DNA of 63,544 nt, the filler included, from Platydemus manokwari (taxonomy: Eukaryota), in assembly GCA_037951405.1 (NCBI GenBank). It is 4 parts of 4 records of this genome, joined end to end, with 100 filler letters (N's around TTAATTAATTAA, not from the genome) between each part and the next. Parts side by side here need not be neighbours in the genome. Positions count along the whole stretch, not along the records: positions 1 to 18,581 come from JBBMOY010344447.1; 3 more parts are not named here. One strand, given 5' to 3'. The position numbers were made by a program, and so were the translations under genes. How positions within the stretch are numbered: position 1 is the stretch's first letter; each line of letters opens with the position of its first letter. The notes under the pieces were generated by a model, which was given only the letters and a program-made list of their open reading frames with translations, searched no databases and had not been told where the DNA came from. This document shows, in pieces, positions 1 to 63,544 of this stretch.

Positions 1-74
<74 letters not shown>
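1..74. repeat. (TAT/ATT)n microsatellite
   Basis: About 24 perfect TAT units at the window start; the array may continue beyond the window edge. Confidence 0.95.
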
Positions 75-77
<3 letters not shown>

Positions 78-2662
78 GATTTTTAAAACAAATATTTTAA
101 TGCAATAATGATTGTATCTATTCAACAAAAGAGCTATTAAATTAACAAAACATTATAAATATTTGAGATATTCATCTCGGCTAGTTTATCTCGAGATCGA
201 TATAAAAATACATCGTAAAGATCTTTGAATCCCATGACTGAAAATCAAAAACATTACCTCTTTATTTGGCTTGTCGAACTGATTTATGATATCCAAGGAA
301 TAAATTAATTTCGATTTGTAGCGAAAACCTTGCGGAGGAATGTACAAAGTGTTTGTACCAAAGATTATGACACCTCTGTAACGATATTTTTTCTTAAGAA
401 CATTTAAATATTCTTTCAAAAGAATCTCACTTTATTCGAAGTTCGTTGCAGATTATCGATGATAAAATGAGACTGTTGTCGTCTATACTTTCTTCATTAA
501 TATAAAAAACCGATGCAGTCTGAATGGATTTTAGAAAAATATATTTTTTAATAACATCAATGAGGTATGGATAAATCCATCTCATCAAATAATCAAATCA
601 CACAAGTTGTTCTGCTATCCGATAATATCTATCAAAAATAATATCAAAAAGTGTCAATCAACTCCAGTCTTTATGTGATGACGTACGGAAAAATGCATTT
701 TTCATTATTTTTTATTTTAAACATCCAATTGGCAGTGTTGTGAAGGATCTTTTGAAAGATCTTTAAATAACACACTTAATTCGATAAAAAAATCAGATAA
801 TGGTGTAACAGTTAAAAAAAAATGATCATTTTTTTATCCGTATGGAGCTATTAAGCAAAATAATTACCAATGGCAACGAATGTTTGACAAAATTATTAGC
901 TTAAGTTAAGAAAAATAGTCTTTTGATCCAATTTTAATGTAATGAATTTTCGTGGGTTATTTAATATTAAAATTTATTGGTAATCATTATTTAATGAAAT
1001 TTTTGCTTAAAATTCAATTTTAGAATTAAAAGGGAAAATAACTAACAATCCTTATATATTATGTATAATGGTTTCACTAACATACAATTAAATCAAGTTA
1101 TTATTTTAAATATAAAATTTCTAATTAACAGTCTAAAAATATGAAGTAATTCTTTCGTACTATATCTCCCCAGTATTTCAAAATCTCAAAGACAATATCT
1201 TCAAGGTCCATTATTATATTTGGCCCTCCAAAGTAGACCTCATCAATTTCTACGACAATATTTCGGAATCCAATAATTGTTATATGCCAAGTTATTTATT
1301 TAAAACTTACAAACTTTGTACATTAATAAACAATTTTAAGTTCTTAGTTTTATTTTAATAAAAATTGTTAATATTCGTTCATTGTTGGTTTGTTTATGGA
1401 TGACATTTTGCTAATACACTTTGTGTGAGTCCCGTGCACAAAAAATACTTTATTCTGAATGTCGAAAAGTGATAAGGCCGAATTGTTCAACAAAGCTCAT
1501 ATTCGAATTCCGAAACTTCTTACATATTTATGGCATCCCCACCTGTACTATTTAATTGATTTGGATGAAATCTTCATTTCATTACAGTATGTACAGGTTT
1601 TGCATCTATGTATCCGATCTATTAAATAGATATTAATATACTTATTTTGATATAAAACACAAGTACCTAGTTCCTGGGACTCCTCAATGATTTCCAAGTC
1701 ACGTTTATATAAAATAACTCTAAAAATCTTAGATATCATTCCACTTGCTTCTAATTTGAAAAAAATGGCCACGCTAATTTTCAATTAATTGATTTTTAAA
1801 AGATTTTAAAACTCCTGAGTATATATTATTTGTTTCTAAACAACTAAAATTTTTCTCAAGTACTTAAATAAAAAAATCGAAATACTTTTAGAATTTAATT
1901 AAATAAACTATATAGATTTTTGCAACACACTTCACAAATTAAAAATTTTACTTTATGACCTTTCTTTTTAACTTAATCCGGAAATACAAAAGTTTCCTTC
2001 AATAAATAACAATCAAAGGCTCAAATAAAAAATTAAAATAAATACTTGTAAACTAAAAGCGTTATTAAATAAATTTTGCAATATCAACAACAAACGGTAA
2101 GTATTCAACAGACTCGTTAAAGGAAAATGATTTATTTAAGTTGATAGATGTGAGTTTGAGCCAATATCAGGTTACTACATTACTGTTTAAAATTATTATA
2201 AATACACAACATTATTAAGAGACATAAAAATTATTATTTTAACAAGTAATCTCAAATGAGTAATATTAAAAAAATTGAAGTTATTCACTTTCTTTAAAAG
2301 AAAATGCATTTTAGGAGAATCAGTGCTTACAATTACTTCTAGCGATCAGTTGATTAATTATTTGTGTAAAACTTAAACCGCTTCAAACCATTATGAAGTC
2401 GAGGTTATAAGTTCAAATAATAAAAATCAATCTATTTTTCGAATAAAAAGTTTGTTAAATTAATTCAACTTTTGTGTTTAAATTAAAATAAAATCTTCCA
2501 ATCATAAGTCACATTTGAGCAAAGTATTAATAAAAACATGCTAATGGTGGAAATATAATTTTTTATTTGCATCAAAAAATTTTAGTTGAATAAATAAAAC
2601 ATTGATGTTCATATAAAAATAGAAATCTTAAAGATTAATCAGCAATTTCATCATTAATATCA

Positions 2663-5600
2663 TCACCACCATCCGTCAGAGGTCCGATCAGATTCGTAAT
2701 CCATTTCATCTTGGTACTCATCGATTTTATAATCTGTGTTTTGAGTTTCGATATTTTTTGATTCTATTTGTTTCTGATATTCATCAAAAAAACCATGTTC
2801 ATCGTTCTCGATAATATCAAACAACAAATCACTATGATATTCAATATTGACGTACTCGATCTTTTGAAAGCTTTTATCCGGTAGTTTGTTTTCCTCAGAT
2901 TCTTTCATTGAAGACAATTTTTCATCCATTTTTGGATCACAATTTCGTTGATAAGAATCAAAGAAATCACTGCTATCATCTTCGAAATCGCCATAGTTAT
3001 CCTGATCACTTTCAATTGAAAAATTTTGCTTAATAGTCTGTCGTCTTGATTGTGGAGGACATTTTAAATCATTGTCCAATTTCATTAATTTCAGATCAAA
3101 TAACCATGGTGGAGATATTTGATTTGACTGTATCAATATTTTCCTAAGTTCATAAGAATGCTTCCAATCACCTTCATTCATAAAGGTGATTGATTTTCCA
3201 GTCTTGCTAGAAAAATTATTTATAACTACAATGTTTGACACAATTAAAAATTATTATAAGAAAATCAGGATAGATAATAATTTTTCCACAAGTATACAGA
3301 AAAATCAAAAATGTTTTGAAAAATCCAAACTATCAAACTTATTTCCTTTTCATATTCTATATTTGAAACAGTTTTATTCCAGAATGAAGATAATTACATT
3401 AGATGGCTTCATTTAATATAGACATAGGTTTTTTTATTATTACTTATTCGATAATTAATAAATCAAATCGTTATAGTTAACCAAAGTTTTAAAAACGATT
3501 GATCTGAAGTGATTTCATATAACTTCCAATAAAGATTCTGATATATTTTGAAAAACTTTCCGTTCGGTTGGAAAATCACTATATATTTTTTATTTCCCAC
3601 GGGATTGTTGCTCATTCAAAATATAATACAAGTGGATTTTTTAAACGCTATGCAAAAAATGACATATTTGTCGTAGATAACAATGAATATTGAGTATTTT
3701 ATACATTTTATATGATAACTATATATTTTATACCCCGTAGCAATGCTAATATATTGTGTAATTTAAGAGATTTTTCATTTAAGTCGACACTATACATTCA
3801 TATGAATTCGAGTTTTGATAATATCGACAAATTAAACAAATGATTTTCAACAAAAATAAAATATTTGAAAATTAAAGCATCTAGCTTACCCAGCGCGTCC
3901 TGTGCGACCTACTCTATGTACATATTCTTCAATATCTCTAGGAAAATCATAATTGACAACGCATGTGATATCAGCAATATCTAGACCCCTTGAAGCAACG
4001 TTAGTTGCTATTAAAACTGTACATTTGCCATCCTTAAACCATGATAATGACTGCTCACGATCCTCCTGGCTAAGGTCGCCATGTATATCACATATTTCAG
4101 CATAATGACCTAGTTTACCTGATCTCACCAATCGATCTAGGTAGTTTGTTAAAGATCGACACTGAACTTTGCGTGTTACAAACACAATAATTTTATCCTT
4201 TTCATTCATACAACGTAATATTTCACATAATTCATCGGTTTTATCAGAATTATTGACGAATTTTACCTCTTGGACAACGTCATTGCAAGCCTAGAGAAAA
4301 ATATTAACACAGTGGAAGTAACCTTTAATAAACTTTAAAAATGTAAATGTAAAAACTTTAAAAAATAACACCAGTAGTTGGAAATTGATACCAAGTAATT
4401 TATATTAATTATAATCTATTTATACTTATATATAAAACATTGTGTGCCACTAGAAACACACAAATATAGAAAATACAAGTAATACACGCTCAGAACTATC
4501 AAGGTCTAACATGGTCATTTTCAAGGACATTATAAATTCAACCAAAAAGAATATTAACACATTGACGGACAGTAGGAACAAATGAAGTTCGAAATTTAAC
4601 ATTATATATTTTTGTAATTTTTAGAATATTAGAAGTATTAATTAAGCACCTTTAATTAGGTTGCTGCCATAACCGTCATGGCGTCAGCGAATTCTAGACA
4701 CTAAGTATTGGGACGGTGGCGGCTGTAACTTCGCTTTGACGGTTATAGACGCAAGTGTCCGTCAACGTGCTAATTTCATTATTTAACAGGTTTATAATAT
4801 GCATTTGAATTGCTTTCAAATTGATTATGAAATGCTCATTTTAGGAACAATTACAATTTATTATACTCACGAATTTTTTCTAAGAACTCGTTTTGGTCAT
4901 TGAGGATTTAAAAATGATGATTATTTCTAAAAGATTTTATATATTTTGTTAACTATATTAATTTGTTTAAATAATTGTAGTGAAATCTAATTCAGTGTTG
5001 TGACTTTCCAGAAAATTTCCCATGCGTGATTTATCAAATAGTAGCGACTTAGCCATTATTTTTGATATGTTTCAATTAGTTTTATAAACAGTTTCATTCT
5101 ATTTTAAGAAAGCATTAAGCATGTATTTGTCACTTAAGTCATCAAATTATCTAAAACATATCAAATTACGATTTTACACAATTGAAGTACATGTTCACTT
5201 TCAAAAATCATGATTTTGGTTTTACATAGTAAACTATTCGCAAGCAATTTCCTCTTCAACCTTACATTCATACCATTTGAAGGAAGCAGACATTTTTCAG
5301 AAGCAATATTATTTTGTCGTATCAACTCATACTGGTTTATGCTACGGACATATATTCTATATTATAAATAGAATTTTAATAGGTATTATGAAAAAATATT
5401 TAAGTGAAAAACTAGCAAGGGTATTAGGTAAATCTAATGACAAAATTCTTCACGAGTGTATTCATAACAGTTAAAATATATCTACACATACAATGCAACA
5501 ACATTCTTATTAAGCACTATAAACGTTAAAAAATCTTTATTGTACACAAAATATTGAAAAAATTTATTCAATTTTTTTTATTCAAATTAAAAGCTCCAGT

Positions 5601-8600
5601 AGAGACTATCACTTTGCACAGCCCATTGTATGCAGGACTTTAAATGAAGATTTATTAAAACCACTGCATTAGAAGTTTAATGTTATTCTAAAAAGTAATT
5701 TCAGTATGTGAGTAACTGGAAAGGCAGAATAGGATTTAAAAAATGGGTAATATTATTAATTTTGAGGTCACAAGAAAGCAGGATATTTCTCCTTCAACAG
5801 ACGGAAAAAATGCAAGCAATTTTGCAGATATTTACTTTGTATTATTACATGTGCACTTGTAACTTCGTATGGTTAAGATTTAAGTAGAAATTGAGAAAAT
5901 TTATTGTATTAAAGTCGGTATTATTGTCCTGACTGTAACGTGGGTTTGTTTGATTTAAGATTTATCACACAAAGTTGAATTTTTATTTTTTTATAAAATT
6001 GACGTTTTTCAATTTTTTGTTTTAAGTTTTCTACTTTATCAATATTGTGAATAAAAACAAAAACCCTACTTTTTTGGACCTCATTTCACAGAAAAACCCT
6101 CGCATTTCGTGGTTAAAGAACTTAATATGTAAATTTTCCGAATCTTTTGATGTTTTATGTTAATATTTGTTTATATTTTATAAATCAAATATAAATGAAT
6201 AAATCTCCTATCGTTGTGGAATTTGTTGAAATCAGACTATAATTGGCTCAAAATTACGTCGATTTATTATATCAGAAAATAATAATTTAAAACTCACTAT
6301 TAGGTCCAAAGAACCGACATTAACTTGGACCGGATTATCCATATATAACAAAGCTATTTGCTGAACAGAGTCGGGCCAAGTGGCACTTGTCATTATGGAT
6401 TGTCTCTGTTTCCTTGTCTCTTTAATAATACTAACTACTTGTGGCTCAAAACCCATATCTAACATCCTATCAGCTTCATCGAGCACCAGATAGCTGACCT
6501 TTGAATCAAATAATTTTACTAACATGAAATCACTTAATTACGTCTTTCAAGCACAAACATCCCATTCTTATCAGATCGTTTATTCGACCTGGTGTTCCAA
6601 CTACAATTTCAGGATTATTCATTCGTAAGTCTTTAATTTGCTTGTCTTTCTCTGCACCACCATAACAACAGACTGATTTAATTTGATCATATTGAATCTT
6701 ATCCATTTCACTTTCAATTTGCATCGCTAATTCCCTCGTCGGACTGAGGATAAGTGCAGTAGGCCCTCTCCGGTATACCCTTTGTCTGTGGTAAAAATGA
6801 TTTTCCAATGTTAATAGATCCCCATTATTGAATTATTTTTAATTAATGAGAACAAATGCAGCTCTATTTATTATATACATGTGGGTATTTGTTAATTAAC
6901 TTCGGTAAAACGTAACTTTGAGAATTCTGGGAATTTACTCGTTCACTATTGATAAAATTTTGTTTATAAATATATCAATAAATATTTGCAGTATTTTTGC
7001 CATTTAATATAATACTATCTTTTCGAGTAATCGCTAGTAGCGAAAAAATCATTAAGATCATTACAATCATTAATAAAATTGTGATTTGATACACCAACTT
7101 ATTAACCAATTTATCACAATTAATAGAAATGTCTCAATAAATGCCCATTAGACGATTTAAAGATGCAATAAAATAATTTTAAAGTTTATCAGAAACAACG
7201 CAAATATACACTTCATACCTTCGTTGTATTATTTAAATAAGTTTTATTTAAATATATTCGTTTTTTCGAGGGAGAAATTAGTGCTAGTAATTATATACAA
7301 TTAATTAAATAACAAATTAAATTTAAATAGATTTTTTTATTTTTTATTTTTCTAAAAATGTATTTTATGTAAATTAATTTATCGCCCGTCGATTAATATC
7401 AATTCAAAAGTACTATTGACAAAAATAATGGGGCCTATATATGAATGAATTGCTATAGTTTTGAAATGATAGCATAAAGCAGAAAAAATAGCAATCATTA
7501 AAATCAATATAATAATATTGATCGAATATTATAATTTTATCATCTTCAAAGAAATTATCACTTTCAAAACTATTAAAATTACAATTCATTTTGTATCAAT
7601 AGTTAAATCTCTTTAATTCATAAAATTTAAATATCCCTTCCTACAGATAAAGAAGATGCTTTAAATAAGACAGGTAGTAAATAACAAATTTTGGATCTAA
7701 TAAATGATTTATGAAAGGATTTAACACAAATTACCGATAACACTGGTCAATCAAATATTATAAAAAATTAATATCGTAATTAAAACACTCCGAATAATTT
7801 TTCAAATAGCTCATATTTACTGCATTTACATCACTATCATAGTGTTAAAATATAAATAAATTATAAAAAAATTTAATATTTGATTAATGCGTGATTGAAA
7901 TTGATCTTAGCTATATAGTAGAAAATAAAGCGGTATTTTAAACCTGCTATTTATAAATGTATATGCATAAGATTTGATTTCTATTTCGATAACAATAAAA
8001 TTCGTGAAGATGCAATTCAACGAACTTTGAATGTTACTACAAACCAAAACTATCGACTCATTTTTATCGAAGTTATTTTTATAACATGATAGCAATCGAT
8101 AAAACCATACAATTAATCCTATCATTAACCATCATTAAAATATAATGCAAATATTTACAAACGTTTAATAAGAATCTTACATCACCACAATACTAAATAA
8201 CATTTTGAGATTCAAAGTTAATATAGCAAAAATAGAAAATTTTGATTCATTATAAAATGAAGTTTAATTTATGTTTTGTGGTACCAAGTGCAACACCACT
8301 TGGTAGATGGACTAAAATTTGGGAATATCTTATCAATATACACTTGACCGTGATTCCAACCATTCATATAAAATAAAAACGTAGATTTAATAAATAAATC
8401 TTTCCATGAAAATTCGATGATTTACTAACATTTTATTATCAGTACTTAAATCAATGAATGTCTAAAATATAGAATTACAAGGAAATTGATTTTTCATTAC
8501 TTAAAATTTTAAGTTTTTAAGAATCAAATATGGCTTCTTAGTTTTTAATCATTCTGATAATACGTATTTAGTGTCAAAACACGAGTTTAAGATTAGTAAC

Positions 8601-10384
8601 AGAAGAGAATCACATTGGTAGCTGTAGTATCTTGTCACAAACTTATGTACTAACCACACCATAGGTCCTTCGTGACCTTAGAACACTTTAAACTAAAAAG
8701 ATTTTATGAATATCAAACTTAAACGCTAAGTTACGCTTTGATAGGCGATGAAAGCAGGATTTTTATAAGAACACAGTACCTTTAGAATTTATCTAAAGGT
8801 TTAAAGCATGGACCATTTACCCCCAATCCGAGATTAAATAATCAACATAGACACAATTACAAACTGAGTATGGACACTAACTCTTGTAACTTTGTATCAC
8901 ACATGCCGATAGCAAAATTAAAAGAATTCGTGGGAGAAAACATATTGTGCTTTGCACATACAACATCACCTTAATATCTCAATATCAATAACAAATTATA
9001 TAAGCTTTAATATAAAATAATTTGTATAACTAATGTCACCACAGTTCATACTATATTAACAAATTTCGGAAAGACTATTTTTTTATTTTTAATAAAAAAT
9101 ATTTCAAATAATTCTATCAGGAATTTTAATAAAAAATTTAGTCAAAATATTAATTAGTTTAAATTTACAATTGTTACATTTCACTTGTTAAATGAAAAAA
9201 ATCACTAAAAGCACGTGATCTATTATTTTCCTTCCACGTGAGTTTTTTCTATTACTCTACAATTTATTTTCAAAAATAAAGCAATACATTATAAAATAAA
9301 ACGAAATTCACTTCACAATGCATTTAATAATAACCATTTATATTAAATTGCTTTTTAATTCGAATCATCTTTCAATTTTAAAGATAATTTTGATGTTATA
9401 TTTTTATTGATTAAAATGTGTACTGAAATTTTTATTACATATATTCTTTATTAAGGCCACATTAAGATAAAATGACCAGTGATTCCATATGTTGAATATT
9501 ATCATAAATGTTTAATTAAAATTCAATTGAAAGATAATTTATGTTATAAATATATGTGAAGAAATCCTGATTTTATTGCAATACAAGTTTTAATAAAATA
9601 AATATTAAAAATTATAAATATTTTAGATATCTCGAAAACATATTCTTGCAAAATCTTACTTTATCTGACCATTGATGTGAATTAAAGCTGGTAAGATAAA
9701 TGTCAATGTTTTCCCGGTTCCAGTTTGAGCTATCCCAATGAAATCTCGACCACTGAGAATCACTGGCCAACCAATACATTGAATAGGTGAGGGTTCCTCA
9801 AATTTCAATAATTTGATGATATCAAGAATATCTGGATACTTCCAAAACATTTCTTCAAAATTTCTAATTGGCTTTACGATCCCGGAAGCTCCGGGTAGTA
9901 CTTCGACTTGGTCCTCGTTATAATCATTATCATCGTGTACACTTTCGAATCGATCGATTGGACAAGTTTGCAATTCTTTAGCTATTATATTATTTTTGAG
10001 CAATAGAAAAGACTCAATTTCTTGTAGAGACAATGCTGAAATGGATGCATGCTCTTCATAAAAATTACGACGAATTGGATAGACATCTAAAACATTAAAT
10101 AACTCTCAGACACATTTTTCAAAATTCTCACTTAAATCTTTATCTCCCAGAATATATGGTGTTCTAGGTATTGGATTAATAGATTCCTTTTTAGGTGTCT
10201 CAATTTTTTTTGGAGATTCGGTGATTACTTTTACTACACTAACTTCTTTTTCTTCGCTTCTATCTACTTTATTCCAGTTGCCCCAATAGTCGTCATCACT
10301 CATGTCATCTTGTAGATAACATCTACCAACGACCTTATTTATGTTTAATGATAAATTAGACATTGGAACAGAATTATTTTCCAT
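2663..10384 (-). CDS. DDX43: DDX43-like DEAD-box RNA helicase paralog lacking the KH domain (gene B), about 689 aa, acidic C-terminal tail ending SDGWW
   Basis: Hand-built exons 10384-10132, 10086-9660, 6785-6542, 6498-6298, 4290-3890, 3206-2663. All introns are GT-AG (45, 2874, 43, 2007, 683 nt), phases are consistent, and the total is 2070 nt with no internal stop. Motifs: Q ([13 protein letters not shown]), I (AQTGTGKT), Ia (PTRELA), Ib (TPGR), II (DEAD), III (SAT-WP), IV (IVFV), V (TNVASRGLD), VI ([10 protein letters not shown]). The true 5' end is uncertain. Confidence 0.88.
4554..4773. mobile_element. piggyBac-like MITE in an intron of gene B
   Basis: TTAA-CACATTGACGGAC at 4554-4570 and GTCCGTCAACGTG-CTAA at 4757-4773 (15/17 inverted match, TTAA-type target site). 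Internal inverted repeat CCATAACCGTCA (~4667) / TGACGGTTATAG (~4737). Confidence 0.65.
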
Positions 10385-10438
10385 TTCTTGCACACTGAAT
10401 AAAGATTCATGTTCTAAACCCCTTCAACAAAAAAAGTA

Positions 10439-10651
10439 CAACAGAGTACGGATAACTGAAATCCCTCACAACGTATATAAAGTGGTGTTGATATGTGCAC
10501 TCAGAATTATAATGAGCGTGATTTGTAAAATGTTTACAATATAAGCAACTTAGAAAATCAAAAAAATTATTGTCTATACTTATGTGGAGCATATAAAAAT
10601 GGATAACTCGAACAACGTTCAGTAATATTTCGAGTTATCCTTACTCTACTG
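10439..10651. mobile_element. pogo/Tigger-like MITE between DDX43 gene A and gene B
   Basis: Imperfect terminal inverted repeats TA|CAACAGAGTACGGATAACTGAAAT (left) and CAGTAGAGTAAGGATAACTCGAAAT (right, reverse complement). An extra internal GGATAACTCGAA copy at 10601-10612 forms a hairpin with 10629-10640. Family assignment rests on TIR resemblance only. Confidence 0.5.
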
Positions 10652-10779
10652 TTAAACATCAAACGCAATCAACCAAAAAACAGAATAATCAATAAACTTT
10701 AATTTAATATTAAATGCAATAAATGCAGCCAGAAACTAATATTCAACAATACACAAATGTTTTACATATCTATCGTATT

Positions 10780-13736
10780 TTACCACCAATCATCATTATC
10801 CGGTGCCTCAGATAGTTTAGGCTTATTAAAGTACCTGGAATCGGTTTGAACATCGTCTGTTTCATCAGATCTATGTTTTCGACTGAAATTATTTGACCCA
10901 TCTCTTCTTCCGCCTCCACCATATCCACCTCCATCGCGATCACCACCATAACCTCCAAAATTTCTACCTCGTCCACCTCTTCCTCTTCCACCACCACCTC
11001 TTGAACCATAACTTATACGATATTCTTGATGTTGTTTCATTAATTGTGGTAGAAAATCTGGTACATCTTGGTCTCCATCTTCGAGAATTCTGATCAATTC
11101 GGCAGCATTATTCCAATCATTTTTGTTCATGAATGTGAATGCTTCTCCTGATCGCCTAAAAATGTGATATTGAAACGTGATATATAATAATATTTAATTA
11201 TTTTATATAATTTAAAAAGCAAATAATATATTTTTTAAATTTTAACGAAGCTTAATGATCTGTCATCACAATAAAATCACAGCCTGCAAATGAGAATCAC
11301 TGTTTTATTGATTTCAGAAAAAATAATAAAATGAAAGAATATTAAAATTTCATTTCAATCAATAAATATAAAAATAATAAATTAATACCAACCCAGCTCT
11401 ACCAGTTCGACCAACTCGATGAACGTATTCTTCAATATTTTTAGGAAAATCGTAATTGATAACTTTTGTTAAATCTGCAATATCTAGACCCCGAGATGCT
11501 ACATCGGTTGCAATCATCACATTACGAGCACCGGATCTCATCAATTTTAATGCCATTTCTCTCTCTTGCTGATCAAGATCGCCGTGTATTTCACAGGCTC
11601 TAACTGCACCTTTTGGACCGAGCAAACCTTTAGAACGTTTCAAATATAACTCAAAAGCTAAATCACTGCATTGTGCTTTTCTAGCAACAAATATGATGAT
11701 TTTATCGTCTGGTTTGATTTCAGATAATATTTCAATGAGTCTCTGAGTTTTATCATGATATTCGACATATTCAACATATTGCCGAACAGTGTGACAAGCG
11801 TTTAGATCGAGTGTTCCCACATTAACTTGAATAGGATCTTTCATATGCGTAAGAGCGATTCTTTGAACACCGAATGGCCATGTAGCACTCGTCATTACTG
11901 TTTGTCTTTGCCTTCTAACAGCATATATTAAATTGACAACTTGAATCTCAAAACCCATATCAAGCATTCGATCTGCTTCATCCAAGACCAAATAACTGAC
12001 ATCTTTCAAATTGAGAACACCCGAATCTTTTAAATCTTGAATACGACCAGGAGTTCCAACAACAATTTCTGGATTTTCTTTCAACTGATAGATCTGATCA
12101 CGTTTGTCAGCTCCGCCGTAACAAACAACAGAATCAATATCGTGATATGCGTATTTCTGAACCTCGTTCTGGATTTGGATCGCCAGTTCTCGAGTGGGAC
12201 TTAATATGAGAACGGTTGGACCTTGTCGTTTTTCCCTTGGCCTACAAATAAGAAATAATTTATTTAGATTCATATAAAATAATATTTGACAAAATTTTTA
12301 AAGAAAATTTAATTTAATAGAAAATTTTTTTAATTTAATAAAAGTTAAATAAAACTCTACTTTGGCTGCCCTTCTATATGTATAAATGCTGGTAGTAGAA
12401 ATGCAAGTGTTTTTCCAGTTCCAGTTTGGGCAATGCCAATGAAATCACGACCTGACATTAAAACTGGCCAACCTATACACTGAATAGGAGATGGTTCTTC
12501 AAATTTTTGTTTTCTAATTTCTTTCAATATATCGGGACGATTAAAGAAAGCCTCCTCAAACGTTCTCACAGGTTTCGGAATAATTTTAGATATTGGAATC
12601 TCCTCAATTAACTCCTCGGGATCTTTTTCGAAAACCGTATTGCCAAAATTACAAAACGATGCTCCACTTTCAGATTCGATTTCCTTAATGATAATATTGT
12701 TCTTTTCTAGTAGAAATTTATCCTTCTCTTCATTCGTCATTCTCGACACATTTGGATGTTCGTGGTAAAAATTTCGATGAACTGGGTAGAAATTGCTATC
12801 TCTGTTACTTTTTAATCTCATTTGTACATTATTTGGACGTTTCCTCACGGGCTTTTCTTCTTCCATATAAGTTGGAATACCCCAATCGTCATCTGGTACA
12901 TAACTATCAACTTTTGGTTCATTGAATTTTGAACTAATGTTTAATGGCTCATCTTTAAATATCAATGAATCTATAGAAGGTGTTTCGTCTACCTTTTTGC
13001 CCCACCCACCCCAATCGTCTCCATTGACTTCTTGAACGTTATTAGAATAATTATTAGATCGAGAGCTAAATGATCCATTTGAATAACCGTAATCACCACT
13101 TCTTGAATTATAATTGTTATTATTCTTAAAGTTTGAATTATTGTCTCTGTAACTGTTGTTATTATCCCTATTAGAGTAATTATCATTTGATGTGCTATTA
13201 AAACTTCTATTATATTTCTGATATTTATCTTTATCGTTGTTAGAATCACCCCAAGAATCATTTGAAGACTTCCTTTTCCAAGAAGAACCTCTATCGTCCT
13301 GATCATCCATGTCAAATGTATTTCTGGACTGACGTTTATTTGAATAGCTATTAGATGAATAAACTCTATCATCTTTGTCTCCATAACGATTATCACTACT
13401 ATCATTTAAATGACGTTTTTGTTGCCGTCTTGTAATTTCATCTATTTTGGCTCTGGCTTTATCAATATTTTTCGAAGTACCTTCTAAAAATATTGGAACA
13501 TTATCATCAACAACTTGATCTTTCTTGATCTAAATACAAAAATAGTAAATTTTTTAAACATTCCGCCATTGTTTACATTAATGCGACAATTGCTTTCTTC
13601 AGAAATTTCTTTAATGCGAGAACCGCCTTTGCCAATAATTAAACCTAAATGCTTTGACGGCACATATATTGTTGTTTTTTCTAAAAATTATTTGTTAATT
13701 AACATAATCCCAACGTGAACACATACCATCATTCAT
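10780..13736 (-). CDS. DDX43: DDX43/DDX53-family KH-domain + DEAD-box RNA helicase (gene A), about 835 aa, with N/S/D/R-rich linker and C-terminal RGG region ending NDDWW
   Basis: Exons 13736-13727, 13680-13577, 13529-12361, 12241-11393, 11155-10780. Introns are GT-AG (46, 47, 119, 237 nt) and the total is 2508 nt in frame. The N-terminus [39 protein letters not shown]...KARAKIDEI is a type-I KH domain with a GxxG loop (missed by the ORF track). All DEAD-box motifs are present, including AQTGTGKT and SATWP. The KH+DEAD architecture is characteristic of DDX43/DDX53. Confidence 0.93.
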
Positions 13737-13793
13737 TGAAAATAAATTTAATAAATTGTCTAAAAGTGACTTTTTAAACAAACATCATCACAA

Positions 13794-13802
13794 AGCCATT
13801 TT
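13794..13802 (-). promoter_or_regulatory. AAAATGGCT YY1/Pho-like motif and short uORF start (MAL*) upstream of gene A
   Basis: The motif ends 58 nt before the ATG; the same motif sits at the same distance in gene C (17011-17019). Confidence 0.35.
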
Positions 13803-16800
13803 ATAAATTACATAATTTTATGAAATTAACGAAATTTGAAAATAAGGAAATCGCACACGGAGATCATCTTAAGTATCACAATTAATAATTAAAGCATTTT
13901 ATTTATTTTTAAAGTTCAGTTTATTTAACTTTTAAATGATAAATAATAATTATATACCATTATTTGAATATTTATTTAATATTAAAAAAATTTTAAATAG
14001 TATAATCATTAAATAAAATAGTTATTGCAAATATTCGGGAATACGGAGCATATATTTCTAAAGATAATTTTCTTACTAATTATGTTGTCTTTTTCATATT
14101 ATTGTTGTTGTCAAGCAGTTTCGAAAAAATGAACATGTAAAATTAATTATTGGGATACAATAATTCCAATAGCTACCTTTATCAGTAGGAACAATACCCC
14201 CTCAACCTATAGTAATAACATAAATTTCATCAGTAAGAAGTTTGTCTGATTTTTTAGCAAATATTTTAGAAAAAGTCTTCAAAAAATTGTCACTTAGTTC
14301 CATGTTAATATCAATAGTAAAGTTTTCTTGATTTGACTTCTGACTGATTAGTTATTTTTGTATGTCTTATTTTTCTTCAAAGATGTCACTTCTTTCTTTT
14401 CTTCAAAAATTGTGCCATATTATTTTTGCGTTGACCATTACAGTACTCTGTATTTATTTTGATCTATGTTAACTACTGTTCTACTTATTAAGAAAACTAG
14501 TTATATATTCATATAATTTTGAGTATCAGCATAATTTTATAAATTATAAAAAATAGTCATCACCATCTCTAAAGATATTAATTTTCATATTATTTTTATT
14601 CTATTATTATTGTTGGAGTTCCGGGAAAATGACATTTTTGTATTAACAGTTTTTGCATGATTTGATTCAATGCATTTTAGTAGGAAACTTTTATTATTTT
14701 TATTCTTCATTATGCAATCCTAATTCTTTTCTTTAATAATATAAGTTGTAACAGAAATCCAAATTACCCTTAATTGAAAAATATTTTAATATTCTTGCTC
14801 GATAATAATAAATAATAATTATTATTATTATTAGTGTAGAATCATGAATTAGTTTAGAATTTAGGATTTAATAATAAATTTATTTTTACCATAGTTAAAA
14901 TTATAAATGGTTCTAATGTATGATAATATTTTAAGTTAATTTTGATAAAACTTTAAGTTAATTTTTGGTGAAAATAAATTAATGAGAATAGAAATAAATT
15001 TAATAAAACTTATTATTGCGTAGCGACCAAAAATATTAATTATAAAAAGCCTATATTTTCTCGAATTCACCCGCACTTTAAAATAATCTTTAACAATAAA
15101 ACTCGAAAGGCAAAAAATGTCAAAATAAGCAACGCACTACATGAGAGATATCAGAAAACCAAATGAAGGTTTTAGAAAGGTCAATTGTTATTATGCCAAT
15201 GCAACGATTAAACATAATGTTGGTATAAATAACAAAATACTTTGTAAATGATTTATTAGTCACAATAATACAACTTTACCTCCAAAAACAGAATAACACA
15301 AATTCTAACATAAACATAACACTGGCAGCTAACATACTAGTAATTGACCATCTCGATCTCATTATTTATGCTTGCGTTTTGTGTGTTTCGCTTTTAATTG
15401 ATTGTTTTGTTTATTGTATTTTCGTTGGATCCGACGACCATAATATGTGAGGATTAGTCAATCCCTATGCGTGTCTCCTCGTGTGACTATGTCTCTCGTA
15501 AAAAAGAGATAATTGAAAAACATTATTATTACATATTATTATTACGACAATTATTATTAAAATCACAACAAGCTGAAGTAAAACGAAACTTTTAAAAAAT
15601 CAAATCAATAAATTTAAAGGTTTAAATATCAATTAAATATAAAAGTTTAGTTCAAAAAATTTGGTCATTAATTCAACAAGCTTTTGAATTGGACGAATTT
15701 GGAATCGAATTGATTGTTTACAAGGTTAGGATTGTGTTGGATATTTGGCAGCAGTTTGAGTTTAGTATTGTTAGAAACAGATTGATGAGATTTTTTATGT
15801 TAAATTTTGGAGAGATGCTTGAAATTGAGTTTGACTCAGATTGATGAGATTTGGGTTTTAGTTGGGCTAACTTCAACAATTTAGACTTTGTGAATACTTA
15901 TCTTTGAGTATGACGATTTTGATTCTGATATTTATGAGTTTGATTTTGATAATCATTTTACAAATAAATAATTGTATAAATTGATGTTATACAAAATGAT
16001 TATAAAATATATATTATTATATATAAGTTAAAAATTATTATTCAATAAATTCCAAGAAAAGAATTGATAGAATAAAAAACATCAAAGAAAGAAAATTAGT
16101 GAATTTTAATCAATTTATAATTTTAAATGTCAAAAATTTTATTAAAATTATGTTGAAAAGTACAGAAAATGCTAAATTTTTCTCAATGATTGCAAATACA
16201 AAGTTTCTAAAGTCAAAGACCATATAAGTTGAAGTGAAACGATTACAGGTCACTAATATGAAAACATGGAAATTTTCATAATTTGATTTTAAACGAATTT
16301 CTAAGTTAGGACTAGAAAAAGTGATCAATATAATTTTCCGGAGTTTAAAGATAATGAAAGAAAATAATAATAATTTATATATATTTGTTAAAACACATTT
16401 TTAATCAATTAAAGTATAACCCGTCTAATTATTTAAAGGCCCTCTGAGGCCTAATTATCATATTTATTCACATTATTCTACCTTGTCATGTCTTACACCT
16501 ACAACTATGAAAATAGATAACGATTACTCTGGTTTCAAACAGTATGAAAAGATTACTCAGATTTAATTAGGTTTTTCAGAATCCTATTAACAAAAGGAGA
16601 AACATAAATAAAGTCACAACAAAATTTCCATTACATAACATATTCATGATTATCATAATATTTATTCGCAAATTAGTATCTTCGATACAATAAGTCAAAA
16701 ATTACATAATTTAATAAACTTGACAAGTTTACTTGATATTTATAAATAATGATCCAATTTTTTAATGCGTCACATTCTTGGTTTTATTTCCATATTTAGA

Positions 16801-17010
16801 ACATATAACTATTATATGTAACTCATTTTAACCATAAAGTTGCTTAATTCAACCACAAACGATTTAAATTATCAGTTATTTTTAAATAAGTTTTGTTAAA
16901 CTTTGAACAATGTCTCATATTTCTAAGAACAATAGTAGTCTTTTATTATCATTATTTATTTCGATTTTATTGTAAAAGCTTTTACAACCTAATTAAGAAA
17001 TCTGAAAATA

Positions 17011-17019
17011 AAAATGGCT
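17011..17019 (+). promoter_or_regulatory. AAAATGGCT YY1/Pho-like motif and short uORF start (MAMSLDLF*) upstream of gene C
   Basis: Positionally conserved with gene A, ending 58 nt before the ATG. Confidence 0.35.
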
Positions 17020-17076
17020 ATGAGTTTAGATTTGTTTTAATTAATTTTGCTTTGGGAATTTACAAAACTATCATTA

Positions 17077-17665
17077 ATGAATGACGGTATTTATTATGAT
17101 TTGTCTTTAATTATTTTATTAACGGAAACTTATAAACTTTAGAAAAATCTACAATCTATGTGTCAACAAGACACTTAGGACTAATTATTGGGAAAGGTGG
17201 ATCCAGAATTAGAGAAATTTCGGATGAATGCAACTGTCGAATTAATGCAAGATAAAATGGCGGCATTTTCTAATAAATTTTCTTTGGATCTTTTAGATAA
17301 AGAAAGATCAAGCCGTTGACGATGAAGTTCCAGTGCTCTTGGAAGGATCACCAAGAAATATTGATAAAGCCAGATCAAAAATTGATGACATTACACGGCG
17401 TCAGTACAAGCGTCGCGATAGTGATGACAATGATCGACAATACAGTTCAAATTACAATAACTCAAATAAACGGTCATCTCGTCGTAACTATGACGATGAC
17501 GATAATGACAAAGACGATAGGGGTTCCTCAAGGAAGAGGAAGTCACCGAATGGGCGTCAAAATGAACGAGATAGATCTCGCCGATCGACTAGAGATAACG
17601 ATGATCATTATACCGGAAATTCTCGTAATTCACGATCTTATAATGATCGCAGCAGAAAAGAATAA
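17077..17665 (+). CDS. KH-domain-only paralog of DDX43 (gene C), about 160 aa, with R/S/D-rich tail
   Basis: Exons 17077-17086, 17143-17246, 17297-17665 (483 nt). Intron 1 is GT-AG (56 nt) and intron 2 is GC-AG (50 nt), both at the same positions and phases as in gene A. Protein: [78 protein letters not shown]...DDRGSSRKRKSPNG...RSRKE*. AATAAA overlaps the stop and occurs again near 17718. Confidence 0.78.
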
Positions 17666-18581
17666 AATTGAAAAATGAATGTTACTATTTAATATATTTG
17701 AATGGTTTCAGTTTTGAAATAAAGTAATTGCAAGTTAACTTCAGTCATTTTGAATTAATGTGAGTTGGTTGATGATGGACAAACAAAGAAGTCATACAAA
17801 TTGGTCACTAAAAAGGAATTGTTAGCCAACACACGGTAAATGTTTATTTCAGGGAAACAATGTATCATCTGATTAATTGTTACTTTTGCACAAATTGACT
17901 TCTGTGATGAATTATTTTTTATTTAAAAAATATTTTTGTGTTTTTTAAAAATTTATTATTATCATGTTTCAATTTAGTATATAAAGTTTACTCTTGGAAC
18001 ATAAAAAGCGATGCAATTTGTTTCTACTTAAATCGCATATCAATTATTATATAAATTTATTTGCTGTATTTTTCCGATATTACTTGATTTGTAAACTCGA
18101 TAAATTTTAATTGAAAATATTCAGAACATTGGATTTTCGATTAGTTTTCTGAGCTGCGTTAATGTTTACAGATAAATGGCATGAAATCGTCGATCTAATG
18201 TTCATTAGAGATGGAAAATGCATCAATTTAATTATAAATATTAATGTATAGAAAGTTGTAATTATTTTTAATTTAATTGTAAAAGTGAAATTCATGATAT
18301 TGAAATAATTGAGTATATGATTAGAAAACAAATAAGTTTAATTTAAATCGATTGAGATTAAAATTCAATTTAAATATTAATAAATTTCAAATGATGAAGA
18401 CTGGTATAAAATTTGATAAAACTTGAAATTTACAGTAAATATTATTTACAGCATTTAATTGAAAAATGTTATGAAGTAATTTTTTATTGAGTAATTTGGC
18501 AAAGACATTTAAATTATGTTTTTTTGAATGTTTTAAATTTTGAAGTGAAATTAAGTTGATGAAAAATAGCATTGTTATTTG

Positions 18582-18681
18582 NNNNNNNNNNNNNNNNNNN
18601 NNNNNNNNNNNNNNNNNNNNNNNNNTTAATTAATTAANNNNNNNNNNNNNNNNNNNNNNNNNNNNNNNNNNNNNNNNNNNN
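18582..18681. other. Assembly gap with artificial six-frame-stop linker (N44-TTAATTAATTAA-N44)
   Basis: The identical 100-nt structure also occurs at 31757-31856 and 44710-44809. Confidence 0.9.
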
Positions 18682-21369
18682 TTGATTTCATTTTCCTAAA
18701 TATATTATATAAATATATTCTTGATAATTCTCAATGATAAATATGCAGGAAACCCGCAGAAAATATTAATTATAAATTCTTTAGAAATTATATTTAATAA
18801 AATATTTCGACAAATAGTTCATATTATTCTCTTCCATGTCTTTCGTTTCAAATAATCCGATAACACCAAATAATACAAAACCAGAGGTAATAATGAGATT
18901 TTATCGAATATATATTACTTATTTAATAAAAATGAAAACGAGCGAGAGATGAACAAATCAACAATGAAGCCAAGACCTCACTGAAAGTTAAAGAATAATA
19001 TATCGATATACCTATAAAATATATTTAAAAAATGATTTTTGGCTTTATTTTCGACAGATATATTCATGACCTGTCAGTTATGATGGTGAAATCAACTAAA
19101 AATAGATCCATCACGATATCTCCCCTCCTTGCTGTCTGATCCGATCAAAGTAAGAAGACAATTGTCTCCTTCTCAAGAGAGAGTGTGATTTATGGATTTC
19201 TTCCAGAATAAAATGTTTACCTTTAAAAAATTATTGACATGGTGTCGAATGAACACAGCTAGTCTCGCTTGTCAATGAAAATATAGTAGTTTTCGTTTTA
19301 GTGACGATTCCAGTAGGAATAAAAATAATAAGTATTTATTTGAACTAATTGTTTATTATGATAATTTTGGAATAACGATAGTTAAAAGAAGTTTATAAAC
19401 AAGATTAAATTTTTATTTTCCTAATTGTATTGCTATTATTATTGTTATTATTATTACATTTGCTGTTAGTATTGTCATCGAATATTATTAAAATCCTGAT
19501 TTGGATTCCCATTTAATATCGGGTTAGAGTACACCAATCAACTTTAAAAATAATTAACTTGAAAATTTTTTTCCTGCTCTCTAATCAAGATTCGACTGGT
19601 ATTCACATTATGATGAACCGAAAATTACATATTATAATTATTTTCAGGTTTTCTTTAATAACTATTATTAATGTTGGGCTTACTATGCTTTTGATTTTAT
19701 AAAATTAGATCAGTTTAAATTGAAAATTATATGAGAATTAATTAATTATCGAAATCCTATAAATAATTTGAATTTATAAATGTATTGAGCTCTATTATAT
19801 TTTTATGAATACAATACGTACAACTGATTCCAAAAGGTGTATGTATGTTATGAACAAAATAAGAAGTTGAATTATAGATTAATAATAAAATTTAAAAAAA
19901 CCCGATTTAAATAATATATAATTGTTATTACTCAAGATGCAATCGATAAAATACAATAAGATTCAAATTAAAATATATTATAATACAATAGGATAAAAAT
20001 AGTTATGCAGTAAAGATTTTAGGCAAACAACCAGGTTGGAAAATTGCGCTTTAAATTCAATGTATGATTCTATATAGATAGAACTAAAGATTTTAAAAAA
20101 ATATCTTGTATTTGTATTCGTAAGAGCTATGATTTATGATTTTGTGGGTAGTTTAGTCTAAAGACACCTTAACCACTTCCAGTCAAATGATTTTACATTA
20201 AGAATTTAAAAATTACTCATACTTCTCTTAAATTAGATTCAAGCTGAAGTTTATAGTGTGTGCGTTGTTGAGATACTGAAAATTTAATTACAAATGAATG
20301 TCACCTTTTTGTTTTTTGAAAGAAATCTGGGCGAGAATAAGTTCTGCACAATGATTATGTAATCAAGGCACAATGTAAATAGGATTCGTTATCAGGTCAA
20401 TCAGGATAATAAGTTCCGAGTTAGATAGTAGACTTCTTGCTGGTTGTATGTGTTAATGTTTTTGGCAAGCTTTTAATGAATCGATGCGTAATTTCACTGA
20501 CATATCTTTTGACAATGTTTTCTGATTTAATTCCCTCTACTTTCAGTTTTTGCCAGTAATAACTTTGTATATTTAGTGTTCTTCACCCTTGGCACAATAA
20601 CTTATTTAAAAATTTTTCTATTAATTAACTTAACTCATAGATTTTAAAATTTTATACGACATATTGATCTTTCAATATCTTCCCCAATCAATCTGCTCAT
20701 ACCAACAGCGACAACACTTGACATTCTCATATTATCTACTTTGTTCAATCAGTCCTGGCAATGCCTTCAGTGTTAAAAAACTATTTTCCTGCAAAACAGC
20801 GACATTGCATTTTCTGCGAAGCTTCAAACTTTTGCTGCTCCCGATGACAATGAGACGAAACATTGGGAAGCTCAAATTAGGAAGATGGGGCTTTAAAAAA
20901 CATATAATTTTTTTAAGTTGGCATGTAAAATTTATTATATAACATAATAGGCTTCAGTTTGTTGAGATCCGAGCAGTCATAGGAAGGCAGGTTTCATTAC
21001 CTATGGCAGTACCTTTTGTAAGCTCAGGCTGGTCCAATCAAGTGGTTAGAGCTCTGACACTAGATGAAATAGTGATCCTGAAAAAAGGAATTGGAGCAGA
21101 TTGGTTAACTGGCTTAAGGTTGATTGGTTTCATTTTTATTTTTAGATTCTGTAGCAGAAGCACAACTTTTGGGCTCAGATAACTGGGTTTAGCTCAGGTA
21201 TTAAAACCGTCATTATTTGTTCATCTAAGTAAAATAAATTCAAAGAACGAACATTAAAAATAATATTAGTACAACCGAGTCAGGCAATTAGTGTTTAGTT
21301 TAAGTTAACTTTTAATGTTTTAACATTGCGGTAATACAATCACATGTGATTAGTAATTTTTAAGTTTCC

Positions 21370-21870
21370 TCAATTGCTTATTGAGATGGGTAGTGCCCTT
21401 TCTGCAACATATGTGATTGAGGGTATTATCTCATCTCCATGAATTTTAGGATTCCCTCTAATTTGTAATTCCGATCCTTCCTTCATGTTTATAAGCACTC
21501 CCGTTTGATGGTGATGCCAGATCCGAACTGATTGTTGTATGTTTGATGCAGACAACAGTTTGGCAAGGGTCCTTATATCACCATCAGATAAGCCGATGAC
21601 TTTCAGTACATTGAGAGTTTTTTGTGGAACTGAGCCTAAAGAACCGACCACAATTGTGTGAACAGTAACAGTATAAAGTGGTTTATGTTGTTTGATCAAT
21701 TCGCAAAGTGGGGTATAGTGCTCTATATTTCTTTCGTCTGCCTGTTTCATTAGAATTTCAGAATCAAGTGGACATTTAACATCAACCAGATATATTCTTT
21801 TACTTAAACAGTTTTCTATGTACAGATCAACTCTTAATCTAGAGACGGAGTCACACCCTCTAAGATATGG
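21370..21870 (-). mobile_element. 5'-truncated non-LTR retrotransposon fragment encoding a restriction-like endonuclease (R2/R4/NeSL-type) C-terminus
   Basis: Extending ORF 21370-21750 upstream gives SRLRVDLYIENCLSKRIYLVDVKCPLDSEILMKQADERNIEHYTPL...VHTIVVGSLGS...RIW. This matches the RLE pattern R(P)D...DxK/xP...KxxKY...VGxLG...IW. Confidence 0.75.
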
Positions 21871-24639
21871 TCATATAACAGATATGCTCATCAAGCCACG
21901 AAGACTTTATTTATGTCAAATAAAAATTTAGTTTTTTTTAATATTTATTCGACTATTTATCAACAGTGGTAAATAGATACACCGCGATTATTGATAGAAT
22001 TTTTTGAAAATTAGTAACACCTTAAAAGATTTTTAAAGTTTTCAAAGACTAACCTCTATTTCATTCATTTTAATTATATTTTAGTTTTCCTTGTATTATT
22101 TTGTGTTACTATTTTTAGTATTAATTTATACTACTTATTGATTTATTTTCATGATTGCCATATACCTGGTATATTTTCGTTCTATTTTTAGGATTTAGCT
22201 AATATGATTATATTTTTGGATTTTATTTACGCTAACTTAAAAGGTTTGAAAAAGTTTAAGCATTTCTATTATTATTAGTTATTATAAGGTTATTCATATA
22301 TTTAAAAAACAGAACTTAATATGAACCTATTTTAGCTATGGAGTTACAAAGATCACCAGTCTCTGTAATGTAAACAAAATTAAAATTGATGGCTTTATTT
22401 GAAAAATATAGGTAATGTAAATTCGGGTTTCTGATTAAACATTCGAGAATTCAAAAAACTGTTTCGTCGCTATTTCATAATTCACTCACTTGTGGATTCT
22501 TTTTCACTTAACCATCTGGACGAAACACATATTGTTCTTATTAAAATTTCTACCAAGTATCAATGCTTCGATCATTGTAAGAACAGTTCTCGACTTTAAA
22601 AAAAAAAAGTTATACACGTCTGTAAACTTCAAAATTTTCTGTCAAATCACATAGAACTAATGAATCCTATTTCCTGGTTAATCCTTTGAAGAATATCTCA
22701 ACCAATGAATTGAAATAAAAGTATTATTTATCAATAATTAGGATAATTTATTATTAATAATATATTAATAATCTCGATTGAATTATATTAAATGAAAAAT
22801 GAACTTTTGCTTATTGATGAATTTTTAAGATCTCTTCTCTTATACAAAACTGATCATTTGTATTCTCTGATCTTCAAAGGTAATCCAATACTGGTTTGTT
22901 ATATAATATAATAAACTGTGACCGTGACTTTAATTAGAGCTATGATGAGACTGGGACAAAGGAAATGTCTTTTCTTTCAGTGCATCATTTAATATCTGCA
23001 AGCAGTGTTCGTGAGCAAATTCAAATTTGACAAAAGAATAGCTACTGAAACATTTATAAATTATTTCGTTCTATTGCTTGTCAATAGAAAAATTCGCATA
23101 CAGTATTTGTTAAGAAAGTCACAAGTCAGACGAGTGTGTTGAAAACCCATTAATATTTTAATAATAAAAATTTCTCAATAGACTTCATCAGCAAAAATAC
23201 CAACCGAAGTATAAAATCAAAAAGAATTATTCTATTATTATTTAAGATCATTATCTGGACTATGGGACAGTATTTAGTGTTTTGAATGATTTATTATGGC
23301 TTCGTGTACTTTTAATATAATAAAATGTTTAATTTTACGACTATAATTAATGGATTAAATTAATCAAAAATTATTTTATTTCAACAATCTGATATTAATT
23401 TAGTGAAAAAATTTATTGGCCTTAGATTATTCAAGAAATTTCTAATAAGTTTTATATTAATTTAAAATGTATTAAATAATGAAAGCTTAAGTTAGAAATT
23501 AAAAGCAAGAAAATCAATTCAAATTTTAGATTTATGAAAATCATTTTAATTTTTTTAATGTTTGACCAGTTAAATGAAAATAATTTTAAAATATAAGCTT
23601 TTATTAACACGAAAATGTGCACCAAAAAATGTTTTTCAAATAGTTAGAATTTTATCAAATTAAAAATTGTTTTACTAATATGTTTATTATTCTAGTTTTG
23701 ATTCTCTAATTCAAATATGTACATAAATTCAAGGCCTGGTTCATGATTTCAGCATAATTAAAATAAATTCGATTTAAAAAACGGTTTATTTAACATTAAA
23801 GAATTTTTAAAAATATAAATCAACGTTGATGAAGTAAATAAACCATGAAAATTGAATACTAAAAATAATTTCTGATATCAAAACTAGGTCATTTTCCAAT
23901 GTATTATTATTTTTTTAATTAACTAGACTCGTGTAGCAATCGACACTTTTTTCGTTAATCTTTTGCAAAATGGAAAATTATCGAATTTCTGGATTCTCGT
24001 GCACTTGGTTCATATTTAATAGAAATAAAGCTTTCCGGGTTTTGAAACTCAAAATATTTCTGATTCAGTGTACGATTGTTTAAAATATTTAATCCTTTTT
24101 AATAGTACATTTCACAAATCGATTGAGACCAAACGATCTAAACAGACATTGCAAAGTAGTAGTCTCGTGACCAAAAAATTTCTCTTATATTTACAAAAAT
24201 AATCATTCATTGAAATTTAATTGTTAGAATCGCTATTTTTTTTAAAAAAAAACCGCATATTTTTCAGAACTCAAACGATTACCCATTGTCTATAACGGTT
24301 TTATAAATATATGTGAAAAAAAAGAAAAATTAATATTGAGAATCTATGTTTGAGATTTAATGAAAAGAGCAAATATTGAATGTAAAAATCTTAATCGTAA
24401 ATTTAAGATGCAAGTATGGAGTTGAATATCATAAAATGGATAAATGTTCTTTGAATCCACACCACATCTGATGAATTATCAATCCATAATATATAATAAT
24501 AAATGAGATCATCCGATTATAATATTAATTATTAATAATAATTTATAATTTAACTAAAATATATTTTGATGGTCGAGCACAAAAGAACCTCAATTCATTA
24601 AACATTCATTTCAACACACAAATTCACACGCTAAAACCT

Positions 24640-27600
24640 TTAGATTTTCCGACTGTGTTTACATTGTGGTTCTTGATTATCGACGGAATTTGGAGTTTCT
24701 CTTTTAAGTCTAATCTTAGATTTTCTATCATATGATTTCTTTTCTGGCTCAACTTTGATCTTCACTGCTTCTTGTTTGTTTTCCGTTCGATTGCGATGAC
24801 TTCGTGTGACGATCAGATTTTGATTTTCTTCTTCGAGCGAATTATTCGTCAATGAAAGTTCTCGTTTGATTTTTTTGGACGTTCTATTTGAAGTGGATGG
24901 TTTTTTCTTGGCTATTTTTTCTACATTTTCCGAACTGGTATTAGAAACCGAAACGGAAACCGTTGGCTCTTCAACGGTTTCTTCAATTTTCACTGTGGGA
25001 ATTATTTCTTCTACGTCATCATCTTGAGGCAAGACATCAATTTCGACTTCAGGAAATGATTGCGGAATAATACTATCAAAACAGAACTCGGAATTGAAAT
25101 TCATAAAGAATGACTGAACCATTGATTCCGACTTTGTGAACACGGCATCTGATATTTTTTTAAAGTCTTTACCGAATTCAGATAGACCAAGAAGTAAAAT
25201 AGCAAAATCCATGTTATCCCAGGAGTGGCTAAGCTGAAAATATGTTGATAATTACTTACACGCATGGAGATGTGATGGATTGATTTATTATTAAACGGAA
25301 TTCTCTTTGGATTAGCTTGTTTATATTTTATTAAAAACTATTTCTATTCTTCAATCAATCTACTACTATGGTGACCATATCAGGTTTATCCATAAGCTTA
25401 ACGAGATAGGAAGAATAATAAAATGTTTTCAATGGTCATCGTAAAATTTATATATAGTCTTTAATTTTTTTAATTTTTTTTTATTTTTTATATATATCAG
25501 AATAAAAAATAAAAAAATTTAAAAAGATAAAAATAAACAGTGTTTTATAAATAGATAATTTGAGGAATAATTTCCTATTAATTATATATAATTATATAAA
25601 TATCAATACGAGTGTGATTTCATATCGATATAAAAAATGTTCAAAAGTCTCGTCTATAATAGACGTGTTATACGAAGAAAATATAGGCAGAATATTAATA
25701 AGATGTCTAACATTATCATGCGATTTTTATAAAAAACAATCCTGAAAAATATTGATTATTAGAAGCTTTCTAAAATTCGAAATTATGAAATCAGCATTTT
25801 AGAATTTTGAAGTTCTTCACTTGATAATGATTAGGCCATTGTTTTATTTTAATAATAATTACTATTATCATTAATATTATTATTATTAAATAATTTTACA
25901 CATATTTCAGCTTTATAAATAAAATTTTATAACGAATAATATATTAATAACCATAACAAAATAAGATTATATCCAAAAGAAATCAAAAACTCGTTTAGTG
26001 AGCATGAGAGATATGGTGATATGGATAAAAAACCAGATCACAACAACAGGTCCTCACAGTCAAGTGTAAATGATAATGAAAGTCAGTGAAATCTCCGTGG
26101 TTTTGATCAACCCATAATCGAATGATAGAATAGAGATTCTATCCGATAACACCGGTGAGTAAAAAGAACTACGAAAGTGTTCTACCTGCTGATTATCAGT
26201 TGTAATTGACAGATCCAATCAGCGAAAAGTCACAGCTTTATAATTGACACACACTAATCAATATCAATTACGTGATTCTTCTTCACTTGAAATTTTATTT
26301 TTGTTATTGAATATATATCAAATTTATTAAATATTGATTCATGTCAAAAGCAAATGAATTACTTGTTGAAATTCATTGGGCGATGGGAGAACGTCAGTAA
26401 AACTACTGAGAACGGTTTCGTGTTGATCTAAAATAAGCTAAATCAACAATTAATTACAAACATCCCAATAATGACTTCAACACTCTTACCTTGAGTGAGT
26501 CTGCAATTTTGTCATCGTCGAAATCGGGTTCATCTAGAGTGATGAATTTACAAATATCACCTTTAACATATTCATGGAATTTTTCTTCAAAATGATTTTC
26601 ATCAGTAGGTTCTTTACTAAAATATGAAGAATGTGATAATTAATGAAAACTATCTCCTTATTATAATAAGTAGACTGAAATAAAATATATATCCCACAAA
26701 AAATAATGGAACTAGACAAATAAAAAGTTCGAATCGTTTATTTACTATCTATTATAAGTAATACATCCACATTGTTTTGAATTTCGCAATGCAATAAACA
26801 ATTTTCATTGTGTGTAAAAAGGATATTATTTTTTAAAAAAAATGCATTTTACCTGCTTGTTGATGTTATATCAGCATTGGGAGATGTTGACGGAGTAGAC
26901 ATACAAGGAGATTGATTAATGAAATTCGCTTCTTCTTTGATTGTCACATCGGTTGTTTTAGACATTTTCTCAGAATAAGCTGAATTAAGAATAATCAAGA
27001 GTTGCGTCTTGTCCAAAGCAGATCCCAGCTTATTTCGTTTTCTGTTCATTTTCCTCAATAAATTAAGCATTCCATCAGCATCGATATACGAATTGAGTTC
27101 ATCGAATTTTATTCTATTTTTATTTGATTGTTTCATTTCCGAAAGATCGCGACCGATCATCTCCGAAATGTTATTGTGATTCTGAATCAATTGGAAATGT
27201 TTCCGGTAAACCATTTGAAATTGGGTATCCAAACACGATTCATTCCATGACGTTTCATTGTCTTTCAAATTGCCATTGGAAACAACAGGTTTACTGATAG
27301 ACTTTTTAATGGACTTTTTCACTCGATAAGTTTGCTTTTTGATGAGGAACCGGTGCTTGGAATAAGCTCCAAGAACATCACCTATAGTGAATCCGGGAAA
27401 CTATGGTAACGGAATGTCAATATTGGATATCGTTTCAAATGGATTCACTCACCAACAATAGAATATCATCGAAATCACGATGTTCACGAGTTTTAACCGT
27501 TTTAGCAATTCCATCACTTATCACTCTAACAATTTGCTTGATATCCACCTTTCCCAGACCTTTGATTGGTCGATAAATATGGAGATCGCATTCAGATTTT

Positions 27601-30600
27601 TCAAAATCATATTGGTTATACGTTAAAACTGAAAGAGCCTGTTCTTCACTGTAACTGAAATATGGAGAACCCAATGAGTCCAAGAAACAAATACAATACA
27701 ACTCGACAATTCAATGAATTTTAAAAACCATTAATTATAGATAAATCAATAAATATAAATATTGAACAAAATATTTATATATTTATTTATAAATGATATT
27801 ATTGTTTCCAAACAGCAATCAAATCAAATTAATCGAGAATGTAATCAAATTATTGAAATGACAAAGTCTGAATGAAATCATTCATTCAATATTAACGATT
27901 TCAGTTTTATTTGTATTGGAAATGATTCATTGTCATTCCATGAAGCATTGAAATAGGAGAAAATGATATCAAACTGGATGATGATTGGTTGAAAATCTAT
28001 GGGATATTTATTCATCATTGACCAATGGCAAATTATTAATGAATATAAAACTATATTGTATCAATATATTGTAGCTTATATACACATGACTGACATGTCA
28101 AATAAAATGTTCAATGTTAGAAATAATGTACATGATCGGATAGTTATTTGTAACTAATTATGATATTTGAAAGCATTTATTTCATATTGCTATGTATTGT
28201 ATTCAATCAAAAATATATCTCCTAGATCTATCGTAAATCTATTTGTGATAATAATGTCTCATTACGCGATAATCAACTGTATTGTGATCGATATATTGAT
28301 ATCGATATCATCACAGTGTTATTTTATTGTATCGCCATTGATATTTGATTGTATTGTGATTGATGTATTGTTCACGATATTATAACTTACTATAATTGTG
28401 TAAATGGCGATATTTCAGTGAATGTAAGCTTTAACGTGATATATTTATTGAATCGATATATTGTTCAGGATACTTATCATGACATTTAATTAATAGTTAG
28501 ATGTATTTTGGTTTTATCTTTTTAGTACTATTTTATATTGAATTACAGTTTGATAAGTAGCGCATTAAAGCTGCTTTCATAATATCAATGAACTCAATGA
28601 TTTCATGAATAATATCTTTACCTAATATCTATCTATTTATTACTAATAGATTGATATTTTAATGTCATTGATATTTCAGATTTCCATTTATGTCTCCATG
28701 AATTTTGATTGATTTATTTTTCATCTATTTTCATCATGAATATATTCACGGATTATTTATATTGATTTTCATAATAATAATAATAATACCACATGTAGTG
28801 TTGATAATAATATTTTTATATTCACATAAACAATTGATTTCAATCTATTTAACAGGTTTAAATATCAGTTTTGAGCCATCAAGTCAATTCAATACCGAAT
28901 GAAAACTATCTAACGGATTCGAATGTAGCTACCTACATATAAAGCCGCGTAATTCAAATCTGGGCCGATAATGAAATGTAGACTCACATAAACGAATATC
29001 AAAACTGAAATAATGTATTGAACCCAGTTATAGTTTTAAAAAAGCAATGATATATGACAATCAATGGTTCGAATATAAGACGATTCTTGTTTTTTCAGTG
29101 ATATTTCCAGAGGAAAAACCTTGTTTTATACTTAGGCTATCTGGTAACTCAGAGGTATGATTGAGGATAATTTCACATCTCTCTAAAAACCATAGCGTCG
29201 ATTTGATACGACTGCTTTGAAAGACATATTATTTGAGGGAACATTAAATAATATTATTAAAACACCAGCTTTGAACCTGCTAATCATCAACCATAGATTC
29301 ATTAAGGATGGTATCTTAACATTTCACTGAAACAAAGACCCTAAGCCATCACTAAATCCCCATCTTGGCGCTTGTGCCTTTAAACAATTATCTAATTGAT
29401 TTACTTCTATAAAGGAAAATAACAAAATTCGAATACGAGAATGATGTGATTACAAAACACATCTGTTATATAATCATAAGACACACAATATTCGGTATGT
29501 TGAACAAATGTAGATAGATTGTCGAATAAATAGGTGGTTTATGATTCTTGTGATGAAAGATTAGAATCGTATGGAAAACAAGCTCAGAAATGTCCTGGAG
29601 TCAAAACATGTCGATGCAGAAAGAACAACACTAATTACAGATGGGTAGGTTATTGTGCAGAACTGTCCATTCACGAGACCAGTATTAACAATGGCAAACA
29701 TCACTGTATAGGTCATTTAATTTCTAAATGATTTTATAAGACTTATGAGAAAAGAACATTCTGACTCATATCTGGAAAATAACAACCATATTATGGAGGA
29801 AACTTTTTGGAAATTTTTCATTAGAAGTCAACCCGATCTTCGACAGAATGAATAAACCCGAAAATTACTTTTTTCCGAAATTAAACTCATTTACCAATCA
29901 GGAATAATCGAGAGAATTATTATGAAAATTAAGATTTTTATTTCTCCACTTCAATAACACATGACTCTCTCGTGTCTAATGATGGCTTTTATGTATTTGT
30001 AAAAGAATTACAATCATTATCTTTACTCTTAAAACATCCAATTAAAAGATTGACAAGAACAAAGCCAATGGGAGTGTCTGACCCCCCTCTTCAATCTTAT
30101 CATCAGGAATAATCTTTTCCTCTAAACTTATTTATATTTTCACCAAAAATGTTCTTATTAAATCAGTGATGTAAGTAATTGCTAAATTAGTATTATTCAT
30201 AAAGTTCGACCACTCAATTAACGAAAGATAATAAATAAATAACATTAAACCAAAATCGACCTATACCCCTTCATTGATTTAAACGATTTGATGTCTTAAT
30301 GAAAACATTATCTTGTAGATAGCCTTCTAGTTTAATGATTTGCAATTAATGTGCAAAAATAGCTACAATTATTGATTTGAGACTCAAAACTTACAAAACA
30401 ATTAATTAATTAATTAATTAATTAATTAATTAATTAAGAAAAATAATTATTTTTTAAAAAATTTTAAACAAAATATCGAAGATAAGATTTAGAATTAAAT
30501 AAATGAGGCTTTTTATCAAATTCAAAACTATTAATTAAAAAAATTTATTTGATTAATTAATTAATTAATATATTAATAAAAATTTATTAATTACAGTAAT

Positions 30601-31256
30601 TAACTAGCTAGTTCCAATCAGTGACATTCAGTGTTCTTGTTAGCAAATACAACAAAATAGTTGACACATAAATACAAAATTATATGATGAAAAAAATTAA
30701 TTAATTAATTAAAATTATTAATTAACCAATCAATAATAAGTTAATAAAAAACTTTTCCAGGAAATTAATTTAATTAGTTTCTGTTATTATGATTAAACTG
30801 TCGATAAAAATACCAAATCTCTATATGACATTTGAAAAAGCAGCTTTAATAGACTAAATAAGTAAATTAATTAATTATTAATTAATATGTTAATTAATTA
30901 ATTTTGTGCAATAACTTTTATTATTATTTGAATTCCGCGAGTACCACCTGGTATTGAAATAAAATTTAAAAAAGAAAATCCCGATAAAAATTAGTAAATA
31001 TGATTTCTAAATTTAATTAATTATTAAGTTTATTAATTAAATTACTGATTAATTAATCATTAGAAATAAACCATATTTACTTGAATTCCTTGGCTTTGTT
31101 AATAAATTCGTTCACCAAATATTCATCGACATGAACTTCATTAGTCCAATAGCAAATATCTCTGGTTGTTTTATAATAACGATTTGGATCAATTTGAATC
31201 TGATTTGGTAGCACTGCAAAAGGAGGTTCAGTGGTATTCACTGTTACCGTATTCAT
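24640..31256 (-). CDS. RCOR: CoREST/RCOR-like corepressor (ELM2-SANT...SANT), divergent, about 573 aa
   Basis: Exons 31256-31081, 27654-27453, 27400-26853, 26616-26490, 26437-26363, 25233-24640; all introns GT-AG, 1722 nt in frame. ELM2-like AVLP...YW...VNEFINKAKEFNYSEEQALSVL resembles RCOR AVVP..[25 protein letters not shown]. SANT2-like SWDNMDFAILLLGLSEFGKDFKKISDAVFTKSESMVQSFFMNF resembles RCOR [39 protein letters not shown]. Internal exons 4-5 are less certain. Confidence 0.75.
30401..30437. repeat. (TTAA)n tetranucleotide microsatellite within a TTAATTAA-rich tract (about 30400-31060)
   Basis: About 9 perfect TTAA units plus many scattered TTAATTAA copies in the first intron of the RCOR-like gene. 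Confidence 0.85.
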
Positions 31257-31756
31257 AAATTATAAATAAAATTTAATTCAGCTTGAAAATCGATCTAAAA
31301 ATGTGAAAATCTGTCAATTTAATCTTATAAATACAACAAAGAAACGTTAATTTTTAACAACATTTTCCAGTAATTATTTCAACTGAAATTAATGTTAAAT
31401 TATAAAAATAAGAAAATTATAAAATATTTGGTTACATTTTCAATCTTAAATAAGTTGAAAATTAACTTTAAAATAAGGAAAATTACATTTTAAATAAGAT
31501 GAAATAATTAACATTTAAATGGAAAAATAACAGTTAATAATTAAATTCTAAATCATCAATTTCATTTTTAACTAATGCTTAACTTCATAGAATCACATAA
31601 AATTCAGAAAATGATAATAAAATTCGATATTTTTATTGTTGCATTGGAAAATATTTAAATACAACACAGTGTAAAATAAGCTGTATTCAATTAATTAAAA
31701 CGATTTTTTAAAAAAACATTAACGAAAATCTAATAATAACATAAAGTTAAGAATAT

Positions 31757-31856
31757 NNNNNNNNNNNNNNNNNNNNNNNNNNNNNNNNNNNNNNNNNNNN
31801 TTAATTAATTAANNNNNNNNNNNNNNNNNNNNNNNNNNNNNNNNNNNNNNNNNNNN
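31757..31856. other. Assembly gap with TTAATTAATTAA linker
   Basis: N44 + 12-mer + N44. Confidence 0.9.
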
Positions 31857-32094
31857 AATGAGTTAAGCTGACTGATAAAATAACAAGGAAATAAAGATGA
31901 CTTAGAAGATGTTTGGGGAATGTAGAAAATGTGTTAATAAATATAACAGTACACATGATATGAAAAATGGAGAGCATGATTACAGAAATCAATAACAAAG
32001 AAAATCAAAGATTTTAATAAAAGACAGATGTGAGAATTTTCATATTTTGACGAATAATTTTATAAATTAATTTTAATTAAACGAGTAGAAACTG

Positions 32095-33135
32095 AAAATG
32101 GCTATCAATCAATTTTGTGCAACTATATACAAGCATACTTGTGTCGCAATCAATTGTAACTCATCAATATTAATTTGTCATGATAATAAACCTCTTTCCA
32201 AAAATTTAAGGAGTCCAATAGTTCCTGGAATGATTTCAAAAAAATCTTGTTGTAAATGTAAAACTCTATCAAAGATAAGCGAGGTTTTTCTGCTGCTACG
32301 GATTGAGAAGAGATTATTGTTATTATTAATAATCAGAAATCCCGATACATCGTCGTTATTCGGTCAATAAATGGAATTAATCGATCAAAGCTATTTCCAC
32401 TCGATTACCTTAATATTGTCATCCTAAATGGATGTTTATACAGTCACAATGATTGATTTCTGTTCGGCACTAATGGGTTTTATTTGAGTGAAAATAAACT
32501 TGAGATAAATTTTTTTGTAATTTCAATCAATATTTCAAAATGACCACTCAAATGTAATTCGATTTCATCAAATGAATCAAAACATTTCCATATAGTTCCA
32601 AAAAACATACAGAATCAATGACGGTCATTGTTTACCGGTTTCGGTTTTGATGCTGCAGAAGTTACAGTGGAAATTTGATGATCACCGGTTTGTAGAAGAC
32701 AAGAGGATTTCATACATCAGCTGTTGAGATATCAGGACAATCTGTACCAGAATTATTGATGTCTCTTATAAAAGTTTAATGTATTTTTGGTGGAATAAAA
32801 GTCGAGAGAGTATGTGAGAACGGCTTGTTGGTTATATTTATTGAATGTTGCGATGGAGTATCAATTCTTGAATTCCTGCAGTCACGTTTGGTGTCTTACT
32901 TTTAAGTAATCATTACTGGCGCTGTATACACTTATAATTAAATAATTTTAGCTAATAGAATCTGAAGTAGTCTTTCCAAAATATTTTTCTTTCATCGATT
33001 TATTCACCTTACTGAAATAAACATCAAAAATTTTCGATCTTCACTTTAATGGATAATTTTATCGTTATCAACAATCTTGATACCAGAGCTGCTATAGCAA
33101 CGGAAACCACTGACATGACACATGCGACATTTCTG
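32095..33135 (-). pseudogene. Degraded coding relic with C2H2 zinc-finger-like segment
   Basis: Protein-like minus-strand frames broken by stops: KCRMCHVSGFRC (~33130), CMFFGTIWKCFDSFDEIELHLSGH (~32611-32540, a C..F..L..H...H pattern) and PNNDDVSGFLIIN...GLLS*QINIDELQLIATQVCLYIVAQN*. Confidence 0.3.
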
Positions 33136-36100
33136 GTATTGAATCAATAATGAATCATTCCAAAAAAAATTATGATTGGAAATTTTATTTTTCCAATAAT
33201 GAAATCAGATAAATCAATAATTTTTAATATTTTCCGACTCGTAATGAAATAAATTCTTACAAATTACCCACAAAATATCGGAAGCTTTACACCAAAATTA
33301 AAATATGGAAAATGAGAAAAATCACTTAAAAATCACTAAACCACCCAATTAATTTATTGATGAAAAAGAATATTTTTTTTTTTGGAAAATTCTTAATTTT
33401 TCATATCAACTGATAAAGTAGATTTCTGAATCTATTCTGAAAGAGATTCATATAAAATATTGATTACTTGTCGTAGCAGCTGTGAAGCTGTACAAAATGA
33501 ATCTCAACGCTCTTCTGTTGCAAAATTTACCAGATAAAAAAAATTGTCAATATTTATCGGGTTTCAGATGACATCACATTGCGCGATTCGTCATTTGCCT
33601 GGTTTCTTAGAATGATGCGGTCGAAAATTGTCATTGTTGCAGCTAGTGCTATCCATTTACAAATTTGTTGTTATCAATTCTCGTTTACTGAAATCTAGAA
33701 ATATTACTAGGATTGAATGATATCGACAAAAAGGAACACAATAATTCAGACAATCGTTTTCTATCGATGTGTGAGATTAAAAATGCGATCATGATAGAAA
33801 TGGATATTTGTCATGCACTCAGTGACATATTTTATTCATTTAGGTAACGATTTAAAATGAATTGAAAAAGTTTTTAAAAATTTTAAATCAAATTTTTATA
33901 AGAGGCGTGCTTTATACAAAAAGAAGTGGATTACACGGCGTTCACTCATTCGGATTCGGCTTTGAGAATGTCTGTGTTGTGGAAGTATATAAAAGAAGGT
34001 GGAAGATATAGAAAAGATGTAAAGAACATATATAGTGAAATTGTAAAGAAGATGCCAAGGGAAGAAAGTATAGATATCAAAAAATTTAAAAGAAGATACA
34101 GAGATAATTAAGAATTCATAAAAAATCAAAGATTTTAAAGAAAGGCTGAGGTCAGAATTGAAAAAAAACCAAGTCTTGATAAAAGATTAATTTGTTAAAA
34201 TCATTGTAATGAAAATATAATTTGATGTTGAGACTTCAGTTCGTTTTCATTGCTTGCATTATTAAATTATAGTGGCTTACAAATTATGCTTTTATCAATT
34301 GAATATAATAAGCCTTTTCCAATACTGAAAATATTCTTTTTTTCTTTTCGTTCAATGTTAAGTTGAAATTATATAATCGGCAAAGACTCGAACACAGGGA
34401 GTGTTACATCCAGACGTTAACAGAATAAACATTCTATCGAGGATTTCATATAATATTTCATCCTTGTTTGACAGTCTCAATTGGGATTAAAATGTTGGCC
34501 AAATCTATCAAGTCTGGTTCTATAATAGATTTATAAAGCAATCAGATAGTGTTGATTGCTGCAGACTTGGAGATTTTAACGAAACAAAATACAAAAACCA
34601 TTTTCAATAAATTTTTGGTTTTAATAGATTTCAACAATTATTTTAGAAGGATTACACTTTGCAAAATTTTTGTTTGACCATCATTCGTGGCCTATTTGTT
34701 TAACTTTGTCATTCATTTTTTATTTGATTCATTCATCGTAATTGATATTATCAAAATCTTTATTTTATAAAAGTCATCTTTATCAGATAAAGTAAATTAA
34801 CTGATCAAATTGCCCACCCCGAATTTATACAATCACAGAATACATCATTTCGTCAGACAAACAAGTGACATTTGCAAGAAACATTCTTACAGACTCATTA
34901 CGTTCATGGGATAATTCAAGTCTTGTAATACTCGTAATTATTAACATTTTATAAATTATTTTGAGCTCATCCAAATCAATTATTGATTATTCTGTAATTT
35001 TATTTATAAATGAATGCATAGAAAATCGATATCAAAATCAATGCTTCTAAAAACCAAATGAATCAAACGACTTTTAGCTCAGTATTTTGAAAGTCCTAAC
35101 CCTTTATTTATTCCTCTCTTCAAATATTATTTTCAATCCTTGAATGTGTGGCTTGATTTGTATGAAAATATTTGTGGAAGAAAATTATTTTATGTCGTGA
35201 GTTAATCTCATGAAATTTTTAAGTGAGATGGCTACTAAAGACAAAGATAATTCAAGGTTTGCATTTGAATAAATTTAAAAATATTGGTAACTGATAGCAT
35301 GGTTATTTGATTTTTTGCGTTTCTAATGGTTACTGTATAATCAATAATTTTGAAAATTATTTATTTTGACGGTATAAATGGCTATATATAACTTTTATTA
35401 TTCTATAAAATGTAAGCCAAAACTAAATTCTCCTTAAAATAAGAGGAAATATCAACAATTCCATGTTATAAAGTACGAAAATATTGAGCTTCTATTCACA
35501 ATCTAAGAAGATTTAAAATGTGAATTTTATTATTATTTGAAAAAACCGATATCTGATATAATCGAACAAGATTACTTTAATAATAAACACGATAATCCAA
35601 TCAATACAATTTTTCTGGAAAAATCAATATTCGTTTGAAATTCTCAAAATATGACAAACATTCTAATCAGCTAATGTTTTGACGAAATTTTATCGATTTA
35701 AAATATATTTCTAACAATTTTCTTTCTGAATGAAAAGATGTTGTAGAAATATATAAATGCTAAAATGACTTGCTAGATTAGTTTTGAGAAAAATCGACTT
35801 TGGCTCTTTTTATTAAAAAATCAACTACTGAAATATATTTCGTAACGATTGAAATCGATTTATTCAACAGCTTCCCAAAGAGATGCAATTCTATAACGAT
35901 CACAGAAATTAATTAAGCGAAAGGAAAGAATTTCTTATTTTAAAATTTCTCATTTATCATTCATGAAATAGAGAAAACTCTATTCTTTGAAAATTTACAT
36001 ATATAGATTATTTCCATTCCATTTCTTGTATCAAAATACCTTTCACCGGGATCAATAGTGAGTAATGTAATATGGGATCAAGAATTTTAAATGGATTATC

Positions 36101-36574
36101 ACATCATTTTTCATGAAAGCACAACGATAATCATTGTCAATTATTAATATCTCATTTCAATAATCATACGCGATTTTCCACCCAGACACACAGTACACAT
36201 ATTATGGAGCAAAGCTGGATCATTCTGTCGATGTATTAGTGTCAATTACTTTTCAATTATTTTCCCCAAAAAACAATCTTTTCTCAACTTTTTCACTGTT
36301 GCTGCAAATGAGAACTCATCTCCAGTCTTTATATTAATAATTAATCCTTTTCGAAAAATATTTCATTAAATTAATAGATATAATTTTTTGTACCTAACGA
36401 TTTATTGATTGAATGATTTGATAGTGAAAAATATTGATTTTCAAAAATAATTTATTAAATCGAGTACAAAATTCAAAATTATTCTCCACAAATAATACAC
36501 GCTTCTGTTAGTTGTCACGATGTGATTTTACAAAACTTTTATTTCACGTTTTCAGTCGAGAATAAAATCTATTC

Positions 36575-50525: not shown

Positions 50526-53449
50526 ATTCACCAAACAATATTTTGTGTTCTCGATACTTTATTGATTTGTTTGGCATTCTAGGTCATTATGTAGTGATTT
50601 AATCAACACATGAGTTTGTTTTCATGGTAATGATTAATTGAAGCCATTCGCACATTAAAGTGTCCTTAAAATTCACAACAAAATAAATTTGTACAAACGC
50701 AGTTTTTAAACACATATTCGGCTTCATACATCAAAATTAGGTGAACTAGTGACAGTTTCTCCCTTCAATCTTTACTTTATTGAATTTAGATTTTAAAAAA
50801 GATCAATATCGACATTGTACTGGTTAATCGTAACTTCATATCTTAAACAAAATTTCAGCTTATTCAAAGATAAAATTTTCAAAAAAATGTTAAATTTATT
50901 CCAAATCGTTTAACACGTTAAAATTGAATAATTCCTTTCATTTATCTCTTTGTCCTCTACTTTCTTAATTTTCTTAAAAAATTTTTCAAATTTCTTGAGC
51001 TGGTCTTAAAATTTAGAATCCTCCTAAGGTTCCGATTGACTTTTTGCAGCGGATTTTCTCTTTTTCTCGAATTTTTAAAAGTACTTTTGATTATTAAACC
51101 AAATGCTTTGTGATCTAAATAAAATTTCATTCGCCATGATATCTGCAAATACTCATAATAACTTGTAAATAATAATTACAATAAAGATATAAATATCATT
51201 TAAGCCATGTGTATAAAAATTATTACATATTTAGTTATTGATTGAGACTGAACAAGTGTGTAAAACAGTCGATATTTGAAAATTAAGATCTGAGTTCCAT
51301 TGACAATGAAGACATATTTCTATTCGAGTGGCAGGAATACATGGTGGCTTGTAAGATTTAATGGGTTTTGATCAGTCTCAAAATGATTTATATATTTCAT
51401 ATATTCCTGTAATGAAAAGTTTAAGAGATTTGATTGTATTTTATAATGATGAACTGAAGAGTTAAGGTTTCACGTGTATATTAGATGCCATAGGTTTTGT
51501 TAAAATCTTACTTAAAATCTAATTTTAATGAAGATTTGCCGATATTTATTTTCCAATAATAAATACAAACGCCATCTGATGAGCAATTCTTCAATTTTAT
51601 AATCGAGAGAATTATTATTTATATTTAAATTTTCAATGTGCTTCAAGGAACTTTTAGTTATAAGAGAACCCACCAACATACTAGGATGTAGACTGTTTTA
51701 GTGAATGAAAAAGATTAAGCCAGCAGGTAAACAGACTAAACAAGTATTTAAAACGAGTCAGATTTGGGAAGTAACAGTTGGTCTTTCTTGACTAATAATT
51801 TATCTTTGTCCATTTTAACGCGATTATTCTAATGACCAATATTTTATAGTTGTTGCTTCTTTTTTAATTTTTTTATTTCGGTTATTGACAACATTGATTA
51901 TTGATTTTGCTATTGTGAGTGCGTGGATCTTGTTTTTTGACGATTTGATTTCACGTGTAATAATATGATTGATTAACGATAAGCATTTGTATCAAATACG
52001 ACAAATTTATAAAAAGGAATTGAATCTCGAGGGCAACTGCCAGTCTTTTACAGTTGGGGAACAGTGTATTGATCGTAATTCTTTAAATGATTATTTTCAC
52101 GACTTGTCTTTTATGGTAAATAATCGTAAATTTTTGTCGTTGTTATTATTTTTCGAGTGTTAGTAAAATTGTGATTTGACATTTCAAATTTGAAACTTTG
52201 ATATGCGATTTTTGAGTCCTGAACGTTGACGATCTTACTGTATTTTGCAATAATGACTTCGAGAATTCCGCGTTACTAAATATTCTAGCATATATTTTGC
52301 AAGCAAGCGTGTATACTTGAAGCCAAAAAAAGTTTTAACCTTATAAGTTGAAATTTTTGTCATTTTTTTGTTCAATTTTCGAACTGATATAAAATTAAAT
52401 ATTTAAGTGCTTCAATTTACCAACTATACGGTGGCTATCTACTTCTGATTATAATTAAAGCTTGTCATTTTAAATACCACACAAATGTAAATTTTCAGTG
52501 AACAATTTATAATTTTAATTATAAATTTTAATTCAAGAAATACTGATAGAACACAATTTTCGTGTTTTTCTTCTTAGCTATTTAATAATTCATAAAATGT
52601 CGAATTCAAGTAATTTTTAAATTATATATTTTTGATTTTTATTCGATGATTTTAATTAGAAAATTCGTTGGTGAGAATTTGAAAATTATCTTTTAAATTT
52701 ATCTTCTAACAAAATTCAAAATAATCCCAGTTTATTTAAATAATTCAATTACGATGAAAAATCTTCTCTCGTTGAAGTGGGAGTTGTTCATTGTGAATCC
52801 AAATACGTGATTTATACATATCTATATTTTATTGTAACCTTCTGTTCCATCAATTTTCTATTGACAATGTATGTTTGTTCTTGACAGATGTATGCATTAT
52901 ATCTCTTCAGTTTTAACATTTTATTTGCTTAGAATTTATTTGCATGATGAATTATCTGATAAAAATCAACACAAGTAAAATACCGACATTTTTCTTTCAA
53001 TCCTTTTTACCAAATAATACTTTTAAGATTGTTTTCTTTTTAGTTATTTATATAAATTTATTTATTGAATATTTTATCGATTCAACAATTTTTATAGCCT
53101 ATATATGGTAATAAGAATTTTAATGTTTTCTAAAATTGAATATCTAATAAAAGTCATTGAAATAAAATGGTAATTATACGATACGGAAGATTACTAATTT
53201 CAATATTTTTGCTTAATAATAATATGTATTTATATATAGAATTGAAATTTGATTTTTATTCTAAAATTCGTTAATTAATAAAAATCAAATTTCAAATCGT
53301 GCGATTCATAAGTCTCCGCCACTAAAACTAAAATAAAGTAAGAACGAATAACGGTAAATAATAACCTCAATCTAAGAGAATAATTTTTCTACGAAAATTG
53401 ACATTGTTTTTCTTGACTATCTAAGAACAGAATTCAACCCTCCAGTCGG

Positions 53450-53615
53450 GAACATCTTTACCCTATTCTTGATCAAAAGAATATTTGAAGGGTTTTATAT
53501 TTTCTTCCTTGAGATATCTGTGAATAGTAGTTCGTGTAGTTTCTCGTTGATTTGTGCCACCATTCTCTTGTACAAAATTGACCACCTTTTCCTTCATGAT
53601 TTCATCAGACGACCT
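53450..53615 (-). mobile_element. Possible Tc1/mariner-like transposase N-terminal (HTH) relic
   Basis: The minus frame DEIMKEKVVNFVQENGGTNQRETTRTTIHRYLKEENIKPFKYSFDQE resembles the Tc1/mariner HTH region (TV.R.L.....P.K). Resemblance only. Confidence 0.3.
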
Positions 53616-54499
53616 TGCTCATCGTAACCCAGTGGATTAATTTGAACAAGAATCATTGTGGGCTAAGTATTGATGAAAATAATTTCCTTGCCTCATTGAA
53701 GTTTTGTTCAAATGAATACCTTGATAATTAATTATTTTCATCGTTTAATAATAAATAATAAATTGAAAGCTAAATTTAGTGACTGCACTTCGTTGATATT
53801 TTTGTTAACTTGATGTTTATTAGCAAATTAAATGATTATTTGGCCAATGTTTTTCTTTCTTCAATTCAAGTAACTGATTTCTTTGATTCTCAATACCAGA
53901 GTTTTAAGACGATCATAATCACCACTTTGAATTTTTATTTTCACAGATTTTTTTCATAAAATGAATTAAATAGAACTATTTTTGCAGTCCAATCCTAGTT
54001 AGTTCTGGTGAAAAATTCCTTTTTTCCCATTGTGAGCTTTAATTAAAATAATTAAAAATAACAACTTTTAAAACATTTTAAAATTTAATATTTTTATATA
54101 AAATGTTTTAAAATTTTATAAGTAAAATTTTTAAAATAAATATTTATATATATAACCCTGATCAAGATAAATATTAAATGATGAAGCTTTCCAAAATTTG
54201 TTTGAATAATGTTTATTTGTTTTATTAAATAATTTTGAGAAAATCCTAGTCATGAGTTCTTTTGATGAAACACCAGTAACAAGTGAAGTAGCGGCCACTA
54301 ACAAATACCATAGCATGCGTGTACCGTTGCACTCAATTTTACTCCACTGTCTACCATCTGCTTTCTGATACATCTGTGTGTGCTTCTTCTTCATCCTACC
54401 GTTCTTCCTCTTTACTTCTATTCTATCTACAGCTGATATTTAGATATATGTCCTATTGATTCAACTACACTGACGAGAAAGGCCCAGATGGTTGATTCA

Positions 54500-54750
54500 A
54501 GTTTTTTTGTCTTCCATGAAGATTGAACTAACACAATCACCTATTTCACTTTCGTTATGAATGCACAGTATTCTCCTCGGACTATTGTAATTAGGCTTCC
54601 TGGCTAAATGACATTCTCTGAACAGATGCCCTTTTTTTTCACATATAAAACATTTATTCAGCAGTGGACATTCATCCTGCAGGTGTCCAAGCTTACCACA
54701 GAAAAAGCAAGCTCCTGATTTTGATATATTTGTTAGTTCGAATGTTTGGA
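54500..54750 (-). mobile_element. gag/ORF1-like relic with two CCHC zinc knuckles
   Basis: In-frame CFFCGKLGHLQDEC (54709-54668) and CFICEKKGHLFREC (54652-54611), both perfect CX2CX4HX4C. Not in the ORF track. Downstream frames contain stops. Confidence 0.65.
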
Positions 54751-56023
54751 ATTGTCAATTATTGATTAAGTGTTGTAAATGTTTTGATTTGGTTTGTGCT
54801 ATAATGTAAGTCATATAATTATAAATGAACAGTAAGACCTATGAATTGACCCAAGAGTTTGCTATTAATGACAATAGCAAAGGTTATGAACGACTTTAAG
54901 AACATAAATACAAAGTATTTTTTCAATAGCCAAGCGAAAGTAATGAGCAAAGAACGTTCCGAGTGCGTTGCTTAAACTAGATCATTTTTATGCTTTGCTT
55001 GATTTTATCGAGCTCTTAACCTTTTTGTATTATACAAAGCCTAATTAATTATCTCCACAATATTTAAATAAATCTTTGTTTATTGTGTTTTTATTATTTT
55101 GTTTTAATTTATTTTTGCTATTTTCCAATCTCTTAATTTATATATCTGGTTTATAGATTCTCAAATCAAACTTGGAGCCAATAAATATATCACCATATTT
55201 CCTGATCGATCTACTCAACACATTGTTATATTATGAGTTGATTGTTTCCTACTTCCCTGGAACGACAACAAATTTAAGATATTTGAAATTATTTTTTAAC
55301 CAACCATCATCTTTAAAATTGCACCCAGAATATCATCAATTATAATTAAGAGGATCTTGTGGCTTTTTTGGTAAAGCTCCTGCTAATATCCCACTCAGAT
55401 GATTTCTTGTTATTGCATTAACTAGATTTAGTTTGGTTCTCAGTCACATTTTTCAAAAATCAAGTTAATTTTAATATCGGTTAATTTAAACAAGCAACTT
55501 TAATATATATAATTTTATGAAATAAAGATTCTGCAGAAAAATATCGAATGAAAAGTAAAATGTAATTAATTTTTCAGTGGCATTCGCTGCGAATTAAGAT
55601 AATTAAAATAATGACATTTGTTTTCCTCGAAATAATTGACATTTATTTCCTGAACTTGAAACGACTACTTAATTATTATTATTATTTATTTAAAAAAACT
55701 AGTAGAATTATACATAATGAAAATTCTGAATCGTGATCTGATTTCACAAAATTAATGTGTAATGATTATGATGGTTTGTTGATCGAAACTCTGACAATTC
55801 CGTGAACCAGTCCATCGACAGATCGACTTAGTAGTCATTTCGTCAAATCATTATCGAATAGACCAACGCAACTCATCATTCGATAATTAGCTCAATACCT
55901 TTCTCAAATAGCTTTCTTCCCTTAAATTGACTTTCTTGGCTTGACAATGGACAGAAGAATTCAGCAGCTTCCAGTAAATGTCGGACATAAAATTAACACT
56001 GAACGGAATACAAAGACTCTTTA

Positions 56024-56768
56024 AATGAATCAATGTATCTGGTTAGCAATACAGTCAAGCTGGTCAATGGTTTCTTGAAAAATGAGATTCGTATTAAGTT
56101 TGAATGGGTTTCCATAGTAACTGTTACATTATTATTGTAGTGATTAAGTTAACGTAGATAATTTGTAATTGGTGTATGATTTTTGTTGGAATTAATAATG
56201 AATTGTCTTTGATGGACAAATGATGATTTTATTCCTGAATATTGATTAATATTATTCGACTTTTTTCAATGATTTTTAGCTACTTACTACATATTTCGAA
56301 TTTATAGCATTTCATAAAGAAATAGTTGATTTACATCTGTTAGCTAATCTAAATATAATCCAATGACAGTTGTTGCAGATGTTTGTTTTATTTTTATGGA
56401 TATTTTTGATGGTTGATTTTATATTCACATTTTTACTAAGCCATTTTATATATTGTTGTGGTTCAAAGTAATCAAAGGTTGCAATCTGTCTTCCACTGAA
56501 AAGTAGTGCTCAAAAGCGCTAAAATACGGTTAATATATCAATATAAAGCAGAATGAATCAATGTATCTGGTTCGCAAAACAGACAAGCTGGTCAATGGTT
56601 CCTTGAAAAATGAGATTCGTAATAAGTTTGAATGGGTTTCCATAGTAACTGTTCCATTATTATTGTAGCGATTAAGTTAACTTGGATAATTTGTTATTGG
56701 TGTATGATTTTTGTTGGAATTAATAATGAATTGTCTTTATGGGCAAAGTGAGGATTTTATTCCTGAAT
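56024..56768 (-). mobile_element. Degraded LINE fragment with about 215-bp direct duplication (56024-56240 / 56552-56768)
   Basis: Duplicated block AATGAATCAATGTATCTGG...TTTTATTCCTGAAT. The intervening 56362-56545 is homologous to 63232-63400, an APE-like relic. Confidence 0.55.
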
Positions 56769-57790
56769 TTGTTTTTATCAGTGATGGTTTTTATTATTTA
56801 AGTGGGATATTTTAATCGAGTTTCTTTCCGAAATTAATTCACATGAATCATGAAATTATACATTCATATTAAATTATATGTTAGTTCATGTTTTTTTTAA
56901 TTCTTTTAAATCTCTCTCTTTCTATCTCTCTCTGTATATGTTGAGTGAGATGAAATTCTCCAAAAAGAAAACGAAATCACACATTGGAACCCTTGTATTG
57001 ACACTTTGAACATTTGCATGCCTACACAGCCATACAGACATAGCAATTAGCCAATTATAGTGAAGTTAGATGGTGAACTACAATTGGAAAAAGGACCATA
57101 GCTACATAACAACACGCACATAGAGTGGGACCAATTCCAAGCATGTAAAAACTTAAAAACCCAACAAGAACGTGGAAAAACAAATATCAAATCAAAATAT
57201 GATACAACATGACACAAAAAAATACAAAGAGATAGCGAATATAAAAATCGATGTAAAGATGACCAACTGCCAATTGACGGCTATGTTTGGGTTGAGATTT
57301 TGTAATTCGTGTATTGGTCAATACACTGAGAATTATCTTTACCTTTGAATCGGAGTCAAATCTTATTTATTGTTTATAATTACTCAACCACCCTTTTGTA
57401 TCGTTTGAACACAATATATATATATATATATTTATCAAAAAAACACAAAATGATTATATATTAAATACTTGTATGCATTGAACAACAATTTTCCTTGTCT
57501 TTCAACTTCAATTTTCATATAAGATTCAAAATTTGATTGGTTGTTCACCTCAAACCCCGACATTACTTGGAAGGCCTTGGAAAAATGTGTCCAATATCGG
57601 TGACCGTTTCAGGCTGTCAAGTTTGTGACTATATGTGATGATTCTTATATCGGTGGAAAACTCCAAATAGGTCAGGGCCTACAAATGCTTGTAATGCACC
57701 AAATCAGGACCAGCAGTAGCAAGATGGTAAATATTGAAGTGAGTATTTCTATCTAATATTAATTTTCATGGACTGAAATGAACATAAATC

Positions 57791-57875
57791 GATATAAAAT
57801 AGATGTAAAATAGATATAAAATAGATATAAAATAGATATAAAATAGATATAAAATAGATATAAAATAGATATAAA
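57791..57875. repeat. 11-bp minisatellite (AAATAGATATA)n, about 7.5 copies
   Basis: Directly visible tandem array. Confidence 0.9.
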
Positions 57876-58227
57876 AAAACAAATCAAAGAACTTATATTA
57901 GATTTATTTGATGATTTTCAGTTTTTGTAAATGTTTATTTTTTCTGATTAAACATATCGATTATCACATTTTTTCACTTAATCATCAATGTTGATTTCAC
58001 AGCAATTTATATAGAAACCGTAGAAAATTTTGAAGGTGGATTTATTCATCACCATACGCGTTGCTAAGCGCTATCTTTATTTTTCATTAAAATTAATGAT
58101 CATCTGCGCTTTTATGCATTTAGTAGATATTTCATATTATTTACTTTCTCTATTTGAAATGTTTTCCCATAATCTTTTATTTGTTTATCTTCTGAATATC
58201 ACTTGAAAGAATATTGACTTTCTATAT

Positions 58228-59050
58228 CAGTGGTTTTCAACCTTTTTGATGGAGATGAACCTCACGGAAACATTCCTCTGGCTCGAGTTACCACTGTGCA
58301 ATAATTTAATTTTTTATGCAGAAAACAGCATTTAATTTTAAAATGAGATAAAAGTATTTCTGTTCAGAGTATTGTACATGTTTGAATTGACCAAATTTAT
58401 TCTTATCAAAAACTCAGTGGAAAATTTGAGCCTCGTGTTTCTTTGACAACTCTTTATGATTCGGTTGTGTTTTTGACAGACACACACGAAGTTCATCTTC
58501 TGCAGACCGGAATTGTGCTCGTTTGATGATTGTCAGAGCTGAAAATCCAAATTCACACAAATATGAGGTTAAAAATTGCATAAGAAGTCGTAGTGATTTC
58601 TGGGCAATTGCAGGATATTCCTTTTCAACCAGCAACCAAAATACATTCAGGTCAAGCTCAAAATGCTTCAATTTTAATGTCTTGCCATTCAGAACAGTAT
58701 CAAGTTCTTCTTCTGTTAATGTGAACTGTTCTTTAGATGGCTGAAATTCTACGAATGGGTTTCTAATCCATTCATACTGGTGAACAGATATCAATGGAAA
58801 ATACTTGTCAAGATTTATTAACAAAGTATCCAAACTGTTTAAAATCAGTAGTCTAATTTCTTGACAATTCCTTTTAAAAACACTTGGAAACATTCCCAAA
58901 TTTCCTGAAACTATGTGTTTCTTCAATATTGTCAATTTCCTTTGAAAAGCATTTATTTTATCAGCAGAAACCAGGTATTCTCGTTCCTGCCTGCATGCTA
59001 TTGTTTAAGAGGTTTATTTCATGAAAGATATCAGCGAGATATTCCAATAT
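58228..59050 (-). mobile_element. hAT Buster/Charlie-type DNA transposon 3' fragment with transposase C-terminal dimerization domain
   Basis: ORF 58414-58935 contains WIRNPF, FWLLVEKEYPAIAQKSLRLLMQFLTSYLCEFGFSAL and ends HEAQIFH, typical of Buster/ZBED5-like transposases. The terminus CAGTGGTTTTCAACCTTTT is at 58228, preceded by TTCTATAT (central TA). The upstream transposase is frameshifted and truncated. Confidence 0.85.
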
Positions 59051-59829
59051 TATGTTATAAGAATTGAAAGGGGTGTTTATAATAGTTCTTTATCATAATT
59101 CACTCGTAACTATGACAACAGTAGTTTAAAAGCATTTCAAATGTATAAAGGTTATTAGATAGAAGTTTAGAAAAGATATCCTGAAATAAAAATTTAAAAT
59201 TGTCGATTCTACATATAAGACTAAATTATAAAATAACTTCATAAATGACAATTCACCATTACGAAAGTAGGCCAAATGACTCTTTCTTAACTTAAGCCAG
59301 TTATTTCAGTTATTATAGTCACCATGACTCCAGGCTCCTGTATTAATTTAAGATTTAAATATAGGTATAATAATGTTATTAATGGTTGAATTAGGTGATC
59401 GATTGTGTTCAAGATATATTATGAAGTGTGAACCATGATTACCGAAGTAATAATTTGTCTCAAACTGTTTCCTAAATAGTAATTACATTTCAGTAATTCA
59501 AATACTTTATGGAATTCTAAAAAAAACAAATTACCAGATACAATGGTAAACAATCGATTATGTTAAATTCAGCTAGTGCGAAAGAAATGTTGGCAGAATT
59601 TAAGAATTGTGAAACCTTTAATTTCATATGTTTATAGTTTACTTCTGGAACACAAATGTTTTACTGACGAATATATTATAGCTGTTGAATTATGATAATC
59701 AGATTTCTGTCTGGCTTGAAATGTTAATTTCAAAATGATTACTGTTTCTTTTATATCTGGCCAGTAATGTGTTGTGTTAACAACAACAATTTGAATCTAT
59801 AAATCTGTATTAACTAAAATAAAACACAC

Positions 59830-60330
59830 AAAGTCTCAATAATAGCAACAACAAATCTTTACACAATTCAAAAAGAAAATCACTCAAGACGGAATCAGCG
59901 CCTGAAAGTCAAAACCAGAATGAAGAGTAATCAAAAAGACCGATTACTGAAATCACATAAGCTAATCACTGAAGTTACCAACCAAAAAAGGTTAGCAGAA
60001 TTTCATGGAAATCAACCTCCTTTATAGGCCCATCGGATGTGTCCGCTGATGTCACGGATCTTCGTTTCCAATTCTCTGGATCTGTTTGTAGATCGATTTA
60101 TTTGAGATTTTCTTTATAACTCTCATGCTATCGGCGAATTTTTGGGCTTGCTGCCCTTTGCTGGTATGTGCATGTTGATTCTTAGCTTCTAAATGAATTA
60201 ACAATAGAATGTATCTGATTGGTTAAGCCCAAGTGTGTTTATCGGGTTTGCGTCTATTAATCCTTTTTAGGGTTTTTCCTTGGTTCTTGTGACACTTTGG
60301 ATTTATTTGTGATTTACCCACAAATGTACT
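59830..60330 (+). repeat. Interspersed LTR-like repeat family, copy 2
   Basis: Homologous to 50250-50525 and inverted relative to 61440-61950. Confidence 0.6.
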
Positions 60331-61296
60331 AGTTAGAGGCCTAGGATAATTACTTAATTCAAAACAAGGATTTATGAATATTGAGTATCACTTGTATCAC
60401 CTCTTGCTGTAGAATCAAATATTTTTTCAAAATCACTTCCCAATGATTTCATGTTTTGTATTCGAATGTACTTCGTACTGGTTTTGTATTGATAGTTTTA
60501 TTTAAATTTGACAGCACTTTCACTGCCAATTTTACACTGAAAAATATGTAGAAAACTGATTAATAATATTGTTTAATCATATTATCTCCATCGTTTGAGC
60601 TTTTTACCTTAAATTAACAAAATAAACAAAGAAAGCCAATCCATTTTCGAAGAAATAAAATATTATCAGTTAATAATAACAGATAACTGGATAAAATATT
60701 AGATTGTCAACCCAAAAAGTAATTAAATGTAATAGACCTTATTTTTCCTTCCCATCCCACTAATCGATAATTAAATCAAATAAATTTTCAATTGCTGGAA
60801 GTGCTCAAAAACTTAGATTAATAACATCAAACATGCCTTTTTGTATATAATTCTTTGTTTTAGTTATAATCGATTTTTTTGTGTTACATCTGTCAATAAA
60901 TTCTTCTACCATATATTATCAAATTCTCTTTCTACCCATCTCATCGGTAGTTTATATTGATCGTACAAGTTCAAATGAGTTGTCTGATATCAAAGCATAT
61001 ATTGTGTAGTACTTTTACGTTCGGTTGGTTTTTATTGGATATTCGTGTTCATAATTCACTGTTTGCTGAGGAATTGACTCACATCAAAACAGAGCCGAAA
61101 TATAAATTAATAAAACAATAAATAATTCAAGCAAAAACTATAACAAGTCGAAATAAATCGATTATTTATGCGTAAGAAGATTATGATTTTTTTCTAATAT
61201 CAACCATTTTAATAACTTTGACAGTGCTCTTCATATTTACAATATGCATACAACGAATCTTGTATGAGACAAAATCACAATGTCCATTCCAGTAAT

Positions 61297-61351
61297 ATAT
61301 TATTATTATTATTATTATCATTAGTGTTATTATTATTATTATTATTATTAT
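61297..61351. repeat. (ATT)n microsatellite, interrupted
   Basis: Directly visible. Confidence 0.85.
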
Positions 61352-61439
61352 ATCTTTTGAAAAAATTCTAGAATAGACCTCGAAGACAATAATAACTGCA
61401 AGGGATTTCTGTACTTCAAAATTTAAAATAAAGTAAAAC

Positions 61440-61950
61440 GAATGACGTATTGGGCTAGATCACAAATCAACCAAAAGGCTTACAGGAACCAAGGAAATAA
61501 CTCAAAAATAGTCGAGGTACATAGATTCGATAAGCACATGTGGCGTCAGCCAATCAGATTCGTTTTAATATTAATCCATATTTAAAAGCTAAGAATCGAC
61601 AGGCATACACCTAAAAATTGCAGCAAACTCAAATATCTACCAATAGCAAAAGAAATACGAGGAAAATTTCAATCAGACCGATAAACTAACTAATTAAGCA
61701 AATTGAAGACGAAGACCTTTGACATCAAGCAGACACACAAAATAGGTCTATAAAAGAGGTTGAGTTCCATGAGTAGCGGTAAATCTTGTTTGGTCGGAAC
61801 TTGTGAATTAATCTTAACTTACCATGATTTTCAGTAACCGGTTTTTTTCGTTGTTTTCTATTCTGTCTTTGACTTTTCGATGTTGATCCCATCTTGTGTG
61901 ATAGACTATCGTTGATTTGAGAAGAGGTTTAACTGCCATTGTTATTGTTA
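61440..61950 (-). repeat. Interspersed LTR-like repeat family, copy 3 (inverted)
   Basis: Reverse-complement homology to copy 2. Contains GCCAATCAG (CCAAT-like) and TATAAAAG (TATA-like) on the plus strand. Confidence 0.6.
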
Positions 61951-62589
61951 AAAAATTTGTTAAAAAATATGCTAGAAATAATTTTTATAAATTTTACAAG
62001 AAGTTGAAAATAATCAAAAATTTGTTTTCAATGGATGTGTTATAAATATATATTATTTGTGCTAACTGAAATCATGTCTTTTGAATTAAACATGAAAAAT
62101 GAAGAAGTTTAAGCAATTAACAGTTGTCATTGAGATTGTAACACTATGGATTATATAATTTTCAGGATTAAATTATTGATTATAACACCCAACGGGTATA
62201 AAGTTGATAAAGTTCCATTGCGGATAATCTATTGAGTCAACCTATTGGTTTTGATATTCTATAATTTTAAAATAAACCAAGAGACAATCTTTTAAATTTG
62301 AACTTCGATGTGTTGTGTTTCACAAACTCCAGTAAAATATGACGAAAGTGCTCTTTGTCGAAGACTAGATATTATATCTTTTTAAATTCAAAGATACTGA
62401 TTCGGAATCTGGTTATCTACTATTTTATGGACTATTGTTTTTATAATTTAACTTGAACTAGTAGTTGTATTGAATCACCATTCTATTGTAGCTCATAATG
62501 TTGTGTAAACAATGTATTTTCTATATAATTCATCGCAATTTATATTTTTAAATATTATTACTAATATCTGCTACCATTCACCAAAGTTT

Positions 62590-63544
62590 TGTACCTCAAG
62601 ACACCCACAAAATTATATCAAAACTATTAAGCATTCGACAATAGCAATTTTGTAGTATTTTTGTGAAAAGATAAGGGGTTGTATGGATTATAAAGAGATT
62701 TTGTTTTATCCTTAGGCCAACAATGTTTATAGATTTGTAATAATATGCTGGCACATTGCCATAAAGATCCGACAGATGAAATCGAATCGTTTCTCTAAAC
62801 TTAAAGGTCAACTTTATTCGATGAACAGAAACATTTTATTACAGTGTTCGTGTAAATAAATTACCCTATCAAAATGACGCTACCAAATCAGATTCACAAA
62901 TATACTCGAACTGTATCGATAAAAGAGTAAAAAGAGAACAAGTTAAAGACCAGTGTTCCAGTTTATTGATTCTGATTAATTTTTTAACAATATTAAATGT
63001 AATATTGCGAATATTATTTAATTGGTCGATCGTCCTTTATAATCCAGTAGTTTCGCTTTACAAATGTGCGCTTATCAAGTTTGATTCTTCTAAGATGCTC
63101 TAAAACAGGAATTTCATTAAATTAATCTTCAAGCAACTTTCTAGTAAAATTTTGCCGCAGTCCTTACTGATTAACATCGCTATCTGTACTCTTCGCAGTC
63201 GCCAAATTACATGTTTAGAAGGAAATGATTTCAATGACAATTGTTGCAACTGTTTATTTTATTTTAAAAGATATTTTCGATGGTTGATTTTATTTTCACA
63301 TTTTTAGTTAGCCATTTTATATATTGTTGGAGTTCAAAATAATCAAAGGTTGCAATATGTCTACCACTTAAAGTACTACTTTATAAATCAATATGAACCA
63401 GCAACATGAACCTTGGATTTCAACTGGCAGTTGCGCATCTATCAGGTGTACCGGTATGAAATGACCATTAAGATACAAATATGTTGGTAGGGAAGATTTG
63501 TTGTGAACAAGCCTTAATTTTTATTCTGTTTGGTTGGAATGACA
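62590..63544 (-). mobile_element. Degraded LINE (APE endonuclease followed by start of RT)
   Basis: Minus-strand FDYFELQQYIKWLTKNVKIKSTIENIF*NKN resembles the APE LxQxIxxPT...TIDxIFxN segment. ORF 62596-62811 (NLFIIHTTPYLFTKILQNCYCRMLNSF) resembles RT NYRPISLLPxFSKILE...RL..F. Confidence 0.4.

Follow-up and report, generated by a model that had tools for sequence, protein, structure and literature searches.

A DDX43 gene cluster of Platydemus manokwari in which an intact gene lies between helicase-only and KH-only paralogues

To our knowledge, a KH domain occurs in DDX43 alone among the DEAD-box helicases, and the human paralogue DDX53 is a full-length copy, not a split one. Where it is part of the same chain, the KH domain was found to be necessary for both the ATPase and the unwinding activities of DDX43 (PMC8025031, PMC7949032). 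In Bombyx, an engineered deletion of the KH domain led to loss of the ATPase while Ago3 binding was kept (PMC8025031), and full binding requires the physical connection of all domains, according to the title of a reference cited in PMC7949032. In the light of this biochemistry a natural and conserved KH-less copy is of interest, and easy complementation in trans is not what it argues for.

Here we describe a locus in which a complete enzyme, one that lacks the KH domain and a KH domain on its own appear to have been kept side by side over a long time. It lies in a window of 63,544 nucleotides of P. manokwari DNA (the whole stretch analysed, filler included, along which all positions count). 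A sequence-only reading had proposed a full KH and DEAD-box gene (A), a downstream KH-less paralogue on the same strand (B) and a head-to-head paralogue reduced to the KH domain (C). The gene models and domain searches bear out this three-gene cluster, and each gene was found where that reading had placed it, between 2663 and 17665.

Gene models and layout of the locus

Gene A (13736-10780, minus strand) comprises five exons (13736-13727, 13680-13577, 13529-12361, 12241-11393 and 11155-10780) and encodes 835 residues which, from the N- to the C-terminus, form a KH domain, a linker that is rich in N and S and contains WG motifs, a DEAD-box core and an RGG tail whose last two residues are WW. 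Against Pfam KH_1 (cut-off 21.5), the half KH domain of exon 2 reaches 46 bits, with a GKGG sequence as its GXXG loop at residue 20. The DEAD and Helicase_C domains are both detected, and the core is complete (motifs Q, I, Ia, Ib, II, III, V and VI) on the same polypeptide as the KH domain. The joins between exons 1, 2 and 3 agree with P0002, the spliced N-terminus of the A-type gene of a relative, and the best named homologues of A are the DDX43 proteins of aphids, beetles, bees and ticks. Among the three genes, A is the only one to combine a KH domain and a complete core in one chain.

Gene B (10384-2663, minus strand) is a helicase-only DDX43 paralogue of 689 residues, in six coding exons (10384-10132, 10086-9660, 6785-6542, 6498-6298, 4290-3890 and 3206-2663) separated by GT-AG introns throughout. 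Motifs Q, I, Ia, Ib, II (DEAD), III (SAT), V and VI are all intact, and we infer an active-looking DEAD-box ATPase. No GXXG loop, no KH domain match and no KH exon that could be joined in frame were found for B. The earlier reading had named a KH-encoding first exon spliced onto B as a finding that would speak against a split, and we rejected such a fusion isoform, as the KH exons and the first exon of B (B1) are out of frame and no in-frame splice between them is possible. The RGG tail is also absent from B and is replaced by an acidic tail (net charge -20) ending in WW, the net charge of the whole protein being -35. With the KH domain and also the RGG tail lost and an acidic tail gained, B probably needs partners to engage RNA. 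By its architecture B is a derivative of the DDX43 family and not a member of it. Two other candidate readings of this gene were discarded: an apparent frameshift at 6540-6500 is a 43-nt GT-AG intron, and an origin of B as a retrocopy does not fit with its introns, which are more numerous than those of A.

Gene C (17077-17665, plus strand) has three exons (17077-17086, 17143-17246 and 17297-17665) and encodes a KH-only paralogue of 160 residues with a basic tail. Its KH domain scores 39 bits against Pfam KH_1, the GKGG loop is intact at residue 20, and its intron positions and phases are identical to those of A. C is likewise a derivative of the DDX43 family, with the KH domain and without the core; with a pI of 9.6 and a net charge of +8, it is probably a small basic single-KH RNA-binding protein. 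Upstream of the two ATGs, A and C share a weak similarity (69.5% over 82 nt, E 0.014), suggesting that C was duplicated along with promoter-proximal sequence of A, so that the two genes are probably expressed together.

A and C point away from each other across a 3.3 kb spacer (13737-17076) in which there is no long ORF, and Rfam gave no match within the piece, this spacer included. By tblastn, the only KH copies in the piece are the two of A and C, and no helicase-like exon was detected downstream of C, where the sequence stops about 900 nt past the stop codon. The only N run, at 18582-18625, is outside 2663-17665. The host genome is AT-rich and animal, and the head-to-head arrangement of A and C is known from one assembly. 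As read from the DNA, the arrangement of the three genes is a well-supported genomic observation rather than a demonstrated mechanism.

Two abutting halves and their possible origin

B and C correspond to different parts of A. The DDRGSSRKRKS landmark, noted in the earlier reading, lies at residues 111-121 of C and its counterpart at 116-126 of A; the limit which that reading set for the alignment, at about A residue 127, was too short, the tail of C being homologous to the A linker up to residue ~169. Residues 1-119 encoded by exon 3 of C also match residues 39-164 of P0002. On the other side, the first recognisable landmark shared by A and B was correctly placed, at A residue 208 (B residue 30). 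Taking the linker as colinear, the last residue of C corresponds to A residue ~172 and the start of B1 to residue ~176, such that C covers A from residue 1 to ~172 and B from ~176 (recognisable from 208) to the end. The claim that the two cover non-overlapping parts of A thus holds, and both boundaries fall within a low-complexity linker of 215 residues.

How could the two halves have come apart? The reading had invoked duplication, fission and inversion. Three independent checks agree with this idea: the boundaries abut to within a few residues, the gene order is that expected if two head-to-head copies underwent one inversion, and the ages of the two splits (see below) are indistinguishable. 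We therefore consider fission of a second DDX43 copy by inversion the best model, with a probability that we would put a little above even, and the earlier proposal stands as such a best model and not beyond. According to this model, a DDX43-type gene would have been duplicated into a head-to-head pair in the ancestor of this organism and of at least two relatives. One inversion would then have had its first breakpoint just past the 3' end of A and the other inside the linker-coding part of the long exon 3 of the second copy. The promoter, exons 1 and 2 and the start of exon 3 of this copy would have become C, still divergent from A, and the rest would have become B, now 395 nt behind the A stop codon.

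A rather unlikely alternative is that A underwent two independent partial duplications, a tandem one starting in the linker and giving B, and an inverted one of the promoter and first 170 codons giving C. Both boundaries would then lie in the linker for the reason that only copies ending between domains survive, and this low-complexity segment is indeed tolerant of breaks. However, the end points of the two events would have to coincide within about 4-15 residues, and the resulting order would have to be, by chance, the one that a single inversion yields.

The relative ages of B and C also bear on this choice. In the tree, A and B form sister clades to the exclusion of every other DDX43 sequence (support 100/99), so that the duplication is lineage-specific, and the A+B clade stands beside the DDX43 orthologues. 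As B is placed with A rather than among the other helicases, its lack of the KH domain is a secondary loss. The B clade is itself supported at 100/99, and dN/dS of B is well below 1. The KH domains of A, C and P0002 group together, in a KH-only tree of 73 columns that does not resolve C relative to A and to the A of the relative. In a quartet analysis, the informative sites placed C outside the pair formed by A and its orthologue L001 (13:3:1). C is, by these sites, older than the speciation that separates this organism from the relative, and the same count led us to reject a recent copying of C from A.

The reading had suggested comparing dS between A and B with dS between A and C. Pairwise dS is saturated and cannot date the splits, and we used stem-to-tip branch ratios instead, the age of the speciation that parted this organism and the relative serving as the unit. 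The split of C was estimated at 2.85 (1.9-4.4), and that of B at 3.3 (1.0-7.1) when taken along the A lineage or 3.9 (2.6-5.6) along the B lineage. These wide intervals overlap and do not distinguish the two ages, which are compatible with each other. Overlapping estimates count against two independent duplications, whose proponents could nevertheless point to the width of the intervals and to a B branch far longer than that of C. B evolves several times faster than A, and C does not; this difference could also fit different origins of B and C.

Maintenance of C and independence of B

Both B and C have kept open reading frames under purifying selection. For C, the KH comparison with A gives a dN of 0.126, a dS above 1.4 (saturated) and an omega of about 0.09, which shows strong purifying selection at the level of the sequence; the dN branch of C is about as long as that of A. 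In neutral simulations, 0 of 400 runs kept the ATG and the open frame at each of four branch lengths of at least 0.2 substitutions/site.

It seems to us quite improbable that C is not a working gene, i.e. a recently dead relic or an ORF preserved by chance, leaving A and B as the functional pair. Such a view could draw on the donor of C intron 2, which is GC (GCAAGA, a GC-AG intron), retention of this intron leading to a translation stop after ~41 residues. It could also draw on the databases, as no homologous small protein was recovered from any of those searched: we found no small C-like proteins (67-213 aa), an exhaustive search of representative sequences with exon 3 of C recovered P0002 and one spurious match only, the ESM Atlas gave no usable match, and a KH-tail alignment scan of JGI metagenome contigs yielded nothing confirmed. 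Nor was an orthologue of C found in relatives, by searches ill-suited to a small ATG-less exon, which is easily missed. Yet the donor may well be used, GCAAG being the context typical of GC-AG introns that are spliced, with a +5 G absent from the A donor. Furthermore, the low omega is reached with saturated dS, C is older than a speciation over which synonymous sites have become saturated, the simulated frames were never kept, the gaps in the A-C alignments are whole codons only, and the GXXG loop is intact. All these points argue against a dead C.

B was found in relatives, a point on which the proposal of the earlier reading had been made to depend. Orthologues are present in the assemblies of two other species (L003 and L002), and in L003 the last exon of A, a spacer of ~0.5 kb, B1 and B2 follow one another in the order seen here; this identical order indicates that the A-B junction predates the speciation from L003. 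In our locus the intergenic region spans 395 nt (10385-10779, minus strand). Four features stand out in it: a block of the A 3'UTR (10779-10680) with ~90% identity to the relative, a hairpin whose stem measures 12 bp (10640-10601), the element ATTTCAGTTATCCGTRCTCTGTT (about 10460-10440), which is conserved, and an intron-like segment of 45 nt (10439-10395), likewise conserved, ending in TTATTCAG just before the B reading frame. The position of the B ATG is not conserved and, in each of the three species, the open frame extends upstream of it, so the 5' end of B given here is provisional.

Could B then be part of A? B might be expressed from the A transcription unit, either by read-through or an operon-like arrangement with trans-splicing at the conserved TTATTCAG acceptor or by alternative splicing in which a 16-nt micro-exon links A exon 1 to B1, or its 5' end might include further coding exons. 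We regard such a dependence of B as very improbable. The short spacer on the same strand, the acceptor-like TTATTCAG and its intron-like segment kept in three species, the open frame upstream of non-conserved ATGs, and the in-frame join of A exon 1, candidate micro-exon and B1 would all be in keeping with it. However, no KH domain would be gained, since an in-frame join of A exon 2 to B1 is not possible and exon 3 would contribute a second Q motif and motif I, and the conserved intergenic motifs fit equally well with a promoter of B's own.

Possible roles and comparison with known systems

What could the two halves be doing? Most likely, B and C have diverged into separate roles in the RNA pathway of A. 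B and C may associate directly, and their net charges are complementary (-35 and +8). It is unlikely that together they constitute a natural two-piece DDX43, in which C would bind B non-covalently and activate its ATPase or load it on RNA; if they did, KH-dependent activation would be a regulated step in trans beside the one-piece A, perhaps as part of a germline or small-RNA pathway. That the halves reassemble in trans or swap partners, that C serves as a decoy, and that they localise to germline or stem-cell granules, as put forward in the first reading, is conjecture. The locus makes it possible to test whether a KH domain can act in trans and what a DDX43 core does without one, and, should the model that we slightly favour hold, it would be a clean case, open to dating, of a gene split by a single inversion.

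With DDX43 (HAGE), DDX53 (CAGE) and the DDX43 of the insect piRNA ping-pong cycle, A shares an N-terminal type-I KH domain and a DEAD-box core, and, as in A, the RGG tail of arthropod DDX43 orthologues ends in an aromatic residue. Unlike this family architecture, B has no KH domain and C has no helicase. The closest solved core structures are those of the DDX5/DDX17/Dbp2 group (Dbp2, 8ark, E 1e-74; DDX17, 6uv0, E 2e-68), the RecA1 domain of DDX53 (3iuy) also being matched in the structure search. The DDX5/DDX17/Dbp2 proteins have no KH domain, as in B, yet B groups with A in the tree. KH-less proteins named DDX43 also occur in fireflies and a click beetle (P0056 from Photinus, P0104 from Abscondita and P0057 from Ignelater), where the core starts shortly before the NFY-EHP motif; they belong to a different lineage from B and may be annotation fragments, and we know of no companion KH-only gene for them. 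Other parallels are engineered: B resembles the Bombyx KH-deletion mutant, with moreover an acidic tail in place of the RGG tail, and C resembles the recombinant KH fragments of PMC7949032. B and C, instead, are natural, separately encoded and retained in evolution.

Three DDX43-related genes on one contig

The recognisable content of positions 1-18581 (JBBMOY010344447.1), a gap-free piece with a GC content of about 27%, consists only of three DDX43-related genes, whose closest named homologues are arthropod DDX43; no Rfam family and no further long ORF with a domain was found in this piece. The introns fall into two size classes, tiny ones of 43-47 nt and others of 2-3 kb. Only two KH copies are present, those of the intact gene A and of the KH-only paralogue C, and the exon-2 half of each passes the Pfam KH_1 threshold. 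A and C lie head-to-head, with a 3.3-kb spacer in this one assembly, and the piece ends about 900 nt beyond C. A short stretch of higher GC (15300-15500), with neither ORF nor Rfam match, interrupts the otherwise AT-rich spacer.

Gene A (13736-10780, minus strand) has five exons encoding 835 aa, in the order KH domain, N/S-rich linker with WG motifs, complete DEAD-box core and RGG tail ending in WW. The exon 1-2-3 joins of our model are identical to those of P0002, the spliced A-type N-terminal protein of a relative. The first ~100 nt of the 3'UTR (10680-10779, minus strand) are ~90% identical in the relative (L003 617-~720), whereas coding sequence is just ~73% identical between both organisms, with saturated dS; the block is strongly constrained non-coding sequence. 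In A (13570-13576), C (17253-17262) and the relative's A orthologue (L001 ~106-113), the donor of intron 2 is followed at a distance of 6-8 nt by the motif AATGGCGG, whose conservation within an intron of 47-50 nt is unusual.

The helicase-only paralogue B and its 5' end

Gene B (10384-2663, minus strand) begins 395 nt past the A stop codon; its 689 aa are encoded by six exons, all of whose borders are GT-AG. A suspected frame break near 6540-6500 was rejected, as it corresponds to a 43-nt intron. The full set of helicase motifs is intact and the KH domain is absent; the C-terminal region is acidic in place of RGG, and B as a whole carries a net charge of -35, with a pI of 4.8. In a tree built on the region common to all available sequences, A and L001 are sister to a clade formed by B and its orthologues from other assemblies (L003 and L002), the whole group standing apart from the DDX43 of other animals (support 100/99). 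This grouping indicates that B is a lineage-specific paralogue retained in at least three species. Since L001 and L003 come from one sequencing run, the same relative carries both A and B. Moreover, L003 runs from the last exon of A through a spacer of ~0.5 kb to the first two B exons, B1 and B2, as in this organism, so a KH-less B directly behind A is older than the speciation. Against its orthologues B shows a dN of 0.26-0.31 and saturated dS, which amounts to purifying selection, although its evolution is several times faster than that of A.

The sequence-only reading had conceded that a KH-encoding first exon spliced onto B would speak against a split; our frame check found no in-frame KH join, as exon 2 of A ends in phase 0 and B1 requires phase 2. 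The only in-frame joins to B1 are from A exon 1 alone, via a 16-nt candidate micro-exon, or from A exons 3 or 4, and these latter would duplicate core motifs.

Three introns of B have no counterpart in A (10131-10087, 6541-6499 and 6297-4291), and the first is absent from the relative's A too; they were either lost by A before speciation or gained by B. B retains a WG-type motif, along with the terminal aromatics common to arthropod DDX43 proteins. This WG/GW-type motif is the first element conserved from A (residues 208-216) to B (residues 30-38), with the form DDWGGWG in A and YWGNWN, NWGSWN and NWGTWN among the B orthologues (compared in B, L003 and L002); its resemblance to Argonaute-hook motifs is a lead only. 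Both A (10783-10788) and B (2666-2671) end in WW, and in most of the arthropod DDX43 proteins inspected (P0004-P0115) an RGG-rich tail is followed by one terminal aromatic residue (W, Y or F), apparently a conserved trait of the family's C-terminus.

The 5' end of B is placed only tentatively. Among three species the first ATG varies in position, the alignment persists upstream of the relatives' first ATG (residues SVP, Y-MQD), and in each species the open frame extends upstream as far as the acceptor. The three species also share the motif TTATTCAG, as well as an intron-like segment of 45-48 nt (CTCTGTT|GT...TTATTCAG) that follows the likewise conserved element ATTTCAGTTATCCGTRCTCTGTT (together at 10395-10460; L003 1058-1120; L002 1-57). 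This conserved stretch could represent a 5'UTR intron, an initiator-like start site or the 16-nt micro-exon. Further upstream, positions 10601-10640 hold a perfect 12-bp inverted repeat, GGATAACTCGAA...TTCGAGTTATCC, whose stem is kept in the relative (L003 ~822-870) with a loop that differs both in its length and in its sequence. AGTTATCC recurs a third time at 10450-10457, within the conserved element that immediately precedes B. Conceivably, the repeat folds into a hairpin or provides repeated protein-binding sites.

The KH-only gene C and the origin of the split pair

Gene C (17077-17665, plus strand) has three exons, with the positions and phases of A exons 1-3, and encodes a protein of 160 aa and pI 9.6, in which a KH domain, its GKGG loop intact, is followed by a basic tail of 85 residues. 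Is it a working gene? What speaks against this is that the donor of intron 2 is GC (GCAAGA), the unspliced frame stopping at once, and that C-like proteins were absent from all searches, the later of which covered the piece apart from positions 17908-17947 in the 3' flank of C. This absence is weak evidence, because the searches rely on called ORFs and C, lacking an ATG in exon 3, could escape them. On the other side, dN/dS between the A and C KH domains is ~0.09, and KH dN is 0.126 for A-C, 0.099 for A-L001 and 0.115 for C-L001 (dS >1.4), which means that the KH of C changed no faster than that of the genuine helicase gene. All gaps in the A-C alignments are whole codons, and of 400 copies simulated neutrally with the local base composition, none retained both the ATG and an open frame, not even when substitutions were as few as 0.2 per site. 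Over the 146 gap-free columns of a quartet that sets C and P0002 beside A and its orthologue in the relative, informative sites divide 13:3:1; the majority joins the two A genes to each other and C to P0002, so C was not derived from A after speciation. The C frame has stayed open long enough for synonymous sites to saturate. At the DNA level, A and C are also similar in the two small introns and, more faintly, across the ~80 nt that precede the ATG, indicating that C was copied along with promoter-proximal sequence.

Homology of C to the A-type linker reaches A residue ~169, and C stops at A-equivalent ~172. B exon 1 begins 32 codons before the motif matching A residue 208, so that, with a colinear linker, its start would correspond to A residue ~176. 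The two pieces meet to within a few residues, give or take about ten since indels are common in the linker. The present order is C reversed, then A, then B. It is explained by one inversion in a head-to-head pair, A reversed beside a full second copy, if the inverted segment held A together with the second copy's 5' portion: C would still be divergent from A, the A 3' end would be joined to the truncated exon, and B would come to lie on A's strand. From a tandem starting state, the observed order is unreachable by one inversion.

The splits were dated by the (stem + tip)/tip ratio on the A lineage, which is independent of B or C rates. This ratio is 2.85 for C (bootstrap 1.9-4.4) and 3.3 for B (1.0-7.1), or 3.9 (2.6-5.6) on the B lineage; these ages are compatible with one duplication, the intervals being wide, and the KH-only tree is unresolved. 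We lean towards a single fission as the source of B and C, and consider their origin in two independent partial duplications unlikely.

Putative functions and comparison with known systems

According to published work, unwinding by DDX43 relies crucially on the KH domain, whose ligands are single-stranded, pyrimidine-rich nucleic acids (PMC7949032). In Bombyx DDX43, removal of KH abolishes ATP hydrolysis and leaves Ago3 binding intact, and KH stimulation is independent of KH RNA binding (PMC8025031). Most likely, we infer, B acts as a partner-dependent ATPase or clamp in A's pathway and C as a stand-alone RNA-binding KH protein. B and C are opposite in charge, which would be compatible with a putative direct association, and that the two form a true two-piece enzyme strikes us as quite improbable.

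Helicase-only proteins annotated DDX43 occur in three elateroid beetles, namely fireflies and a click beetle (P0056, P0057 and P0104); they lack KH and begin just before the NFY-EHP motif, either because KH may have been lost independently or because the gene models may be truncated. The helicase-only form by itself is therefore not unprecedented. A limited literature search found no description of a DDX43-derived KH-only companion gene beside its parent. Within the DDX43 family, A is an ordinary member, and B and C are derivatives, each failing one defining architectural feature. B is a natural counterpart of the Bombyx KH-deletion protein, with its catalytic motifs intact, and differs from it in also being devoid of the RGG tail.

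Follow-up and report, generated by a model that had tools for sequence, protein, structure and literature searches.

Can the KH domain of a DDX43-type helicase persist as a gene of its own, or is a KH-only copy of such a gene a fragment on its way to decay? DDX43 (HAGE) is, to our knowledge, the only DEAD-box helicase with a KH domain. Work is still under way on what that domain contributes, both in selecting RNA and in activating the ATPase allosterically. A locus of Platydemus manokwari (assembly GCA_037951405.1) bears on the question, as it holds side by side a gene with KH and helicase core (gene A), a gene with the core only (gene B) and a gene with the KH only (gene C), all apparently intact, which amounts to a natural domain dissection. 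The window, i.e., the whole stretch of DNA that was analysed, has 63,544 nucleotides with its filler, and the three related genes lie in its first piece (positions 1 to 18,581, from JBBMOY010344447.1), which at about 25% GC is rich in AT, carries short introns (45-56 nt) and gave empty Rfam and tRNA scans. A literature search returned no report of a DDX43 duplication or of a KH-only derivative. We put at about 0.72 the probability that selection has maintained gene C as a protein-coding paralogue of the DDX43-type helicase with the KH domain only.

The two helicase genes are laid out as follows.

10780-13736, minus strand: gene A, with exons 13736-13727, 13680-13577, 13529-12361, 12241-11393 and 11155-10780
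about 3886-10384, minus strand: gene B, a KH-less DEAD-box paralogue with introns of 2-3 kb
10384-10132, minus strand: exon a of gene B, followed by a 45-nt intron (10131-10087)
10086-9660, minus strand: exon b of gene B

When spliced, gene A reads through 835 codons to a single stop at the end, a frame in which Pfam recognizes KH_1, DEAD and Helicase_C and which ends in an RGG-rich C-terminus. Its best named relatives are insect proteins labelled DDX43 by their source, with the same KH_1, DEAD and Helicase_C architecture. The RGG/GGY repeat region of gene A consists of the kind of sequence that is often arginine-methylated. Genes A and B both close with an acidic stretch and a WW pair before the stop (…DNDDWW at 10780-11155 and …SDGWW at 2663-3241, both minus strand), and gene C has neither the RGG/GGY repeats nor this acidic WW end. 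At the left edge of the piece, an Asn-rich reading frame (2-88, minus strand) shows weak tblastn matches to the low-complexity linker of gene A and may represent the terminal part of a further gene that the edge interrupts.

Relatives of the region from KH to linker are few. A profile of the exon-3 starts of C and A, run over 1.84 billion representatives, found two, both A-type only.

P0001: a partial 273-aa UniParc protein, UPI00060B1CF2, with a complete KH_1 domain at residues 6-68
P0002: a protein encoded on L001, a 1.9-kb Logan contig of SRR33002330 with part of exon 2, intron 2 and exon 3 of an orthologue of gene A

Genes C and A stand head-to-head, with C on the opposite strand 3.3 kb upstream of A.

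17077-17665, plus strand: gene C, three exons, product of 160 aa
17077-17086, plus strand: exon 1, ATG AAT GAC G (M, N, D and the first base of a split codon)
17087-17142, plus strand: intron 1, 56 nt, GT-AG, at the position and phase of intron 1 of gene A (46 nt)
17143-17246, plus strand: exon 2, 104 nt or 35 codons with the split codon, the N-terminal half of the KH domain including its GKGG (GXXG) loop
17247-17296, plus strand: intron 2, 50 nt, GC-AG (GCAAGA...TTTTAG), with AATGGCGG at 17256-17263
17297-17665, plus strand: exon 3, with the TAA stop at 17663-17665
17297-17386, plus strand: first part of exon 3, the C-terminal half of the KH domain to residue 68, placed by gapless collinearity with P0001
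17387-17545, plus strand: linker within exon 3, ending in RKRKS (17531-17545), homologous by protein alignment to the post-KH linker of gene A
17546-17665, plus strand: Arg/Ser/Asp-rich tail with the TAA stop, collinear with gene A exon-3 residues up to 144

The exons of gene C thus reproduce the positions and phases of the first three exons of gene A. Exon 1 is homologous to exon 1 of gene A (ATG AAT GAT G) and to the N-terminus of P0001, MNDE(K/R), and the first introns of the two genes are not alignable in sequence apart from their matching position and phase. The protein would consist of a KH domain at about residues 6-68, at the very N-terminus, and about 90 disordered residues after it. 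The open reading frame, the ATG, the GT-AG of intron 1 and the AG of intron 2 are intact, so that, of the four splice dinucleotides, the GC at the intron-2 donor alone departs from the canonical form. One AATAAA (17661-17666) overlaps the stop and a second (17718-17723) follows 55 nt on. A disrupted frame, a lost start or splice site, or an omega near 1 would be expected of a pseudogene; gene C shows none of these, and the GC donor is its sole blemish. Open alternative frames also lie over exon 3, both in C (17316-17678, plus strand, 120 codons) and in A (12989-13405, minus strand, 138 codons); these are most likely a by-product of low-complexity coding rich in GAT, GAC and AAT, and the substitutions fit the KH frame.

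Domain assignment was made with the exons searched separately, and the exon pieces were set side by side only for codon counts and trees. Exon 2 of gene C matches positions 3-34 of the 66 in Pfam KH_1 (PF00013) above the gathering score (E = 5e-10), and exon 3 on its own has no Pfam match. The whole domain is nevertheless traced through P0001, which matches KH_1 from profile position 2 to 65 of 66 and with which the second half of the KH domain of C is gaplessly collinear and about 83% identical; identity of C with the KH region of gene A is 78%. Residues 1-80 of P0001 align end to end with the solved KH domains of KSRP and FUBP, and KH domains of PCBP and IMP are also full-length matches. Judged from these alignments, the KH domain of gene C is a complete, canonical type I KH domain. 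Gene C has the DDX43-homologous KH domain and lacks the helicase core (motifs Q, I, II and VI), and by its sequence it is hence a derivative of DDX43 and not itself a member of the DDX43 or DEAD-box helicases.

Codon comparisons show that this small gene has been under purifying selection. A preliminary description of the locus had compared exon 2 with gene A by hand, and its counts are exact over the 35 codons, with 28 residues identical, 12 codons differing synonymously and 7 non-synonymously (S/T, S/P, T/S, R/K, R/K, D/E and C/S). Its observation that a core of 13 residues is invariant in protein in spite of 8 synonymous changes within it was confirmed as well, and the GKGG loop of the type I KH domain lies inside this core. 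By the Nei-Gojobori method, exon 2 of A and C differs at pS 0.63 and pN 0.10 (Fisher p = 5e-7), and the first 39 codons of exon 3 (17297-17413) at pS 0.62 and pN 0.14 (p = 1e-6). Over the 77-codon KH region pS is 0.64 (dS about 1.4, near saturation) and pN 0.11 (dN 0.12), which gives an omega of about 0.085 (Fisher p = 2e-13). Downstream, the linker up to KRKS has pS 0.90 and pN 0.25, and the tail has pS 0.69 and pN 0.48 (p = 0.06).

A pairwise omega below 1 could reflect constraint on gene A alone, and the relatives were therefore sought as outgroups. With our own GY94-type three-branch codon model (F3x4, star tree of C, A and L001), an omega of 1 on the C branch is rejected in the KH region (p = 8e-5 when branch lengths are free, 4e-13 when t_C = t_A), in linker and tail together (p = 0.012 and 1e-6, respectively) and over all 144 shared codons (p = 2e-5 and 3e-20); for the linker alone it is not rejected with free branch lengths (p = 0.35). 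Saturation of the synonymous sites makes the point estimates of omega on this branch (0.01-0.08; about 0.01-0.05 in KH) imprecise. A codon-model dN/dS against gene A and its orthologues had been named in the preliminary description as the check on purifying selection, and with L001 as the orthologue its claim is borne out on the C lineage itself. Parsimony with L001 and P0001 assigns five KH changes to C alone (T>S, S>T, K>R, E>D and E>D), all conservative, and five to A alone; the KH domain of C has hence evolved no faster than that of A, and more conservatively. In neutral simulations with at least 20% of sites substituted, the start and the open frame survived together in at most 0.2% of runs, and the mean KH identity was at most 60%. 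The earlier statement that gene C is not a decayed fragment therefore holds, with its frame open, its start intact, neutrality rejected and its KH domain changed no faster than in A.

Two other sources of the conservation were considered and set aside. Non-coding constraint is ruled out by the position of the changes, which sit at third positions of the C frame, and recent gene conversion is ruled out by the saturated synonymous sites. On a smaller scale, an identical run of 19 nt (17356-17374, plus strand, and 13470-13452, minus strand, codons for NIDKAR) stands amid the saturated divergence, and N34 and R69 are common to A and C against both relatives; from these sequence patterns a small gene-conversion tract may be suspected, which would slightly inflate the apparent conservation there.

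Whether the constrained frame can be expressed depends on intron 2. The donors at this site read GCAAGA in C, GTAAAC in A and GTAAAA in L001, so that C has GC, not GT, unlike the GT of the other two. Since the donor is GC, expression of gene C is predicted to rest on GC-AG splicing. The intron carries the sequence features of a GC-AG intron, i.e., GC at +1/+2, AG at the 3' end and AAG at +3 to +5, and its +5 base is G where gene A and L001 have A. A G at +5, within AAG at +3 to +5, is the usual pattern of working GC donors. If intron 2 were retained, translation would end after ...CRINAR at 41 residues, with half a KH domain. An alternative GT donor at 17235-17236 (the GT in AACTGTCG) was rejected because the frame shifts into an early TGA, and exon-2 skipping was rejected for the same consequence. 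Exon 3 has no in-frame Met and its frame is constrained, which argues that it is read from exons 1 and 2 through a spliced intron 2.

The non-coding surroundings of gene A have been retained in part in gene C, in the form of two elements, even though neutral sequence is saturated and the introns do not align elsewhere.

17011-17040, plus strand (gene C), and 13802-13773, minus strand (gene A): promoter-proximal block at -66 to -37 from the ATG, starting with AAAATGGCT and with TTTGTTT at its end
17256-17263, plus strand (gene C), 13570-13563, minus strand (gene A), and L001:107-114: octamer AATGGCGG in intron 2 of each

The promoter-proximal block is identical between A and C at 23 of 30 positions, against a maximum of 21 over 2000 random intergenic comparisons, and AAAATGGCT itself (17011-17019 and 13802-13794) begins 66 nt from the ATG of each gene. 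No such block was found at gene B. The octamer occurs twice in the whole piece (0.14 expected), both times in an intron 2, that of A and that of C, and its first base lies 41 nt upstream of exon 3 in both genes and 44 nt upstream in L001. In C its context reads AAAATGGCGGC, which we take to resemble the YY1/Pho consensus. On its distribution, the octamer may be an intronic regulatory element of the DDX43-type genes of this clade.

These features bear on the possibility that gene C worked for long and was then silenced, either by the change of the intron-2 donor from GT to GC or by a loss of transcription, so recently that decay is not yet visible. The selection tests average over the entire history of C and are compatible with a very recent death. 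In its favour, C has GC at a donor that is GT in both A and L001, the AAT at the end of the exon fits the donor consensus poorly, and searches of the collections yielded no annotated or assembled C-like protein. However, the ATG, the GT-AG of intron 1, the AG of intron 2, the frame of 160 codons and the AATAAA at the stop are all intact, the +5 G that sets this donor apart from those of A and L001 fits a compensated, functional GC-AG intron, and the -66 block and the intronic AATGGCGG have both been kept. Nor does the KH domain of C show an excess of private changes over that of A. A recent silencing is, in our judgement, improbable on this balance.

The tail of gene C has been remodelled, and here the preliminary description held in part. 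The frame is indeed open after RKRKS, with the sequence quoted at the time and with a composition rich in R, S, D and N, but the tail is not a non-homologous gain. Rather, tblastn aligns residues 1-144 of gene A exon 3 to 17297-17653, i.e., up to three codons before the stop, and C and P0001 stay collinear along the tail (KRKSPN.., ..NER.., GNSRN..SYND), with P0001 reading KRKSPNDDRNER...GNSRNNNSYND where C reads KRKSPNGRQNER...GNSRNSRSYND. By these alignments the tail of C is the low-complexity Asn/Ser/Asp linker of the parent, in the same frame, remodelled to Arg/Ser/Gly and truncated by a stop. Eight tail changes are private to C (D>G, D>S, K>R, D>R, N>D, S>H, D>G and N>R) and two to A. Arginine makes up 10 of 39 residues in the tail of C (17546-17662), with 8 RS/SR dipeptides and 41% R+S, against 3 of 49 and one dipeptide in the equivalent part of A; the net charge of the post-KH region is +8 in C and +3 in the A equivalent.

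The nucleotide composition of exon 3 is likewise unusual. It has a GC content of 0.40 and a CpG observed/expected ratio of 1.7, and 15 of its 23 Arg codons are CGN; the corresponding stretch of A has values of 0.29 and 0.79, and the surroundings have 25% GC. Candidate causes of this richness in CpG and GC are selection for Arg, biased conversion and the methylation state.

C, A, L001 and P0001 all have the basic motif (W/R)KRKS ahead of the tail. As KRKS is conserved in the latter three, the motif is not new to C, in which only the W>R change is new. RKRKS contains four consecutive basic residues, and KRKS departs from the strict monopartite NLS pattern K-(K/R)-X-(K/R). SR proteins are defined by one or more RRMs together with an RS domain that is at least about 50 residues long and over 40% RS. 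SR protein identity was rejected for C, which has no RRM in Pfam and an RS-like stretch of 39 aa.

The age of the duplication was approached through trees of the few available sequences. When a tree is built from the KH-linker proteins, A pairs with L001 (80% ultrafast bootstrap), C falls inside the clade of A, L001 and P0001, after P0001 (88%), and the branch to C (0.33) is about as long as the path to A (0.30). Of the quartets, ((C,P0001),(A,L001)) has the best RELL value (0.84), and a grouping of C with A is not rejected (AU 0.16). Gene A and its orthologue on L001 have a synonymous divergence of pS 0.51-0.89. The grouping of A with L001 and the length of the C branch suggest that the duplication is older than the split from the L001 species, and on these sequences the duplication that gave C probably predates that split. 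No C-like small protein was found by a word search with exon 3 of C among candidates of 67-213 aa, and a search with residues 1-170 of P0001 among candidates of 94-298 aa returned P0001 itself alone. As the clade is represented by two sequences only, these blank searches say little against C.

Gene B raises the possibility that C is not an isolated piece. B and C would then be the two halves of one former full-length DDX43 paralogue, and C would supply its KH domain in trans to B. Such a state could be reached by a single inversion of gene A together with the 5' part of the paralogue, breaking in the linker, which turns a head-to-head pair into C(+), A(-), B(-). The fragments are complementary and do not overlap, as C corresponds to gene A exon-3 residues 1-144 and the homology of B to A starts, by tblastn, at exon-3 residue 159 (window position 10360). 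The stop of C comes three codons past the end of its homology, and the first in-frame ATG of B (10384) lies 8 codons ahead of the start of its own, about 400 nt downstream of the stop of A. That B starts where C stops suggests the split. B retains all catalytic motifs (its ORFs show Q, I, Ia, DEAD, SAT and VI), and its extra 45-nt intron falls within a single exon of A. By tblastn, there is no helicase-like sequence near C (13737-18581 has no match to gene A exons 3b-5 beyond the KH-linker part) and no KH remnant near B; weak matches to KH DNA in the last exon of B (3115-3149, 3400-3441 and 3616-3646) are out of both order and frame and were dismissed as chance. In Bombyx, the KH domain of DDX43 stimulates the ATPase of the core independently of RNA binding, and DDX43 without KH has minimal ATPase, nearly dead (PMC8025031). 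By analogy, a KH-less paralogue would plausibly need a KH partner.

Yet the trees give the two would-be halves no clearly common age. B is sister to the A, L001 and P0001 clade with 100% support and on a long branch (0.89) in the helicase tree, in which the clade itself is placed weakly (65%) beside aphids and adelgids, whereas C falls inside that clade after P0001 (88%). Both placements are weakened, however, by the length of the branch to B and by the remoteness of the outgroups. None of the putative breakpoints is marked by inverted repeats, and B has no -66 block. Moreover, the low-complexity boundaries are fuzzy, any break in the roughly 250-aa linker would be tolerated, and by our own rough estimate the boundaries would coincide by chance in about 10% of cases. 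A common origin of B and C from one split paralogue thus appears unlikely, if somewhat less so than a recent silencing of C.

A further possibility is that C is the 5' end of a third full-length DDX43 paralogue, with its helicase exons past 18581 and reached through a donor inside exon 3. The introns of 2-3 kb in gene B show that such lengths occur at the locus, and only about 0.9 kb separates the stop of C from the edge of the piece. However, the homology to A runs in frame to residue 144 and is followed three codons on by the TAA, which overlaps an AATAAA; no helicase-like coding sequence is present in 17666-18581 at E<1; and the region is one uninterrupted exon in both A and L001. A continuation of gene C beyond the piece is very improbable.

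The reading of gene C as a maintained KH-only paralogue can be carried further, from its purifying selection, intact structure, conserved cis elements and homologous tail to a likely origin and mode of action. An old, inverted, partial duplication would have copied the promoter-proximal region of gene A, its exons 1 and 2 and about 430 nt of its exon 3, with the copy ending inside the low-complexity linker and a stop three codons past the last detectable homology. Transcription of gene C probably starts from the DDX43-type promoter that it has kept, and its intron 2 is probably removed by GC-AG splicing. In other animals, the DDX43 pathway belongs to germline small-RNA and RNP biology. The protein of C would probably be a free-standing module for binding single-stranded RNA in this pathway. 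For example, the KH domain of human DDX43 folds in isolation and binds ssRNA and ssDNA via its GXXG loop, with a preference for pyrimidines (PMC7949032), and Bombyx DDX43 releases cleaved RNA from Ago3-piRISC (PMC8025031). With its GXXG helix-loop invariant and a basic tail gained, C is by analogy best read as a free KH RNA-binding module. It could act either as an RNA adaptor or competitor for the targets of A, or as a KH partner in trans of the KH-less B. The putative role of the basic tail would be to add non-specific RNA affinity, possibly with nuclear or granule targeting.

If gene C is expressed, it gives a direct handle on how the KH domain of DDX43 acts alone and on whether it acts in trans, and it documents how a partial duplicate becomes a small RNA-binding gene, its Asn-rich linker recoded to an Arg/Ser tail. 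If it is silent, it is a well-dated case of a long-lived partial duplicate that has just died. A split of one paralogue into C and B, if true, would make the pair a DEAD-box helicase that occurs naturally in two pieces, and the locus a clear case of gene fission in which neither half has been lost.

Gene C may be compared with several known systems. With DDX43 it shares descent of its KH domain from a DDX43-type gene and an intact GXXG loop (GKGG), but it has no helicase core; in addition, the KH domain of this clade lies at the extreme N-terminus, whereas insect DDX43 proteins have 40-90 residues ahead of it, and it has strongly diverged from the insect DDX43 KH domains. Small single-KH proteins include bacterial KhpA, which goes with KhpB (bioRxiv 10.64898/2026.10.12.757534), and the mammalian germline group of KHDC1, DPPA5 and OOEP, and they typically work through a partner or by oligomerising. 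They resemble C in being roughly 100-160 aa long with little beyond one KH domain, but they are unrelated to it, as C arose from a helicase gene and has a canonical type I KH, to which the KSRP, FUBP, PCBP and IMP domains come nearest among solved structures. Likewise, the tail recalls RS domains in its RS/SR dipeptides (8 in 39 residues) and its 41% R+S, but it comes without an RRM, is shorter than about 50 residues, is interleaved with D and N, and derives from an Asn-rich linker.

MicroProteins are single-domain paralogues that arise by partial gene duplication and modulate their multi-domain parents. Similarly, C comes from a partial duplication, has kept one domain, probably shares the regulation of its parent, and could potentially compete with or complement the parent or a paralogue. 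The classical microProteins keep a protein-protein interaction domain and are dominant negative, whereas C keeps a nucleic-acid-binding module, one which in Bombyx DDX43 also activates the helicase core.
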